From assembly GCA_964484195.1 (NCBI GenBank), contig CAZAER010000001.1, positions 1,215,754 through 1,279,753 on the forward strand: a DNA stretch of 64,000 bases, written 5' to 3'. The notes below the pieces were generated by a model. The model had not been told where the DNA came from. It did not search any database and saw nothing but the letters and a program-made list of their open reading frames with translations. The DNA comes from an uncultured Bdellovibrionales bacterium (lineage in GTDB: Bacteria; Myxococcota; XYA12-FULL-58-9; JALHOP01). Numbering within the stretch: position 1 is the first letter of the stretch; the number at the start of each line of letters is the position of its first letter. Made by a program: the position numbers and the translations under genes. Shown piece after piece: positions 1 through 64,000 of the stretch.

Positions 1-264
1 GAGGGCGCTGGCGCCGTTGGTCTCCAAGGCACGCCGCAATGCGACCGGGTTGGTCATTAGAAAGTTCGTTGGAGCGGTCGCGTCCACGAGGAGCTGGCTC
101 GCTAGTCGAGCCTTGCTCGCCGCCGCACCGTCGAGGTCGGCGGCGTCGAGGAGGTCGTGCGCCAAGCGCTCGCGCAGCAAGTGCTGCTGCAGCAACCAGA
201 AGAAGATGGCGTTCTCGCTCCAAGCGCTATCAGACCAGCGTCGATCCTTGGCGGGCGTGCTCAT
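1..264 (-). CDS. phaC: PHA synthase PhaC, N-terminal fragment. The gene continues beyond the left edge of the window.
   Basis: The minus frame is open from an ATG at 264 to base 1 (88 codons) and is missing from the ORF track because it has no stop in the window. The translation MSTPAKDRRWSDSAWSENAIFFWLLQQHLL...FLMTNPVALRRALETNGASAL resembles the conserved class I PhaC N-terminal region (NPEAL..AIET..). The PHA-locus context (phasin and phaR upstream) supports the call. Confidence 0.55.
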   Translation of the reverse strand, partial: MSTPAKDRRWSDSAWSENAIFFWLLQQHLLRERLAHDLLDAADLDGAAASKARLASQLLVDATAPTNFLMTNPVALRRALETNGASAL

Positions 265-481
265 GGGGCCGTCGGATTGAGCTCCTGCGGCTCGCAGAGC
301 AGTCGCTCCAGCGGCAACGAGCGAGCCCTTGGTCCAACGCATCAAAGCGCGGCTCGTCGAGACCGGATGTCGCGCGAGACCTGCGGCTCCACTCGCCAAG
401 GCCTTACCGAAGCCCACCGGGTCGGTACGATCGAGCACTTCATCCGCCACGCGTCGCAGTCCATCGCGCATTGTCATCTCC

Positions 482-2452
482 CTAGCTCCCAGCAGGCTGG
501 CGAGACTGCCGCCTGCGCTTCAACGATTCGAGCGCCTGGCGCTGCGTGTCGAACAACTGTGGATCCACGCGATGCGCTTGCAACGACGCGCCGAGCTTGA
601 GGCGCATGAAGGCGCTCGAGGTGTAGCGCGTGACGCGTTCGTAGTAGCGCTCGGTGAGGTCGCCGACGAGCGCCGCATAAGTGTCGGCGAGGTGGGCTGG
701 TACGCTGAATCCGTCATAGTCGACGACGGCGCGGACACGGCGGCCGAGCGGCTTGCACACCTCGGCGACGGCTTCTCCGATGCGGCGGATGTCGTCTTCG
801 CTGCGCAAGGTGAGACCGGCGAAGTTGATGAACAGGACCTCGCGCTCGGCGTCGTACTCGAAGCGCGACGCGAGCGGCCGCTCGTCGAGCGAAGCACGCA
901 GGCCCATCGGCGCGGCCAGAAAGATCCGCGGGTCCATGCTCTTCAAGGGCTGTTTGATCTCCGGCACGAAGTCCATTTGCCCCAAGACATCGCGCTGGAG
1001 GTCGACACCGGGCGCGATCTCTTCGAGACACAAGCCGGCGTCGGTGAGCCGAAACACGGCACGCTCGGTGACCACCATCGTCTCGTGTCCGCTTTCGCGG
1101 GCCTGAGCGGCGCTGAAGGTCACTTGCTCGACCGCTTTGACGAACTTGCGGTTACGCCCCTCTTCGAGGATGTGCAGACGGCCGCCGCCGATCGCGAGCT
1201 TCAAGCCGCCGCAGGTGAACGTGCCGACGAAGACCACCTTACGCGCGTTCTGGCTGATGTTGATGAAGCCACCGCAGCCCGCGAACGTCGAGCCGAAGCG
1301 GCTGACATTGACATTACCGGTGGCGTCGACTTCCGCCATGCCGAGGTAGGCCTGATCGAGCCCACCGCCGTCGTAGAAATCGAACTGCTGACTTTGATCG
1401 ACGAGCGCTTCGTTGTTGGTGGCGGCGCCGAAGTTGAGGCCCGACGCAGGCAAACCGCCGATGACCCCGGGCTCGGCGGTGAGAGTGACGAGGGGCAAGA
1501 GTCCCTCTTCGGCGGCGACACCGGCGACGGACTCGGGCATGCCGATGCCGAGATTGATGACGGTGCCGGGCACCAGCTCGCAGGCGGCGCGTCGTCCGAC
1601 GACCTTGCGCGCATCCAAAGCGAGCGGCGGTACGCTCTCGAGCGCGACGCGTAGCTCTCCGGAGAACGCCGGACTGTAAGGGGTGGCGTACGTCTGAGCG
1701 TGGTACTCGGCGGGCGCGACGGCGACGCAATCGACCAGAGCGCCGGGGATCTTCACGCTGCGCGCGGGGATCGAGCCGGCCTGAGCCAAGCGCTCGACCT
1801 GCACGATGACGACTCCCCCGCTGTTCTTCGCCGCCATCGCCATTGCCAAGTTGTCCAGAGTGAGCGCCTCGCGCTCCATACTCACGTTGCCGTAAGGATC
1901 GGCGGTGGTACCGCGCAGGAAAACGACGTCGATGGGAAAAGCGCGATAGAGCAGCCAGTCTTGTCCGTGCATGCGCACGAGCTCGACGAGATCGTCGGTG
2001 GAGCGCGCGTTGACTTTGCCGCCGCCACGACGCGGATCGACGAAGGTGCCCAGACCGACCCGCGATAGCGTACCGGGCTTTCCCGCGGCGATGTCGCGAT
2101 AGAGGTGCGAGATGCACCCTTGCGGCAGGTTGTAAGCCTCGATGTCGCCGGCCAGCGCCAAGGCGCCGACCTTCGGGATGAGCCCCCAATGTCCGCCGAT
2201 GACGCGCTTGAGCAGACCAGGCGCCGCCAGCCGGTTGAGGCCACGCGTTTTGCCGTCACCCTGCCCCGCCGCGAACACCAGCGTGAGCCCTTCGGGTCGC
2301 TGGTGCGTGGCGTGGGCGCGGGCAAGTGCTTCGAGCAAGCCATCGGGCGTACCGATGCCGACGAACCCCGAAGTCGCGAGCGTGTTGCCAGGCTGGACCA
2401 AGGCCACGGCCTCGTCGAGGCTCGCGACCTTGTTCACCGACGTCAACGCCAT
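482..2452 (-). CDS. Acyl-CoA transferase, acetyl-CoA hydrolase/transferase family (propionate/acetate CoA-transferase-like).
   Basis: The 656-aa ORF has an N-terminal CoA-transferase-like region (ASLDEAVALVQPGNTLATSGFVGIGTPDGLLEAL, GGHWGLIPK) and sits inside the PHA cluster. Its antisense partner ORF 329..1654 (+) is Ala/Arg-rich and is an artefact. Confidence 0.6.
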   Translation of the reverse strand: MALTSVNKVASLDEAVALVQPGNTLATSGFVGIGTPDGLLEALARAHATHQRPEGLTLVFAAGQGDGKTRGLNRLAAPGLLKRVIGGHWGLIPKVGALALAGDIEAYNLPQGCISHLYRDIAAGKPGTLSRVGLGTFVDPRRGGGKVNARSTDDLVELVRMHGQDWLLYRAFPIDVVFLRGTTADPYGNVSMEREALTLDNLAMAMAAKNSGGVVIVQVERLAQAGSIPARSVKIPGALVDCVAVAPAEYHAQTYATPYSPAFSGELRVALESVPPLALDARKVVGRRAACELVPGTVINLGIGMPESVAGVAAEEGLLPLVTLTAEPGVIGGLPASGLNFGAATNNEALVDQSQQFDFYDGGGLDQAYLGMAEVDATGNVNVSRFGSTFAGCGGFINISQNARKVVFVGTFTCGGLKLAIGGGRLHILEEGRNRKFVKAVEQVTFSAAQARESGHETMVVTERAVFRLTDAGLCLEEIAPGVDLQRDVLGQMDFVPEIKQPLKSMDPRIFLAAPMGLRASLDERPLASRFEYDAEREVLFINFAGLTLRSEDDIRRIGEAVAEVCKPLGRRVRAVVDYDGFSVPAHLADTYAALVGDLTERYYERVTRYTSSAFMRLKLGASLQAHRVDPQLFDTQRQALESLKRRRQSRQPAGS

Positions 2453-2508
2453 CTCAGTCCTCCACGCGCGTCGGCGAGGATCGACTGGGCGAAACGCGCG
2501 GGGCGGGC

Positions 2509-2778
2509 TTAGTCCTTGGATCCGACGAGGTCAAGCGCGCGCTCGGTGTAGCTCGTGACCGACTTGCGCCAGTGAGCGCTGAGGTTCTCGGCCGAGGTGA
2601 TGACCTCTTTGGCCAGCCGACCGGCCTCGTCCACTGCGGCGGTGGCGCTGGCGACGGCTTGCTTCTCGAGCTTGTCGACCTGCGCGAGCTCCGCAAGCTT
2701 AGTGGCCGAGTCGGCCCAAAGCTTTACCCAGCCGGCACCGAATTGCTGCATCTGCGAAAGAATGTTGCTCTGATTCAT
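2509..2778 (-). CDS. phaP: Phasin, a PHA granule-associated protein.
   Basis: The ATG at 2778 (MNQSNILSQMQQFGAGWVKLWADSATKLAELAQVDKLEKQ...) gives a 90-aa phasin-like helical protein directly downstream of phaR. The longer ORF-track start at 2910 gives an implausible N-terminus. Confidence 0.7.
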   Translation of the reverse strand: MNQSNILSQMQQFGAGWVKLWADSATKLAELAQVDKLEKQAVASATAAVDEAGRLAKEVITSAENLSAHWRKSVTSYTERALDLVGSKD

Positions 2779-2847
2779 GGTCGTGTCCTCACGAGAATCG
2801 CTGTTCTGTGGGCTTCTTAGTCTGGCGACGGTCGCCGTGGCAATCTT

Positions 2848-2910
2848 TTTTGCTGCACTGCAACATTTTATGCGCGCAACGCAGGAAGGCGCGCTGTTGC
2901 GACGCAGCAA
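2848..2910. promoter_or_regulatory. Two similar 14-15 bp imperfect palindromes in the phaR-phasin intergenic region, a candidate PhaR operator.
   Basis: TTTGCTGCACTGCAA lies at 2848-2862 and TTGCGACGCAGCAA at 2897-2910. They sit in a locally AT-richer intergenic region between the phaR stop and the phasin start. Confidence 0.3.
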
Positions 2911-2913
2911 TAG

Positions 2914-3399
2914 TTAGCGTTTACGCCGGGTCTTCGGCTTCAAGCTGCGGCGTAGCTCGGCCATCTCGCGACGTAGCTCTTTGAGCTCGTCCTGCGCGCT
3001 CGGAGCGGCGGCGGGCGCAGCGGACGAGGCTGGAGAAGGAAACGGGCGCGGCGCAGCAAAGGGATTGTAGAAGCTCCCCAAGCCATTCCGCGTTTGCTGG
3101 TAGAGCTCGAACGCCCAGCTCACGTAGCGTCCCAAGAAGTCCGCCAAGGGCTCTTCACCGAGGCGAATGAGCTGAACGAGCAGCGCCGGCGGCAAGAGGC
3201 GCGCGGCGTTCTGGTCTTCGAAGATGATCTGCGCGAGCGTCGGCGCGGTGAGGTCGGCCCCGGTCTTGGCGTCTTCGACGCGCACGTCTGCCCCCGCGCG
3301 AATACGCGCGGCAATCTCGTCGAGGCGGACGTAGCGGCTCGAGTCCGTGTCGTAGAGGCGGCGATTGTTGTATTTCTTCACCAGCACGCGAGCAGCCAT
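2914..3399 (-). CDS. phaR: PHA synthesis repressor PhaR.
   Basis: The N-terminus VLVKKYNNRRLYDTDSSRYVRLDEI is the PhaR DNA-binding signature. The ORF is 161 aa. Confidence 0.85.
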   Translation of the reverse strand: MAARVLVKKYNNRRLYDTDSSRYVRLDEIAARIRAGADVRVEDAKTGADLTAPTLAQIIFEDQNAARLLPPALLVQLIRLGEEPLADFLGRYVSWAFELYQQTRNGLGSFYNPFAAPRPFPSPASSAAPAAAPSAQDELKELRREMAELRRSLKPKTRRKR

Positions 3400-3420
3400 G
3401 CGGCACCGGGTGGCTAGCCG

Positions 3421-4635
3421 TCAAGGCGCCCCTCGCGACACGCGCTGCGACTTGCAGCGCCGCGCGACGTTCGCCGCCTTGGCAAAGAGCGCGAGCGACA
3501 CCAGCTGCATCACCACCGAGAAAGCCACCAGCGCGAGCCGCGAGCGGTCGTAGAGCAATCCGGTCACGACGCTGCCGATGAACCAACCCGAACCGTAGCC
3601 GAGATAGAACACGCCGAAAGCGAGGTTGCGTTTGCCCTCGGGCAGCTCACCGGCAATCAGCGCCTTGAGCAACGTGTCTTGGACGGCGTAGCCGACGCCC
3701 CATAACATGAGCCCGAGCAGCACCGCAGCGAATCCGCCAAAGAAGACGAGGGGCGAAAACGCCGCCGAGCAAACCACGCCGATCATCACAGCCGGCATGC
3801 CGATACGGTCGAAGAGCCTGCCGAGGATGAGGCTGGTGAGCACACCGCCGACGGTCGCGAAAGCAAGCAGCGCCGGAAGCCAGGGGCCGCTCACGGTCTC
3901 GGTCACCGCCAAGTGCAACGAGATGAGCTCGAAGCTCATGAGGCCGGCCGCGAAGAAGCCGCCCGCGGCCATGATGATCCAGTAGCTGGGACGAAACTCG
4001 GAGCTCGTCGTCGACGTCGCGTCGTCAAAGCGCTCAGGGAGCGGAAACACGAGACGCGCGACCGTGAGAGCCGCGAGCGCGAGCACGGCGGGCACGGTCA
4101 GAAGCAGGTAGCCGTGCTGGTAACCGGCGTGCCTCGCGACCACCCAAGCCATGAGCAGCGGTCCCAAGGTAGCGCCGGTCTCGTCGAGCGCCGTGTTCAC
4201 GGCGTAGACCCAACCGCGCCCGAGCTTGCCTGTCGTGTACGAGAGCATCGCCTCGATGGTCGGCTTGCGCAGCGCGCGGCCGACGCGCTCCCCCACCACG
4301 AGACAGGCGGCAACCGGCAGACTCCCGGTGAAGGCCAAGGCCGGGATGACCAACACGTTGAGCCCATAGCCGATGAAGGTAACGACCCAGTAGCGACCCG
4401 TGCGATCGGCGACATAGCCCGCGCCCAAGCGCAGCCCGTAGCCGAGGAACTCACCGAGCCCCGCGATCATGCTCACGGCAAGAGCGCTGGCGCCGAGCGA
4501 GCCCAGGAACGGCCCGTTGACGCTCGCCCCACCCTCGTAAACGATGTCGGCGAAGAGATTGACGACGCCGAGCATGAGCACGAACGCAAAAGCGGACGAC
4601 GCGACGGAGCGCTGCTCGGATTTGGCCGGGGTCAC
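3421..4635 (-). CDS. MFS transporter.
   Basis: The 404-aa ORF is a multi-pass hydrophobic protein with MFS-like loops (GEFLGYGLRLGAGYVADRTGR). Confidence 0.8.
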   Translation of the reverse strand: MTPAKSEQRSVASSAFAFVLMLGVVNLFADIVYEGGASVNGPFLGSLGASALAVSMIAGLGEFLGYGLRLGAGYVADRTGRYWVVTFIGYGLNVLVIPALAFTGSLPVAACLVVGERVGRALRKPTIEAMLSYTTGKLGRGWVYAVNTALDETGATLGPLLMAWVVARHAGYQHGYLLLTVPAVLALAALTVARLVFPLPERFDDATSTTSSEFRPSYWIIMAAGGFFAAGLMSFELISLHLAVTETVSGPWLPALLAFATVGGVLTSLILGRLFDRIGMPAVMIGVVCSAAFSPLVFFGGFAAVLLGLMLWGVGYAVQDTLLKALIAGELPEGKRNLAFGVFYLGYGSGWFIGSVVTGLLYDRSRLALVAFSVVMQLVSLALFAKAANVARRCKSQRVSRGAP

Positions 4636-4722
4636 GCGAGTCGCATGCTTACGCCGACGGTTGCCCCTCGGCTAGTGCCCTGTTGACGGAAGGTCACGGC
4701 GAGGTCACGCTACGAAGCGCCG

Positions 4723-5031
4723 ATGACGAAGCTCAACAGTGGAAAAGCTCTCGCAGCGCGCGCCGACGAGCTCGCGACCGCCGTGCTCGCGGGGCGTTGC
4801 GACCCAGCGATCTGCGTGCGCGAGATCAGCGCAATCAACGTTGCCCTCGAGTATCCCCGCGCGCTCCGCCGTTGGACCTTCCTCGAAGAGATGCTGGCGG
4901 ACCTCGAGCAGGGTCGTAACTCGTACTTCGAGCCCAACCTCACGCCGGAGCGCTTCGCGGAGCACGTTCGCGAAGCCGCGGGCAAGCTCTTGCGACGCGA
5001 CTTTCACGACGAGCGCATCTTCGGAACCTAA
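4723..5031 (+). CDS. Hypothetical protein.
   Basis: The 102-aa ORF has balanced composition, unlike the overlapping Arg-rich minus-strand ORF 4705..5076. Confidence 0.4.
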   Translation: MTKLNSGKALAARADELATAVLAGRCDPAICVREISAINVALEYPRALRRWTFLEEMLADLEQGRNSYFEPNLTPERFAEHVREAAGKLLRRDFHDERIFGT

Positions 5032-6038
5032 CGCTCGGGCGGACGCGCTGTCTCGTGCACGACGTACGGTCCCCATTTCATCTTCAAGTGATTGGAGACG
5101 TCGTCCTCGCCGAGCTTTGCGCGGTCGTAGAGACAGTCGGTGCGGAAGAACGACAGCGGCGCCGCGGTGAGCTCGAGTCGTTCCGGAACCTTGCCGCCGT
5201 TGGGCACGGCGACCGCGTCGAGCTTCTTCGCGAGCTCGGCAGCCGCGATACGGTCGTCGCTCTCGTCGAGATCGCCCGGCGGCAGAAACAAGATCTCGTC
5301 GTTGGCGACGCCCTTACGGTCGCGCCCGGTGAAGCCGCGCACCGATCCGTAGAGGTCGATCACGTAGCGCCACTTCACGTCCTTCTTGCTGGCCGCGAGG
5401 GCTTGGATCTCGGGCAGCAGTAGGCGGAACGAGGCTCGACGCTGGGCCTCGGCAATGTGCGGTAGACCCGCTTGCCGCTGGCCATGTCGATCTCGAGCTT
5501 CGTCCGTCGTTGCGGATTGCCCGAATCGACGCGGTGGGCCGTATCGAGCACGAAAGTGTCCGCTGTCGCGGTCCATGACAGATAGCGCCTGGCGTTTCCC
5601 GATGACTCGTTGGCGTCGGAAGCGACGACCCAGCGCAGCCCACCGGACTTTTTGTCGATGGCGACCACGCGATCGATCAGGCGCAGATAGACGACATCGG
5701 CGTCGCCGAGCGCCTCCCACGTGGCGTCGTTACCCATGTTGAAGACGTTACGATTCCAGCGAACCTTGCGCGTCGCCGCATCGACCCCGACGACCAGCAT
5801 CTGACTGCTGACGTAGCCGTTGCTGTGACCCGGCACGAACCAGACGGTTTGGGCGCGCTGCTCTGCCTGCTTGGCGTTGGGTTGGTTGAGCTCGAGCACG
5901 TACAACCGCAGTGCCGTCACCAGCGAGAGTCGCGTAGCGCCGAACGAACTCCCCTTTCGGGACGAAACCCTTCACCTCGTCGTCGGCGGGCTTGACGGTC
6001 GAGGGCTGCAGCGCGGCAACGACGAGCGAGATCCAGAG
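5028..6038 (-). pseudogene. Secreted protein gene disrupted by two compensating frameshifts. It is either a pseudogene or carries local sequence errors.
   Basis: The N-terminal piece (frame of ORF 5748..6053, signal-peptide-like MLWISLVVAALQPSTV...) and the C-terminal piece (ORF 5028..5720 from ...EAQRRASFRLLLPEIQ... onward) are in the same frame. The credible middle piece (ORF 5375..5920, ...VWFVPGHSNGY...LRWVVASDANES...) is in another frame. The junctions lie near 5900-5925 and 5480-5510. Confidence 0.4.
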
Positions 6039-6049
6039 CATGGAATCAA

Positions 6050-6864
6050 TCAACGCCTGAAGACCATCGGCAACGCAACCGCGGCGATCATCCCGGCGAG
6101 CATGACCAAGCCGATGGCAGCGACGATGACCCGCCAGATGAGCGCATGCGCCGACGCGACTTGCCTGAGAGTGGCCGCGTTCGGACGCGCGATGAAGTCA
6201 TCGAGCGCCGGGATCTGCCGCCAAACGAGCCAGAGAAATCCGAGCTGAACGACCGCGCTGACGAGCGTGATGGTCAGCAGCATCGATGCTCCCATGGCGG
6301 CGCTCTCCGGCGGCGGCTTCACCACGTTGCCGGCGAGACCAATGAACATGAGCGCTCCCGTAGTGCCGATGGCGATGACCAGCACGCGCCGTAGCTTGGC
6401 CGCGGCAGCGACGATGGTGTCGTGCGGACCGAGCTGCCACATCGCCGGCGTCGCGGCTGTCGCGGCTACGACGCGTTGCGCCCATGAGCCCGCCGACATC
6501 AGCACGAGAGCGCCGACACCAATGACCCACGTTTGCGTCATGCGGTCGAGGACGCCCGCCACCTTCGCGAGCGTCGGCTCCTTGGCGAGCGTCTTCACCC
6601 CACTCGCCAAACGGAACAAGAGCATCGACGCCACGAAGTACGCACCGGTGACGAGCGCGAGCATCACCGCGACGCTCCCTTCGGGCAGCGTCCCGCTCGA
6701 CATGCTGCCGAGACCACTCACCAGGGCGCCAAGCGCGGCCAGCAACCCGAGGATCCTCAGGTTGCGGTGGGATGCGACGAAGGGAACGACGGCGGCGGCA
6801 AGCTCGGCCTCGCTGCCAATGGCAACAGCGCCGAGCACCGCTTCGGGTGGCTTGTAGGGATTCG
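6050..6864 (-). CDS. Integral membrane protein, hypothetical.
   Basis: The C-terminal roughly 270 aa of ORF 6050..7291 is strongly hydrophobic with several TM helices. Upstream of about 6880 the ORF is antisense to the desaturase, so I place the start at the GTG at 6864. That start is uncertain. Confidence 0.45.
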
Positions 6865-6889
6865 AAAGGTCCACGAGCCGAAGCGTAGC

Positions 6890-7678
6890 ATGCTCCCGAG
6901 GCTTTACCTTTTGCGGTATGTTTCCCGGGTGTACCTCGCAGCCTGTGCCGCAATGTTCGCGACCGCGTACCTCACGAGCATTCTCGCGATCACCGTGGGC
7001 TACCATCGCGGCTTGGCCCACGGCGCGTTGGTGCTGCACCCTGCCTTGCGACGCGTCGTCATCGACGCGGGCATCTGGTTGACCGGGCTCGATCCCAAGG
7101 CCTGGATCGTCATGCATCGCATGCACCACGCGTTTTCGGACACCGCGCGCGACCCCCATGCACCGACCAAGGGCGGCCTCCTCGCGATGATCATCCAGCA
7201 GTACTACGGCACGAGCCATACGATCCGCGGTCTGCGTTACGCCGACCCGGAGTACACACGCTTCGCGGGCGACCTCGACTTCGATCTCCATCCCGTCACC
7301 AAACGTTGGATGTGGTGGCTACCGTATGCAGTGCACGCTATAGCGGGCATCGTGCTCGGCGCGACGGTCGGCTGGATTTTCGGAGCGGCTTACTTTTTGG
7401 GCATCGCGAGCCACCCCTTCCAGGGCGCCTTGGTGAACTTCCTCGGCCACTCCTCGGGCGCACGCAACTTCGACACCGGCGACGACTCTCGCAACAATCT
7501 GCTGGTCGCATGGCTGACCTTGGGCGAAGGCTTCCAGAACAATCACCACCGCTATCCGCGCTCGGTGTCGTTCGCCTACCGCCGCAGCGAGATCGACCTC
7601 GGTTACGCCGTATGTCTCGCGCTCGACGCCGCGGGCCTCGTCACCATCGATCGGGCCCAGCTCATCCCGAAGCCCTGA
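6890..7678 (+). CDS. Acyl-CoA (fatty acid) desaturase, membrane-bound.
   Basis: All three His boxes are present: HRGLAH, HRMHHAFSDTARDPH and QNNHHRYP. The ATG at 6890 is MLPRLYLL...; the ORF track begins at a TTG at 6533. Confidence 0.8.
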   Translation: MLPRLYLLRYVSRVYLAACAAMFATAYLTSILAITVGYHRGLAHGALVLHPALRRVVIDAGIWLTGLDPKAWIVMHRMHHAFSDTARDPHAPTKGGLLAMIIQQYYGTSHTIRGLRYADPEYTRFAGDLDFDLHPVTKRWMWWLPYAVHAIAGIVLGATVGWIFGAAYFLGIASHPFQGALVNFLGHSSGARNFDTGDDSRNNLLVAWLTLGEGFQNNHHRYPRSVSFAYRRSEIDLGYAVCLALDAAGLVTIDRAQLIPKP

Positions 7679-8215
7679 CTACTTGGTCGCCTTGCACGCG
7701 GCGCGCAGAGCCTCGGCATTGCGCGGCCAGGTGAACATGAAGGTCATCTCGCCGAACTGCCCGTGCACCACCTGGCCGCGACTGTCATCGCCGAGCCACT
7801 TGGCGAGCTCCACGGGAGGGACCGTGGTCTCGAGCACGAACTGGCTGCCCACCTGATACATCTCCGGCACGCCCCAGTATCCGGCGACGTCATGGGAGAC
7901 CGCGGTGCCCTTGCCGGTCGTCAGCAACAACGGCCAGGTCTTTTTTGCGTCCGGCCCCTCGAAGGCATCGCTATCGAACCCGAGGGCCTTCACGTCGACG
8001 GCCAAGCGGAGGATCGCGCGCGCCCCGCTGCAGGTCAACGCCAGCGTCGTGTTGGCGGTGTACTTGTTGTAGGCGCTCGTACCGAACGTCCTCGCCGTCA
8101 GCCACGTTCCATTCGTCCGCTCGAGCAGCCAAAGAGGCCGTGTCGGTTCGGCGATGGGGAGCTCAGCGATCAACAGGGCTGCGAGAAGGAGATGCACTCC
8201 GCGAGAGTGCCCCAT
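7679..8215 (-). CDS. Secreted hypothetical protein.
   Basis: The ATG at 8215 gives MGHSRGVHLLLAALLIAELPIA, a signal peptide followed by a well-composed 178-aa protein. The upstream part of ORF 7679..8911 is Ser/Arg-rich junk. Confidence 0.55.
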   Translation of the reverse strand: MGHSRGVHLLLAALLIAELPIAEPTRPLWLLERTNGTWLTARTFGTSAYNKYTANTTLALTCSGARAILRLAVDVKALGFDSDAFEGPDAKKTWPLLLTTGKGTAVSHDVAGYWGVPEMYQVGSQFVLETTVPPVELAKWLGDDSRGQVVHGQFGEMTFMFTWPRNAEALRAACKATK

Positions 8216-8786
8216 TTGCGGCGGCCAATGCCACCCGCCTGAACGGGCACGGCAGCGACCGCGGCGACGCCGACTTGGCGCGCCCATCGGTGCCGGGCGT
8301 CGCGAACGTCTTGAAGATGTGGGCGGCATCGCCGACCCGGGCGTTGAACCAGTGCGTGAAGCCCTCGACGCGCACGACGTAGCCGACGCCGCCGATGATG
8401 GCGATGCGCTCCTCGACCGTCTTGGTGAACTGGCCGCTGGAGTCGATGAATTGGGTGAAGCGCAGGCGGTACCCAGTTTCGCCCGCCAGCGTCGTCGGCC
8501 CCGAGGCAACGCTTCTGTAGCCGGGCTCGCCCTGACTCGCGGCGGCGATGGCCAGCACGAAGTCCTGAAGGGAGGCGTTACCGAGCTGCACTGCGCGAAT
8601 GGTGCAGATGGTGAGGCGGTCGTTGGTGTTGCGATGGAAGATCGCGCCCGCGGGGTCGTTCGACGGTTCGACGAGCACCCAGCCCTTCGGCAGGTCGACG
8701 GTGAAGTGCTGCTTCGGGTGCTCATAGTGCACACCAACGAGCGAAACAGCGAAGACCACCGCGAGCATGCGGCGACCATAGAGCAA
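8163..8786 (-). CDS. Secreted hypothetical protein.
   Basis: The signal peptide is MLAVVFAVSLVGV. The 3' end overlaps the start of the next gene by about 50 nt in another frame, and the last roughly 40 aa look low-quality, so the stop is uncertain. Confidence 0.5.
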   Translation of the reverse strand: MLYGRRMLAVVFAVSLVGVHYEHPKQHFTVDLPKGWVLVEPSNDPAGAIFHRNTNDRLTICTIRAVQLGNASLQDFVLAIAAASQGEPGYRSVASGPTTLAGETGYRLRFTQFIDSSGQFTKTVEERIAIIGGVGYVVRVEGFTHWFNARVGDAAHIFKTFATPGTDGRAKSASPRSLPCPFRRVALAAANGALSRSASPSRSPVDR

Positions 8787-8889
8787 CCACGCGCCTCAAC
8801 GCGAGCGCATGCCACCCTTTCAGGGGCTCCAGAGAGCAACTGGTTCGGCGGCCGGGCGATAACGCACGCGAGACACCAAGGAGCCTGCC

Positions 8890-9813
8890 TTGCAGCTTTT
8901 CGCGGACGCACGCCTCAAGCCCATGATCGACTGGTTCGACGCCGCCGTAAGCGCCAGGAGCGCGAGCCCCGGCCGGATCGACCGCGACGAGGCCGTCCAG
9001 GGTATGCTGGTGCTCAGCAGGGTCCTCGCACGCGAGCCCGAGGCAGACCAACTCGCCATCAAGTCCGCGGCGATTCGTGACCTCAAGCACCTCGCCAAGA
9101 TCGGCACCATCGATGCCGCAGACATCAAGACCTTTCGCCAGGCCGGCCCGCTGTTCAAGGGCGCCGCATCCAACCTGCGAGGCATCCTGACACCGTTGGT
9201 CTTGGGGGAGCCGGTATCGAGCGCCTACCAATCGTCCATGTTCGCGGACGCGCGCTCGCTGGCGCAAATGGTCCAGTGCTTGATGCACAACTTCCAGCCC
9301 GGCCAAGAGCAAGCGTCACTGCGCGCGCTCGAGCAGGCTCTCGCGCTCGTTGCCCGCTACGGCGCACCGGTCCACGGCCCCGACGTCGTCAACGTCCGCA
9401 ACGCGCTGTTGACCATGCACGTGTTCATTCGCGACCGCATCGAGACCCGGGGTGACCAGCTACGCTCGCTCGACGACGTGATGTACGAGGCCAACCGCTG
9501 GACCTCCTCGACGCCGGAAGGCCAACGCGTCGCGCGCGACAAGATGGAGGATGCCCTGCACCACATCGGGCTCGCCTTGCGCGGCATCGAGCACACCAAG
9601 ATCTCGGGCGAAGAAGCCTACGCCCTGCTCAAGTTTCTCGGCGACCGCATTCACGGTCTCGACGGTGATCCCCGCGACAGCCTGACGAAGCTGAAGGACT
9701 TGGCCTACAGCGACTGCGACTTCGCGCGTGGCCGCCGCGAGCTACGCCGCGACATCCGCATGGTCGAGACCGACTTCGCCGCAAAGCGGGCGCTCGGCGG
9801 GCGCCTGGTCTGA
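8890..9813 (+). CDS. Hypothetical protein.
   Basis: A TTG start at 8890 is preceded by AAGGAG at 8877-8882. The 307-aa ORF has balanced composition. Confidence 0.6.
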   Translation: MQLFADARLKPMIDWFDAAVSARSASPGRIDRDEAVQGMLVLSRVLAREPEADQLAIKSAAIRDLKHLAKIGTIDAADIKTFRQAGPLFKGAASNLRGILTPLVLGEPVSSAYQSSMFADARSLAQMVQCLMHNFQPGQEQASLRALEQALALVARYGAPVHGPDVVNVRNALLTMHVFIRDRIETRGDQLRSLDDVMYEANRWTSSTPEGQRVARDKMEDALHHIGLALRGIEHTKISGEEAYALLKFLGDRIHGLDGDPRDSLTKLKDLAYSDCDFARGRRELRRDIRMVETDFAAKRALGGRLV

Positions 9814-9816
9814 GCC

Positions 9817-10305
9817 ATGCTGCTCCTCATTCCTTTCCTGATCGCCTCCGCTCCCGAATGCGAGCCACTTCCCGTCCCGACGCGCGTCGACGTCTACGCT
9901 TACGACCTGATGTGGGACGCGAAGAAAATGCCCTGCATCCCCACCCACGAGAATTCGCAGTGCGACAAGACGAAGAAGCCTCTCAAGCTCACGAAGGCGA
10001 AGACCGAGAAGCTCAACGCCCTGCTCCGCAATAGCGGCAACTACCGCGGCCGCGAGCAAATGAAATGTTTCGAGCCGCGCCACACGCTCGTCTTCTATTA
10101 CGGATCGTCGGTCATCGATGTCTACGACGTCTGCCTGACCTGCCACAACGTCGAGGTAGCCGGCAGCAACCCCTTCGTCGGCTGTGAGCCGCCCCAAGAG
10201 GGCGCGCAGACCCGCTTCACCTTTACCTACGAGGCGTACGACGAGCTGCGGGCGGCCTTGGTCGCGGCGAAGGTGAAGTACATCCCATCCGACACGAAAG
10301 AGTGA
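9817..10305 (+). CDS. Small secreted Cys-containing protein.
   Basis: The ATG lies 3 nt after the upstream stop, so the two are translationally coupled. The signal peptide is MLLLIPFLIASAPECEP. The product has 8 Cys and is Lys-rich, which is atypical for this genome. Confidence 0.6.
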   Translation: MLLLIPFLIASAPECEPLPVPTRVDVYAYDLMWDAKKMPCIPTHENSQCDKTKKPLKLTKAKTEKLNALLRNSGNYRGREQMKCFEPRHTLVFYYGSSVIDVYDVCLTCHNVEVAGSNPFVGCEPPQEGAQTRFTFTYEAYDELRAALVAAKVKYIPSDTKE

Positions 10306-10313
10306 TCGGATAT

Positions 10314-11693
10314 CTAGAGGGACTGCAAAACCGCGGCGATCTCCGCGACGCTCCCCGGCCGCTTCCGCGGATCGCGGTCGAGGCAGCGCAAGATCATCGT
10401 GTCGAGGTCCCTCGGAACACCCTTCCCGACCACCGCGCTCGGAGGCTTGGGGGCGTCGCTGACTTGCCGCAGGATCATCTCGGCCCAGCCGTTCGCTTTG
10501 AACGGCAGCTCACCCGCGATCATCGAGAAGAGCACCACTCCCAAGCTGTAGATGTCCGAGCGCGCATCGACTTGCTCGCCCATGAGCTGCTCGGGCGCCA
10601 TGTAGCCGGGGGTGCCGACCACCTCGCCAACCAGGGTCCGCGGACCGCCGTCGAGCGTCGTATCGAGGCGGAGCTTTGCGATACCGAAATCGAGCAGCTT
10701 CACGTAGTCGGTCAAACCCGCGGTGCGCACCAGCATGATGTTCTGCGGCTTGAGGTCGCGGTGCACGATACCCGCCCGATGCACCGCATCCAACGCACCG
10801 CAGAGCTGTCGCGCGATTGCCGCGATCCGCGATAACGGAAATCGTCCCTTGGCATTGAGCTCTTGGCTCAGCGTCTGACCGACCAAGAGCTCCATCACGA
10901 TGAACACGTGGTCGTCACCCACCACGAGGTCGGTGATCTGGACGATGTTGTCGTGGGAGATCTGATTCACCAACCGCGCTTCATCGTAGAAGCGACGCAA
11001 CGCCGCGCGGTCGTGGATGTGCTCTTGTTTGAGCAGCTTCAACGCGACCTTGCGGCCCAGCAGCGTGTGCTGCGCCAGGAAGACATCGCCCATGCCGCCC
11101 GACCCGATGCGCTCGACGACGGTGTAGCGCCCGAGCTTGTCGCCCTTCTTCACGAAGCGCGGCACATCGGGCGCGGGAGGCGGCGGAGGCACGAGAGCGA
11201 TGGGCGGCGGGGGCGGCGGCTTCACTGCCGGCATCGCGGCAGTCACCGCCGACGGCGCAACGGTCCGCATCTTGGCAACCGGAGGCAAAGGAGGCGGCGT
11301 CTCCACCGCCACCATCGACCAGCGAGGCTGACTGTTGCTCTGATGGGTCGAGAGCTCGTCGAGGTACGCTTTGAGCTCACCGTGCATGTGCGCGTCGATG
11401 CCGACGAAGCGCATGCCCATCCCCGAAGGCCGGTTGCGGGTGGAGTCGTTCGGGTCACGCGTCCAGACCACCTGGACGCGACTCGTAATCTCGAGCGACG
11501 GCCCGAATGCTCCAGGCAGCACGATATCGACGTCGAAGACAGCGCCCGGCCGCAATAGCGGCGCCCCGGAGACGAACATCCCGGTTTCGCTGATGTTGAT
11601 GGCGCTCCAATCAGGGCGCTGTTTGGCGGCCCGTGGCACCACAGGGGCAAGCACCGACCAGCGAGGCGCGGGCTTGACCGCAGACAGGCTCAT
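10314..11693 (-). CDS. PilZ-domain Ser/Thr protein kinase (a c-di-GMP receptor fused to a kinase).
   Basis: The N-terminal PilZ carries R..R and NISETGMFVSG-type motifs. It is followed by a Pro-rich linker and a full Hanks kinase (GSGGMGDVFLA, VALK, HRDLKPQNI, DFGIAK, APE). The GGAGGG Shine-Dalgarno site sits before the ATG at 11693. Confidence 0.85.
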   Translation of the reverse strand: MSLSAVKPAPRWSVLAPVVPRAAKQRPDWSAINISETGMFVSGAPLLRPGAVFDVDIVLPGAFGPSLEITSRVQVVWTRDPNDSTRNRPSGMGMRFVGIDAHMHGELKAYLDELSTHQSNSQPRWSMVAVETPPPLPPVAKMRTVAPSAVTAAMPAVKPPPPPPIALVPPPPPAPDVPRFVKKGDKLGRYTVVERIGSGGMGDVFLAQHTLLGRKVALKLLKQEHIHDRAALRRFYDEARLVNQISHDNIVQITDLVVGDDHVFIVMELLVGQTLSQELNAKGRFPLSRIAAIARQLCGALDAVHRAGIVHRDLKPQNIMLVRTAGLTDYVKLLDFGIAKLRLDTTLDGGPRTLVGEVVGTPGYMAPEQLMGEQVDARSDIYSLGVVLFSMIAGELPFKANGWAEMILRQVSDAPKPPSAVVGKGVPRDLDTMILRCLDRDPRKRPGSVAEIAAVLQSL

Positions 11694-11819
11694 TCCAGTC
11701 CCTCCGCCACTCCCCCGCCCCCCACGACGACTGGAGTCGGCGCCGATCTCTCGTCGACGCTAGGAATCGTATCAGCGCCTTGGGTCCGTGCAACCCGACC
11801 GTACCTGACGGCGCGGCAA

Positions 11820-13154
11820 TCAGGGACTGAGCCGCGGAACGGCAAATCCGGGTCCTGGCCGGCCCCACAGGAAGCCTTGAGCCAAACGGACGCCGAGCTC
11901 GACCACTGTGGCACGTTCCTCATCCTTCTCGATGCCCTCGGCTACGACTTTCGCGCCGATGTCTTCGGACGCAACCAGCAAGCTTCGGACCAAAGCACGC
12001 TTGGCCCGCTCGATGTGGACGTCACGAACCAGGGACATATCCAGCTTCAGGTAGTCGGGCTGCAGGCGCACGACGTGCGTGAGGTTCGCATAACCGGCGC
12101 CGACGTCGTCGATGGCTAAGCGCGCCCCGGCGTTACGGAGGTCGGAGAGTCCACGCTCGAGGAGCTCGTAGTTGCGGACAGCGACACTCTCGCTCAGCTC
12201 GATGACGATGCGACTCGGCGGAATGGCGCCTTCTTCCGACTCGAGCAATGCCTCGCGGAAGCGCGGGTCGTTGACGAGACCCGGCGTGACATTGAGGAAC
12301 AGGTCCGCTCCAGCGGGCAAGTCGGTGGCGCTCTCCATGGCGCAGCGGAAACATGCGCGCAGCATCTCGCCGCTCAGCTTGGCGGTGCTCGCGAGATGAA
12401 AGAGCGCGGCCGGCATCTCGAAGCCGGCGTCGGTCGGCCCGCGCACCAGTGCTTCGTAGCCGTGCACCCCTCCATCATGGAGATCGATGACCGGCTGGAA
12501 GAACATGCGGAGCTGCTCATTGATGAGAATGTCGCGCAGACGCTCGCGTGCTCGCGCGGCGACATGGAGCTCTTGGCTCGCGGCGATGCGCCGCGCTTCA
12601 TCGAGCCCGCGGTAGACCAGTCGCTCCGGCTGCACCATGGCATTCGAGAGCACCAAGGCGAAGCCGACACGCGGCGCCGCCGTGATCCCGAAGGGCGAGA
12701 GCACAGCAGCAAGCCGCGCCATGAACGCCACGTGGATGCGCGCCGCAACCTGCTCGAGCTCGCGGTGCGAGAAGTCGCCGCCGCGACGCGGCCCCTCGAG
12801 GAAAAACGCGATCTGCTCGCCGTACGGCATGACCGTGCAGAGCAGATCGCCGCTGCCCAGCACCTCGCTGCGCAACGCCCCGGCCTCGCGTGCGACCTTG
12901 CCCAACAGCTCGTTGTACGCGGAGCGCCCGAACTCCATCTCGACCGAGCCGAAGGGCTCGAGGTCGATGAGCACGATGCCGAGATACCCGAGCGTCTCGA
13001 GCAAGACGTGCACGTCGTGCGTGATGGCGTGCAGCGGTGGGAGATGCGTCGCGCTATCGAGCTCTACCCGTTCACGGTCGGTCACCGGAACGACACCTGC
13101 CACGCCCTTTGCCACGCTGAACCTCACACGCCCGAAGCCTCGCCCCACGAACAA
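11820..13154 (-). CDS. EAL-domain c-di-GMP phosphodiesterase with an N-terminal degenerate GGDEF-like domain.
   Basis: EAL-domain signature motifs are present (YEALVR, DDVGAGYANL, EGIE). The N-terminal roughly 200 aa resembles a GGDEF fold in which SGDLL replaces the GGDEF motif. It sits immediately upstream of the PilZ-kinase on the same strand. Confidence 0.8.
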   Translation of the reverse strand: MFVGRGFGRVRFSVAKGVAGVVPVTDRERVELDSATHLPPLHAITHDVHVLLETLGYLGIVLIDLEPFGSVEMEFGRSAYNELLGKVAREAGALRSEVLGSGDLLCTVMPYGEQIAFFLEGPRRGGDFSHRELEQVAARIHVAFMARLAAVLSPFGITAAPRVGFALVLSNAMVQPERLVYRGLDEARRIAASQELHVAARARERLRDILINEQLRMFFQPVIDLHDGGVHGYEALVRGPTDAGFEMPAALFHLASTAKLSGEMLRACFRCAMESATDLPAGADLFLNVTPGLVNDPRFREALLESEEGAIPPSRIVIELSESVAVRNYELLERGLSDLRNAGARLAIDDVGAGYANLTHVVRLQPDYLKLDMSLVRDVHIERAKRALVRSLLVASEDIGAKVVAEGIEKDEERATVVELGVRLAQGFLWGRPGPGFAVPRLSP

Positions 13155-13303
13155 CTCATGCTATCCCGCCGGCGGTCTCGGCGCTACCTGGGGCCGTCGG
13201 CGGGGCGGTGGAGGATGTGGGTGTCAGTTTCCGCGCAACAAAGCGCCTGACCCTGTGTCTACCGGATGGGCTGGCCCAACCAGCTCAAAAGGAGACACAC
13301 CTC

Positions 13304-15070
13304 ATGAGACACGTAACACGCCTCCTCTTGTTCATCCTGAGCGTGGCGACGACCATCGGCTGTGGCCGCTCGGAGCAGGGTCCAGAAGATGAGGCCATCG
13401 TCGACGACGTCGAGCCCATCGACGGCGCGAGCCCTACATCACTCACGGAGATTTCGGGCCTCACCTGCAACCTGAAGACCGACCTCAACGTTTACGCGAC
13501 GCCCGGTAACGCGCGCCCAGGCTATCTGCAAACGACGACCGATCCGGTGTTTGGCACGAAGGTCACGCGCATCACGGGTGATGTCGGTGCGTCGATTCCG
13601 ACGATCGGTGGCAACTGGGGCGACGTCGTGCGCCACCACTACTCCAAAGATCAGCCATGGAACGCCGACCAAACGCTGATCTATCTCGACACGAACTCCG
13701 CGGGACCGCCGGACTTGTTTCTCGACGGCTCGAGCTATCAGCCGCTGTTCACGCGTCAGCGTCCGTATCAATCCGACATCCGCTGGCACAACACGAACGC
13801 CGACGTGATGATCTACGTCGCGGGCAACGTCTTCGGGTATTGGAACGTGCGCACCGACGTGAAGAGCGTGGTGCGGACCTTCAGCGGCTACTCGGGCTTC
13901 ACGCTCGGCGGCTTCGAGGGGAACTCCTCCGAAGACAACACCAAGGTGCTGATCGACGGCTACGACGGCAGCGGAAATCACGTGGCGTTCGCGTACGACT
14001 ACGTGAGCAACGTGAAGTATCCCGACGTCTCCGAGTCCCGCGCCGGAATCGCATTCAGCGGCGGAACCATTTCGGCCAAGGGGCAATACCTGGTGGTCGG
14101 CGATGACGACGAGACCAGCGTCGTGCTCGATCTCCAAGGCAACGTCGTGCAGCGTTGGCCCGCAGGACGTCCCAGTCACTTCGACATGGCGATCGACGCG
14201 AACGGAGATGACGTCGCCGTCGGCGTGTCCAAAGACAACCCTGACGCCGGCCGGGTCATCAAGCGGCGCTTGCGCGACGGTCAGGTCACGGTGCTCACGC
14301 AAGGCGGTTGGGCGAGCCACTCCTCGACGCGCAACGCGCTGCTCCATGGCTGGGCGGTCTCGGACTACAACCAGAACAACAGCGCCTGGAACCCGTATGT
14401 GGGCGAGGTCGACCTCATCAGCTTGGCAGGCAACACGGTCTACCGCTTGGCCCACCACCACAACGTCGGCGAAGACGTCGACTACGAGTCACAGACGCAC
14501 GCGACGCCGTCGCGCGACGGCCTGCGCGTCATGTTCGACAGCAGCTGGGGCAAGTCGTCGTTCCGACCAGTGTCGGCGTACGTCGTCGACCTGCGCTCGA
14601 GCTGCACATACGGAACGCAACCGCCGCCGCCGCCGCCACCACCGACGCCCGCAGGCACGCTCCTCCAGAACGGCGGTTTCGAGATGGGTCTCAACGGCTG
14701 GACCTCGTGGGCGAGCAGCAGAACGGTCATGAGTCCGGCGTACGCTGGAGCGTACGCGTTGCGTGTCGGCTTGAGCGATGGAGGTGTGTATCAAGACGTG
14801 ACCTCCAAGCTCACTGCCGGAGCTGCGCACCAGTTGTCGTTCGTCGCGCGGTTCGGTGGCACTGGCCAGTACGCCGACATCGGCATCGAGCTCTTCGACG
14901 CCGCCGGCAACGTGGTCTTCGACCGACACGCGAGCCCGAGCGGGACCACCTGGACGCGGCAGACGGTGTCGTTCACACCGCCGGCGGGAGCGGTTTCGGC
15001 ACTGGTCTACGTGTGGCGGCCGACTGGCACCAAGTACCTCTACGTCGACGACATCACTCTGACGCGCTAG
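13304..15070 (+). CDS. Lipoprotein with a C-terminal carbohydrate-binding-module-like domain (CBM4/9-like).
   Basis: AAGGAG precedes the ATG at 13304. The lipobox is LLFILSVATTIGCG. A PPPPPPPP linker is followed by QNGGFE..GW.. (CBM-like). The ORF-track start at 13208 lacks a signal peptide. Confidence 0.7.
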   Translation: MRHVTRLLLFILSVATTIGCGRSEQGPEDEAIVDDVEPIDGASPTSLTEISGLTCNLKTDLNVYATPGNARPGYLQTTTDPVFGTKVTRITGDVGASIPTIGGNWGDVVRHHYSKDQPWNADQTLIYLDTNSAGPPDLFLDGSSYQPLFTRQRPYQSDIRWHNTNADVMIYVAGNVFGYWNVRTDVKSVVRTFSGYSGFTLGGFEGNSSEDNTKVLIDGYDGSGNHVAFAYDYVSNVKYPDVSESRAGIAFSGGTISAKGQYLVVGDDDETSVVLDLQGNVVQRWPAGRPSHFDMAIDANGDDVAVGVSKDNPDAGRVIKRRLRDGQVTVLTQGGWASHSSTRNALLHGWAVSDYNQNNSAWNPYVGEVDLISLAGNTVYRLAHHHNVGEDVDYESQTHATPSRDGLRVMFDSSWGKSSFRPVSAYVVDLRSSCTYGTQPPPPPPPPTPAGTLLQNGGFEMGLNGWTSWASSRTVMSPAYAGAYALRVGLSDGGVYQDVTSKLTAGAAHQLSFVARFGGTGQYADIGIELFDAAGNVVFDRHASPSGTTWTRQTVSFTPPAGAVSALVYVWRPTGTKYLYVDDITLTR

Positions 15071-15794
15071 CGAGCACGCGCGACAGAGTCAGATCGACCT
15101 GGCTCTCGACCATGGCCAAGAGGCTGTCGAGAGCTCGGTCGTCGACCATGAGCTGATGACGCAGGCGTGCACGGGTCTCGTTCACCATGTCCGTGCGCGC
15201 CTGCGTGATCCAGCGGCTGACTGTCGACGCATTCACGCGTTGCAGCTTGCCGATGGCACGTACGGTGAGACCGTCGACGAAATGCAATCGAAGTATCGCC
15301 CGTTGGTCGCGTGGCAAGCGCAGCAGCACCGCCTCGAGCACCTCCCGGAGCAGTCCGCCGTAGCGTCGCTTGAAGTAGTCGAGCTCGGGATCCGCTGTAG
15401 CTGCTGGTACGTTGCCCTGCTCCCGATCTGCAGCGACGAAAGCGGCATGTCCACGGCGAAGGTTTTGAGCGACACGCATCGCGGTCACGCGAAGCCAGCC
15501 TCCCAAGGGGCCACCGCCGCGATAGCTCGCAATCTTGGGTGGCGAGTCGGGGGTCCCCACGAAGAGCTTCTCGCGCAGCTGGCTCTTCACCTCATCGGCG
15601 AAGGCGACTGACGCATCGATGCGCGCGACGTACCCTGCGACCTTCGCCATGTGCTGCTCTTCGAAGACGGCGAGAGCTTGGGCGTCACCACGCGCGCATG
15701 CGGCTGCGAGCTCGAGGTCATGCGCGTGGTCGCCCCCCGCTTCGCTATCGCCTTTTCTTTTCGAGCCCACCCTGGAAAAATACAGGAGGGCCAT
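15054..15794 (-). CDS. ECF-type RNA polymerase sigma factor.
   Basis: Sigma-70 region 2 (HDLELAAACARGDAQALAVFEEQH) and a region-4 HTH (LTVRAIGKLQRVNASTVSRWI) are both present. The start is uncertain: an ATG at 15794 overlaps the kinase ATG on the opposite strand, and a GTG lies slightly downstream. Confidence 0.75.
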   Translation of the reverse strand: MALLYFSRVGSKRKGDSEAGGDHAHDLELAAACARGDAQALAVFEEQHMAKVAGYVARIDASVAFADEVKSQLREKLFVGTPDSPPKIASYRGGGPLGGWLRVTAMRVAQNLRRGHAAFVAADREQGNVPAATADPELDYFKRRYGGLLREVLEAVLLRLPRDQRAILRLHFVDGLTVRAIGKLQRVNASTVSRWITQARTDMVNETRARLRHQLMVDDRALDSLLAMVESQVDLTLSRVLASASE

Positions 15795-17067
15795 GGCGGA
15801 GCAACTCCCACAGCATTGCCTGCAAAGCGACACGATCCAGGGCTTCGTCGAGGGCTGGATCCGCGATGCCTCTTACGACCGGGCCCGCGAGCACATCGAG
15901 CGTTGCAGCGAGTGCCGCGCCTTGGTGGTGGCGGCGGCGCGCACCTACACGACGTCCGGTACCGGCACCCCACCGGGCGTGAGCGCGTCCGCGCCAGCGA
16001 TCACGTCGGCGCGCTACGAGATCAGCGCTCTCATCGGCGCGGGTGGCATGGGCGTCGTCTACCAGGCCTATGACGTGCAGCTGCAGCGGAAAGTGGCGCT
16101 CAAGGTCCTCCATTCGAGCCCCAGCGGCGACGCGTCGTCTGCCCAAGCGCGCCTGCTGCGGGAAGCGCGCGCCATGGCTCAGCTATCGAATCCCAACGTC
16201 GTTCACGTGTACGACGTCGGCGCATTCGACGATCAAGTGTTCATCGCCATGGAGCTCGTCGAGGGCGAGACCTTGCGGCAATGGCTGCGTCGTACACCAC
16301 GCGCTGCACCTCACGTCGCTGCCGTGCTCATCGACGCTGGGCGCGGCTTGGCGGCGGCGCACGGCGCGGGCCTCGTGCATCGTGACTTCAAGCCGGACAA
16401 CGTGCTCATCGGCCGCGATGGCAGAGCGCGCGTGACCGACTTCGGCGTAGCGCGTGAGCTCTCACTCACCGAGACCGAAGCCGGCGGGGTCGTCGGCACA
16501 CCGGCGTACATGTCGCCCGAGCAGTTTCTCGGCAAAGCGGTGGACGCGCGTGCCGATCAGTTCAGCTTCTGCGTCGCCTTCTACGAGTCGATCTACGGCG
16601 CCCGGCCGTTTGCCGGTGTGACACCGGCGGAGATCAAACGCGCGGTGCTAGCGCGCGAGCTTCAGCTACCCGACGGCGGCGATCCACGTTTGCTCGCGAT
16701 CCTGCGGCGCGGGCTCAGCGGCGAGCCTTCCGACCGCTATAGCGGCATGGACACATTACTCGCCGACCTCGCGGCAATCCGTTACGAGCCGCGCAGCAAA
16801 CAGCGGCGGCGTCTCGTGGTCGGCGCCATCGTGCTGGCGTTGATGACCGCGCTCGGCGTCGGGGCTTGGCTCGCGCACGCACCGTCCGCTATCGAGACGT
16901 CGATTGCCCCACTCCCCGTCGAGCCGACAGCCGAGATCGCACCAGTGGTTACGCCCATCAATAAGGCGTCACCGCCACCACGCCGGAAGGTGAAAGACGT
17001 TCACCCGGCCAAACCAACGGCCAAGCCGCTCCATGAGGACGACTTGCTCCCATTCGAGAAGAAATGA
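15793..17067 (+). CDS. Ser/Thr protein kinase with an N-terminal zf-HC2 anti-sigma-like zinc finger and a C-terminal TM helix and Pro-rich tail.
   Basis: AGGAGGG precedes the ATG at 15793. The first roughly 45 aa carry HIERCSECR (H-x3-C-x2-C). The kinase motifs [27 protein letters not shown] and SPEQ are all present. Confidence 0.85.
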
Positions 17068-17783
17068 AAGCCGTATGGTTGGCGTGCGTGCTGCTCTTGC
17101 AGGTCGCTGCGACTGCGATGGCGGACACCAAGGCACGACGCGCCGAGCAGCTCTACGACGAAGGAGCGCGCTTCTATAACCTCGCGCAGTACGACCAAGC
17201 GATCGACGCCTTCCAACAAGCCTATCTGCTTTCGGGGCAGACGAGCCTCCTGTTCAACATCGCGCAGGCCGCACGGCAGGCGAATCGCTGCGCTGAGGCC
17301 ACCACCGCGTATCGCAACTACTTGCGCGCCGAGCCCGACGCTGCCAATCGCGACACCGTCGAGCGTCACATCGCCGAGATGGAAGCGTGCACGGAGGCCG
17401 CGGCGCGCCTCACGACGCCGCCGCCAGCACCACCGCCCACCGTCGCCGCAACGCCGCGACCCGCCGTCGAGCCTCCGCCCGCGAGCGTCTCTCCCTGGGT
17501 GTGGGGTCTTGGCGCCGGCGGCATCGCTCTGGCAGCAGGCGGCACTGCTTTGCTCGTGTCGACTTCGTCGAGCCTCGACGCCTGCAGTCCCCGCTGCTCT
17601 CCCGACCGCGTCGACGACCTGCGTGTGCGTGCTGGCGTCGGCTACGGACTGCTGGGCGGCGCTGGCCTGTCGCTCGCGGCCGCGGCTTGGCTATGGCTGC
17701 GGCCACCTGGACGCGATAACGAACAGCCGCCGGTCACGGTCTCGCTACACCCACGCGGTATCGCGGTTTGGAGCAGCTTTTGA
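17064..17783 (+). CDS. TPR-repeat protein with a signal peptide and a C-terminal TM segment.
   Basis: There is an ATGA overlap with the kinase stop. The signal peptide is [20 protein letters not shown]-like helix pair (YDQAIDAFQQAYLL) is followed by a Pro-rich linker. Confidence 0.7.
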   Translation: MKAVWLACVLLLQVAATAMADTKARRAEQLYDEGARFYNLAQYDQAIDAFQQAYLLSGQTSLLFNIAQAARQANRCAEATTAYRNYLRAEPDAANRDTVERHIAEMEACTEAAARLTTPPPAPPPTVAATPRPAVEPPPASVSPWVWGLGAGGIALAAGGTALLVSTSSSLDACSPRCSPDRVDDLRVRAGVGYGLLGGAGLSLAAAAWLWLRPPGRDNEQPPVTVSLHPRGIAVWSSF

Positions 17784-18568
17784 GAGCGCTGCTCCTCATA
17801 ACGCTTGCGTTGTGCGGGTGCTTCGACTTCGCGGGCGCGGGACGATGCTTTGGACCCGATGCTGCATGTGCGAGCGACGGCATACTCCTGTGCGACGGCC
17901 AGCCGTCACGCTGCAGCGGATCGAGCGCCGCCTTCTGTGACGGTTTCGACGACACGGTATTGAGCCCAGCTTGGTACGCTTATCCATCGCCGGCGGGGGC
18001 GAGCGTGACCCCCGATGCCGACCGCGCCTGTCGTGGCGACGCGTCTCTGCACGTGCACCTCGAAGCGGCGGCCGCGGGCGAGTCACCGCGCATGATCATC
18101 GAAGAAACTCAGAGCGACCAGCCCGTGCCGCTTGCGAACCGATGGGTCCGCGCCTTCGTCTTCTTGCCGTCGAGCTCGGTGACCCCTGCGCTGAATCGCT
18201 TGCTCATCGTCGGTCAGGTGGCAGCGCCGTACCGCCAAGTGGAGCTCGGCGTCACCGCGGGGAAGCTCGCGATCACCTCGGAGCTGGGCGGGCTACCGGT
18301 GACGGTCTCGACTACCGCGCTGCCGACCGATCGGTGGACGTGTGTCGTCTTCGCGCTCGAGCAAGGGTCACCCGGCGCACTACGCGCCACGCTCGACGAC
18401 GACGCGGTCGAGGATCTCCAAGTCACCGGCGAGACCAACCCAGCACCGGCGCTCGCAAGCGTTCGCATCGGCGTGGCCTTCGATCAATTGGCCGCCGACC
18501 AAGGAGCGATCGATCTCTGGATCGACGAGATCGTCATCGACGACGCGCCCCTCGACTGCTTGGACTGA
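17768..18568 (+). CDS. Lipoprotein, hypothetical.
   Basis: The lipobox is LITLALCGC. The 266-aa ORF has balanced composition. Confidence 0.6.
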   Translation: MEQLLRALLLITLALCGCFDFAGAGRCFGPDAACASDGILLCDGQPSRCSGSSAAFCDGFDDTVLSPAWYAYPSPAGASVTPDADRACRGDASLHVHLEAAAAGESPRMIIEETQSDQPVPLANRWVRAFVFLPSSSVTPALNRLLIVGQVAAPYRQVELGVTAGKLAITSELGGLPVTVSTTALPTDRWTCVVFALEQGSPGALRATLDDDAVEDLQVTGETNPAPALASVRIGVAFDQLAADQGAIDLWIDEIVIDDAPLDCLD

Positions 18569-18570
18569 AG

Positions 18571-19317
18571 CTAGTCCGGCGTGCCAGGCGATTCGAGATA
18601 GGCCGCCTCGAAAAAAGGCTCGAGCTCACCCAGCGCGTCGGTGATGGAGAACGCGCCACCCTCGGTGAATAGGTCGAGGCGCACGAGTGCGTTGGCGTTC
18701 GCGTCTTGGGTCGCCGCGGATCGGATGGCGCGTGCGATGTGCACGTTCACCTGATGCACCGAGCGATAGATGTCTTTGAGCCCTGCGAGCGAAAAGTCGG
18801 CGTCGAGGCCGCGGCGCCCGCGCATGAGCTGCGCCAAGAGATACATCGATGCCGCGCGATAGATGGTCTCCTGGCGGTCGGCGAGCGGTAGGTGAAAACG
18901 CACCATCGGCCGCAGCTTGTCCATCGTCGGACAACCCGACGATACCATGTAGATGCCGGTCAAGGAGCTCAACGCGCCCTGCAATGCAGCTTCGGATTGA
19001 TAGGTTCGCTGCGCCGTCGTCACGGTCAACGCCACCCTCTCGTACGACACGCGGTGACCGAGCTTTTCGATGAGCTCCACCAAGCTCACGGCGACGGGAC
19101 AATGCGTATCGCCGCGCTGCTTTAGCGGACAACCAGGGCAGCCGATGGCCTCGAGTCGGGTCCACTCGGGGAGCGTGGGCTCACTCGTGCGCAGCAATGC
19201 GAGCGTTCGCGGATGCAGGCGTGGGTTGACGCGAACCACGGTGCCGTCGCCGAAGGTGAAGGTGTATGCGATCGAGATAGGCTGCTCGTTCTGCATGAGG
19301 CTTCGAGCATAGCTCAC
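18571..19317 (-). CDS. Hypothetical protein.
   Basis: The 248-aa ORF has a GTG start at 19317 preceded by a G-rich Shine-Dalgarno site. An alternative ATG lies at 19296. Confidence 0.55.
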
Positions 19318-20795
19318 CTGCGACGTTTCCCCCCCAATAACGAGCCCAAAAGGCCTCGCGTCAGCTCCCGCGCCAGGGAGCTACCGACGGAGCGGGCGGC
19401 GCTCTTGGCGACGACGTCGATGAGACCGTCGCGCTTTCCGCCCCGAGGTCCCGTGCTCCCGAAGATCAAGTCGTTCAGCGCACCGCCACCCGTTGGGGGG
19501 GCCTGGCGCTCGACGACCGCAGCCTGCGCCCGGGCGCTGAGCTGCTCGTAAGCGCTCTCGCGGTCGACGGCCTGGTCGTAGACGCCCTTCAGGTCGGAGC
19601 TCGCCATCACGGCGGCGCGGCGATCGGCGGCGATGGGTCCAATCTTCGATGACGGCGGGACGACCAACGCACGCTGGGTGACGCCGGGAACGCCATCGGC
19701 GTCGAGCAGGGAGATCAGCGCTTCACCTACGGCAAGCTCGCCGACGGCGCGTTCGATAGCGATGGCGGGATTGGGACGCATGCTATCGGCGACCGCCTTG
19801 ACCGCGCGCTGGTCACGCGGCGTGAACGCCCGCAGCGCATGCTGCACGCGGTTACCCAGCTGTCCGAGCACCTTGTCGGGAATGTCGCTCGGGTTCTGGC
19901 TCACGAGATACACGCCCACGCCCTTCGAGCGAATGAGCCGCACCACGCGCTCGATGGTCTCGAGCAACGCGGGCGGCGCGTCGTCGAACAACAGGTGCGC
20001 TTCGTCGAAAAAGAAGGCGAGCTTGGGCTTCGCGAGGTCACCGACCTCGGGAAGACGCTCGAAGAGCTCGGCGAGCAGCCACAGCAACAAGCTCGCGTAG
20101 AGCTTGGGCGCATGAATGAGCCGATCGGCCGCGAGGATGTTCACAACGCCGAGCCCGTCGCGGGTCTGCATGAGGTCATCGATGTCGAGCATCGGCTCCC
20201 CGAAGAAGACATCGCCGCCCTGTTCTTCGAGGCCGATCAAACCGCGCTGAATCGCCCCGACCGAGGCAGCGGACACGTTGCCGTATTTGGTCTTCAGCTC
20301 GCCGGCGTGCTCGCCGCACCATTGCAGCATCGAGCGCAGGTCCTTCAAGTCGAGTAGCAACAGGCCGTGGTCGTCGGCGACCTTGAAGACCAGCGTGAGC
20401 ACGCCCGCTTGCGTCTCGTTGAGGCCGAGCAAGCGCGCCAAGAGCTGCGGCCCCATGTCGGACACCGTCGCCCGCACTGGATGACCGGACGCTCCGAAGA
20501 CGTCCCAAAAGGTGACCGGGTAAGAGCGCCACTGCGGCGTCAGGCCCAGCTGTCCAAGGCGCGCGGAGACACGCTCGCCCGGGCTGCCCACGTCCGCTAT
20601 ACCGGACAAGTCGCCTTTGATGTCCGCCAGGAAGACCGGCACCCCCATCTCGGAGAAGCACTCGGCGAGACGCTGCAGAGTCACCGTCTTCCCGGTGCCC
20701 GTGGCGCCGAAGATGCATCCGTGGCGATTGGCGACGCTCGGCACGATGCCGAGATCGGTTGCGCCCGAGCGAGCGAAGAAAGGCGTGGTTTGCAT
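19314..20795 (-). CDS. HerA-like helicase/ATPase of the DUF853 (YjgR-like) family.
   Basis: The Walker A is GATGTGKT and the Walker B is FFFDEAH. The basic C-terminal tail is typical of DUF853. Confidence 0.8.
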
Positions 20796-20815
20796 GCCGC
20801 CTCTCTAGCAGGGTG

Positions 20816-22429
20816 TCAGTTGAACAAGAATGCCCCGGGCACGCCGTCGATGACTGCCTTGCGATACCGTGCCTGCCCTTTCGCCATGTCGAGCGACACG
20901 GGATTCGATGCATCCGTGATCACCTGGCTGTTCTCGACGACGCGACTGTCCGGGGGCCGAGGATTGGCCATCATGTCCGTCAGCGCTTGGGAGATGCCCT
21001 CGGGTGCCCCCTGCACCGACACCGCGACCGGCTGCGGCAACTGCCGCGCGGCAGCGACCACGAAGCTGTTCACGTGCACGACGCCGGCGTAGGTCGTTCG
21101 ATAGAGCATGATCGCAGGCATTGCGGCGCTGAGGGTCGCAAGGAAATGTGCATACGGCCGGCGAAACTGCCGGTCCGCGAAAGTGTTCAAGATGGCGACG
21201 CCATCGTCACCACTGCAGTGGCGCAGCGCTTCGAAGAAGTCGCGGGTCACCAGGTATTCGGGCACACCGTCGCCCGCAAAGAGATCGACGACGACTGCGT
21301 CGTAAGGTTCGGTGCAGCTCTGCAAGAACGTGCGCGCATCCTGCTGCACGACCTTCACCGCGTCTGGCAGCGCGAAGATCTCCTTGGCCGCTCGAACGGA
21401 CGCGGGATCGATCTCGACCGTGGTCACGTCGACCCCACGCGCCGCGAGCATGCGCGGGACGATGCCGGCACCCAAGCCCAACACCAGCACGCGCTTGGCC
21501 TCGGGCTTGTAGCTTCGAATCAGCGCGTCGAGCATGTGCGTGTACATCGACAGGGATTGGCCGTCACTTGCGACCGTGTTCTGGGTGATACCGTCTTGGA
21601 AATACATACGGCGGAAGCTGCCGTCGGCCGCGGTCGGGCTCCTCAAGATTTGTACGGTGCCGAACATCGAGTGGAACGTCGCTTCGCGCTGCCAGTCGCG
21701 GTCGCCGTAACGCGCCGGCCACTGCAGGCCCGTGAACATGCTGCCGAAGGCCAAAAGCCCGACCGACATCGCGAGCGCGGCGCCGCCGAGCACACCCACG
21801 AGCCTGCGCGAAGGCAGCGGGTGCGGCGATTTCACCGCGATGAGCAACGTCAGCAGCGCGAGCGCCACTGCAATCGTCAGGGTGGCGGTGAAGTTGCTGA
21901 AGTGCGGGATGAGACCAAACGCTGTAACGGACACGCCGACGACCGAGCCCAACGTGCTCACGAAAAACACGCGACCAGCGCCAGCATCTCCCGCCGCCGC
22001 GGCCCCGTGAGCGACGCGAATCGCGACCAGCAACGGATTCATCGCCGAGGTCGTCGCCAGCGGCACGAAGAGCAAGATGATGCAGGCAGCAAAGGCGCCG
22101 GCGACGAGGTCCAAACGTGCGAGCGGAAGAAAGGTGAATGGATAGAGCAAGCAGGCGATGACGATGGCGAGCGCCGCGACCGCGGGCATGATGGCGTAGA
22201 GCAGCGTGAGCTGCCCCAACGAGCGCGTCTCCCCTCCACGCGCGGCGAGGCGCCCACCCCACCAATAGCCCGCAGCCAGCGCCACCAGCGTGATCGAGAG
22301 GATGCCCGTCCAGATGAACAGACTGACCCCGAAGTACGGCGTCATGATGCGGGACGCGAGTAGCTCGAGCGCCAGAATCGCACCGCCGGTGATGAAGACG
22401 ATGGCGTGCAGCATGCGGGGGCCTCGCAA
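20816..22429 (-). CDS. Membrane-fused spermidine/spermine synthase-like aminopropyltransferase.
   Basis: About 230 N-terminal aa form multi-TM helices. The C-terminal spermidine-synthase fold carries VLVLGLGAGI and VVVDLFAGDG motifs. ORF 20759..22363 (+) is its antisense artefact. Confidence 0.8.
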   Translation of the reverse strand: MRGPRMLHAIVFITGGAILALELLASRIMTPYFGVSLFIWTGILSITLVALAAGYWWGGRLAARGGETRSLGQLTLLYAIMPAVAALAIVIACLLYPFTFLPLARLDLVAGAFAACIILLFVPLATTSAMNPLLVAIRVAHGAAAAGDAGAGRVFFVSTLGSVVGVSVTAFGLIPHFSNFTATLTIAVALALLTLLIAVKSPHPLPSRRLVGVLGGAALAMSVGLLAFGSMFTGLQWPARYGDRDWQREATFHSMFGTVQILRSPTAADGSFRRMYFQDGITQNTVASDGQSLSMYTHMLDALIRSYKPEAKRVLVLGLGAGIVPRMLAARGVDVTTVEIDPASVRAAKEIFALPDAVKVVQQDARTFLQSCTEPYDAVVVDLFAGDGVPEYLVTRDFFEALRHCSGDDGVAILNTFADRQFRRPYAHFLATLSAAMPAIMLYRTTYAGVVHVNSFVVAAARQLPQPVAVSVQGAPEGISQALTDMMANPRPPDSRVVENSQVITDASNPVSLDMAKGQARYRKAVIDGVPGAFLFN

Positions 22430-22509
22430 AAAAGCCCGAGCTTCGCTCTCACGAAACCCGGGCTTCGATTGCTAAAACGGACAAGCTGCCGAAGCAGCTC
22501 GTGGTGCGA

Positions 22510-22872
22510 CTACCAGCGACCGCCGCCGCCACCACCACCGCCGCCTCGGCCACCACGACCGCCGCCTCCGCCGCCGCCACCACCGTAGCCGCCGCGTCCA
22601 CCGCCGCCGCCGCCACCGCCGCGCGGCTTGTCTTCCGCCTCGTTGACTTTGATCGAGCGGCCGTCGAGCTCGACGCCGTTCATTTCTGACATCGCCTTGC
22701 GGGCTTCATCGGCGCTACCGAAGCTGACGAAACCGAAACCACGCGAACGGCCAGTGTCTCGGTCCATGATCACCTTGGCTTCGGTAACGTTACCGAAACG
22801 CTCGAACGCCCCGCGAAGGGTGTCATCGGTGGTGTCCCAGCTCAGGCCGCCAACAAACAACTTTTGACTCAC
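22510..22872 (-). CDS. RRM-type RNA-binding protein with a Gly-rich tail.
   Basis: RNP2 is LFVGGL and RNP1 is RGFGFVSF, followed by a (G)n-R tail. Confidence 0.9.
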   Translation of the reverse strand: MSQKLFVGGLSWDTTDDTLRGAFERFGNVTEAKVIMDRDTGRSRGFGFVSFGSADEARKAMSEMNGVELDGRSIKVNEAEDKPRGGGGGGGGRGGYGGGGGGGGGRGGRGGGGGGGGGRW

Positions 22873-23012
22873 GCTTTTCCATCTCCCACGGTTCCGTCAC
22901 GAAACGAACGGCCCGAGGCGCGCGTTGTCCCCCAGAAAGCGCCAAATGAGGAGACAAATCGAACGGCTCTCGAAGAAAGGTAAGGTCCCCCTGGAATGGG
23001 GCTAAAGGGGGC

Positions 23013-23396
23013 CTAGCTGCGGGGCCGCCACCCCTCCACCACGAAGGGCTCGATCGCGTTCCAGATCTCGGTCGCCCGGACCGGCTTGCTCAGCACCTCG
23101 GCAGCCCCGGCGCGCTTCAAAATGCCCACGTTGTCCTGCCCGAGGGTCGTGATGACGACGACGGGGATGTTCTTGGTCGTCGGCTGGCTCTTGAGCAGTG
23201 CCAGGACCTGAACCCCGTCCATGACGGGCATTTGGATGTCGAGCAGAATGACGTCGGGCTGCGATTCCAGGGCGATCTTGGCCGCCTGCAAGCCGTCCTC
23301 GGCGTAGAGCAACGCCAACCCGCGCTTGGCGAGGTAGTCGCCCTCGAGCTTGCGGAAGGCGGGGGAGTCGTCGGCGATGAGCACGGTCTTCGGCAC
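23013..23396 (-). CDS. Single-domain response regulator (receiver).
   Basis: DD at the N-terminus, the phospho-acceptor D in LLDIQMP, and conserved T and K positions. The ORF is 127 aa. Confidence 0.85.
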   Translation of the reverse strand: MPKTVLIADDSPAFRKLEGDYLAKRGLALLYAEDGLQAAKIALESQPDVILLDIQMPVMDGVQVLALLKSQPTTKNIPVVVITTLGQDNVGILKRAGAAEVLSKPVRATEIWNAIEPFVVEGWRPRS

Positions 23397-23458
23397 TGGG
23401 ACCTCGGGTTACGCGACCAGGACAAGCTACCCTAAAACCGGCCGATACGGGCGTTCCT

Positions 23459-23950
23459 CTACCTCAGGTAGTCGCCTGCCAGGGCATCGGCATACTCGTT
23501 CCAACGCGAGCCGTCGTGCGCGCGGATCCACTGCAGCCGTAGATTTTTCTTCTCGAGCGACAGCGCATAGAGCTCCTGGACCAGCTCGAGGTTCTTGATC
23601 TCGCCATCCTTGCGCCGCCAGCCACGCCGCGCCCAAGACGCCGCCCACTCGTTGATGGTTTTGACGCACAGCTGACTGTCCGTGAAAACGTCCAGCGGCA
23701 TGGTCGCCGAAGCCATGCGATAGGCGGCGATGAGCCCGGTGAGCTCCATCCGATTGTTCGTCGTATGGGCCTCGCGCCCGGTGACAGCGTCGATGATCTC
23801 GTCGTCGACGACGTACACCGCGCTCCAGCCCCCAGGCCCTGGATTGGGCGTCGCGCTACCGTCGGTAAACAGACCGGTCGTCGGCCCCTTCCGATAGGTG
23901 GCAAGCACTTGGTCGGGCGTCATCGAAGGACGGTTGAAGCGATGCGTCAT
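23459..23950 (-). CDS. rnhA: Ribonuclease HI.
   Basis: Contains FTDGSATPNPGPGGW, MELTG and the C-terminal RAHDG..NEYADALA. There is a 4-nt overlap with the upstream gene stop. An alternative start is MTPDQV at 23923. Confidence 0.85.
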   Translation of the reverse strand: MTHRFNRPSMTPDQVLATYRKGPTTGLFTDGSATPNPGPGGWSAVYVVDDEIIDAVTGREAHTTNNRMELTGLIAAYRMASATMPLDVFTDSQLCVKTINEWAASWARRGWRRKDGEIKNLELVQELYALSLEKKNLRLQWIRAHDGSRWNEYADALAGDYLR

Positions 23951-25107
23951 CCCAGCTGCTGTAGCACAGCTGAGATCTCCATGGCGCTCGAGGGTCGGTT
24001 GTTCGGATTGCGGTCCAAGCAGCGCCCGACGACGTTATCGAGCGCCTTGGGCACGCCCTTCCCCACCGCGGTCATCATCGCGTAGAGGACGCCACCGAGA
24101 CTGTAGATGTCGGCGCGCGCGTCGACCGGCTCTCCCGCGAGCTGCTCGGGGGCCATGAAGCCCGGAGTCACCGTTCCCGCGAGCGACCGTGGCGCATCCA
24201 TCGTCGTCCCCCGGCGGAGCGTCGCGATGCCGAAATCGAGGAGCTTCGCGAAGTCGGGGCTGAGCGAGTGGCGCACCAGCATGACGTTCTGCGGCTTCAG
24301 GTTGCGATGCACGACACCGGCGCGGTGGACGGCCTCGAGCGCGCCACAAAGCTGCTGACCGATGGAGACGATCCGCGATAGCGGAAGCGGCCCACTCCGA
24401 GACAGCACCTCGCTCAGGTTCTGACCGACCAGGAGCTCCATGACGACGAACACGTGGTCGTCGTCGACGACGAGGTCGGTGATTTGCACGATGTTATCGT
24501 GCGAGATCTGATTCACGAGGCGCGCTTCGTCGCAGAATCGGCGGACTGCGGCGCGGTCGTGCACGTGCTCGTCTTTCAAGAGCTTGAGCGCGACCCGTCG
24601 ACCGAGCAGCTGGTGCTCGGCGAGAAACACGTCGCCCGAGCCCCCCGAGCCGATGCGCTCGACGATGGCGTAGCGACCGAGCTTGTCGCCCTTTTGGATC
24701 GCCCGCGGCAGGTCTGGCGGAGGCGGAGGAGCGTCGACGACGGTCTTCGGCATCGGCTGGATGCTCTGATGACTCGGCAGCCTCGCGAGGTAAGCCTTGA
24801 GCGCCGCCTCCATGATGGGATCGATGCCGAGGAAGCGCATGCCCATGCCGGCGGGTCGGTTGCGGGTCGAATCGGGGAACCCGCGAATCCACACCACCTC
24901 GACGCGACTCGTGATCTCCAGCGACTCCGCCAACATGATGTTGACGTCGACCACCGAGCCTGGACGCAATAGCGGCGCCCCCGAGACGAACATCCCGGTC
25001 TCGCTGATATTGATGGTGTTCCACTCGGGGCGGAGTGTCGGTGTCCGCGGGACTACGGGAGCGAGCACTGACCATCGTGTCGCAGGCTTGCCGGGGGAGG
25101 CGCGCAT
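23947..25107 (-). CDS. PilZ-domain pseudokinase (predicted), a paralog of the 10314..11693 gene.
   Basis: It has the same PilZ N-terminus (TRWSVLAPVVPR, NISETGMFVSGAPLLRPG) and the same kinase fold. The catalytic loop is HRNLKPQN (HRD to HRN), the Gly loop is GSGGSGD, and the C-lobe has a deletion relative to the paralog. The start at 25107 follows the ACTGGAATG context shared with the paralog. Confidence 0.75.
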   Translation of the reverse strand: MRASPGKPATRWSVLAPVVPRTPTLRPEWNTINISETGMFVSGAPLLRPGSVVDVNIMLAESLEITSRVEVVWIRGFPDSTRNRPAGMGMRFLGIDPIMEAALKAYLARLPSHQSIQPMPKTVVDAPPPPPDLPRAIQKGDKLGRYAIVERIGSGGSGDVFLAEHQLLGRRVALKLLKDEHVHDRAAVRRFCDEARLVNQISHDNIVQITDLVVDDDHVFVVMELLVGQNLSEVLSRSGPLPLSRIVSIGQQLCGALEAVHRAGVVHRNLKPQNVMLVRHSLSPDFAKLLDFGIATLRRGTTMDAPRSLAGTVTPGFMAPEQLAGEPVDARADIYSLGGVLYAMMTAVGKGVPKALDNVVGRCLDRNPNNRPSSAMEISAVLQQLG

Positions 25108-25197
25108 TCCAGTCCGTTCCATCGGAGAGTTTGTACTCGATTCTCTCCAAAATGCTCGTGCGTCACTTGTCGCCGCGAACCGAAGCGAAATCTGGCA

Positions 25198-26367
25198 TTG
25201 TTTCGGAGCATGTTCGCCGCGTTCGCCTCGCTCTTGCTCCTGGCCCAAACAAGTCCCGAGTCCGCAGGCGCGGAAAAGGCGATGTTGTTGGTGATGCCGC
25301 TGCGCGCGGAAACGAAGCTCGCGGCGTCGGCGCGGGCGCTCGACGAGCTCATCCTCGGCGCCGTCGATGGCTTGCAGCGCTATCAGGTGCTCGGCGCCAG
25401 CGACCTGAACGCATTGCTCGGCGTCGAGAAAATGAAAGACGCGATCGCCTGCGAAGACACGGTGTGCGCCGCTGAGATCGGTGGTGCGCTAGGTGCGCCA
25501 TACCTACTCGCCGGAGAGCTGCGCGCCTTGGACCAGCAGGTCGTCCTGTCGTTGCGACTGATGGATACGAAGAAGCAAACGGTGATGGCGCGCGCCACCG
25601 CGCGGGGATCGACCCAAGCCGAGTCTCTCAACCAGATGATGGCCCAGGTCGTCGGCACCTGCTTCAAGACCACGGTGCAAACGGCCGCTCCGCAGACGGG
25701 CGCCGAAGGCGATTACAGCGGCTACATGGGACTCATCAACGAGCTCAGCGGCTACGCGACGCGCAACGAATACACGAGCCTCTTGAGCAAGCTCGATGAC
25801 CTGAAAGCGCGCGCGAAGAAGGTCAAGACGCCTCCCGGGGGTGCCTCCGCCGACGAGCTGCTCACCTACTACAATGCGACCGCCTGCTTCATGCTCAAGC
25901 GGGAGCCGTGCCTGCGCACCGCCGCCGCGCACTATCAAAAGGAATGGCCGAGCGGGAACTATCGCCCCGGTCTCGAAACCTTCCTGACGACGTTCGACGA
26001 CCAAAAGACCGCTCGAGCGGACCGCGAGCCCGAGGTCAAAGAGAAGCTCGCGGACATCGCGGAAAAGCTGAAGAGCGGCGTCTATCAGCCGCTGCAAGCC
26101 CAAGAGATGACTGCGTTTGCGTACTATGGCGGACAGGACTATGCGCAAGCAGCCAAACACTTCGCACTGCTCCTCGACAAGCTGTACGCGGAGAAACCCC
26201 CGCAGGTGGACAAGGTCATGAGCACGACGTCGCTCGTGGTCATGGCCTGGCAGCAGGTAGGCGACTTCGACGCGGCGCGCGCGGCATTGAAGAAAGCGGA
26301 GGCCCTCGACGCCAAGGCGTATCGCGCCAATGGGCTGCAGCAGACGGCGAGAGCCCTGCCGAAGTAG
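25198..26367 (+). CDS. Secreted hypothetical protein.
   Basis: The signal peptide is MFRSMFAAFASLLLLAQTSPESAGA. The 389-aa ORF is helical and Lys/Ala-rich. Confidence 0.6.
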   Translation: MFRSMFAAFASLLLLAQTSPESAGAEKAMLLVMPLRAETKLAASARALDELILGAVDGLQRYQVLGASDLNALLGVEKMKDAIACEDTVCAAEIGGALGAPYLLAGELRALDQQVVLSLRLMDTKKQTVMARATARGSTQAESLNQMMAQVVGTCFKTTVQTAAPQTGAEGDYSGYMGLINELSGYATRNEYTSLLSKLDDLKARAKKVKTPPGGASADELLTYYNATACFMLKREPCLRTAAAHYQKEWPSGNYRPGLETFLTTFDDQKTARADREPEVKEKLADIAEKLKSGVYQPLQAQEMTAFAYYGGQDYAQAAKHFALLLDKLYAEKPPQVDKVMSTTSLVVMAWQQVGDFDAARAALKKAEALDAKAYRANGLQQTARALPK

Positions 26368-26497
26368 AGAGGCACGAAGGCACCGCTGTAGCGGAACGCC
26401 TCAACCGGGTCCCACCAACCCGCGTAATTGCCCTTCGCGGCCCCATCTCGGTCGGCCCGCGCTTTGCAATCAATCGAGGCAAGGCAGGAGGATCACA

Positions 26498-26686
26498 ATG
26501 GCTCTCAAGGTTGCCGCGAAGGAAGTGGACTTCGACCGCATGGCTCAGTTGATCGAGCGGATGCGCGTGAGCGACCCCAAAGCCGAGCGCTGGACCGCGG
26601 CGTTCGACGAGCTGCGCGGCATCATCGCCGCTCAGGGCGTGTGCGACGACAACGTCGTGTCCCTCGAGCTGACACCGGCGGCCTAG
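26498..26686 (+). CDS. Small 62-aa protein upstream of the giant ORF.
   Basis: AGGAGG at 26486-26491 precedes the ATG at 26498 (MALKVAAKEVDFDRMAQLIERM...). The ORF-track start at 26330 gives a junk N-terminus. Confidence 0.5.
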   Translation: MALKVAAKEVDFDRMAQLIERMRVSDPKAERWTAAFDELRGIIAAQGVCDDNVVSLELTPAA

Positions 26687-26786
26687 TCGCGCCGGGGGTG
26701 GACGGATCTCGTCCTGTCCATCGTTCAGCAGCTGATTTCGGCCAGCTCGGAGCACGGTCGCGTACGGCCAGGCGGAGACACCCGCC

Positions 26787-29700
26787 ATGACTGACGTACT
26801 AATTGGCTCTGCATCTTGGGCTCAGATTCAGCACGGAGACGATGGCCCGGCAGCGGCGCCGCCGTCGGCACCCGGCTCCGAGCAACAGCAGCTCGACGCC
26901 CTTCTCTACGGTCAGAACGACAACTACGGGATCGGCGCGCCCATCCTCACGTATTTGCCGGAGGCCAAGGAGGCGGAGCAACCCATCGACCTCGGCCGCA
27001 TCATCGCCGAAGCGCAGCAGCAACGCGGCGAAGATGTCAGGACGGCCGCCCTCAACGCTGCGGCGCAGCTCGCCGCGTCGACCTTCGTCCCTGCGAACGC
27101 AGGGGCAGCGCAGCTCGCTGCCTCGGCGCTCACCGAGCTCGCCGCGAGCTACAACGAAACGACGGCCGCGCAGCTCGACCCCGCTCTCGCGTACTGGACC
27201 AACATCGCCCAACAGCAGCTCGCCGCCGGCAGCAGTGTGGCGGCACCCAGCAGTCCCTTCGCTGGCGTCGGCGACGCCAACGCGACTGGCCAGGAGACCG
27301 TCGCGGGCCAAGCGATGACTGGCGCGCAGTACCTTCAAGACAAGGCCATCGTCTTCGTCACCCGCACGGTCGAAGAAGTGACGTTCCGAGACGTTGGCGA
27401 GAGCTCGTATGCGGTCACGAATCAGGTCCAGCGCCCGTTCGCCGTGACCATCGGCGAAGCCATGCGTGAGCTCAACCTCGATGCCGCGCAGGCCGCCGCG
27501 TATCTCGAGCAAAACGGTGTCTATGTCATCCGCAATGACGTCGCCGGCACGCGGGCCGAGTTCGAGGCCGTCCACGGGCGGGCACCGACTGCCGCGGAGC
27601 GCGCCTACGTCGTGCGCCCGGAGACCATGATGCGGTCGGGCGAGAACGAGGTCGTCATGCCTACGGTCTACGGCACCGCGCAGCAGCACTTGCAGGCGGC
27701 GGGTCACGACCTCGGCGTCTACGCGTGGCTACCGGCCCATGTGATGGCGGCCGCGCGGGCGAATCCCAACGGCAACGTGCTGCTCGCATCGAGCGATCAG
27801 GTGACCACGGTCCAAGCGCATCTCGCCGAGCAAGCGTTGGGCACTTACCTTCTACCCGACGGCAACGCCGGCACACGCGCCGACTTCGAGACCGCTACCG
27901 GTCGGGTAGCGACCGACGCAGATCGCGCCTTCATCGTGCGCGGGCCCGTCCATGAACGCAACGGCGAGAACGAAAACACCTATCCCGCGACGCTCGGTAA
28001 CCAAGCGGCATACCTCCAGGCCATCGGCTTGTCGCCGAGCGCGCCAGGCAATCTCACCATCGCGTTCAACAACTCGCGCGCACGCGGCGGTGACGCGTAT
28101 CTGGACACCTCCCATCGCAGCATCGATATGACCCAACCCAACGCCCTACCCGAGCGCGCCTACCGCGCCGTCGCGAACGACGCGCTCGCTGCCGAGTGGG
28201 TTCAGATCGGCGCCAACGGCCCCATCAACGACGACGTCGCCAAGATCCTCGGTGACGTCTACGCTCGCTTCGGCGCCGACACGCCGGAGAAGCAAGAGAT
28301 CGTCCGCGGCCAGCTCTTCCGCTACGACCCCAGCTACGGCGTCATCGCCAACCGCGAGCTCATCAAGGGCGCGGTGGAGATGAACGACAACCGCCGCCAA
28401 GGCTTCTTCGAGCGCGGGTTCGGACGGGCCCTCTTGACCGTGGCTGCGACAGTGGTCGGTGGACCGGTGCTCGCCGCTGGTGTCAGCGCTGCCTTCGCGG
28501 CTTACGACGGCGGCTCACTCGGTGACATCGCCGTCGCCGGAGCCGCGGCTTATGCAGGGGGCGTCGTCGGCGCCGGTGTCGGCGGCGCGGTGACCTCGTC
28601 GCTCGCAAGCTCGGGTGTGTCCGCTACGGCGTCCGCAGCTGCCGGCGGCTTCGCCCAGGGCGTCGCCAGCTCGGCTACGAGCCAGCTCATCACCACCGGC
28701 AGCATCGATGGCGACAGGTTGTTGCAAGCTGGGGTCACTGGCGGTGTCACCGCGGGAGTCACGACCGGGCTCAACGGTACCGATCTCGTAAACAACATCG
28801 ACACCTCTCTCGGCCTCGCCCCCGGAACCGCCGCGCGGGTCATCGGCGCCCAGGCAGGCACGGTCGCCGGCACCGGTGGCTTCGACTGGGAAGGGGCGCT
28901 GGCAACGCTCGTCGCACAGCCCGCGAGCATCAGGACCGGCACTCCGACCGAGTCCGCCAACGCAGACGTGAACGAGGTAGCCCGCATGTACGAGGTCCTC
29001 GCTGGCAATCCAGACCTCACCGTCGAGATCGACCGCACGCAGAGCGGCGTCGATGTCATCGACGCTTGGTCGCGCGACGGTGAACGGATGACCTTCACTT
29101 TCGTGAACGGCGTGCTGACGGGGAGAGAGACCAACCGCGACCTCGTCGACTCTGGCGTTGGCGCGAGAATGCAACAAGTGAACGCGATGGCGGACGAGCT
29201 GGCCGCGAACCCCGCCCTCCGAGTCATCACGACGAGCGACTACCGCACCGGTGAGCAGCAGCTCACCATCTTGAGCCCGGATCAGCCCACCGTTCAGTAC
29301 AACTACATCAACGGCGAGTTTCATCGCGTCACCTTCCCCGATCAGGAGAACCAGCTGCGACGGGAGATCGACGTGGCGTTCGAGGGCTACGGCGTGCCGA
29401 CGCTCGCGGCTCGACTTTGGTCCGACCGTGCGCTCGCCGGTGAGTCACTCATCTCGCGCGACATCGACCCCGCCTTGGCGAACATGGGCAAGCTCGTGAC
29501 CGTGGCGATGAACGTCTCGGAGCCGGGCAAGAAACCCGAGTACACCGGCTCGGGTGCTCTCGGGGTCGCGACAATCGATGGTGTCGACCGCATCGTCCTC
29601 AGCACGGGCAATCACGTGCTCGACCCGGTCGAGGGCACCGTATTCTCGGCCCGCGATAGCCTTGGCCGCCTCGTCGAGATTCCTTTGGATGGTCAGATCA

Positions 29701-38033: not shown

Positions 38034-39629
38034 ATGATCACCACCGAAAACCTCGCCCTCTCCTTCGGCAAACGCACTCTCTTCGAAAACGTCACCATCA
38101 AGCTGACGCCGGGGAACTGCTACGGCCTCATCGGCGCGAACGGCGCCGGCAAGTCGACATTCCTCAAGATCCTCTCCGGTGACGTCGAGCCCACCGCCGG
38201 CAACGTCTCCGTGCCCAAGGGCCTGCGCATCAGCACCCTGCGCCAGGATCACTTCGCGTTCGACGAGGTCACCGCGCTCGAGACCGTCATCATCGGCCAC
38301 AAGCACCTCTACGAGGTCATGCGCGCCAAAGACGCCCTCTACGCCAAAGCGGACTTCAGCGACGAAGACGGCATGCGCGTCTCGGAGCTGGAGTCCGAGT
38401 TCACCGATCTTGGCGGCTGGGACGCGGAGGCCAACGCCGGCACGCTCTTGAGCAGCCTAGGCATCCCCGTCGCCCAGCACAGCCGACTCATGAAGGAGCT
38501 CTCGGGCAGCGAGAAAGTCCGCGTGCTCCTCGCGCAAGCGCTCTTCGGCAACCCCGAGATCCTCCTCATGGACGAGCCGACGAACCACCTCGACGTCGGC
38601 TCGATTCTCTGGCTCGAGGACTTCCTCGCCGAGTTCAAACACACCGTCGTCGTCGTCTCCCACGACCGTCACTTCTTGAACAACGTCTGCACGCACGTCG
38701 CGGACATCGACTACGGCAAAGTGCAGCTCTACTCCGGCAACTACGCCTTCTGGAAAGAGTCGAGCGAGCTCGCGCTCCGGCAGGCCTCGGACAAGAACAA
38801 GAAGACCGAAGACAAGATCAAAGAGCTGCAAGAGTTCGTGCGCCGCTTCAGCGCCAACAAGTCGAAGTCCGCTCAAGCGACATCGCGCAAGAAGATCTTG
38901 GACAAGCTCGACCTCACGGAAATCAAGCCGTCCTCCCGCAAGTATCCGCACATCATCTTCAAGGATACGCGTGACCTCGGTAAAGACGTGCTCACGGTGC
39001 GTGGCCTTGCGAAGGCCGAGGAGACGCAGCTCTTCGCCAACGTGTCGTTCACCGTGGGCCGCGGCGAGAAGGTCGCCGTCGTCGGGGACGACACTTCCGT
39101 GTCGATGCTCTTGCGCGTGCTCGCTGGGGACGTGAAAGCGGACAAGGGCGAGATCGCGTGGGGCCAGTCGGTAGCGCTCGGCTATCTGCCGACCGACAAC
39201 GCCAGCTTCTTCAAGTCGCAGCTCAACCTCGTGGATTGGCTGCGGCAGTACTCGCCCGACGAACAGGGCGAGAACTTCATGCGCTCGTATCTCGGACGCA
39301 TGCTCTTCTCGGGAGAAGAGTCGCAGAAGGCCGTGTCGGTTTTGTCGGGTGGCGAGCGTGTCCGCTGCATGCTCGCAAAGCTCATGTTGATGCGGCCGAA
39401 CGTGCTGATTCTCGACCAACCCACGGGTCACCTCGACCTCGAGTCGATCACCGCGTTCAACGAGGGTTTGGTCGGATACCCCGGCACGATCATCTTCGGC
39501 TCACACGACGTCGAGTTCGCGCAGACCTTGGCAACGCGGGTCATCGTCGTGACTCCGACGAGCTTCGACGACCTGCCGATGACGTACGAGGAGTACCTCG
39601 CGAAACAGAAAGCGTCGCAGTCGCGCTAG
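38034..39629 (+). CDS. ABC-F family ATPase with two ATP-binding cassettes (EttA/Uup-like).
   Basis: It has two Walker A motifs (GANGAGKST, and one in the second cassette) and signature motifs LSGSEKVRV and LSGGERVR. The ORF is 531 aa with no TM segment. Confidence 0.9.
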   Translation: MITTENLALSFGKRTLFENVTIKLTPGNCYGLIGANGAGKSTFLKILSGDVEPTAGNVSVPKGLRISTLRQDHFAFDEVTALETVIIGHKHLYEVMRAKDALYAKADFSDEDGMRVSELESEFTDLGGWDAEANAGTLLSSLGIPVAQHSRLMKELSGSEKVRVLLAQALFGNPEILLMDEPTNHLDVGSILWLEDFLAEFKHTVVVVSHDRHFLNNVCTHVADIDYGKVQLYSGNYAFWKESSELALRQASDKNKKTEDKIKELQEFVRRFSANKSKSAQATSRKKILDKLDLTEIKPSSRKYPHIIFKDTRDLGKDVLTVRGLAKAEETQLFANVSFTVGRGEKVAVVGDDTSVSMLLRVLAGDVKADKGEIAWGQSVALGYLPTDNASFFKSQLNLVDWLRQYSPDEQGENFMRSYLGRMLFSGEESQKAVSVLSGGERVRCMLAKLMLMRPNVLILDQPTGHLDLESITAFNEGLVGYPGTIIFGSHDVEFAQTLATRVIVVTPTSFDDLPMTYEEYLAKQKASQSR

Positions 39630-41008
39630 CGGTCGATCACCAGCGTGCTTGGCTTCGCCTCTGGCTCTTTCCGGCGATGGAGCTCGGCCAGCATCCCGAA
39701 GTTGTCGAGCGCCGCGCCGCGTAGCTTGACCGGCAGCGTCGTTCGCGCGCCCCCGGGTACCGCGCCGTTTCGGTTGCACGCGGCGATATCGACCTCGAGC
39801 TCGAGCTCGTCTTTGCTCGCCGCCACGACTTTCACGCCAATCGCCTTCGGTCTAATGCCGTCTCGGCACTGGACGAACTCGGTGCGCTTCTCGAACTCGT
39901 CGCGAATTGCTTGGCCGTAGCGATCGACATAGTCGTCCGTCGCTCTCAACACCGCTGCAGCGGAGTAGCGGTCGAGTGAGCCTCGCCACGAGCCTGGCGC
40001 GTAGGGCTTGATCACACGCGCTCGGCGCACGACCTGCATTTCGTTCGTGACCAGTCCGATCCTGAGAATCTCTGGACCCGATTCGATGCGCACGTACGAC
40101 TGCCCTTCGTACCCTTCTAGCTCCCGACACGCGCGCTTCATCGCCGAGGAGACGGGCGAATCGACAGCGAGCCCACCGTGGCGGCGCGCCAAAAGCGCGA
40201 CGTCGATGACGTCGGCCAGTGCCTTCGCATGCGACTGGGCACCCTCGAGTCTCGTCTGACGCTTCCACGCTCTCAGGGTCGCGCTGTAACGGTTCAAACC
40301 CCTGTTGAGATCTTGGTAGCAGCGCTCCACTTCGGCTGGGGTCGCCGAAGCGAGGTCTTCCTGCCGCGTGAGGTAGCTCGGGGCGCGTGGCGCGACGTGG
40401 AGCTCCACTGGCTCACCCTTCATCGTTTCGAAGCGCTTCTCGAGGCCGGAAAGCAAGGTGAGCCATCGACGACTGGTCGATACGCCACCACCGTGCTCGC
40501 GCAATGCCTTGATCAATCCCTCGGCTGCTTGCGCCAGTCTCTGTCGGTCGGCAACGACTCCATCACGCGCCTCGGCACCGGAGGTGCTCTCACCGTGGAT
40601 GGTTTCGCGACGAATGAGGTCGATGCTCGCGCGTTTCTCGGGCGCCTGAATCACGAGCAATTGTGCCTTGATCATACCGTCGAACGCATCGGAATCGGGC
40701 GCGCGTCCGTGCTGCACGAAGAACTGCTGCACGGCTGCCTCCATGCCCGCCATGAGCGGTTCCGCCTGCTTGTGGCCTCGGTATGCCGTGAAGGCCGGAT
40801 GTACGTTTTGGCGGAACCAGGCAGCTGCCTCTTGGACGCGATCTTCCTGCTCTCGCGCTTGGCGAGCCGCTGCGGCTTGCTCGGCGATGCGCTGCCCTTC
40901 CGAAAGGACTTGCGCGCCGAGCTCCTGGCCGGCGGCGAGGGCCTGACTTCCGAGTTGCCGCACGCGCGACCACGCGCTCGACATGTCACTACCAATGTTC
41001 TTCGGCAT
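39626..41008 (-). CDS. Hypothetical protein.
   Basis: The ORF has good composition. A start at MPKNIGSD (41008) is preferred over the track start at 41137, which overlaps the divergent gene. Confidence 0.5.
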   Translation of the reverse strand: MPKNIGSDMSSAWSRVRQLGSQALAAGQELGAQVLSEGQRIAEQAAAARQAREQEDRVQEAAAWFRQNVHPAFTAYRGHKQAEPLMAGMEAAVQQFFVQHGRAPDSDAFDGMIKAQLLVIQAPEKRASIDLIRRETIHGESTSGAEARDGVVADRQRLAQAAEGLIKALREHGGGVSTSRRWLTLLSGLEKRFETMKGEPVELHVAPRAPSYLTRQEDLASATPAEVERCYQDLNRGLNRYSATLRAWKRQTRLEGAQSHAKALADVIDVALLARRHGGLAVDSPVSSAMKRACRELEGYEGQSYVRIESGPEILRIGLVTNEMQVVRRARVIKPYAPGSWRGSLDRYSAAAVLRATDDYVDRYGQAIRDEFEKRTEFVQCRDGIRPKAIGVKVVAASKDELELEVDIAACNRNGAVPGGARTTLPVKLRGAALDNFGMLAELHRRKEPEAKPSTLVIDR

Positions 41009-41093
41009 AAAAGGATGGCCCTTCAACGTTGTCGTCCTCCACTTATCGCCGGCCGCAGCGATGCGTTGCCCGGGCCCGAGTGCCCGCCAGGCA

Positions 41094-41124
41094 CTGAACA
41101 TTTGACACGTGCTCTGTTGTTCAG
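41094..41124. promoter_or_regulatory. Inverted repeat CTGAACA-N17-TGTTCAG in a divergent promoter region.
   Basis: The sequence ctgaacatttgacacgtgctctgttgttcag is seen directly at 41094-41124, between gene starts at 41008 (-) and 41137 (+). Confidence 0.35.
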
Positions 41125-41136
41125 TATCAAGAGACA

Positions 41137-41598
41137 ATGCACCGCAAGCCGAAGAGCCCTTTGGTCAAGGTTCACTTCCCCTTGGACCCCGAAGAACACG
41201 GCATCGCGGGCGAGACGATGTGGTGTGAGCCAGTCGGCATCGGGCTCTACAAACTGTGGAGCGTGCCGTACACGGTGCGCGGGGTGAGCCTGCACGACAT
41301 CGTCAAGGCGAAGGAGGTCGACGACGTCCTGACCTTCGTCTCCGTCGCTATCCGCGCCGGCCATTCGACCTACGCCTACGTAAAGCTCGACTCCGTCCGC
41401 TTCGATGAGTTTTGGCAACCGCTCGCCAAGCTCGGTGTCGAGAGCTCGAACGCCGACGGCGTCGTCGCCATCGACATCCCTTCACGCGCCGACATCTTCG
41501 ACGTACGCCGCGCCTTCCGCCGCGGGCAAGAGGCGGGGGTCTGGGATTGCGAGGAGATGACCTGTGGCCACCTCATCGCACTTGCTCGCGCTAGCTGA
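41137..41598 (+). CDS. Hypothetical protein, possibly DUF4265-like.
   Basis: The 153-aa ORF has balanced composition (ETMWCEPVGIGLYKLWSVPYTVRGVSLHDIVKA). The family assignment is from memory only. Confidence 0.5.
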   Translation: MHRKPKSPLVKVHFPLDPEEHGIAGETMWCEPVGIGLYKLWSVPYTVRGVSLHDIVKAKEVDDVLTFVSVAIRAGHSTYAYVKLDSVRFDEFWQPLAKLGVESSNADGVVAIDIPSRADIFDVRRAFRRGQEAGVWDCEEMTCGHLIALARAS

Positions 41599-41689
41599 AG
41601 CAACTCTCGGCCCCCTGTGGCCGATAAACATCCCGAAACACGATGAGGCGGGGTTTGTCTCCTCTTCCGCCTGCTTTCGGGACCCACGT

Positions 41690-42538
41690 ATGCAACCGTA
41701 CTCTTCAGTTAGCTCACGAACCATTGGCGGTACGAGCCTCGGCCAACCGGCACCTGCGACGCACGCGTCCGTAAGCGCCAAAGCAGCGCCAGATACCGCG
41801 CGTGCCCTGGAAACGTCGGCTGCCGCAACGGAGACAGTCGCATCGGCCTACGGACGCGCTCTTCGCGCGCTCACACGGTCGGGCGTCGGCATGCCGTCGC
41901 ACACGCAAGTCATGACAGCAGCGGCGCTCCTAGGCCGCAACGCGAGCCTCGAGCACAACCCACTCCTTCTTTGGGCCGAAACCGAAGCCCTCACCCCGGC
42001 AACGCCGGCGCCGCGCGACCAGAGCGCGCAGTCCTTCCTCGCTCGTTTTGCCGCGGAGGGGTTCGAGGTCTGTCACAGCGACCGTTTGCCCGCCTGCGGG
42101 GACCACCACGAAGAGCACCACCTGTTGTTCAACGCGGAGCATGGCCTGTTCGCCGCGTTCTATGCCGACAACGGCAAGACTCTCGACGCCAAGATCTTCT
42201 TCAACTGGCAACCGGCGCCGGGCGTGGATACCAATCACCCAGCGCGTGGTGTCCTCGGCAATTCGTTGACCCGACCCGACAAGCCCATCGTGGGCTGCGT
42301 GTCGACGCACACCAAGGGCTGCGCTGACGAGCTCTTCAGCAAGCTCGATGTGCTCAAGAGCAACGGCACCTTTTTGCCGCGCTGGGACGGCGCCCCATAC
42401 ATCACGCTCTACACGGGCCAGGAGTACGCACGCATCGGCTTCTCCGGCCAGCAGCACTTCAACGCCGAGTGCAAGCGCATCACCGAAGAGCGCCTCGCGC
42501 GAGTGCCCCAGCCCTATCGCGACGCCATGGGGATCTGA
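41690..42538 (+). CDS. Hypothetical protein.
   Basis: The C-terminal two-thirds are well composed (HHEEHHLLFNAEHGLF...). The start is uncertain: the ATG at 41690 or the track start at 41564. Confidence 0.4.
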   Translation: MQPYSSVSSRTIGGTSLGQPAPATHASVSAKAAPDTARALETSAAATETVASAYGRALRALTRSGVGMPSHTQVMTAAALLGRNASLEHNPLLLWAETEALTPATPAPRDQSAQSFLARFAAEGFEVCHSDRLPACGDHHEEHHLLFNAEHGLFAAFYADNGKTLDAKIFFNWQPAPGVDTNHPARGVLGNSLTRPDKPIVGCVSTHTKGCADELFSKLDVLKSNGTFLPRWDGAPYITLYTGQEYARIGFSGQQHFNAECKRITEERLARVPQPYRDAMGI

Positions 42539-42542
42539 ACGC

Positions 42543-44333
42543 CTACTGATTGCTGGTGACGCTCATCGCGGCGCTCGCACTGCCATCGACATTGAACGTG
42601 TCGGTGCCCGCACCGCCATTCAAGATGAGTGTGTCCGTCGTGTCCGCCCCAGAGATGGTCACCGCCGTATACAGACCACCGACCTGAACCGCGCCGGAGC
42701 TCGTCGAAACGTTGAAGGTGTCCGCGGCAGCGGTGCCGTTGATCGACACACTGTCCACCGCGCTGTCACCGGTGGTGACGCCCGAGGCGGCGAGATTTAC
42801 GGTGAGCTGTCCAACGTCGGTCTGGGACATGTCGTTCAAGGTCACGGTGTCCGTGCCACCGAGCACCTGCAAAGACACGTGCTCGACGTCATCGACGTCC
42901 ATGACGATGGAGCCGACGTTGCGCGTGAGCAATGCCCTGCTTCCATTGGCGGACAAAGCCAGGACCTCCGCGCCAGCGGAGCAGTTGAACATGAGCGTAT
43001 CGGTACCGACCTGCCCCTCGATCGTGTCGCTGCCGTCGCCGGGATCCCATTGGGCGACGTCATTGCCGTCACCCAAGAAGATGGTGTCGTTGCCTTGATT
43101 GCCATCGACGTGATCGTTGCCCGGCCCACCCAAAACGATGTCCGCTCCGTTGCCTCCGTTCACCACGTCGTCACCCTCGCCGCCTTCGATCTGTAGCTTG
43201 ATCAGCGCAGCGATGTTGCCACCAGCGGTGACCTGATCGGCGCCGCCGAGGCACTTGATCGTAAGTGTGTCCGCCGGAACGGATCCACTGATATCCACAG
43301 TCGCGGAGTAGAGAGCGCCTTGAAGGCGCACGAGCGCGCCGTTCGCCGTCACCGTGATGGTGTCTGCCTCCTCGGAGCCGTTCGCGGTGATGAGATCGTT
43401 GCCGGTCGCAGCGACCACGACGCCATCGCCGGCTTCGTATCCTTTGACGGCGACTTCGGCCCCCGCCCCAGCGACGACGGTGCTGCCTGCTTCGCCGCTC
43501 ACCATGATGGTGTCCTGGCCGGCCGTGCCGTTCAGCGTGACCGTGTCCGCCTGTCCATCGCCAGTGCTACCCGTGCTCGCTCGCAGGTCGATGGTGATGC
43601 CGCCCAACGTTATCGCGGACAGGTCACCGACGGTGATGCTGTCGGCCCCGCCGACTGGATCGACCGTGAGCTCCTCGATGCCTCCAACGTCGACCGAGGC
43701 GTCGCCCCAGACCACGAGCAAACGCTCGCCGCTTGCCGAGAGCGCGATGGTCTCGGGGTCGTCGCTGCCGGTGAACGCCAGTGTCTCGTCACCGTCACCG
43801 CCGTCGATCACGTCGCTGCCATGGCCCGCGCTCCAGAAGACGGTGTCGTTGCCCCCGCCGAGCGTGATGGTGTCGATGCCCGTGCCGCCGATCACGGAGT
43901 CGTCCCCGTCACCTCCGGCGATCGTTTCGGCGCCGGCACCGCCGATCAGCGAATCGTTACCGCCGCCGCCGTTGATGGTGGTGGCTTCGTTGAGGGTGAA
44001 GACGCCGTTGGCCTCGTCGATGCGAACGACATCGGCGCCGCCGTTCCCGTTGATGACGATGGCCTCGAATTGCGTGATGTCGAAGCGGCCGTCCGCGACG
44101 CCATCGTCGCCGATGTCGACTTCGAGTAGGACCGCGGCGCCGGCCTGAAGCCGCAGAGCGAGGCGCGAATCGGCGTCGCTGCCGTCGATCCGGAGCGTCC
44201 GGCTGACGATGTCCGCGGTGTACAGCGGAGCTGCGGTGTCTTCATCGGTCGCCGAGTCATCGTCGTCGTCGCGGTCGTCTTTCGAGCAGGCCGACAGCGC
44301 CAGCGCGGTGCAGAGAATGATGCGGTAGCTCAT
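42543..44333 (-). CDS. Calcium-binding RTX-like (hemolysin-type repeat) lipoprotein.
   Basis: The ATG at 44333 gives MSYRIILCTALALSACS. Many GGxGxDxx nonapeptide-like repeats are present (GGNGADVV, GGAGAETIAGGDGDD, GGNGADIVLGGPGND), along with an acidic linker. Confidence 0.7.
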   Translation of the reverse strand: MSYRIILCTALALSACSKDDRDDDDDSATDEDTAAPLYTADIVSRTLRIDGSDADSRLALRLQAGAAVLLEVDIGDDGVADGRFDITQFEAIVINGNGGADVVRIDEANGVFTLNEATTINGGGGNDSLIGGAGAETIAGGDGDDSVIGGTGIDTITLGGGNDTVFWSAGHGSDVIDGGDGDETLAFTGSDDPETIALSASGERLLVVWGDASVDVGGIEELTVDPVGGADSITVGDLSAITLGGITIDLRASTGSTGDGQADTVTLNGTAGQDTIMVSGEAGSTVVAGAGAEVAVKGYEAGDGVVVAATGNDLITANGSEEADTITVTANGALVRLQGALYSATVDISGSVPADTLTIKCLGGADQVTAGGNIAALIKLQIEGGEGDDVVNGGNGADIVLGGPGNDHVDGNQGNDTIFLGDGNDVAQWDPGDGSDTIEGQVGTDTLMFNCSAGAEVLALSANGSRALLTRNVGSIVMDVDDVEHVSLQVLGGTDTVTLNDMSQTDVGQLTVNLAASGVTTGDSAVDSVSINGTAAADTFNVSTSSGAVQVGGLYTAVTISGADTTDTLILNGGAGTDTFNVDGSASAAMSVTSNQ

Positions 44334-44343
44334 GACACGTCCC

Positions 44344-45648
44344 CTATTCGCGAAGCCCCACCATACCGACAATCACTGTCACCAAAGCCACTGCACACGG
44401 ATAAACGAGCCCCGCGTAGATGTTGCCGGTGGCCGCTGTCATGCTTGCCGCAATCAACGGCATGAACCCGCCAAACACACCATTTCCGACGTGGTACGGC
44501 AAAGACATCGAGGTGTAACGAATTTGCACCGGGAAGAGCTCGACGAGAAACGCTGCAATTGGGCCATACACCATGGTCACGAGCAGCATCAGGACCACCA
44601 GAATGGCGACCGTCGCCACGACGTCGATATCGGGAGGCGTCGCCACGGCGACGAGCGCGCGGAACAGCGGGTAATAGAGCACGACCGCTAAAGCGCACCC
44701 AGTCAACATGATGGGCTTGCGTCCAATGCGATCCGACAGCCGCCCGAACACCACGAAAAACGGCGTACCGATCGCCAGTGCAACCCCGATGAGCACGTAC
44801 GACGTGACGAAGTCGACCTTCAGCGTGTTCTGCAAGAAAAACAGCGCGTAGAACTGGCCGGTGTACCAGACGACGCCCTGCCCGGCGGTCGCACCGAAGA
44901 GCGCAAGTAGCACGTACTTGAGATTCACAGGATTCGTGAAGCTCTCTTTTAGCGGATTCTTCGAAATTTTGTTTTCGGCCTTGAGCTTCAAGAACGCCGG
45001 CGACTCGCGCAGCTTCATGCGGATGTAAACGGAGACGCCGAGCAGCACGAACGACAACAAGAACGGAACGCGCCAGCCCCAGCTGTTGAAGGCGTCGTCA
45101 CCGAACGCGAGGCGCGTCGTGAGGATGACCGCGAGCGACACGAAGAAGCCGAGCGTCGCCGTCGTCTGGATGAAGCTCGTGTAGTAGCCGCGGCGATCAT
45201 CCGGTGCGTGCTCCGCCACGTAAGTCGCAGCGCCCCCGTATTCGCCGCCGAGCGCGAGGCCCTGGGCCAGCCGCAGAGCCACGAGGAGAATCGGCGCCAG
45301 CATGCCGACATTGTCGTACGTCGGCAGCAAGCCGATCGCCGCCGTCGACACACCCATGATCACGATGGTGACGAGGAACGTGTGCTTGCGCCCGACGAGA
45401 TCACCGAGGCGTCCGAAGACCAACGCGCCGAACGGCCGCACCGCAAAGCCCGCACCGAAGGTCGCGAGGCTCGCGAGAAACGCGGCGGTCTCGTGACCTT
45501 TCGGGAAGAACAGTCCGCTGAAGAAGGCTGCGAGCGAGCCGTAGAGATAGAAGTCGTACCACTCGAAGAGCGTGCCGACGGACGAGGCCAAGATGACCTG
45601 ACGGATCTTGGACGGCTCGCTGACGGCTTCGGATTGCGGAGCGGGCAT
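44344..45648 (-). CDS. MFS transporter of the MHS family (ProP-like metabolite:H+ symporter).
   Basis: The family signature motifs FEWYDFYLYG and GRLGDLVGRK are present. The protein has about 12 TM helices in 434 aa. Confidence 0.85.
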   Translation of the reverse strand: MPAPQSEAVSEPSKIRQVILASSVGTLFEWYDFYLYGSLAAFFSGLFFPKGHETAAFLASLATFGAGFAVRPFGALVFGRLGDLVGRKHTFLVTIVIMGVSTAAIGLLPTYDNVGMLAPILLVALRLAQGLALGGEYGGAATYVAEHAPDDRRGYYTSFIQTTATLGFFVSLAVILTTRLAFGDDAFNSWGWRVPFLLSFVLLGVSVYIRMKLRESPAFLKLKAENKISKNPLKESFTNPVNLKYVLLALFGATAGQGVVWYTGQFYALFFLQNTLKVDFVTSYVLIGVALAIGTPFFVVFGRLSDRIGRKPIMLTGCALAVVLYYPLFRALVAVATPPDIDVVATVAILVVLMLLVTMVYGPIAAFLVELFPVQIRYTSMSLPYHVGNGVFGGFMPLIAASMTAATGNIYAGLVYPCAVALVTVIVGMVGLRE

Positions 45649-45669
45649 GGCGTCCCCACGATAGCCCGC

Positions 45670-45993
45670 ATGCGCAAAATAACACTATTGGCAGTCTGCT
45701 TTTTTCTCGGTGCGTGCGGCGGGGGCAGCGACACGATCGAACCGGGTAGCGCCGGCAGCAGGTGCTCGACGACCGCGGACTGCAACCCCGGTATCGAGTG
45801 CGTGTCGCTCGGCAACAACACCGATCGCGGCTGCTTTGCACACGCTTGCGCCAAGACGGGCTGCGAGACGAACGAGGACTGCGACCAGTTCGACGGCGGC
45901 AGATGCGTGGGTGAGTTCGATAGCGGCGTCGGCGTGCCGGTGTGCACCTACCAGGAGTGGAATTCCGACGAGTCGCTCTGCGACCCAACCTAG
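45670..45993 (+). CDS. Small Cys-rich lipoprotein.
   Basis: The ATG at 45670 gives MRKITLLAVCFFLGACGG. The mature part has 10 Cys. The ORF-track start at 45208 is an antisense extension. Confidence 0.6.
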   Translation: MRKITLLAVCFFLGACGGGSDTIEPGSAGSRCSTTADCNPGIECVSLGNNTDRGCFAHACAKTGCETNEDCDQFDGGRCVGEFDSGVGVPVCTYQEWNSDESLCDPT

Positions 45994-46013
45994 CGGCTGA
46001 GGCGCTCGCCAAC

Positions 46014-47297
46014 TTACTCGCTGTCGACGAACCCGCGCATGCTCCGCGCCCGGGCTGGTTGCCGCAGCTTGTGCAGCGCCTTTGCCTCGATCTGCCTGAT
46101 GCGCTCGCGGGTCACCGAGAACACTTCGCCGACCTGCTCGAGCGTGTGCTCGGAGTCGTGCCCGATGCCGAAGCGCATGCGGATGATTTTGTCTTCGCGT
46201 GGGCTCAGATGTTTGAGCACGCCACGCATCTGGCGCGCGAGGTCATTGCCCTCCGCTACAGCAGACGCTGATTCCTCGCGTGAGGAGATGAAGTCACCGA
46301 GCGTCGTGTCACCATCTTCACCCACGGGATTCGACAGCGACACCGGCTCACGACCGAGCGACATCACGTGGACGACGCGCTCTTTCGGCATGTCGAGCTT
46401 CCGCGCGATCTCATCCGGAGTCGGCTCACGCCCGAGCTGCAAGGCCAGATAGCGGTTGGTGCGCAGGACCTTGTTCAGCGTCTCCGACATGTGGACCGGG
46501 ACACGAATGGTGCGCGACTGATCAGACAGAGCACGCGTCACCGCCTGGCGGATCCACCAGGTCGCGTAAGTCGAGAACTTGAACCCGCGCCGGTGATCGA
46601 ACTTCTCCACCGCCCGCATGAGCCCTAGGTTGCCCTCCTGGATGAGGTCCGGGAGCTGCATGCCGCGATTCACGTAGGCCTTGGCGATGAACACCACCAA
46701 GCGCAGGTTTGCAGCGACGAGCTCTCCCCTCGCCTGCCGCGCCCTGCGCTCGCATGCGACGAGTCGCGCGTGCGTCGCTCGCAGATCGCGTTCGCCTGGA
46801 GCCGCGCTCGCGACCATGGTCTCGACCCGCGCCCGCAAGCGCTGGCGCGCGTGCGAGCACAACGCCAGCTCCGCGTACGTCTTCTCGATCTCGGCTGAAC
46901 GGCGAGCCCGGAGCTTCGGAGTGCCCTTGCTGCGCTGGTCGTGCAGCTTGCTGATGCGGGTGAGTAGCTTCAGCGCGTCTTTTGCGCTGTGCGTGCGCTC
47001 GCCCTCACCGTCTTCGGGAACCTCGACGAGCTCATGCACGCCAAGGGCACCAGAGCGCAGCTTGTCGGCGACCGAGCGAAGCTCCGCTATAACGGCGTCG
47101 GATTCGAGCATGGCGCTCGTCGCTTCGGCATCCCCGGCTTCGATGCGCTTGGCGATCTCGACCTCTTGCTCACGCGTCAACAGGGCGACGCGTCTGACGC
47201 GATCGAGATAGCTGCCAACGTCATCGCGCTCAGGACTTTTGACGGGCCGAATTCCCGCGCTCGAGCGGCGCGGCTTCTTGTCCTTCAGGAGACACAC
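46014..47297 (-). CDS. RNA polymerase sigma factor, RpoD (sigma-70) family.
   Basis: Region 1.2 (YLDRVRRVALLTREQEVEIAKRIE), regions 2.x (GNLGLMRAVEKFDHRRGFKFSTYATWWIRQAV) and the region 4.2 HTH are all present. The start is a GTG at 47297. Confidence 0.9.
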   Translation of the reverse strand: MCLLKDKKPRRSSAGIRPVKSPERDDVGSYLDRVRRVALLTREQEVEIAKRIEAGDAEATSAMLESDAVIAELRSVADKLRSGALGVHELVEVPEDGEGERTHSAKDALKLLTRISKLHDQRSKGTPKLRARRSAEIEKTYAELALCSHARQRLRARVETMVASAAPGERDLRATHARLVACERRARQARGELVAANLRLVVFIAKAYVNRGMQLPDLIQEGNLGLMRAVEKFDHRRGFKFSTYATWWIRQAVTRALSDQSRTIRVPVHMSETLNKVLRTNRYLALQLGREPTPDEIARKLDMPKERVVHVMSLGREPVSLSNPVGEDGDTTLGDFISSREESASAVAEGNDLARQMRGVLKHLSPREDKIIRMRFGIGHDSEHTLEQVGEVFSVTRERIRQIEAKALHKLRQPARARSMRGFVDSE

Positions 47298-47333
47298 TTC
47301 TTTCAGGGGCGGCGCGCCCCTTCGAACGCTTTG

Positions 47334-47510
47334 CTAGAACAGCGGGGGCTGGGGGCCTGGCACGATGCCGATGAGGTCGGGATCTTCGCCGGTCAAGCGA
47401 GCGATCTCCGCGCGCTTCTCGGACTCGACCTTGCGAGCGGCCTTCTTGGCAGCCTTCTCTTCCTGCTGCTCCTTGCGGCGCAGTTCCTTCTGGCGTTTGC
47501 CGAATGCGGG
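47334..47510 (-). CDS. Small 58-aa Lys/Glu-rich protein.
   Basis: AAGGAG plus a 6-nt spacer plus GTG at 47510. The product is VSSPAFGKRQKELRRKEQQEEKAAKKAARKVESEKRAEIARLTGEDPDLIGIVPGPQPPLF. The ORF-track extension to 48062 is Ser/Arg junk. Confidence 0.5.
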   Translation of the reverse strand, partial: PAFGKRQKELRRKEQQEEKAAKKAARKVESEKRAEIARLTGEDPDLIGIVPGPQPPLF

Positions 47511-47676
47511 GCTGCTCACGCGCGACTCCTTTGGAAACACAAAGCCCGGGTGGGACCTGAGTCCAACCCGGGCTTGCGAGTGCAAGGAGCACCGTATGCT
47601 ATTCACGCCGCCAATGCGCGGGAGATTTGCCCGCGGCAGGTCTTTTACGATCTTCTCGGTCGGTGCGAGCTGTTTT

Positions 47677-48399
47677 CTAGCGGCCGAAGCGGCGGCGGAG
47701 CTCTTCGGCGACGTCGCGCAGCTGGCCTGGGACGTTCCGGAGCTCTTCCGCGGCCTCGCGCAGCTTGTCTGGGACGTTTCCGAGCTCTCCCGCAACCTCG
47801 CGCAGCTTGTCCGGGACATTCCCCAGCTCTTCCGCGACATTGCGCAGCTCGCGCTCGGCATCGCCGAGCTTCTCTTGAGCGACCCTGACGCCGGGCGCGA
47901 TCGCCTCTTCGACCTGGCGCTTGAGCTTCTTGGCCTCACGCGCGGCAAGGATGGCAGCGTCTTCGGCGCTGTCCTTGAGCTCCTCGAGGGCCGTGCGCGC
48001 ACCCGACTGCAACAAGAGTTGGTCGCGGATGGCGTTGCGAAGCTCGGTCGCAATGGCCACACCCTGCAGCGCCGCCTGGCGAGCTTGCGGACGGGCCATG
48101 GTCAGCTTCTGGTCACCCATGGTGCCGGAGTAGTGAGCGCGAACCTCTTTGCCATCGACCGTCACTTCGTAAGGGCGTGGGCAGGAGAAGCCGAAGCGAA
48201 GCGCCTCGAACGTGTGCTCGCTATTGGACGCGCCCTTCTTGGTCATGGCGGCGAGCTTGGCGTGCTCGTCGACGCTCTTGCTGGCGCGTTGGAGGTCGTG
48301 GCGGGTGACGGCGCCATCCAAGAGGCGAGTGAGCATGGGCTGATCCCAGAGGCCGTAGCTGATGGCTTTATAGGTTACGTCAAGCAGTCTGTCGGTCAC
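47677..48399 (-). CDS. Hypothetical coiled-coil protein with C-terminal tandem 11-residue repeats (phasin-like appearance).
   Basis: A GTG start at 48399 gives TDRLLDVTYKAISYGLWDQ. The C-terminus repeats ELRNVAEELGNVPDKLREVAGELGNVPDKLREAAEELRNVPGQLRDVAEEL. Confidence 0.55.
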   Translation of the reverse strand: MTDRLLDVTYKAISYGLWDQPMLTRLLDGAVTRHDLQRASKSVDEHAKLAAMTKKGASNSEHTFEALRFGFSCPRPYEVTVDGKEVRAHYSGTMGDQKLTMARPQARQAALQGVAIATELRNAIRDQLLLQSGARTALEELKDSAEDAAILAAREAKKLKRQVEEAIAPGVRVAQEKLGDAERELRNVAEELGNVPDKLREVAGELGNVPDKLREAAEELRNVPGQLRDVAEELRRRFGR

Positions 48400-48520
48400 G
48401 GTGATACGCCTTTTCGCGATTGTGATGCGAAATCATCGGAAAGGGCCCGGCCAAGTTGCGTGCACACGGGTGCCGTGACGGCGCTCGCCGCGTAGCCGCA
48501 TCTCGGTGACCCAGGTTTTA

Positions 48521-49141
48521 TTAGGTCGCGGGCGGCTCGAGGCTGACGTGTGCGGCCTGGCGCGCCTGTGACGCCAGGACGGCACGAATCTCATCGGCGC
48601 GTCTCAGCAGGGCGAGAATGGCGTCTTCATGCTCGGACTTGGCGCGCTCGCGCGACCGCGTCGCGGCGCTCTGGTTGTACATCTGCAATAGATACGCACC
48701 GGCGCAAAAGACAATCACCCCGATGATGAGCCAGGGGCTGACCGCAAACCCGAGAAAAGGCAGCATGCTCACGAGCGTCCCCACGACGCCCCCGAGCGTG
48801 AGCGCACCGTTGAGGACCGCCGGCGGGATCGGGTCTTTGGCTGGCTCGAGCAGCGTGTTCGACGTCTGGCGAAGGCGGTCGACTAGGCGGGTGGAGGCGG
48901 GATCGGTCGCGACGACCCGAGCGGCATCATCGATCTGCGCCCGCAACACCGCGTGCGACATGAACTGCGCGCCGGCAGCTTGGGCAAGCCTCGGCGCTTC
49001 CGTCGGGGACAACATGTCCGGGAGCCCATCGGCCTCGAGCACCTGGGTTGCGTACTCCAGGCCGTACGCCGCGTCCGGAGCGGGCGCGACCGGCAAAGGG
49101 CTTTGCACACCAGGTCCGTATCCGGGGCTCGGCGTTACCAT
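48521..49141 (-). CDS. Membrane protein, hypothetical.
   Basis: An ATG at 49141 (MVTPSPGYGPG...) is preferred. The ORF-track start at 49264 (MVFRKWWLPPF) is a translation of the palindromic repeat array. A C-terminal TM helix (LVSMLPFLGFAVSPWLIIGVIVFCAGAYLL) is present. Confidence 0.5.
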   Translation of the reverse strand: MVTPSPGYGPGVQSPLPVAPAPDAAYGLEYATQVLEADGLPDMLSPTEAPRLAQAAGAQFMSHAVLRAQIDDAARVVATDPASTRLVDRLRQTSNTLLEPAKDPIPPAVLNGALTLGGVVGTLVSMLPFLGFAVSPWLIIGVIVFCAGAYLLQMYNQSAATRSRERAKSEHEDAILALLRRADEIRAVLASQARQAAHVSLEPPAT

Positions 49142-49230
49142 CGCGGCATCCCCCTGCAGGAGCTGGACGGCTCCCGCCCGTGTATTTTCGGGGGTTTGTG
49201 CAGCGCAGTTGCGGACTACTTCGCCACGAT

Positions 49231-49328
49231 TAAATGGTGGCAGCCACCATTTTCGAAAGACCAATAAATGGTGGCAGTCACCATTTTCCTAAATGGTGGC
49301 TGTCACCATTTTCGAGTCACCATTTTCG
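49231..49328. repeat. Tandem array of three full copies plus one half copy of a 22-bp AT-rich palindrome AAAATGGTG(A/G)C-NG-(C/T)CACCATTTT.
   Basis: Seen directly: aaatggtggcagccaccattt (49232-49252), aaatggtggcagtcaccatttt (49266-49287), aaatggtggctgtcaccatttt (49291-49312), and a half site gtcaccattttc (49316-49327) that contains the DUF938 stop codon and encodes its C-terminal RKW*. Confidence 0.85.
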
Positions 49329-49910
49329 GAAGACGAGCATGAAGTTGTTGGCCGGCATGGGGACGCGCTCGGCAAGCTGCAGGCCGTGCTCGGCCGCTGC
49401 GGACACGACCTCATTCACGTCACGCACACCCCAGTCTGGATTGCGCGCGCGCAGGCTGGCATCGAACTCTTCGTTGCTCGGCGCGGTGTGGCGGCCGTCG
49501 ACTTTGTAGGGTCCGTAGGTCACGAGCGGCGCGCCGGGCGCGAGAACGAGGCCGGCGCCACGCATGAGACCCGCGCAGGCGGCGAACGGAGCGATGTGGA
49601 TCATGTTGCTGCACAGCACCGCGTCAGCACGCTCGACCGGCCACGACGGTGACGCGGCGTCGAGCACGATCGGCGGGTTGACGTTCGCGAGGCCGCTGTC
49701 GGCCAGATGGGCGGCGATGCTCGCGATACCGGACTGGGCGATGTCGGTTGGCTGCCAGGTGAGGTGTTGCACCTTGGAGGCGAAGTAAACGACGTGCTCG
49801 CCGGACCCACTCGCGACTTCGAGGACGAGCCCACTTCGTGGGAGCACGCGCTGAAGAACGGCGAGGATGGGCTCGCGGTTGCGTTGGGTTGCTGGGGCGT
49901 GTTGCTTCAT
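49317..49910 (-). CDS. DUF938-family class I SAM-dependent methyltransferase-like protein.
   Basis: The N-terminus is MKQHAPATQRNREPILAVLQRVLP, the SAM-binding Gly motif is VLEVASGSGEH, and the ORF is 197 aa. The last codons and the stop lie inside a palindrome half site. Confidence 0.75.
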   Translation of the reverse strand: MKQHAPATQRNREPILAVLQRVLPRSGLVLEVASGSGEHVVYFASKVQHLTWQPTDIAQSGIASIAAHLADSGLANVNPPIVLDAASPSWPVERADAVLCSNMIHIAPFAACAGLMRGAGLVLAPGAPLVTYGPYKVDGRHTAPSNEEFDASLRARNPDWGVRDVNEVVSAAAEHGLQLAERVPMPANNFMLVFRKW

Positions 49911-50215
49911 CGCTGCTCTCGGACCCTACAATGAATGACCGCCATCGCGGAGTCATCGGGGTTGTACATCGGGTCGTCGGGCGTGAAGGCCGATTCGAGC
50001 CGGATGTTGCTCATCTTGGCGATCGCCCAGAGCTTCCCGACGCCCATGGTCGACGAGGCGCTTCCGCCCCCCGTCTGCACGCCCCGCAGCACCTCGGCTC
50101 CCGCGGAGCTCGTCCCGTGGCAATAGGGCTCGACGACGCGGTGAAAGCCACCGTAGTCGAACGCCAAGCGGCGTCGTTCGCGGATCGCTCTGCAGACTAG
50201 CGCATGCTCCAGCAC
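49907..50215 (-). CDS. Small protein with a WYL-like motif.
   Basis: There is an ATGA overlap with the DUF938 gene. RLAFDYGGFHRVVEPYCHG resembles the WYL-domain core. The ORF is 102 aa. Confidence 0.4.
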   Translation of the reverse strand: MLEHALVCRAIRERRRLAFDYGGFHRVVEPYCHGTSSAGAEVLRGVQTGGGSASSTMGVGKLWAIAKMSNIRLESAFTPDDPMYNPDDSAMAVIHCRVREQR

Positions 50216-50243
50216 GGCATTGACTCGCTAAAACAGACAACGA

Positions 50244-50548
50244 CTACTGCCAGACGATGGGACTCTCCCCATCATCGAGCACATTGGAGCAATCACTTGC
50301 GCATTGGTCGACCACGACCGAGCAGGTCAGCCCAGCGATGCAGCCGTAACAACCGTCGACGGCATCTTTGTACGCCGCCTCGTCGTGGTAGCGCGCCTCG
50401 CAGCGATCCTCGCACGCGAGCGGATCGAACTCTGCGTCGTAACAATTGCGATAGGCGAAGCAAACTGCGTCGCAATGCGACTCGACCTGCTTGGCGCAAG
50501 CCACGAGCAACAAGGCGAGAGAGGTAATCAGGCGGAGCACGGAGGCCA
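50244..50548 (-). CDS. Small Cys-rich lipoprotein.
   Basis: A GTG at 50548 gives (M)ASVLRLITSLALLLVACAKQ (lipobox). The mature part has 12 Cys. The start is uncertain. Confidence 0.4.
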
Positions 50549-50711
50549 CATGCCACGAGGGTTTCGGTCGTTTCAACCTCTGCGGGGCGTCTCCTAAAAC
50601 GGACCACCCCGGCAACTGCCCCAAATTGCCCCACTCCGATCCCGAAAAATCTGCACATCTCCACAAAACTTAACTTGAAATCCCCCTACTCCGTGCGAAA
50701 CCGTTACGCGC

Positions 50712-52136
50712 GTGACTAGACCAAGCAAACTCCGCCTTGCTCCAGTTCTCATCTTCACCTCGTTCCTCCTCGCCGCCCCCGCGCGTGCAGAGGTCAACTG
50801 GAACATTCGCCTCGAGGGCGGTGTCGCCTTCCCGTTGAGCGCGCCACAAAAGCGCCTCTTCGATCTCGGCGGTGACGGGCAGCTCCGTGTCTCACTCGAG
50901 GCCGCGAGCTTCTTCGACATCTACGCGAACGGCGGCTTCCTCGGGCTCACTGCCGACGACTCGAATCCCGACCAAGACCTCGGCACCGCGTGGAACGTCG
51001 GTGGTGGTATCCGCTTCAAGCGGCCGTACCGCAGCGGCATCGTGTCGCCGTGGATCGATGGCGACCTCGGTTGGTACCGCACCGATGACCGCAATCGCAT
51101 GGGCTTCTCGGTTGGCGCCGGTTTGCACTTCCCGATCGGTGAGAAGCGGCACTTCCGCATGGGACCGTACGTTCGCTACGCGCAGATCATCCAGCGTGAA
51201 GACGCCGCGACCGGTCTCGATGACGCCGACGCGAGAGTCCTGATCGCCGGCTTGTCGCTCGAGGTGGGCGGTGCGCCGAGGATGGTCCCGAAAGATCGCG
51301 ACGCTGACGGCATCGTCGATCCGTCCGACGGTTGCCCGGATCAGGCCGAAGACCGGGACGGCTTCCAAGACACCGATGGCTGCCCCGACCCGGACAACGA
51401 TGGTGACGGCGTGCTCGACGCTGCCGACAAGTGCCCCGGCGAGGCCGAAGACAAAGATGGCTTCGAAGACGCCGACGGTTGCCCCGAGGCGGACAACGAC
51501 GGCGACGGCGTCACTGACGCGAACGACGGATGCGCGTTCCAGCCCGAAGACAAAGACGGCTTCCAAGACGAAGATGGCTGTCCCGAGGCCGACAACGACG
51601 CTGACGGCGTACTCGACGCCGATGACAAGTGCCCGCTCACGGCCGGTACGGTTGGTAGCGGTGGCTGCCCGGACCGCGACGCTGACCTGATCGACGATCA
51701 GCACGACGATTGTCCCGACGCCCCCGGCCTGCCCGAGAACAGGGGCTGCCCGGTCTACAAAAACGTCACGGTGAGCGACACGCGCATCGAGATCAAAGAG
51801 AAGATCTTCTTCGCCTTCGGCAAGGCGCGGATCCTTCCCAAGTCCTTCCCGATCCTCAGCGAGGTCACGAGGGTCATCAAGGATCACCCGACGCTGCGTA
51901 TCCGCGTCGAGGGTCACTCGGATTCGGTCGGCAACGCCAAGCGCAACAAGAAGCTCTCACAAGAGCGCGCTGAAGCTGTGCGCGAGTACCTGGTGAAGGC
52001 CGGCGTCGCCCCTGAGCGTCTCACCGCGCAGGGTTACGGCTCCGAGCAGCCACTCGAATCCAACAAGACACCGGCGGGCCGTGAGAAGAACCGTCGCGTC
52101 GAGTTCGTCATCTTGAACCAGCAGGTCACGCAATGA
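50712..52136 (+). CDS. OmpA-family protein with thrombospondin type-3 (TSP3) Ca-binding repeats.
   Basis: The signal peptide is followed by a beta-barrel-like N-terminus, then repeated DGCPD..DND/DGD..D motifs, then a C-terminal OmpA/MotB peptidoglycan-binding domain (RVEGHSDSVGNAKRNKKLSQERAEAV). Confidence 0.85.
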   Translation: MTRPSKLRLAPVLIFTSFLLAAPARAEVNWNIRLEGGVAFPLSAPQKRLFDLGGDGQLRVSLEAASFFDIYANGGFLGLTADDSNPDQDLGTAWNVGGGIRFKRPYRSGIVSPWIDGDLGWYRTDDRNRMGFSVGAGLHFPIGEKRHFRMGPYVRYAQIIQREDAATGLDDADARVLIAGLSLEVGGAPRMVPKDRDADGIVDPSDGCPDQAEDRDGFQDTDGCPDPDNDGDGVLDAADKCPGEAEDKDGFEDADGCPEADNDGDGVTDANDGCAFQPEDKDGFQDEDGCPEADNDADGVLDADDKCPLTAGTVGSGGCPDRDADLIDDQHDDCPDAPGLPENRGCPVYKNVTVSDTRIEIKEKIFFAFGKARILPKSFPILSEVTRVIKDHPTLRIRVEGHSDSVGNAKRNKKLSQERAEAVREYLVKAGVAPERLTAQGYGSEQPLESNKTPAGREKNRRVEFVILNQQVTQ

Positions 52137-55100
52137 AGCGCCTAACACTCGCGTTCCTCGTAGGTAGTGTCTTCACTGTCGGGTGCGGCCAGCGCCTCGT
52201 CGACCTGCCTCCGGTTGATGACGACAACGACAACCCGCCGGTGCCGGCGATCTCGAGCCTCGCGCCGCAGCGTGGTGCGACCGCGGGCGGGACCTCCGTG
52301 GTCATCACGGGCACCGACCTGAACGGCGCCACGAGCGTGACCTTCGGGAGTGCAACGGCATCGTTCACCGTCAACTCGAGCACGCAGATCACCGCGCTCT
52401 CACCTGCGGGCACGGGAAGCGTCAATGTTAGCGTCACGACGCCTGGCGGCACGAGCAACGCCCTGCCCTATGCCTACGGCGATGCGCCGCTGATCACCGG
52501 CATCACGCCATCGTCGGGTCTCGTCGCCGGCGGGACGACAGTCGTCATCACCGGGTCCGCTTTTGCGAACGCGAGCAGCGTCACCTTCGGTGGCACCGCG
52601 GCGACCTCGTTCACCGTCAACTCCGCCTCGCAGATCAGCGCCGTTACGCCGGCTCACGCCGCCGGCACCGTGCCGGTCGTGGTCACGACGCCTTTGGGAG
52701 CCAGCAACGTCCTCACCTTCACCTACGGTGAAGTGCCGCAGCTCGTAAGCATCGCGCCGAACCTCGGGCCAACGGCCGGTGGCACCGTCGTCACGCTGAC
52801 CGGCGACCATCTCACCGGTGCGACCACGGTCACGTTCGATACCACCGCGGTGACGACGCTCACCGTCGTGAACGACGAATCCGTTACCGTCGCGGCTCCC
52901 GCCCATGCCGCCGGCGTCGTAGCGGTCACCATCACCACGGCCTTCGGCACGTCCGCTTCAGTGGACTTCACCTATGGCGTCGCACCGACCCTCACGTCGG
53001 CGACTCCGCCCTCGAGCCCAACCGCGGGCGGCATCAACGTCGTCCTCGCCGGCACGAACCTGACCGGCGCCACCGCTGTATCGTTCGGCTCGACACCGGC
53101 GACGTCGTTCACCGTCGACAACGACGCGCAGATCACCGCCGTCGCACCGGCGGGCACGAGCTCGGTCAACATCACGGTGACGACGCCGTTCGGCACGAGC
53201 GCAGGCTTGCCCTTCGGGTATGGCGACGCGCCGATCCAGAACACCCTCAATCCGACGCGCGGTCTCGTGGCTGGTGGCTTGTCGGTCACCATCACGGGCG
53301 ACAACTTCACCGGCGCGACGTCGGTCACCTTCGGCGGCACAGCGGCCGCATCGTTCACCGTCGACAGCGACACGCAAATCACCGCGGTGACCCCAGCGCA
53401 CGCGGCTGGCGCCGTCGATGTCGTGACGACCACGCCCGATGGCTCGAGCAACGCACTCGCGTTCACCTACGGCGTCACGCCCGCGCTCACCACCGCGGTC
53501 CCAAATTTCGGGCCGACCGGCGGCGGCACGTCCGTCGTCCTCACTGGCACCGACTTGCTCGGCGCCACGGCGGTCACCTTCGGCACCGTGGACGCACCGG
53601 GCTTCGTCGTCGACAGCGCGACACAGATCACGGTGGATTCGCCAGCCGCGAGCGCAGCAGGTGACGTGCAGATCACTGTGACCACACCGTTCGGCACGAG
53701 CAGCGGCGTCACCTTCACCTATGGGAACGTGCCCGCGATCACGCTGCTCGCCCCGGCGGTAGGTCCGCTCGGCGGCGGCACCAGCGTGGTGATCACCGGT
53801 ACGGATCTCACCGACGCAACGGCCGTGTCCTTCGGTGGCGTCGCGGCAACGTCATTCGTCGTCGACAATGACACCCAGGTCACCGCCGTATCGCCCGCCG
53901 GCACCGGCGCCGTGAACGTCACCGTGACGACACGTTACGGCACGAGCAACACCCTGCCCTTCGCTTACGGCGACGCGCCGACTGTCGGTTCATTGACCCC
54001 CGCGCTGGGCCTCACTGCGGGCGGTAACAACGTGACCATCACGGGCACGAATTTCACTCCCACCGCGACTGTGCTCTTCGGGACCACGTCGATTCCGAAT
54101 GCCAGCTTGACGGTCGTCTCGCCCACCCAGATCGACGTGACCGCTCCAGCGGACACCGCGGGCGGGAAGAGCGTCACCGTAACGACAGAGTTCGGAACGA
54201 GCAACGCAGCCACCTACACGTACGGGATCGCGCCCAATCTAACAGGCATCAGTCCGCTCAACGGCCCGGCCGCGGGCGGTACGACCGTTACGCTCACCGG
54301 CACCAATCTCAACAATGCGCTAGCCCTCACCTTCGGCGGTACGCCCGTCCCGTTCACCCCGGTCGACGCATCGACAGTCACGTTCGTGACGCCGACGGCC
54401 AGCGCCGGGCCCATCACTGTTCAACTCACCACCTCTTATGGCTCGTCTAGCATCTCATTCACCGCCGTCGACGCGCCGACCATCAGCTCGCTCGACATTA
54501 CTGTCGGCCCGACCACTGGCGGCACGACGGTCACGATCAGCGGCACGAACCTCGCGACGACGACTGGCGTCACGTTCGGCGGCGTGGCCGCGACGGGCCT
54601 CCTCATTGGCGGCGAGACGTCGATCACAGTGACGACACCTGCGAATGCCGCGGGTAGCGTCGATGTCGTGGTCACGACCGCCGGCGGGTCCGTGACTCAG
54701 ACCGGAGGATTCGTTTACGCGGATTCGCCGAACGTCACTCTCGTGAACCCCAATGTCGGCGTAGAGGCTGGCGGCGAGACCGTGACGCTCACGGGCTCGG
54801 GTTTCCTGGGTGTCACCAGCGTGACTTTCGACGCCATACAGGCCACGAACATCAACATCATCGACGACACGCAGCTCACGCTGACTACGCCGGCGCATAT
54901 CGCGGGAACCGTTGATGTGGTGGTGACGAACCCCGCGGGGAGCACGACCGTGTCGGGTGGCTTTACTTACGAGCCGCCGACGCCTGGAGTCACTACGGGA
55001 TTCACCAACGTCGGACCGTTCGTGTTGACGGGGACGAACCTCGATTGGCTTGGCACCACTGCGGCTGCCTACAGCGTCTTCTTCTGTCTTGGCGGCGGTT

Positions 55101-55261
55101 GCGTGCTCGACACGACCTCAGTCCCGCCAAGCGGCCCCATCACGGCGACGACGTTCGAGGTCCTCGGCGGCACCGTCAGCGACTCGACCTGGGCCATCTG
55201 CCCCGCGTCCGCCGCAACGTACGACCCGGTGGTCTGCACCAATGAGCAGGTCGTGCCGTAG
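52133..55261 (+). CDS. Surface lipoprotein made of about 12 tandem IPT/TIG domains.
   Basis: There is an ATGA overlap with the OmpA gene. The lipobox is FLVGSVFTVGCG. An approximately 85-aa unit (I..L.P..G...GGT.V.ITG..L.GAT.VTFGG..A.SF.V...T.I.A..PA.) repeats throughout. Confidence 0.85.
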   Translation: MKRLTLAFLVGSVFTVGCGQRLVDLPPVDDDNDNPPVPAISSLAPQRGATAGGTSVVITGTDLNGATSVTFGSATASFTVNSSTQITALSPAGTGSVNVSVTTPGGTSNALPYAYGDAPLITGITPSSGLVAGGTTVVITGSAFANASSVTFGGTAATSFTVNSASQISAVTPAHAAGTVPVVVTTPLGASNVLTFTYGEVPQLVSIAPNLGPTAGGTVVTLTGDHLTGATTVTFDTTAVTTLTVVNDESVTVAAPAHAAGVVAVTITTAFGTSASVDFTYGVAPTLTSATPPSSPTAGGINVVLAGTNLTGATAVSFGSTPATSFTVDNDAQITAVAPAGTSSVNITVTTPFGTSAGLPFGYGDAPIQNTLNPTRGLVAGGLSVTITGDNFTGATSVTFGGTAAASFTVDSDTQITAVTPAHAAGAVDVVTTTPDGSSNALAFTYGVTPALTTAVPNFGPTGGGTSVVLTGTDLLGATAVTFGTVDAPGFVVDSATQITVDSPAASAAGDVQITVTTPFGTSSGVTFTYGNVPAITLLAPAVGPLGGGTSVVITGTDLTDATAVSFGGVAATSFVVDNDTQVTAVSPAGTGAVNVTVTTRYGTSNTLPFAYGDAPTVGSLTPALGLTAGGNNVTITGTNFTPTATVLFGTTSIPNASLTVVSPTQIDVTAPADTAGGKSVTVTTEFGTSNAATYTYGIAPNLTGISPLNGPAAGGTTVTLTGTNLNNALALTFGGTPVPFTPVDASTVTFVTPTASAGPITVQLTTSYGSSSISFTAVDAPTISSLDITVGPTTGGTTVTISGTNLATTTGVTFGGVAATGLLIGGETSITVTTPANAAGSVDVVVTTAGGSVTQTGGFVYADSPNVTLVNPNVGVEAGGETVTLTGSGFLGVTSVTFDAIQATNINIIDDTQLTLTTPAHIAGTVDVVVTNPAGSTTVSGGFTYEPPTPGVTTGFTNVGPFVLTGTNLDWLGTTAAAYSVFFCLGGGCVLDTTSVPPSGPITATTFEVLGGTVSDSTWAICPASAATYDPVVCTNEQVVP

Positions 55262-55292
55262 CGATGCATCACCCGTGCTGATCGGGGCGCGC

Positions 55293-55503
55293 CTACGTGC
55301 CCCGACCCGCGCTATTCGACTCATCGCATAGCTTGCACTCGAGCATCATCCCGAGCCGCGCCGCCCGCCCTTCCTCGGTCGTGACCCACTCGCGCACAAT
55401 CCACGGCGGCTTGTGACGCACATGCTGTGCGTGTCCGCACACGAGCTCGGCGACCCAGTCGCCTTCCTCGTCGCGGTGGTAGCCGATGATTGCGCGTTCC
55501 ATC
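55293..55503 (-). CDS. DUF3565-like small protein.
   Basis: The ATG at 55503 gives MERAIIGYHRDEEGDWVAELVCGHAQHVRHKPPW... (69 aa). The ORF-track extension to 56081 is Arg/Ala junk antisense to the MTase. Confidence 0.65.
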
Positions 55504-55514
55504 AGGTTCTTCGG

Positions 55515-55537
55515 AAAATGGTGACTGTCACCATTTT
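55515..55537. repeat. Single perfect copy of the same palindrome, AAAATGGTGACTGTCACCATTTT.
   Basis: Seen directly at 55515-55537. The TGA stop of the upstream MTase (55538-55540) abuts it, and the DUF3565 ATG lies 11 nt away on the other side. Confidence 0.85.
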
Positions 55538-56380
55538 TCAGGTGGGCTCGAGCCGCGCGTAGCCCATCATCTCGCGGATGGCGTCGCGTGCGCGGCGAGG
55601 CAGCACCGCATGCACCGGACTGAACCACCACGGTAGCGGCAGCGGCCGTCCGAGTCGCTCTCCCTCCACCGGAAGCGGGCGCTTCTCGGCGACCCGCCAG
55701 CCGCGCGCGGCAAAGAAGCTCTCCCACGCGTGCGGCTGGAAGCGGAAGGGAGCATTCTTTAGCGGATTCGGGCCGGCCTGGCGGACGCGGACGGCGCGGT
55801 TGAGGAACGAAGCACTCCAGTCGACGATCCACTCGGTGATGCGCTGATGCGCGCGGAGCTGGCGGGCCAGGGCCCCGACCTCGGCTTCGGCCAGGTACAT
55901 GAGCACGCCCTCCGTCAGCACCAGGGCGTCGCGATCGGGAGGCACCGAGGCGAGCACCACCTCGATCACTCCGGGGTGCGCGAGATCCGCGACGATCCGC
56001 CGGAGCCGACAGCGTGGCTCCTCGCGCGCCAGCAGCGCCTCCTTGTGCTCGATGATCTTTGGCACGTCGGCTTCGATCCACTCGAGCGACGAAGGCAGGT
56101 CGAGCCGGTAGGGTCGCGTGTCGAGGCCGGCGCCGAGGTTCAGCACAGTGCCGACGCCGCGAGCAATCGCCTCACGCACGAGCTCGTCGATCACCGCGGT
56201 GCGCACCACTGTCATCCAGTGGAACTGCTCCGCACCGACCATGGTGCGCGCGAGATGCACGCCCTTTTCACCGGCGAGCCGAGCGGCAAGCGGGTCTTGG
56301 AAGAGCGCGCTCTCGCGAGCGCGGTAGGCGGCGATCCACAGAGCGGTGTCGGCGACATCCTCGATCTGCGGATCCGTCAT
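55538..56380 (-). CDS. Class I SAM-dependent methyltransferase (leucine carboxyl methyltransferase / TcmP-like family).
   Basis: The SAM motif is VLNLGAGLDTRPYRL, the N-terminus ALWIAAYRARES is LCM-family-like, and the ORF is 280 aa. Confidence 0.8.
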   Translation of the reverse strand: MTDPQIEDVADTALWIAAYRARESALFQDPLAARLAGEKGVHLARTMVGAEQFHWMTVVRTAVIDELVREAIARGVGTVLNLGAGLDTRPYRLDLPSSLEWIEADVPKIIEHKEALLAREEPRCRLRRIVADLAHPGVIEVVLASVPPDRDALVLTEGVLMYLAEAEVGALARQLRAHQRITEWIVDWSASFLNRAVRVRQAGPNPLKNAPFRFQPHAWESFFAARGWRVAEKRPLPVEGERLGRPLPLPWWFSPVHAVLPRRARDAIREMMGYARLEPT

Positions 56381-56386
56381 GACCCC

Positions 56387-56836
56387 TCACCCGTCTTTGA
56401 TCTCTGCCTCGACCAGCTGCGCGAGCAGCGTCAGCGACTCTTGCCACCCGAGATAACATGCCTCGGCCGGAATAGCGCTGGGAATGCCCTCTTGAACCAC
56501 AGTCAGCTCCGTCCCACAGAATACCTGCTTCAGTGCGATCGTGGTCATCATCTGACCCGGCAGGTTCGGATCATCGAATTTGTCGGTGTGCTTGATGCGC
56601 TGGTTGGGCACGAGCTCGACGTACTCGCCGCCGAACGAATGGCTGTGCCCGGTCGTGAAGTTCGTGAACGACATCTTATAGGTGCCCCCCACCTCGGCCT
56701 TCAGATGGTGCACCTTGCCGGTGAACCCGTGCGGCGGCAGCCACTTGGACATGGCGTCGGCATCGAGAAAGGCGCGGTAGATGCGCTCGGGCGGGGCTTT
56801 GAGGACGCGGTGCAGCTTGACGGTGTTCTCGGGCAT
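56387..56836 (-). CDS. SRPBCC-superfamily protein (AHSA1/Aha1-like).
   Basis: AAGGAG precedes the ATG at 56836 (MPENTVKLHRVLKAPPERIYRAFLDADAMSKWLPP...). The ORF-track N-terminal extension is Arg/Lys junk. Confidence 0.75.
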   Translation of the reverse strand: MPENTVKLHRVLKAPPERIYRAFLDADAMSKWLPPHGFTGKVHHLKAEVGGTYKMSFTNFTTGHSHSFGGEYVELVPNQRIKHTDKFDDPNLPGQMMTTIALKQVFCGTELTVVQEGIPSAIPAEACYLGWQESLTLLAQLVEAEIKDG

Positions 56837-56882
56837 GGTCTTCTCCTTGGTTGATACGATTGCGCTTACAATTGGATGACGT

Positions 56883-57359
56883 GTGAGCAAGCGCCAGATC
56901 GACATCGCATCGAAAGTTTTTTTCGAGGGCGTGCGCTTTGTCCGTAAGGACCGCGACGGCCCGATGCGGCTCCTCGCTCTCTTCCTGGGCAAGTCCTTCA
57001 TCACCAACTTCTGGACGACGTATCGCCTGCCATTTCAGAAGCAGGTCACCGTCACCTATCCGCCCTCTGTGTGCGACCCGCACCAGCACCCAGGTATCGT
57101 CCAGCACGAGATGGTCCATGTGCGGCAGTTCGAACGCTTCGGAGCACCGGTCGTGATGATCCTGCTCGCCGGTCTGCTGCCACTACCAGTGTTCTTCTCG
57201 GGCCGTTGGCTCATCGAACGCCGTGCGTACCTCGATGACATCCGCGTTGGTCGAATCACGCTCGAGCGCGCCGTCGACGTGCTCTGGTCGCACTACGGGT
57301 TCGCTTGGCCGAAGACGATGATGCGGAGATGGTTTCGGAAGCAGCTCGCCCTCATGTAG
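56883..57359 (+). CDS. Hypothetical protein with an HExxH motif.
   Basis: The ORF has a GTG start and good composition. QHEMVHVRQ may be a zincin-like motif. Confidence 0.4.
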   Translation: MSKRQIDIASKVFFEGVRFVRKDRDGPMRLLALFLGKSFITNFWTTYRLPFQKQVTVTYPPSVCDPHQHPGIVQHEMVHVRQFERFGAPVVMILLAGLLPLPVFFSGRWLIERRAYLDDIRVGRITLERAVDVLWSHYGFAWPKTMMRRWFRKQLALM

Positions 57360-57367
57360 GCAGAGCC

Positions 57368-57775
57368 ATGCTCACATCACTCCTCGTGTTGGTCGCCTGG
57401 ACGCTCTGCATCGAAGTCTGGATGTACGCCACCCGCCTCCCCGCCATGTACGCCGCGAAGATCGACCCCGGCCTCCTCAAGCGCAAAGACGAGCTCGACG
57501 TGCTGCCGCTCCCGGTCAAGCAGATCGCTGACAACTTCGCTCACCTGCACGAGCAGCCAGTCTGCTTTTACGCACTGGTCGCATATGGCCATCTCGCGGG
57601 CGTGACTGGTGCGGTTCCAACTGCGCTAGCGTGGACGTACGTGGGGCTGCGGATCGTGCACTCGTTGGTTCAGTGCACGTTCAACTACGTGCCGGTGCGG
57701 TTCTTCGTGTTCACATCGTCGTCCGCGGTGCTCGCGGCGCTGGTCGTCGTGAATGTGCTTGCGCGGATCAGCTAG
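57368..57775 (+). CDS. MAPEG-family membrane protein.
   Basis: The ATG at 57368 gives MLTSLLVLVAWTL. The product has 3-4 TM helices and is about 135 aa. Confidence 0.65.
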   Translation: MLTSLLVLVAWTLCIEVWMYATRLPAMYAAKIDPGLLKRKDELDVLPLPVKQIADNFAHLHEQPVCFYALVAYGHLAGVTGAVPTALAWTYVGLRIVHSLVQCTFNYVPVRFFVFTSSSAVLAALVVVNVLARIS

Positions 57776-57989
57776 CGCGCTTCGCAGTCCGCGCCGCTTT
57801 GCGAAACGCCTCGTCCGTCGGTGCGCCCTTCGCATCCTTCTTGCGAACAGGTCGCCCTCCTCGCTTCGCCCGCTCTTGCGCCTTGTGAATGTTAAGGTCG
57901 AATCGCTTAGACGCGTCGCAAGTTGAAACACCTGCCGCACGACTCTCGGCACTAGGTCGCAAAATCGGCGCACACCACCGGCACGCGAC

Positions 57990-58457
57990 GTGCTTCCGGC
58001 AGACGGCATGAGGTCACGACCGAGGCTACGGCCATGCTTCTGCTGCGGAGCGCCACCCGGAAAACTCCATAGGCCGAGGTGTGACCTCGAAGACTGCGCA
58101 CTATGCGGCGAACAGAGGATCACTTGCGACTGCGTCTTGGTGGTCACCGGCCTATCTCCCGAGCGCCTCGAGCAAGAGAACCCAAGCGTGTACTGGTACG
58201 GCCCGACGAGGAATATGCGGGCCCGCTACCAACGCGAGGTCAAAAGGTGCGGCGGGCGCCTGGTGTGGACGGGAGACTGGCTTGGCGCTGAACAGTGCGC
58301 TGCGCTCGGCTGGTTCGTGCGCCCCCAGGGTTCGGGTTTCGTTCCGTGCAGCGCGAGCGCCCCCGACGCAATCCCGGACATCGAGAAGTTGTTGCACCAC
58401 GCCCATTGGGACAGGACGTTGCGCCGCTACGTGTTCAACCTCGTTGTCGTCCGCTAG
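57990..58457 (+). CDS. Cys-rich hypothetical protein.
   Basis: It has a CxxC cluster (CFCCG, CDLEDCALCGE, CDC) and good aromatic content. The start is uncertain. Confidence 0.35.
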   Translation: MLPADGMRSRPRLRPCFCCGAPPGKLHRPRCDLEDCALCGEQRITCDCVLVVTGLSPERLEQENPSVYWYGPTRNMRARYQREVKRCGGRLVWTGDWLGAEQCAALGWFVRPQGSGFVPCSASAPDAIPDIEKLLHHAHWDRTLRRYVFNLVVVR

Positions 58458-58480
58458 GGAGTGGAAGCTCGCGACAGCGC

Positions 58481-58509
58481 TATACTACTGAATGGATTTT
58501 TGTAGTATA
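58481..58509. promoter_or_regulatory. AT-rich inverted repeat TATACTAC-N13-GTAGTATA upstream of the gene starting at 58518.
   Basis: The sequence tatactactgaatggatttttgtagtata is seen directly. It is about 30% GC in a roughly 70% GC genome and lies 9 nt before the ATG. Confidence 0.45.
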
Positions 58510-58517
58510 ACCAGGAA

Positions 58518-59558
58518 GTGCCTCTCTATTCACCCTTGTCCCAACGCGCTGCGACCGCGTACGCCGAGCTTCTCGAGACTGCTCGAGCGCTGGAGCTCGA
58601 CCGCGATATCGCTGCCCTCAGCGGTGGCTTTGCGGCGAAGACCGTCAAGGGCAAGCAGTATTGGTACTACCAGTATCGCGACGTCGATGACGCCCTCAGA
58701 CAACTCTACGTTGGTCCCGACGACGAGCGTGTCCGCGCCTTGATTGCGCGCACCAAGCAATCGACCAATCACGCCCAAATCGTGCCCATGGCTCGCGCAG
58801 CCATCGAGCTCGGCTGCGAACCGATCACCCCACCCCACTTCAACGTCATCAAGCGCATCGCGGAGTACGGCTTCTTTCGCGCTGGCGGTGTCCTCGTCGG
58901 CACCCACGCGTTCGTCGGACTCGCTTCCCTCCTAGCGGTTCGATGGTCATCCACGTCGCGCACCGATGACGTCGACTTCGCGTTCCCCGGCAAGCACCTA
59001 GAGATCGCCCTCCCGGCAGATCTGGCCGTCGACGTCCCAGCAGCAGTCGAATCGCTGGCCCTGGGCTTCCTGCCAACTTCAGCGTTCAACCCCGCAGGCT
59101 CGAAAGCCACCTACGTCGCCGCAAAGCACAACCTGCGCATCGACTTCCTGACAACTCGCCGACGCAGCGACGCCCCTGTTCACGTCGAGAACCTGAAGGT
59201 CGCGATGCAGCCGCTGCCGTACATGGAGCTCCTCCTCGAGCACCCGGTCCAGGTCGCCCTCATCGCAAGAGCGGGTGCGGTCATCATCAACGCGCCCGAT
59301 CCGGTCAACCTCGCCATTCACAAGCTCATCGTCGCAACAGCGCGGGGCGCATCGTGGCGCACCAAGTCGGTGAAGGACCTGACGCAAGCTGCGGCGTTGT
59401 TCGAAGTCCTTGCAACGACCGACAGCGCGCAAGTCGGGGAGCGCTGGGACGAGGCTCTACGACGGGGACCGATGTGGAAGAAGAAGCTGGTCGCTGGACG
59501 CAAGGCGCTCATCGCAGCGCACGGTAACGAGCCGTTTGCGGAGCTACTTCCTACGTGA
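58518..59558 (+). CDS. Nucleotidyltransferase-fold protein (AbiEii-related, GSU2403-like) with an N-terminal extension.
   Basis: The 346-aa ORF has good composition. The N-terminus (AAKTVKGKQYWYYQY) and the central region resemble standalone NTase-fold proteins. The family assignment is from memory only. Confidence 0.45.
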   Translation: MPLYSPLSQRAATAYAELLETARALELDRDIAALSGGFAAKTVKGKQYWYYQYRDVDDALRQLYVGPDDERVRALIARTKQSTNHAQIVPMARAAIELGCEPITPPHFNVIKRIAEYGFFRAGGVLVGTHAFVGLASLLAVRWSSTSRTDDVDFAFPGKHLEIALPADLAVDVPAAVESLALGFLPTSAFNPAGSKATYVAAKHNLRIDFLTTRRRSDAPVHVENLKVAMQPLPYMELLLEHPVQVALIARAGAVIINAPDPVNLAIHKLIVATARGASWRTKSVKDLTQAAALFEVLATTDSAQVGERWDEALRRGPMWKKKLVAGRKALIAAHGNEPFAELLPT

Positions 59559-59587
59559 TGTCGAGCGGAGCGCCGCGGTTAGAGCCG

Positions 59588-60379
59588 TCAGCGACTCAGC
59601 ACCCGCGGCAATACCCCACCAGGGCGCCCAAAATGAGGGACCACCGAATGGTCCGTTTTGGCGGATGGGTCAACGAACCGCTCGTCGGTCGTGTCATAGT
59701 ACAAGCAACCCATCTCTTCAGGAGGCCGAGACTCGATGAACCGCGCCGTCTCGTCGAGAGCGGAGAGCCATTGCGTCTTGGTAGCCTGCAAGTCGAGTGG
59801 CCGCGCCAACAAGAGCCGTGCAAAGTCTTCGGGCTGATACCTGCCGCGACGGCGGAGCAGCTCGAGCAGCGAAATCGGGGTGAAGCCGGGATCCTTTCCT
59901 GCCGCCGCCCAGCACAAGGGCCCGAGCGCCAGTATCGTCGCGTCGATGTGGATGACGTCGAGAAAGTCCCGCGACTCGTCTCGCCCGACCAGCGCCAGCA
60001 GCTTGTTCACCGCAAGATCGACGGGATGGAGCGTGTACCCGACACGTGGGTCGGCGATAGGAGGCAAGAACCGCCACGCCGAGTCGTGTGCCCACTCGAT
60101 CTTGGTAGCCTGCTTCTTCTTGGTGACGATGGCGCGAATGTAACCAGGCTGCTCCAACTCGGGTTCGATGGCGTATTTGTTCGCAAGCAGTAGCTCACGG
60201 TCGTCGCGATATGCCGAAGCGACGCGTTGCTCCGAGTCGTTGAAGTAGTCGAGGTCGTTGCTATAGCGGACACCGTTCGGCTGCAAGTGAAGTGCCGCTC
60301 CACCAGCGAGATAGCTGTCGGGTGTACGGTTCGAAGCGAGCAACTTTGCGAGCACAGCCTGGTAGTCGGTTAGCGGCAT
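59588..60379 (-). CDS. AbiEii/AbiGii-family nucleotidyltransferase toxin (type IV toxin-antitoxin system).
   Basis: YLAGGAALHLQPNGVRYSNDLDYF matches the AbiEii GG-x-AL ... R-x-S-x-D-L/I-D-F signature. The ATG at 60379 overlaps the upstream small gene by 10 nt. Confidence 0.7.
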   Translation of the reverse strand: MPLTDYQAVLAKLLASNRTPDSYLAGGAALHLQPNGVRYSNDLDYFNDSEQRVASAYRDDRELLLANKYAIEPELEQPGYIRAIVTKKKQATKIEWAHDSAWRFLPPIADPRVGYTLHPVDLAVNKLLALVGRDESRDFLDVIHIDATILALGPLCWAAAGKDPGFTPISLLELLRRRGRYQPEDFARLLLARPLDLQATKTQWLSALDETARFIESRPPEEMGCLYYDTTDERFVDPSAKTDHSVVPHFGRPGGVLPRVLSR

Positions 60380-60642
60380 AACTTCGCACCCGCATCCCAA
60401 CCTTCACGTCCGCCGTGCTTCATGAGCTGGCGTGCGACCCAAGGGACGTCGACCGCCGTGATGATGAGCTGAGGGTCGTACGACCAGAAACAGCGGGCAT
60501 GAAATCGTCGATAGAGGCGACGCGCCTCTCTTACCCTGACCATGGTTCGCGCGGTCGCGGCGTCGAGAGCGCGGCGACTCTTCTTGCCGCCGCGACGGCC
60601 AATCTCGGCAAAGTAACGGCGGGTCGCGGAGTCCATGGACAT
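60370..60642 (-). CDS. Small basic protein, a putative antitoxin or transcriptional regulator cognate to the NTase toxin.
   Basis: The ATG at 60642 gives MSMDSATRRYFAEIGRRGGKKSRRALDAATARTMVRVREARRLYRRFHARCFWSYDPQ... (90 aa). The 5' end abuts a perfect palindrome, and the 3' end is translationally coupled to the toxin. Confidence 0.5.
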   Translation of the reverse strand: MSMDSATRRYFAEIGRRGGKKSRRALDAATARTMVRVREARRLYRRFHARCFWSYDPQLIITAVDVPWVARQLMKHGGREGWDAGAKLCR

Positions 60643-60643
60643 G

Positions 60644-60662
60644 ATCATAAGCCGCTTATGAT
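60644..60662. promoter_or_regulatory. Perfect 9-1-9 palindrome ATCATAAGC-C-GCTTATGAT at the 5' end of the antitoxin gene.
   Basis: Seen directly at 60644-60662. It lies in a locally AT-rich stretch and overlaps alternative start codons (ATGATCATG). Confidence 0.5.
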
Positions 60663-60713
60663 AAAACATCAATAGAATTGGCCGCTTTTGCTCCTGCAGC
60701 TGCCACCGTTGCC

Positions 60714-62114
60714 ATGTCCCGTTCCCTGGATTACCCAGCACCCGTGCCCAAGCTCGGCCGAAACGATCCCTGCCACTGCGGAAGCGGCAAGAAGTACAAG
60801 CACTGCCACGCCGACGAGGACGCCGAAGCGAGCCGCCGCGATGTCGACCGCGCCCGCGCCCTGCATCGGTTCGACCATGAGGTTTGCGGCCGCCTTGCGC
60901 AGTTCGCGAACAAGGCGCTTGGCCCAGGCTGGGACCACCCCGACCTGCTACCCGCAATCGACGAGCTCGCACCCGCCGCTATCCAGTTCATCGCGCCGTG
61001 GCTTTTCTATCATGCCAAGCACGAGGACCTCACCATCGCCGAGGCATACCTCTTGGCCGGCGCGGATCGCCTACCGCAGACGGAGCGCGCCTGGCTCGAA
61101 GCTCAGGTCCGCGCGCATTTCGACATTTGGGAGATCATCCGCGTCGAGCCTGGTCGGGGCATCCAAGTCGAGAGTCTCACCACCGGCGACTCGCGCTTCA
61201 TCATCGAAGAGAAGGGCAGCGCCTATTCAGTTCCTCGAGACGCCCTCCTCGCTCGGCTCATCGACTTCGACTCGGTCAGCGTGTTTTGCGGAACCCACCC
61301 GAGGCCACTTTCGCCGGAGTACGCGGCCGAGGTGTTGAGCCATCTCAAGCGCGAGCTTCGATCGCGGGCCAAGAAAACACTGCTCGAGCGGATGCGGACG
61401 CAGATCGGTCAGTCGCTCCTCGCGGAGATCTGGGAGGACGCGGTCGATGCGATGAGCAAGCGGCCAGCGCCCACGCTCACGAACACCGACGGCGAAGAGA
61501 TGATCGTAACGAAGGATATCTACGACATCATCGACTCCGCGGCGCACGTCGAAACTCTTTTGCGCAGCATCGAGGGTGCCGAGCCACACGATGACGACGC
61601 CTCGGAAGAGCGAGTGGTCACCATCAGCAAGATCGGCAACCGCGTCCACGCAGGCTGGCCCAGCACCGTCGTCGCGAATGCCTTCATCAAAGAGAAACGG
61701 CTGGTCGTCGAGACCAACTCCACCAAGCGCGCTGATGCCATGAAGAAGAGCGTGCTTGCGACGTGCGGTGCTGCGGTCCGCTATCGCCTACGCGAAACCG
61801 AAGATGCGAGCGCCACGCTCGAGAAGATGCTCGCTGGAGAAGATCGTGGTCGCGGCCGTGCAAAGGTTCCGGAGATGACGCCGGAGATCTGCGCCGTTCT
61901 TCGCCAGCAGAAGGACGCACACTATCGGGACTGGCTCGACCAGCCGATTCCGGCGCTGCGCGGAAAGACACCTCGCGAAGCGGCAGCGGATCCGCGCCGA
62001 CGTGGTGAGCTCGAGTTGTTGTTGAAACAGCTCGAGAACAGTGAGGGCCGGTCGCCACCCGAGGAGCGGGCGAACATCCACGTTTTGCGGCGGGAGCTCG
62101 GGTTCGCGACGTGA
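60714..62114 (+). CDS. SEC-C-motif protein with a C-terminal DUF2384-like (Xre/MbcA/ParS antitoxin toxin-binding) region.
   Basis: The N-terminal NDPCHCGSGKKYKHCH is a SEC-C metal-binding motif. The C-terminus ALRGKTPREAAADPRRRGELELLLKQLE resembles DUF2384. The ORF is about 466 aa and the start is uncertain (60678 or 60714). Confidence 0.55.
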   Translation: MSRSLDYPAPVPKLGRNDPCHCGSGKKYKHCHADEDAEASRRDVDRARALHRFDHEVCGRLAQFANKALGPGWDHPDLLPAIDELAPAAIQFIAPWLFYHAKHEDLTIAEAYLLAGADRLPQTERAWLEAQVRAHFDIWEIIRVEPGRGIQVESLTTGDSRFIIEEKGSAYSVPRDALLARLIDFDSVSVFCGTHPRPLSPEYAAEVLSHLKRELRSRAKKTLLERMRTQIGQSLLAEIWEDAVDAMSKRPAPTLTNTDGEEMIVTKDIYDIIDSAAHVETLLRSIEGAEPHDDDASEERVVTISKIGNRVHAGWPSTVVANAFIKEKRLVVETNSTKRADAMKKSVLATCGAAVRYRLRETEDASATLEKMLAGEDRGRGRAKVPEMTPEICAVLRQQKDAHYRDWLDQPIPALRGKTPREAAADPRRRGELELLLKQLENSEGRSPPEERANIHVLRRELGFAT

Positions 62115-62129
62115 TGTAAGCTGGTCCAC

Positions 62130-62468
62130 ATGACCAAGAAATCACTGCGGTCCGACGTACTACCGCCAGCGATCAGCATCAGCGACGTCATGGCGAAGGG
62201 CGCGAGCACATCCGTGGTCTCGGACATGGAGCGCCCCGAAGCGCAGCAGAGTCGACGACGTGGTTACGATGTTGTTGAGTGGGCGAAGGACATGCCGGTC
62301 GAGGAGCGGTGGGCGGTTTGCTTCAAGGTGCTTGCGACGGATCCGCAGGCGCTGTCGATGTGCCCGGAGTGTGAGCGAGCACCGGTGTGGCCGGAACCGG
62401 CGGCGAGTGGGCAAGTCACGTTGACGTGTAGTGGGTGTGATGCGACGCGGACGCGAGCGGAGGTATGA
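62130..62468 (+). CDS. Small hypothetical protein with zinc-ribbon-like Cys pairs.
   Basis: CPEC...CSGC is present. The 112-aa ORF begins 16 nt after the upstream stop. Confidence 0.4.
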   Translation: MTKKSLRSDVLPPAISISDVMAKGASTSVVSDMERPEAQQSRRRGYDVVEWAKDMPVEERWAVCFKVLATDPQALSMCPECERAPVWPEPAASGQVTLTCSGCDATRTRAEV

Positions 62469-62483
62469 ACGGCGCCCCGGCTT

Positions 62484-64000
62484 CTACTGAATGAGCCAGC
62501 GCGGAGCCCCGTCGCCTGCGTCCGTGGTCACCTCGAGGCGTTCCCCACGGAGCCCGATGGCTCCGTCGACGCGAAAGATGATGCGCGAGAGGTTGCCATC
62601 ATCAGGGTAGCGACTCTCGCGATACTCGCGGTCACCGATACGCAGCACGTAAAGCGCGCCGCCCGGCGTGAAGGGCGTTGTACTTTCGATCTCGATCTCG
62701 GTCGCCGGCCGCGACACGGCGGCGTCCACAATGGGCTGCGAGCGTATGATGCGTGCGCTGTTCACGGGCGAGGCTCCAATGCTGCGGGGTGGCCGCACGG
62801 ATGCCGGCCGGACGAAGGCGGTGGGGCTCGCAGCGCTCACCAGCTCGCTGGCCTCACGGGTCGAAAGGCTGAGATCGCTAAGGTAGACGGCGCCAGCGGG
62901 CGAACGATCGAACGTGTAACGAATCCCGCGCAGCTTGGTAAGGTCGACGCCCGGGAAAGCCGCGAGTGGTATGCGCACCGTCTGCAGGATCGCGTGCGGG
63001 CCACCGGGGCCGATCGCTGGCCCTTGCAGCCAGAGATAATCGCTGAGGGCTACGGGCGCAGTCAGCGAGCCATCGGCCTGAACGAGCTGGATCGAAAAAT
63101 CCGTCGGCACTGACGCTGGATTCGCGGCCCCTGGAGCTCGCGCGACCCGGAAGGTGAGCGTCTTCGCGGGTCCGAGATCGCGACCACTGCCAGGCGCCTC
63201 CCAGTTGCTCTGGAAGAAGACACCAGCGTTGGCTTGCGTCCAGCTGAGCTCGGCGCCCACTTGGTTCTTGTCGTGTGCGCTGAGACGCTTGTGTGCGACG
63301 GTGACGTTCGCGGCATCGTTCGCCGCCCCGGACGTGTTGGTCCCTGTGGGTCGGTCGAAACGTTCGAACACGCGGGTGACCACTGCGTTCGGGGTGTCGA
63401 CGTAGCCGCGCTCGATTGGGGTGATGGTCGCGAGCTCCGTCGGCAGCGGGTGGGCCGGGTTGAAGAGCCGACCGAGCTGCGGATTGGCATCGCGCCCGAC
63501 GTGCGCGCGGAAGAAGGCCGCCATCGCGGTGTTGCCCACGTGCCGTTGCAGGGCTGCGCCGTTCTCGCGAAGCCAAACAGCGTCATGATTGCGGCACGAC
63601 GCCGCGTCGCTGCGTTGCCACTCGCTGTTGTAGAAGTTGTGATTCGTCCCCCACACCGAAAACGTCGACTTGGGAGTCGCCGGCGTTTCAGTGGCGTCAT
63701 CGATCATGCGGTCGAATGGACGGACGCCCTGGAGGTTCGAGACGTCGCCATCGCACATGGGAAGCAGCACGTTCCACGAGGTGCCAGTCGCGTCGAGAAC
63801 GCGCGAGGTTTGGCCGTCCACCGGACCAATCTCGAAGATACCTTTGATGCGCAGGTCGGAGCCGATGCGCGCCGGCCACGGACTATCCGCGTCGCGATAG
63901 AGATTGTAGGCCGCGCGTGCGCCTTCGCCGCCACGGCTGTGGCCCATGAGGCCGACGTTCGACAAGTCGAGCTTGCCTTGAAGGTCGACCCCTAGCGACT
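62484..64000 (-). CDS. Alpha/beta-hydrolase (lipase/esterase) with a long C-terminal extension. The N-terminus lies beyond the window.
   Basis: The nucleophile elbow is GHSRGG. The frame stays open upstream of 63965 to the window edge. About 400 aa of beta-rich C-terminal domain follow. Confidence 0.7.
   Translation of the reverse strand, partial: SLGVDLQGKLDLSNVGLMGHSRGGEGARAAYNLYRDADSPWPARIGSDLRIKGIFEIGPVDGQTSRVLDATGTSWNVLLPMCDGDVSNLQGVRPFDRMIDDATETPATPKSTFSVWGTNHNFYNSEWQRSDAASCRNHDAVWLRENGAALQRHVGNTAMAAFFRAHVGRDANPQLGRLFNPAHPLPTELATITPIERGYVDTPNAVVTRVFERFDRPTGTNTSGAANDAANVTVAHKRLSAHDKNQVGAELSWTQANAGVFFQSNWEAPGSGRDLGPAKTLTFRVARAPGAANPASVPTDFSIQLVQADGSLTAPVALSDYLWLQGPAIGPGGPHAILQTVRIPLAAFPGVDLTKLRGIRYTFDRSPAGAVYLSDLSLSTREASELVSAASPTAFVRPASVRPPRSIGASPVNSARIIRSQPIVDAAVSRPATEIEIESTTPFTPGGALYVLRIGDREYRESRYPDDGNLSRIIFRVDGAIGLRGERLEVTTDAGDGAPRWLIQ

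What the first reader, a model, noticed from the sequence alone, without database searches (positions are those of the whole stretch)
23947..25107. Second PilZ-kinase paralog appears to be a pseudokinase (HRD to HRN, Gly-loop change, C-lobe deletion) and is translationally coupled to rnhA
The two PilZ-kinase genes (10314..11693 and 23947..25107) share the PilZ N-terminus and even their start-codon context (ACTGGAATG). The second copy has HRNLKPQN in place of the catalytic HRDLKPQN, GSGGSGD in place of GSGGMGD, DFGIAT in place of DFGIAK, and lacks about 25 residues of the C-lobe. A c-di-GMP-binding pseudokinase could act as a decoy or scaffold for the active paralog. Its 4-nt overlap with RNase HI suggests co-transcription, which is unexpected.
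Basis: seen in the sequence. Interest (0 to 1): 0.6.

Follow-up and report, generated by a model that had tools for sequence, protein, structure and literature searches.

The report
Young PilZ-linked pseudokinase beside rnhA
One of two neighbouring PilZ-plus-protein-kinase genes in this poorly sampled myxobacterial genome has recently lost its catalytic aspartate and a substrate-docking helix while staying under purifying selection, so it is probably a newly born bacterial pseudokinase; its overlap with the RNase HI gene comes from a local rearrangement and is not a conserved partnership.

Summary
Both genes lie on the minus strand. Copy 2 (25107..23947, 386 aa) and copy 1 (11693..10314, 459 aa) are PilZ + Hanks-kinase paralogs (59% identity, E 5e-166).

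Copy 2 carries HRN, GSGGSG and DFGIAT. It keeps every nucleotide/metal-binding residue: β3 Lys, αC Glu, catalytic-loop Asn and DFG Asp.

Only about a dozen family members were found among 5.8 billion proteins. Copy 2 is the only one with these lesions. Its sister and positional ortholog (P0002, a Myxococcota MAG) is fully canonical, so the lesions are derived and specific to this lineage.

The copy-2 branch has dN/dS ≈ 0.24 (95% CI 0.16–0.36). This is no higher than its active ortholog, and all indels are in frame. The best reading is therefore a young pseudokinase that is still maintained. A very recently inactivated gene remains a serious rival.

The ATGA overlap with rnhA is real, but the linkage is absent from every relative, where rnhA sits in four other upstream contexts. 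c-di-GMP binding is unproven, because the PilZ motif reads KxxxR rather than RxxxR. Interest is modest.

The parts
23947..25107 (-). Copy 2: PilZ + degenerate Hanks-type kinase (386 aa). An alternative in-frame ATG at 25122 would add MERTG.
   Evidence: ORF. Pfam PilZ 44.4 bits and Pkinase 150.9 bits. An identical protein, P0001, is called in public assemblies. The N-terminal extension resembles the VDETG/VEETG starts of P0005 and P0004.
24784..25077 (-). PilZ domain of copy 2 (residues 11-108). The motifs are K7xxxR11 (non-canonical) and N33-I-S-E-T-G38 (canonical).
   Evidence: Pfam PF07238 match over residues 11-108. Weak TIGR02266 match. Motifs read from the alignment. AF2 predicts a β-barrel plus a C-terminal helix (97-114) at pLDDT above 90.
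23953..24672 (-). Kinase-fold domain of copy 2 (residues 146-385). K175, E194, N274, D291, E321, D333 and R371 are retained.
   Evidence: The AF2 model has pLDDT 87.7. The best structural matches are PknB, PknA and Stk1.
24301..24303 (-). AAC codon: the catalytic-base Asp is replaced by Asn269 (HRD to HRN). This is a single G-to-A transition relative to GAC in all relatives.
   Evidence: The position is Asp in 99 of 100 homologs.
24220..24222 (-). ACG codon: DFGIAK to DFGIAT (K296T). By homology with PKA Lys189, this basic residue anchors the activation-loop phosphate (own knowledge).
   Evidence: The position is Lys or Arg in 94 of 100 homologs.
24637..24639 (-). TCG codon: the Gly-loop Met is replaced by Ser157. 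The three glycines are kept.
   Evidence: The position is Met in 90 of 100 homologs. The G-loop Met is described as a bacterial-STK-specific residue that packs on the αC RF-Phe (bioRxiv 10.1101/2025.01.12.632604).
24064..24069 (-). Junction (A347|V348) of the 81-nt in-frame deletion. The deletion removes the αF-αG loop, helix αG and the poly-Pro part of the αG-αH loop.
   Evidence: Codon alignment. The AF2 model of copy 1 places αG at 403-412 inside the deleted equivalent, residues 395-421. The copy-2 model goes from αF (330-345) straight to αH (354-363). Spacing is 38 against a median of 65.
24166..24171 (-). Junction (V313|T314) of a 6-nt in-frame deletion in the P+1 loop. It removes the conserved Gly of the G-T/S-P motif.
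23459..23950 (-). rnhA (RNase HI, 163 aa). The D/E/D/H/D catalytic residues are present.
   Evidence: Pfam RNase_H 106.5 bits. NF001236 scores 118.9 bits, below its equivalog cut-off of 160. Catalytic residues were read from the sequence.
23947..23950 (-). ATGA overlap: the rnhA start ATG overlaps the kinase stop TGA. The A of the ATG is the third base of the kinase's last Gly codon (GGA here, GGG in ortholog P0002).
   Evidence: Homology to P0002's locus runs to 23944, and homology to rnhA loci starts at 23938.
10314..11693 (-). Copy 1: the intact PilZ + Hanks kinase paralog (459 aa; HRD, GGMG, DFGIAK and αG all present).
23013..23396 (-). Stand-alone response-regulator receiver gene, 62 nt downstream of rnhA on the same strand. 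It is a possible third gene of the transcription unit.
   Evidence: Pfam Response_reg 80.8 bits. It is conserved in L086 and L088, where it is not next to rnhA.

Best explanation
Copy 2 is a lineage-specific, recently derived pseudokinase. It is the positional ortholog of a canonical PilZ-Hanks kinase, and on its terminal branch it lost the parts needed for phosphotransfer and substrate handling:
- the catalytic base (D269N);
- the basic residue that anchors the activation-loop phosphate (K296T);
- the Gly-loop Met (M157S);
- two residues of the P+1 loop;
- the whole αG helix.

It kept the PilZ domain, the N-lobe and every ATP/Mg-binding residue.

**Shown**
- The lesions exist and are unique to this protein.
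- They are derived rather than ancestral.
- The ORF is intact and has evolved under purifying selection as strong as that on its active ortholog.

**Inferred**
- The protein is still made and folds.
- It can bind nucleotide but has, at most, trace kinase activity.
- It acts non-catalytically. The most plausible route is pairing with the intact paralog (copy 1) or with copy 1's partners through the conserved N-lobe (back-to-back type interface) and/or the PilZ domain. A front-to-front pseudo-substrate role is less likely.

**rnhA junction**
The junction is a separate, incidental event. A local rearrangement placed rnhA directly after the kinase stop codon. rnhA is now probably co-transcribed with copy 2 and translated by termination-reinitiation.
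For: **Paralogy and domains:**

**Lesions are unique**
- Copy 2 is the only lesioned member among 13 family members.
- It is also the outlier among 100 kinase homologs.

**Lesions are derived**
- Copy 2 and P0002 are sisters (bootstrap 0.985).
- They share the upstream 1150/1416-aa gene.
- P0002 has HRD, GGMG, DFGIAK and αG.
- P0002's genome also carries a second, intact paralog, P0005. The duplication is therefore older than the lesions.

**Constraint**
- Tajima relative-rate tests show no acceleration (34 vs 29 unique changes, p > 0.1).
- Three-point NG86 branch dN/dS is 0.24 (bootstrap CI 0.16-0.36; 0 of 1000 replicates reached 1). For the kinase domain it is 0.21 (0.13-0.35). P0002's branch gives 0.27.
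- The N-lobe is the most constrained part.
- The 81-nt and 6-nt deletions are both in frame.
- Residues K175, E194, N274, D291, E321, D333 and R371 are retained.
- AF2 predicts a confident kinase fold lacking αG (pLDDT 87.7).

**Real sequence:** independent assemblies are identical.

**Precedents**
- PknD D138N, the same substitution, is 2,600-fold less active and is still phosphorylated by other kinases in vivo (PMC1847690).
- HER3 and the JAK JH2 domains carry Asn at this position and bind ATP. HER3 allosterically activates its active paralogs (PMC4718504).
- G-helix deletion and HRD-to-Asn changes recur in established bacterial pseudokinase families.
- The equivalents of the N-lobe dimer residues PknB R10, L33 and D76 are present as R145, L168 and D211. 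This mapping rests on my own knowledge.

**rnhA junction:**
Against: - This is a single genome lineage. No second sequence carries the lesions, so there is no evidence that the pseudokinase state itself is conserved.
- The branch-average dN/dS cannot date the lesions. Neutral evolution over roughly the last 10-25% of the branch would be compatible with the confidence interval.
- An open frame could also be maintained by selection for rnhA expression (polarity or coupling) rather than for the protein.
- There are no expression, nucleotide-binding, c-di-GMP-binding or interaction data.
- AF2 confidence does not prove that a kinase fold without αG is stable.
- NG86 three-point estimates with dS of about 0.3-0.4 per branch are approximate.
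Confidence: 0.55

Rival explanations
1. Copy 2 is a recently inactivated kinase gene on its way to loss. It is made redundant by copy 1 and has no function of its own. Its ORF is still open only because too little time has passed, and/or because nonsense or frameshift mutations would reduce expression of the translationally coupled rnhA downstream.
For: - The lesions occur in one genome only.
- Five independent hits fall on catalytic or substrate elements, as expected once catalysis is lost and constraint relaxes.
- An intact paralog lies 12 kb away.
- rnhA has no Shine-Dalgarno-like sequence of its own, and its ATG is built from the kinase's last codons. Selection on rnhA could therefore preserve the frame.
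- The dN/dS confidence interval allows a short terminal neutral phase.
Against: - The branch dN/dS of 0.24 is no higher than in the active ortholog, and the kinase-domain value is lower still at 0.21.
- Polarity would select against stop codons but not against missense change.
- The ATP-binding residues, the N-lobe and the αH-αI core remain at family consensus.
- Both copy-2-specific deletions inside the kinase domain are in frame.
- No nonsense or frameshift mutation is present.
Confidence: 0.3
2. Copy 2 is still a working, low-activity or atypical kinase. Asn269 or a neighbouring residue would substitute for the catalytic base, and the deletions would retune substrate specificity.
For: - All ATP/Mg ligands and the Gly-loop glycines are kept.
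- HER3, which has the same Asp-to-Asn change, shows weak autophosphorylation when concentrated on vesicles (PMC4718504).
- Purifying selection is maintained.
Against: - The identical substitution in a bacterial Hanks kinase (PknD D138N) lowers activity 2,600-fold (PMC1847690).
- In addition, the P+1 loop is shortened, the activation-loop phosphate anchor K296 is lost and αG is deleted.
- Asp is present in 99 of 100 homologs.
Confidence: 0.12
3. The HRN codon and the deletions are sequencing or assembly artefacts.
For: None found. In principle a single-genome observation could be an error.
Against: Two Logan assemblies from different SRA runs are 100% identical to the window across the whole gene and its flanks. 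The exact protein was seen on 5 contigs. Multiple independent differences, all in frame, are not the pattern that errors give.
Confidence: 0.02

Closest known systems
Myxococcus xanthus Pkn1 (MXAN_1467), a Ser/Thr kinase fused to a PilZ domain
   Same: It is a Hanks-type kinase and a PilZ domain in one cytoplasmic protein from a myxobacterium. Its PilZ domain is predicted from sequence not to be a canonical c-di-GMP binder, and binding has never been tested (PMC8316039).
   Different: In Pkn1 the PilZ domain is C-terminal to the kinase (own knowledge; one search lists Pkn1 only as a PilZ fusion). Here the PilZ domain is N-terminal and joined by a Pro-rich linker. Pkn1 is an active kinase. No homology test against Pkn1 was run here.
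HER3/ErbB3 and JAK JH2 pseudokinase domains (eukaryotic)
   Same: Asn replaces the catalytic-loop Asp, while the β3 Lys, catalytic-loop Asn and DFG Asp are kept and ATP is bound. Each works alongside a catalytically active paralog or domain, and HER3 is an allosteric activator of EGFR/HER2 (PMC4718504).
   Different: They are eukaryotic tyrosine-kinase-family proteins, ancient and conserved, and they retain αG. Copy 2 is a bacterial singleton with αG deleted. No interaction with its paralog has been shown.
Bacterial pseudokinase families ActPs1 and ActPs2 (bacterial STK atlas)
   Same: ActPs2 has the HRD Asp replaced by Asn. [quoted passage not shown] Copy 2 combines both kinds of lesion.
   Different: They are large, conserved actinobacterial families that also lack the β3 Lys and the DFG Asp. 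Copy 2 keeps both and is nested inside a canonical myxobacterial PilZ-kinase clade. It is not a member of either family.
PknB/PknD-type Hanks kinases of Mycobacterium and StkP of Streptococcus
   Same: These are the closest solved structures. In the activation model, N-lobe back-to-back dimers activate and C-lobe front-to-front dimers trans-phosphorylate (PMC13434768). The engineered PknD D138N mutant equals the natural HRN state.
   Different: They are membrane receptor kinases with PASTA or β-propeller sensors. Copy 2 is soluble, is linked to PilZ, and naturally lacks the C-lobe αG interface.

Membership tests
Hanks-type (eukaryotic-like) protein kinase fold, Pfam PF00069 | Pkinase profile match above the gathering threshold | tested here: met
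   150.9 bits against a cut-off of 31.7. The match covers only profile positions 1-192 of 263 because of the deletion. Foldseek's best hits are PknB, PknA and Stk1.
Hanks-type (eukaryotic-like) protein kinase fold, Pfam PF00069 | Nucleotide/metal-binding residues: GxGxxG, β3 Lys, αC Glu, catalytic-loop Asn, DFG Asp | tested here: met
   G153/G155/G158, K175, E194, N274 and D291 are all present.
Catalytically competent Hanks kinase | Catalytic-base Asp in the HRD motif | tested here: not met
   HRN: Asn269, codon AAC at 24301-24303. The position is Asp in 99 of 100 homologs.
Catalytically competent Hanks kinase | Complete C-lobe with the GHI subdomain (αG) and an intact P+1 loop | tested here: not met
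   A 27-residue deletion removes αG and a 2-residue deletion removes the P+1-loop Gly.
Catalytically competent Hanks kinase | Measurable phosphotransfer activity | not testable with these tools
   This needs an in vitro kinase assay. The only indirect evidence is that PknD D138N is 2,600-fold less active.
Pseudokinase (bioinformatic definition: kinase fold lacking at least one of the VAIK-Lys, HRD-Asp or DFG-Asp) | Loss of one of the three catalytic-triad residues in an otherwise recognisable kinase domain | tested here: met
   The HRD Asp is lost, while the Lys and the DFG Asp are kept. The definition is as used.
Pseudokinase retained for a non-catalytic function | Evolutionary conservation of the degenerate state, or purifying selection on it | tested here: inconclusive
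   The branch dN/dS of 0.24 (0.16-0.36) indicates constraint. However, no second sequence carries the lesions, so selection after the lesions arose cannot be isolated.
PilZ domain c-di-GMP receptor (PF07238) | PilZ profile match above threshold | tested here: met
   44.4 bits against a cut-off of 22.5. The match to TIGR02266 is only weak (38.4 bits, cut-off 68.7).
PilZ domain c-di-GMP receptor (PF07238) | RxxxR motif in the N-terminal loop | tested here: not met
   K7-P-A-T-R11 in copy 2 and K7-P-A-P-R11 in copy 1. Lys is at the first position in most family members.
PilZ domain c-di-GMP receptor (PF07238) | [D/N]hSxxG motif | tested here: met
   N33-I-S-E-T-G38, conserved across the family.
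PilZ domain c-di-GMP receptor (PF07238) | Binding of c-di-GMP | not testable with these tools
   This needs DRaCALA, ITC or MST on the purified domain.
ActPs1 / ActPs2 bacterial pseudokinase families | β3 Lys lost (Arg in ActPs2), DFG Asp lost or deleted, actinobacterial clade | tested here: not met
   K175 and D291 are present. The protein is nested with canonical Myxococcota PilZ-kinases.
RNase HI (rnhA) for the downstream gene | RNase_H profile match and the D-E-D-(H)-D catalytic residues | tested here: met
   PF00075 scores 106.5 bits against a cut-off of 25.8. FTDGS, NNRMEL, FTDSQ, RAHDG and NEYADAL were read in the sequence. The NCBIfam equivalog NF001236 scores 118.9, below its cut-off of 160.
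Conserved kinase-rnhA operon | The same gene pair adjacent in related genomes | tested here: not met
   - P0002 is followed by a convergent gene.
- L086 has the 385-aa gene directly beside rnhA with no kinase between them.
- In L084, L085 and L091 rnhA follows an amidohydrolase.
- In L090 the upstream neighbour is a bPH_2 gene.
- In L088 rnhA lies 7 kb from P0005.

The most novel reading that the evidence does not exclude
A newly born bacterial pseudokinase caught just after its origin. Under this reading, copy 2 has been retained as a second-messenger-responsive (PilZ-linked), ATP-binding but non-catalytic partner that allosterically tunes its intact paralog through the N-lobe. That would be HER3/EGFR-like logic in a bacterium. 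Its expression would be locked to a housekeeping gene (rnhA) by translational coupling. Together with the canonical ortholog P0002 and paralog copy 1, it would form a natural before/after series showing how a kinase becomes a pseudokinase: first the catalytic base, then the activation-loop anchor, the P+1 loop and αG.
Probability: 0.15. Interest if true: 0.65.

Novelty: new member of a known kind. Interest (0 to 1): 0.33.

Why it matters
Bacterial pseudokinases have only recently been catalogued. The described families are old and heavily degraded, so the early steps of pseudokinase evolution cannot be seen in them. Here three related genes are available together: a canonical ortholog, a canonical paralog in the same genome, and a copy with five discrete lesions that still evolves under constraint. 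That makes the order and consequences of the lesions directly testable by reverting them one at a time. It would also give a first test of whether a PilZ-linked Hanks kinase responds to c-di-GMP. If the gene turns out to be simply dying, the case is ordinary. The rnhA overlap matters mainly as a caution: a tight overlap can be created by one rearrangement plus one synonymous change, and it need not signal a functional link.

Tried and rejected
2. **Metagenome scan with copy 2.** Nothing closer than 37% identity was found.
3. **Promoter/terminator scan of 22900-25400.** No promoter-like site was found, and the one terminator-like site was on the wrong strand. This is uninformative for a myxobacterial genome.
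4. **Sigma-factor search to name the organism.** Only unnamed or 'Myxococcota bacterium' relatives came back, the closest at 79% identity. The lineage is poorly sampled and no genus could be assigned.
5. **Gene conversion between the two copies.** Sliding-window DNA identity shows copy 2 closer to P0002 almost everywhere. The only exception is a trivial excess toward copy 1 in the activation-loop window. This was rejected as an explanation for the shared features.
6. **Microhomology at the 81-nt deletion.** Only 3-4 nt (GCG/G) is shared, which does not identify a mechanism.
7. **Reading the EAL gene next to copy 1 as support for a c-di-GMP module.** The adjacency is absent in L087 and L088, so it is weak evidence.
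8. **An rnhA start at the second ATG (23923), which would abolish the overlap.** This is disfavoured because homologs have Leu at that position and conserve the upstream peptide.
9. **Mieczkowski 2008 (PMC2599879).** The paper could not be read. The statement that PknB V222/A225 lie in αG rests on my own knowledge.
Full report
**1. What is at the coordinates**

Both genes are on the minus strand. Copy 2 runs 25107..23947 (386 aa) and copy 1 runs 11693..10314 (459 aa). They are clear paralogs, with 59% identity end to end and E 5e-166.

Each has an N-terminal PilZ domain (Pfam 44.4 and 40.8 bits, cut-off 22.5), a Pro-rich linker, and a Hanks-type kinase domain (150.9 and 188.4 bits). In copy 2 the Pkinase match stops at profile position 192 of 263. 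The shared start context is real and extends to GGACTGGAATG.

An in-frame ATG five codons upstream (25122) would add MERTG. That resembles the VDETG/VEETG N-termini of relatives, so the true start may be there. This does not affect anything below.

**2. The lesions**

Compared with copy 1 and all relatives, copy 2 has five changes:
- HRD to HRN: D269N, a single GAC-to-AAC change at 24301-24303.
- GSGGMG to GSGGSG: M157S.
- DFGIAK to DFGIAT: K296T.
- A 6-nt deletion that removes 'VG' just before the P+1-loop Thr.
- An exact 81-nt deletion, with its junction at A347|V348.

The AF2 model of copy 1 (pLDDT 85.3) places αF at 377-393, αG at 403-412 and αH at 428-437. The deleted equivalent is residues 395-421, which covers the αF-αG loop, all of αG and the poly-proline stretch. 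The copy-2 model (pLDDT 87.7) goes from αF (330-345) through an 8-residue loop straight to αH (354-363). The nearest solved structures are PknB, PknA and Stk1.

In 100 aligned homologs:
- The changed positions are Asp 99%, Met 90% and Lys/Arg 94%.
- The αF-Asp to subdomain-XI-Arg spacing is 38 in copy 2, against a median of 65 and a minimum of 44.

What is not damaged matters as much:
- The Gly-loop glycines, β3 K175, αC E194, catalytic-loop N274, DFG D291, APE E321, αF D333 and R371 are all retained.
- The lesions therefore hit phosphotransfer, activation-loop coupling and substrate or partner docking. They do not hit nucleotide or metal binding.

The sequence is not an error. Two Logan assemblies from different runs are 100% identical over 3.4 kb.

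**3. How widespread the family is, and which state is ancestral**

A search of 5.8 billion proteins found only about a dozen PilZ-kinase relatives (P0002-P0013). All come from uncultured Myxococcota or unnamed metagenome contigs, and copy 2 is the only one with any of these lesions. A JGI metagenome scan found nothing closer than 37% identity.

Copy 2 and P0002 are sisters (NJ bootstrap 0.985) and share the upstream 1150/1416-aa gene, so they are positional orthologs. P0002 is fully canonical. P0002's MAG (GCA_041288095.1) also encodes a second intact paralog, P0005. The duplication therefore predates the split of the two genomes, and the lesions arose later, on the window's own lineage.

**4. 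Decay or maintenance**

- Tajima relative-rate tests show no acceleration of copy 2 against P0002 (for example 34 vs 29 unique changes; all p > 0.1).
- Three-point NG86 estimates, averaged over three outgroups and bootstrapped, give a copy-2 branch dN/dS of 0.24 (95% CI 0.16-0.36; 0 of 1000 replicates reached 1).
- For the kinase domain alone the value is 0.21 (0.13-0.35). P0002's branch gives 0.27 (0.17-0.44).
- The N-lobe is the most constrained part.
- Both deletions are in frame and there is no nonsense mutation.

This excludes long-term neutral decay. It does not exclude a recent inactivation covering roughly the last 10-25% of the branch. The lesions also cannot be dated, because no second genome carries them.

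One confounder is that rnhA is coupled downstream. Selection for rnhA expression would disfavour stop codons and frameshifts in copy 2 even if the protein were useless. It would not, however, keep missense change low.

On balance I favour a maintained, non-catalytic protein (0.55) over a dying gene (0.30) or a residual kinase (0.12).

**5. Likely mechanism (inference)**

The identical substitution engineered in M. tuberculosis PknD (D138N) lowers activity 2,600-fold, and the mutant protein is still phosphorylated by other kinases in vivo (PMC1847690). HER3 and the JAK JH2 domains naturally carry Asn at this position and bind ATP. HER3 allosterically activates its catalytically active paralogs (PMC4718504).

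In the current model for PknB/StkP-type kinases, N-lobe back-to-back dimers activate, and C-lobe front-to-front dimers carry out trans-phosphorylation (PMC13434768).
- Copy 2 keeps the equivalents of the N-lobe interface residues (R145, L168, D211).
- It has deleted αG, which carries the front-to-front contacts. This mapping rests partly on my own knowledge of PknB numbering.
- That pattern fits an N-lobe- or PilZ-mediated partner of copy 1 better than a front-to-front decoy substrate.

One weak extra hint is that only the two window paralogs share a TT pair at the same activation-loop position.

c-di-GMP responsiveness is unproven. Both copies read KxxxR where the canonical motif is RxxxR, while N-I-S-E-T-G is canonical. 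The only studied myxobacterial PilZ-kinase, Pkn1, is itself predicted not to bind c-di-GMP (PMC8316039).

**6. The rnhA overlap**

rnhA (23950..23459) is a canonical RNase HI (Pfam 106.5 bits; D/E/D/H/D residues present). Its ATG overlaps the kinase TGA as ATGA. Homologs conserve the N-terminal peptide (F/W)NRPxxTPxQVLA and have Leu where the window has its second Met, so the upstream ATG is the likely start.

The linkage is unique to this genome:
- P0002 is followed by a convergent gene.
- A syntenic relative (L086) has the 385-aa gene directly beside rnhA, with no kinase between them.
- Three other loci (L084, L085 and probably L091) place rnhA directly after an amidohydrolase; in L084, where the junction was read, a GTG start lies one base after the upstream stop.
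- Another relative has a divergent bPH_2 gene upstream.
- In P0002's genome rnhA lies 7 kb from the other paralog.

Homology to P0002's locus ends at 23944, and homology to rnhA loci begins at 23938. P0002 ends ...GGG TGA and copy 2 ends ...GGA TGA. The rnhA ATG is thus formed by a synonymous third-base change plus the first two bases of the stop codon.

Four-base overlaps are common in this clade, with three in 16 kb of L084. Co-transcription and termination-reinitiation are therefore plausible, but they reflect a local rearrangement rather than a conserved kinase/RNase H relationship.

**7. Comparison with known systems and novelty**

PilZ-kinase fusions (Pkn1) and bacterial Hanks-derived pseudokinases are both known. 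Among the latter, ActPs2 has the HRD-to-Asn change and ActPs1 has the G-helix deletion. Copy 2 belongs to none of the described pseudokinase families, because it keeps the β3 Lys and the DFG Asp and nests in a canonical clade.

It is best described as a new, lineage-specific member of a known kind. Its value is as a 'young' pseudokinase with intact reference copies available. Its weakness is that it is a singleton with no functional data.

**8. Verdict**

- Interest is 0.33.

Noticed in passing
window 11820-13154 (-): An EAL-domain gene lies 126 nt upstream of copy 1 on the same strand. Its catalytic motifs appear intact (YEALVR, ELSE, DDVGAGY, KLD, EGIE). The adjacency is absent upstream of the copy-1-type genes in L087 and L088.
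   Followed up: partly
window 23459-23950; L084, L085, L086, L088, L090, L091: RNase HI proteins clustered with the window's at 90% identity sit in five different upstream contexts: kinase, a 385-aa divergent gene, an abutting amidohydrolase, a bPH_2 gene and a GMC oxidoreductase. rnhA appears to mark a rearrangement hot spot in this clade.
   Followed up: partly
window 11694-11800 (-); L087 7918-8000; L088 7889-8000: The roughly 100 nt upstream of copy 1, P0003 and P0005 are conserved at the DNA level, including a block GGTTGC...CTGATACGATT...GTGTCGAC. This may be a shared promoter or leader. Copy 2 and P0002 lack it, and their similarity to the others stops about 25 nt before the start.
   Followed up: partly
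window 25108-25125 and 11694-11710; L001 5950-5970; L088 7985-8010: The GGACTGGAA block before the start codon is conserved in all five genes whether or not it is translated. In P0005 the ATG has become ACG and the annotated start moved to an upstream GTG, so the block is coding. In P0002 the ATG is lost (ATC) and a TTG at L001:5968 probably serves as the start, so P0002's annotated N-terminus is likely too short.
   Followed up: partly
window copy 1 residues ~343-344 and copy 2 residues 301-302: Only the two paralogs of this genome share a Thr-Thr pair at the same activation-loop position (DTTLD and GTTMD). Other family members have other residues there. This could reflect a shared phosphorylation site, or chance.
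   Followed up: no
window 15535-17067 (+): A third, unrelated Hanks kinase with an intact HRD/DFG, a Cys-rich N-terminal segment and a C-terminal hydrophobic stretch. The next ORF (17064-17783) overlaps it by 4 nt.
   Followed up: partly
window 19314-20795 (-): A HerA-like ATPase gene (Pfam HerA_C, 701 bits) sits between the spermine-synthase-like gene and the DUF6901 gene. It is absent at that position in the syntenic contig L086.
   Followed up: no
P0014, P0096, P0063 (homolog list): Two unrelated bacterial kinases among the top 120 hits also read HRN (P0014, P0096). One (P0063) has an αF-to-subdomain-XI spacing about 21 residues short. Sporadic pseudokinase-like variants therefore occur at a level of a few percent.
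   Followed up: no
window 25198/25210-26367 (+): A conserved 385-aa protein with no Pfam match is transcribed divergently from copy 2. Homologs (75-80% DNA identity) occur in L086 and L088, next to different genes.
   Followed up: no

Follow-up and report, generated by a model that had tools for sequence, protein, structure and literature searches.

An AT-tailed palindrome behind two methyltransferase genes is probably a REP-like repeat mobilised by a transposase of the RAYT Group 1/TIRYT type

The 64-kb stretch of DNA analyzed here (the window) contains two sites at which a minus-strand methyltransferase gene is followed by an AT-tailed palindrome. At the first site, the 3' end of a gene for a DUF938 SAM-methyltransferase (49317-49910, minus strand; Pfam E = 1e-74) enters an array of such palindromes. 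Downstream of the array lies the gene for a hypothetical protein of 206 aa that contains a hydrophobic segment (48521-49141, minus strand), the public gene call of which begins about 175 nt past the DUF938 stop. Upstream of the DUF938 gene, and overlapping it by 4 nt, a small ORF of 102 aa (49907-50215, minus strand) is encountered that belongs to no Pfam family, and the label "WYL-like" that an earlier note on this DNA had attached to the small protein is without Pfam support. The pairing of this ORF with the DUF938 gene is preserved at a homologous locus (L119). At the second site, the gene for an LCM-family (TIGR00027-type) methyltransferase (55538-56380, minus strand; E = 4e-29), with an intact C-terminus ...GYARLEPT, has an AHSA1/SRPBCC gene (56387-56833, minus strand; E = 2e-28) upstream, and a DUF3565 gene (55293-55502, minus strand; E = 2e-31) lies on the other side of the palindrome.

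The palindromes of the window follow the pattern AAATGGTG-N-C-W-G-N'-CACCATTT, with AT-rich tails and two arms of 10 bp around one central base (10+1+10, 21 bp). The pattern as written in the earlier note, with the centre "C-NG-", gives 0 matches, the true centre being a single base. The array (49232-49326) consists of 3.5 units in head-to-tail orientation, none of them assigned to a strand: unit 1 (AAATGGTGGCAGCCACCATTT, 49232-49252), which is a perfect 10+1+10 palindrome, unit 2 (AAATGGTGGCAGTCACCATTT, 49266-49286), which has an inner pair G..T on the plus strand, unit 3 (AAATGGTGGCTGTCACCATTT, 49291-49311) and a half unit that comprises the right arm GTCACCATTTT (49316-49326). Tandem Repeats Finder (TRF) and a repeat search revealed periods of 34, 25 and 14 nt, and a 14-nt direct duplication (GTCACCATTTTCGA, 1.9 copies, 49302-49328) includes the half unit. 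The solitary unit, AAAATGGTGACTGTCACCATTTT (55515-55537, likewise without strand), is an 11+1+11 palindrome with its 21-bp core at 55516-55536. It separates the LCM stop (55538-55540) from the ATG of the DUF3565 gene (55500-55502), a start codon that follows 13 nt downstream. Dyads range from 21 to 23 bp and arms from 10 to 11 bp, where REP units in general measure about 20-40 bp and can form a stem-loop. Recurrence of one palindrome at both sites, as described before, was confirmed, with 4 full-pattern copies observed in the window and 0 expected in shuffled sequence. No additional copies were found across the 64 kb when up to 5 mismatches were allowed, which amounts to a density of 2 palindrome loci per 64 kb for this window. 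The window measures 65% GC and not the 70% claimed previously, and the units, which had been described as AT-rich with less than 40% GC, contain about 35-48% GC by our own count.

All full units in the window are intergenic, and only the half unit overlaps a coding sequence, namely the last DUF938 codons. The DUF938 stop (49317-49319) falls within the half unit, where AAA-TGG-TGA on the minus strand (K-W-stop) is repeat sequence, and the LCM stop directly adjoins the solitary palindrome. The observation that both methyltransferase stops lie inside or flush with the motif is thus correct. The suggestion that insertion had created the gene 3' ends applies to the final W-stop of DUF938 only. Both C-termini are normal in alignments with homologues, which means that the repeat truncated neither DUF938 nor LCM and that it replaced at most the last one or two DUF938 codons. 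No copy was found at the 3' ends of DUF938 homologues (68-84% identical) or LCM homologues (65% identical) in related genomes, and related Myxococcota-like DNA of about 70 kb contained zero copies. The downstream gene was not shared with the window at any of these homologous loci, and for this reason they do not provide a clean empty-site comparison. The common layout of small protein, methyltransferase and palindrome is best read as a coincidence, and we read the position behind two methyltransferase genes as incidental.

In a scan of public genomes, the exact pattern with its 18 specified bases was detected at 111 loci or more in many phyla, and by our own calculation its chance occurrence is 3e-12 per position at 65% GC. 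The GGTG version of the palindrome retains a nearly identical core of 18 bases in Pseudomonadota, Acidobacteriota, Actinomycetota, Planctomycetota, Myxococcota and others. At least 18 perfect copies occur in one Actinomycetes MAG and at least 4-6 in each of several Burkholderiales MAGs. REPs classically occur in more than 100 dispersed copies per genome. Tandem clusters with partial units, like the one in the window, recur at loci L044, L045, L064, L068, L085, L086 and L110. Placement was counted for 88 copies in high-GC loci with a crude GC3-based gene caller. Intergenic positions were occupied by 62 of them (18 in convergent, 28 in co-directional and only 6 in divergent spacers), the stop codon of the upstream gene lay inside the copy in 19 cases, and 4 copies were gene-internal; altogether, 81 of the 88 were intergenic or touched just a stop codon. 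The genes that precede the copies are unrelated to each other, encoding for example EF-P, PEP carboxylase or RNase R, and the neighbours did not form a coherent gene set. Across variants, both-sided changes that retain the stem symmetry were found at 5 of 9 pairs. Such symmetric change is equally compatible with a hairpin and with a dimeric protein that binds double-stranded DNA.

At five loci (L086, L064, L048, L016 and L047), which belong to Burkholderiales-type MAGs, Usitatibacter and Solibacteraceae, the palindrome is present on both sides of a gene for a protein of 218-231 aa. At a further locus from Helicobacteraceae (L034), a transposase gene fragment lies between two palindrome copies, and a transposase gene was seen at 6 of the 111 repeat loci listed. 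The L086 protein matches Pfam Y1_Tnp (1.9e-13; HUH/Y1 tyrosine transposase), the sole domain reported, and a C-terminal HTH was not detected in it by Pfam. The best NCBIfam match of the flanked transposase is REP_Tyr_transpos (67.5, under the cut-off of 80), and the closest solved structure is that of E. coli TnpA-REP (4ER8). Aligned enzymes conserve NHVHLL, LWE(G/S)R and Y(I/M)(E/D)LNPVRA, and the flanked enzymes of three divergent lineages are just 30-40% identical. The C-terminus of the transposase (K-MVTVTI) is encoded by the repeat. A tblastn search revealed no transposase gene of the flanked kind in the 64-kb window, and no RAYT was found in the blocks from the Actinomycetes MAG, the genome with most copies.

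Subclass 2.1 of TnpA-Y1 enzymes is characterized by the signature NHVH / W[EQ] / YIELNP (or Y[IV]HLNP), by a median length of 238 aa (Table 1, PMC6006769) and by a C-terminal HTH-like extension (Bac_DnaA_C, HTH_23 or HTH_28), group 2.1.2 being heterogeneous at the C-terminal end (PMC6006769). Judged by these motifs, the flanked enzyme matches RAYT Group 1/TnpA-Y1 subclass 2.1, also known as TIRYT. For the reverse test, the flanks of 80 metagenomic loci of transposase relatives were scanned for perfect palindromes; most loci had none, and such palindromes were present at about a dozen only. Sister palindromes of the same architecture, AAATGGGGACAG.CCCCATTT, were found with such relatives, as were a second (AAATAGGG...CCCTATTT) and a third one (AATCGGGG...CCCCGATT). 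The sister transposase loci L122, L123, L125 and L138 carry GGGGACAG units that contain GGGGWSAS, a motif described for the repeats that flank TIRYT genes (Di Nocera et al., 2013; PMC3733652). One mismatch separates GGGGWSAS from the GGTGRCWG of the window family (variants GGTG(A/G/C/T)C(A/T)G).

We conclude, with a probability of roughly 80%, that the palindromes are REP-like, non-autonomous hairpin repeats mobilised by a transposase of the RAYT Group 1/TIRYT type. The proposal of a mobile REP/BIME-like repeat is in this way supported by a palindrome that occurs in many genomes as dispersed, extragenic and clustered copies and that flanks Y1 (RAYT-type) transposase genes. What is new is a member of an already known kind of repeat, a fairly ordinary genome repeat behind two methyltransferase genes. 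The analogy of E. coli TnpA-REP and IS200/IS605 suggests a mechanism in which a unit would fold into a hairpin on single-stranded DNA, which the transposase would recognise, cut and rejoin, and copies would reach, or persist only in, short spacers past stop codons. On the same analogy, arrays of complete and partial units in head-to-tail order, such as the one at 49.2-49.3 kb, would arise by repeated events or by local slippage. Once inserted, the A-tract, stem and T-tract would plausibly be transcribed as a 3' stem-loop, with a possible stabilising or weakly terminating effect on the upstream mRNA. REPs have side effects on mRNA 3' ends, and the same is likely for the window family.

Could termination by itself account for the repeats? 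On such a reading, selection for termination alone would maintain the units as bidirectional intrinsic terminators, without any mobile element. On both strands, each unit does present an A-tract, a stem of 9-11 bp and a T-tract, copies occupy gene 3' ends, and the predicted folding energy of the RNA is about -10.7 kcal/mol for a single unit and -45.7 kcal/mol for the array (z = -5.9). However, hairpin stability is no more than moderate, the stems hold just 3-4 G-C pairs followed by 4 U, only 1 of 5 units passes a simple terminator consensus scan, and terminator sites in the region are no more numerous than in shuffles. The copy at 55.5 kb lies 13 nt ahead of the start of the next gene, within an apparent operon, and partial units and 14-nt duplications are unexpected under selection. 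Termination requires no specific stem sequence and cannot explain an identity of 18 bases across phyla, nor does it explain the association with a Y1 transposase. We consider this reading quite unlikely, and of the earlier suggestion of terminators a possible secondary effect is what stands. Very unlikely, in our judgement, is the operator function that the earlier note had put forward, in which the palindromes bind a dimeric transcription factor of a small regulon, with a cooperative array at 49.3 kb; such a regulon would include both methyltransferase operons. Perfect dyads are typical for dimer sites, symmetric covariation fits a dimer, and both window loci lie after a methyltransferase gene and before another gene. 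Elsewhere, however, copies are mostly located past stop codons or between convergent genes (divergent spacers account for 6 of 62 intergenic copies), and their neighbours are unrelated housekeeping genes. The 0.8 Mb of repeat-bearing loci contain no DUF938 homologue and one weak LCM-like match about 2.6 kb from the motif. Genomes with many copies and transposase genes flanked by the same palindrome also argue against operators, as does the fact that no transcription-factor gene is adjacent, the 102-aa upstream ORF giving no match to a DNA-binding family in Pfam.

A different agent might have spread a mobile or copy-prone palindrome, for instance a transposase of another kind, a palindrome-targeting IS or template-switching during replication, the repeat having homed beside the transposase gene. 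The low frequency of the gene at repeat loci (6 of 111 listed), its absence from the window and from the Actinomycetes blocks, and the lack of a perfect flanking palindrome in most metagenomic relatives would fit such a scenario. On the other hand, random sampling of repeat loci should catch a single-copy transposase in only a few percent of them, two-sided flanking recurs in three divergent lineages in spite of the low identity of their enzymes, sister enzymes bear sister palindromes, and the repeat encodes the end of the transposase; spread by an agent other than a RAYT/TIRYT is in our opinion unlikely. Hardly any credence is due to the idea that the copies are similar by chance or stem from the purely local duplication of a single segment. 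The 25-nt and 14-nt periods inside the array would suit local duplication, but the solitary copy is 6.2 kb distant and has unrelated flanks. With 0 copies expected in shuffles and more than 100 further loci elsewhere, both explanations were rejected.

Among known systems, the REP-like family resembles the TIRtrons with their TIRYT enzymes (PMC3733652; subclass 2.1 in PMC6006769; RAYT Group 1 in Bertels et al., 2017, PMC5581495) in enzyme motifs and length (about 230 versus a median of 238 aa), in a gene flanked by inverted repeat units that are able to overlap the gene ends, in partly or wholly self-complementary units that are moderately abundant and occur in dimers or clusters, in the GGGGWSAS motif of the sister loci and in a wide, patchy host range. 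In contrast to TIRtrons, the window family is one base off GGGGWSAS and forms a full dyad of 21-23 bp with A/T tails, and the L086 enzyme differs from TIRYT in having no C-terminal HTH detectable by Pfam. The exact sequence of the window family did not appear in the available portions of the text and supplements of PMC3733652, PMC6006769 and PMC5581495. Whereas Quentin et al. (2018; PMC6006769) found no REPs, or REP-like sequences, beside subclass 2.1 genes, repeats flank such genes here. It is possible, at somewhat less than even odds, that the AAATGG(T/G)G...C(A/C)CCATTT hairpins are the REPs that belong to Group 1/subclass 2.1, the RAYT group with the most members and the widest distribution. 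If so, this would provide REPs for a group whose main survey reported none, it would point to either an unusually constrained recognition code between enzyme and hairpin or repeated transfer between phyla, the 18-base core being nearly constant even where the flanked enzymes share just 30-40% identity, and it would offer a ready substrate for the biochemistry of the uncharacterised RAYT Group 1.

The window family has several features in common with canonical REP/BIME repeats and their TnpA-REP enzymes (RAYT Groups 2 and 3; E. coli, Pseudomonas, Stenotrophomonas): palindromes that are short, extragenic, clustered and placed at the 3' ends of genes, a Y1/HUH transposase gene bracketed by repeats (REPtron), and, for the flanked enzyme, E. 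coli TnpA-REP (4ER8) as the nearest solved structure. Canonical REPs have a conserved 5' GT[AG]G at the foot of the hairpin (PMC6006769), whereas the units here read AAATGGTG... and have no GTAG/GTGG foot. Canonical REPs are also G+C-rich with a bulge and species-specific, in contrast to an AT-tailed, near-perfect dyad with a core almost identical across phyla. BIMEs consist of alternating units and the window array of head-to-tail units, and the enzyme, unlike canonical RAYTs, stays under the NCBIfam RAYT cut-off. With IS200/IS605 elements (TnpA of IS608 and ISDra2), the flanked enzyme shares the Y1/HUH catalytic core and, presumably, recognition of hairpins in single-stranded DNA. In those elements, however, hairpins and transposase gene move together as a single element in multiple copies and the enzyme has a "Y---Q" signature, whereas here the hairpin alone is repeated and the enzyme carries the class-2 signature "Y---NP".

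The palindromic units that an earlier note had described behind two methyltransferase genes are present with small corrections, as four full units and one half unit, whereas dinucleotide-preserving shuffles of the window sequence gave an expectation of 0 unit matches. The literal pattern of that note, with its two-base centre, had 0 matches, and the motif was re-derived as a dyad of 10+1+10 geometry with the form AAATGGTG-N-C-W-G-N'-CACCATTT, for which AAATGGTGNCNGNCACCATTT serves as a compact search string. Three units of this form make up an array at 49232-49252, 49266-49286 and 49291-49311, and a solitary unit is located at 55516-55536, where the dyad extends to 11+1+11 (55515-55537). The half unit at 49316-49326 consists of the right arm GTCACCATTTT and is part of a 14-nt direct duplication GTCACCATTTTCGA. 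Allowing up to five mismatches revealed no further copies in the 64-kb window, which has a GC content of 65%, and an Rfam search over the array returned only sub-threshold microRNA-like noise.

At the first locus, a minus-strand ORF of 102 aa without a Pfam family is followed in gene order by the DUF938 gene (49317-49910, minus strand), the array and, beyond it, a minus-strand gene for a hypothetical protein of 206 aa, with its start about 175 nt past the DUF938 stop codon. At the second locus, the AHSA1/SRPBCC gene (56387-56833, minus strand) precedes the LCM methyltransferase gene (55538-56380, minus strand), one unit comes next, and the ATG of the minus-strand DUF3565 gene lies 13 nt past this unit. 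The DUF938 stop codon is inside the half unit, so that AAA-TGG-TGA encodes ...K-W-stop, and the LCM stop codon directly adjoins the solitary unit. When compared to homologues, both C-termini are of normal length (FR(K/R)x for DUF938 and GYARLEPx for LCM), and neither methyltransferase is truncated by the repeat.

An exact-pattern scan with one genome per species led to at least 111 loci (designated here by L and a number). Given an expectation of about 3e-12 per position at 65% GC by our own calculation, the copies in high-GC genomes are not due to chance; single matches in some low-GC genomes may be. Burkholderiales-type MAGs possess 4-6 perfect copies each among the matches listed, and Usitatibacter, Acidobacteriota, Planctomycetota and Gemmatimonadota are among the further hosts. 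At least 18 perfect copies occur in the Actinomycetes MAG MFD09368.bin.1.228 (loci L004, L014, L026, L030, L031, L033, L036, L040, L046, L049, L061, L066, L075, L077, L078, L090 and L111) with a longer 31-nt palindrome, TGAATAAATGGTGCCWGGCACCATTTATTCA, in which either strand contains stop codons; the 8-kb blocks fetched from this MAG showed no transposase. The flanks of the copies are unrelated and thus the repeated unit comprises only about 21-25 nt. Its inner pair N/N' varies by lineage (A/T, C/G or T/A) and is complementary as a rule, and tandem and partial copies like those of the window are found again in L044, L045, L064, L068, L085, L086 and L110. In Tissierellaceae (about 30% GC; L054, L067, L074 and L105), the core is contained in a longer palindrome, aagtatcaAAATGGTGCCWGGCACCATTTtgatactt, which indicates that the palindrome family, or a look-alike, also exists in low-GC Firmicutes. 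The palindrome sequence was found neither by a literature string search, which returned primers and other noise, nor in the text and accessible supplements of the REP/RAYT papers.

Several of the other genomes carry the units around a transposase gene. In L086, two unit doublets in inverted arrangement bracket an ORF of 231 aa (301-996, minus strand) that encodes a Y1/HUH transposase (Pfam Y1_Tnp, 1.9e-13). The best NCBIfam match of this protein was 'REP-associated tyrosine transposase' with 67.5 bits, which is below the cut-off of 80, and its closest solved structure is that of E. coli TnpA-REP (4ER8). Units are also present on both sides of the homologues in L064 (3298-3987) and L048 (5476-6132), for which identity jointly ranges from 61 to 73%, in L016 from Usitatibacter (5697-6404; 40% identical) and in L047 from Solibacteraceae (4220-4912; 34% identical), while in L034 (Helicobacteraceae) a transposase gene fragment is left between two copies. 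The aligned transposases display the motifs NHVHLL, LWE(G/S)R and Y(I/M)(E/D)LNPVRA; motifs and length agree with TnpA-Y1 subclass 2.1 in Table 1 of Quentin et al. 2018 (PMC6006769). In the classification of Bertels et al. (PMC5581495), this subclass is RAYT Group 1; no other group is larger or more widely distributed, and its flanking 16-mers show modest repetition. In five of five proteins (L086, L064, L048, L016 and L047), the 3' unit itself supplies the codons of the C-terminus ...RGRP(R/K)K-MV(T/S)(V/D)TI, and therefore enzyme and repeat physically overlap. A transposase of this kind was not detected by tblastn within the 64-kb window, and in a profile search of the protein database with the transposase the top matches were exclusively Burkholderiales-type among the matches listed.

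In a reverse test, the transposase profile led to 80 metagenomic loci, and relatives at 44-63% identity were flanked by sister palindromes, namely AAATGGGGACAG(A/T)CCCCATTT in L122, L123 and L125 (and elsewhere in L138), AAATAGGG.C.G.CCCTATTT in L121, L124, L127 and L184, AAATGGGGACGTACCCCATTT in L161, and AATCGGGG...CCCCGATT in L131 and L165. The sequence GGGGACAG equals the GGGGWSAS motif of TIRYT-flanking inverted repeats (Di Nocera et al. 2013, PMC3733652). According to that study, some of these repeats are self-complementary, occur in moderate numbers and form dimers or clusters. In most of the 80 loci, a simple scan revealed no perfect palindrome, and no REPs were found for subclass 2.1 by Quentin et al. 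(PMC6006769); the association of enzyme and palindrome is thus clear for this clade and not universal. The core does not follow enzyme relatedness: a GGTG core is common to L086, L016 and L047, whose enzymes are only 30-40% identical, and GGGG or AGGG cores occur in L121-L127, whose enzymes are 54-64% identical to that of L086. Just downstream of a RAYT homologue in L137, there is a 65-nt composite palindrome (2695-2759) in which a spacer separates two inverted units of the GGGG type; it has the appearance of a REPIN-like doublet.

The placement of 88 copies was determined with a crude GC3-based gene caller on high-GC loci. Sixty-two were intergenic (18 convergent, 28 co-directional and 6 divergent), four were gene-internal and three overlapped the 5' end of a gene. 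In 19 of the 88 cases the stop codon of the upstream gene was within the copy, donated either as T+AA at the left edge or as the TGA of GGTGAC. The repeat-derived AAA-TGG-TGA creates ...KW endings in unrelated proteins (window DUF938, 49317-49328; L013 near 1245; L059 near 465), such as FRKW in the DUF938 protein, ...ILKKW in an Fe-S protein and ...RNKW in GloB, and hence host genes regularly receive TAA, or TGG-TGA giving '...KW*', from the repeat. According to Pfam, ten genes directly upstream of units encode EF-P, a thiolase, a glyoxalase, PEP carboxylase, RNase R, GloB, GST, a CBS protein, QueF and an Fe-S protein, and tblastn of six window proteins against 0.8 Mb of repeat loci detected no homologues next to units. 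The earlier note had considered, as one of three options, that the units are operators of a small regulon, and had pointed out the common layout of the two methyltransferase loci. The negative outcomes of both the tblastn and the Pfam analyses led us to reject the regulon; placement at 3' ends and in intergenic regions, unrelated upstream genes and the missing window-protein homologues constitute the distribution of a REP-type repeat and not of an operator. The methyltransferase context is best taken as incidental, without a functional message, and annotation should call the sites repeat elements rather than regulatory sites.

The proposal that the units are bidirectional terminators is backed by predicted stem-loops, with about -10.7 kcal/mol for a single unit and -45.7 kcal/mol (z = -5.9) for the array, and it is plausible that transcribed units act as 3' stem-loops. 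However, a simple scan for terminators picked out just one of the units, and termination would be a side effect at most. A mobile palindromic repeat, also considered at the outset, was right in kind: a dispersed, extragenic, clustered hairpin repeat brackets Y1 transposase genes in several lineages, and sister enzymes are accompanied by sister palindromes. The element is most likely the GGTG variant of the REP-like repeats of RAYT Group 1/TIRYT enzymes, a class assigned from loci of other genomes. Among 49 distinct variants, five of nine stem pairs were changed on both sides and 91% of cells were still paired; we rejected this covariation as decisive proof of a hairpin, since symmetric changes of the same kind are expected with a dimeric dsDNA-binding protein.

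By analogy with those parts of the E. coli TnpA-REP and IS200/IS605 TnpA biochemistry drawn from PMC8266576 and PMC6006769, the enzyme would recognise the folded single-stranded hairpin, cut it and rejoin it. Such cutting and rejoining would spread copies, which could persist in short spacers past stop codons, and repeated events or slippage might generate arrays and half units. The exact hairpin is common across phyla to enzymes that are only 30-40% identical, and a concrete, searchable sequence is now linked to RAYT Group 1/subclass 2.1, a group for which the literature consulted gives little definition of the DNA substrates. This link could help in designing in vitro cleavage assays and in annotating repeats of high-GC soil bacteria.

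The unit was absent from the 3' ends of DUF938 homologues (84, 79, 77 and 68% identity) and of LCM homologues (65% identity), and no copies were found in about 70 kb of other sampled Myxococcota-like DNA; the nearest named relatives of the source are Myxococcota/Polyangiaceae MAGs. The same downstream gene is kept in none of the homologous DUF938/LCM loci. Homologues without the unit support a lineage-specific presence and, with no clean empty site, are not proof of insertion. The closest DUF938 homologue ends with CTT-CGA-AAA-TCT-TAG and the window gene with TTC-CGA-AAA-TGG-TGA followed by the array, a comparison that places the repeat junction right after CGAAAAT. Several units in 49222-49335 are preceded by (T)CGAAAAT, and a repeat-free DUF938 homologue (L114, 4575-4595) ends with ...CGAAAATCTTAG, so that the array may have grown by duplicating the junction including host sequence. 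The junction pattern could reflect a target preference.

At the second locus, the AHSA1/SRPBCC protein shares 71% identity along its entire length with the product of an ORF (L106, 3113-3553) of a Betaproteobacteria MAG, which is unusually high between phyla and may point to horizontal transfer. Elsewhere in the window, a 42-nt (14-codon) tandem repeat with 3.6 copies of 83% identity (47698-47870) is contained in an ORF without a Pfam family (47677-48399, minus strand), giving rise to repeated ...ELGNVPDKLRE... segments. Also, three copies of a 99-nt tandem repeat (51342-51634) are located in an OmpA/TSP_3-type gene (50712-52136, plus strand), and the next gene (52133-55261) encodes a 1042-aa protein of TIG/IPT repeats.
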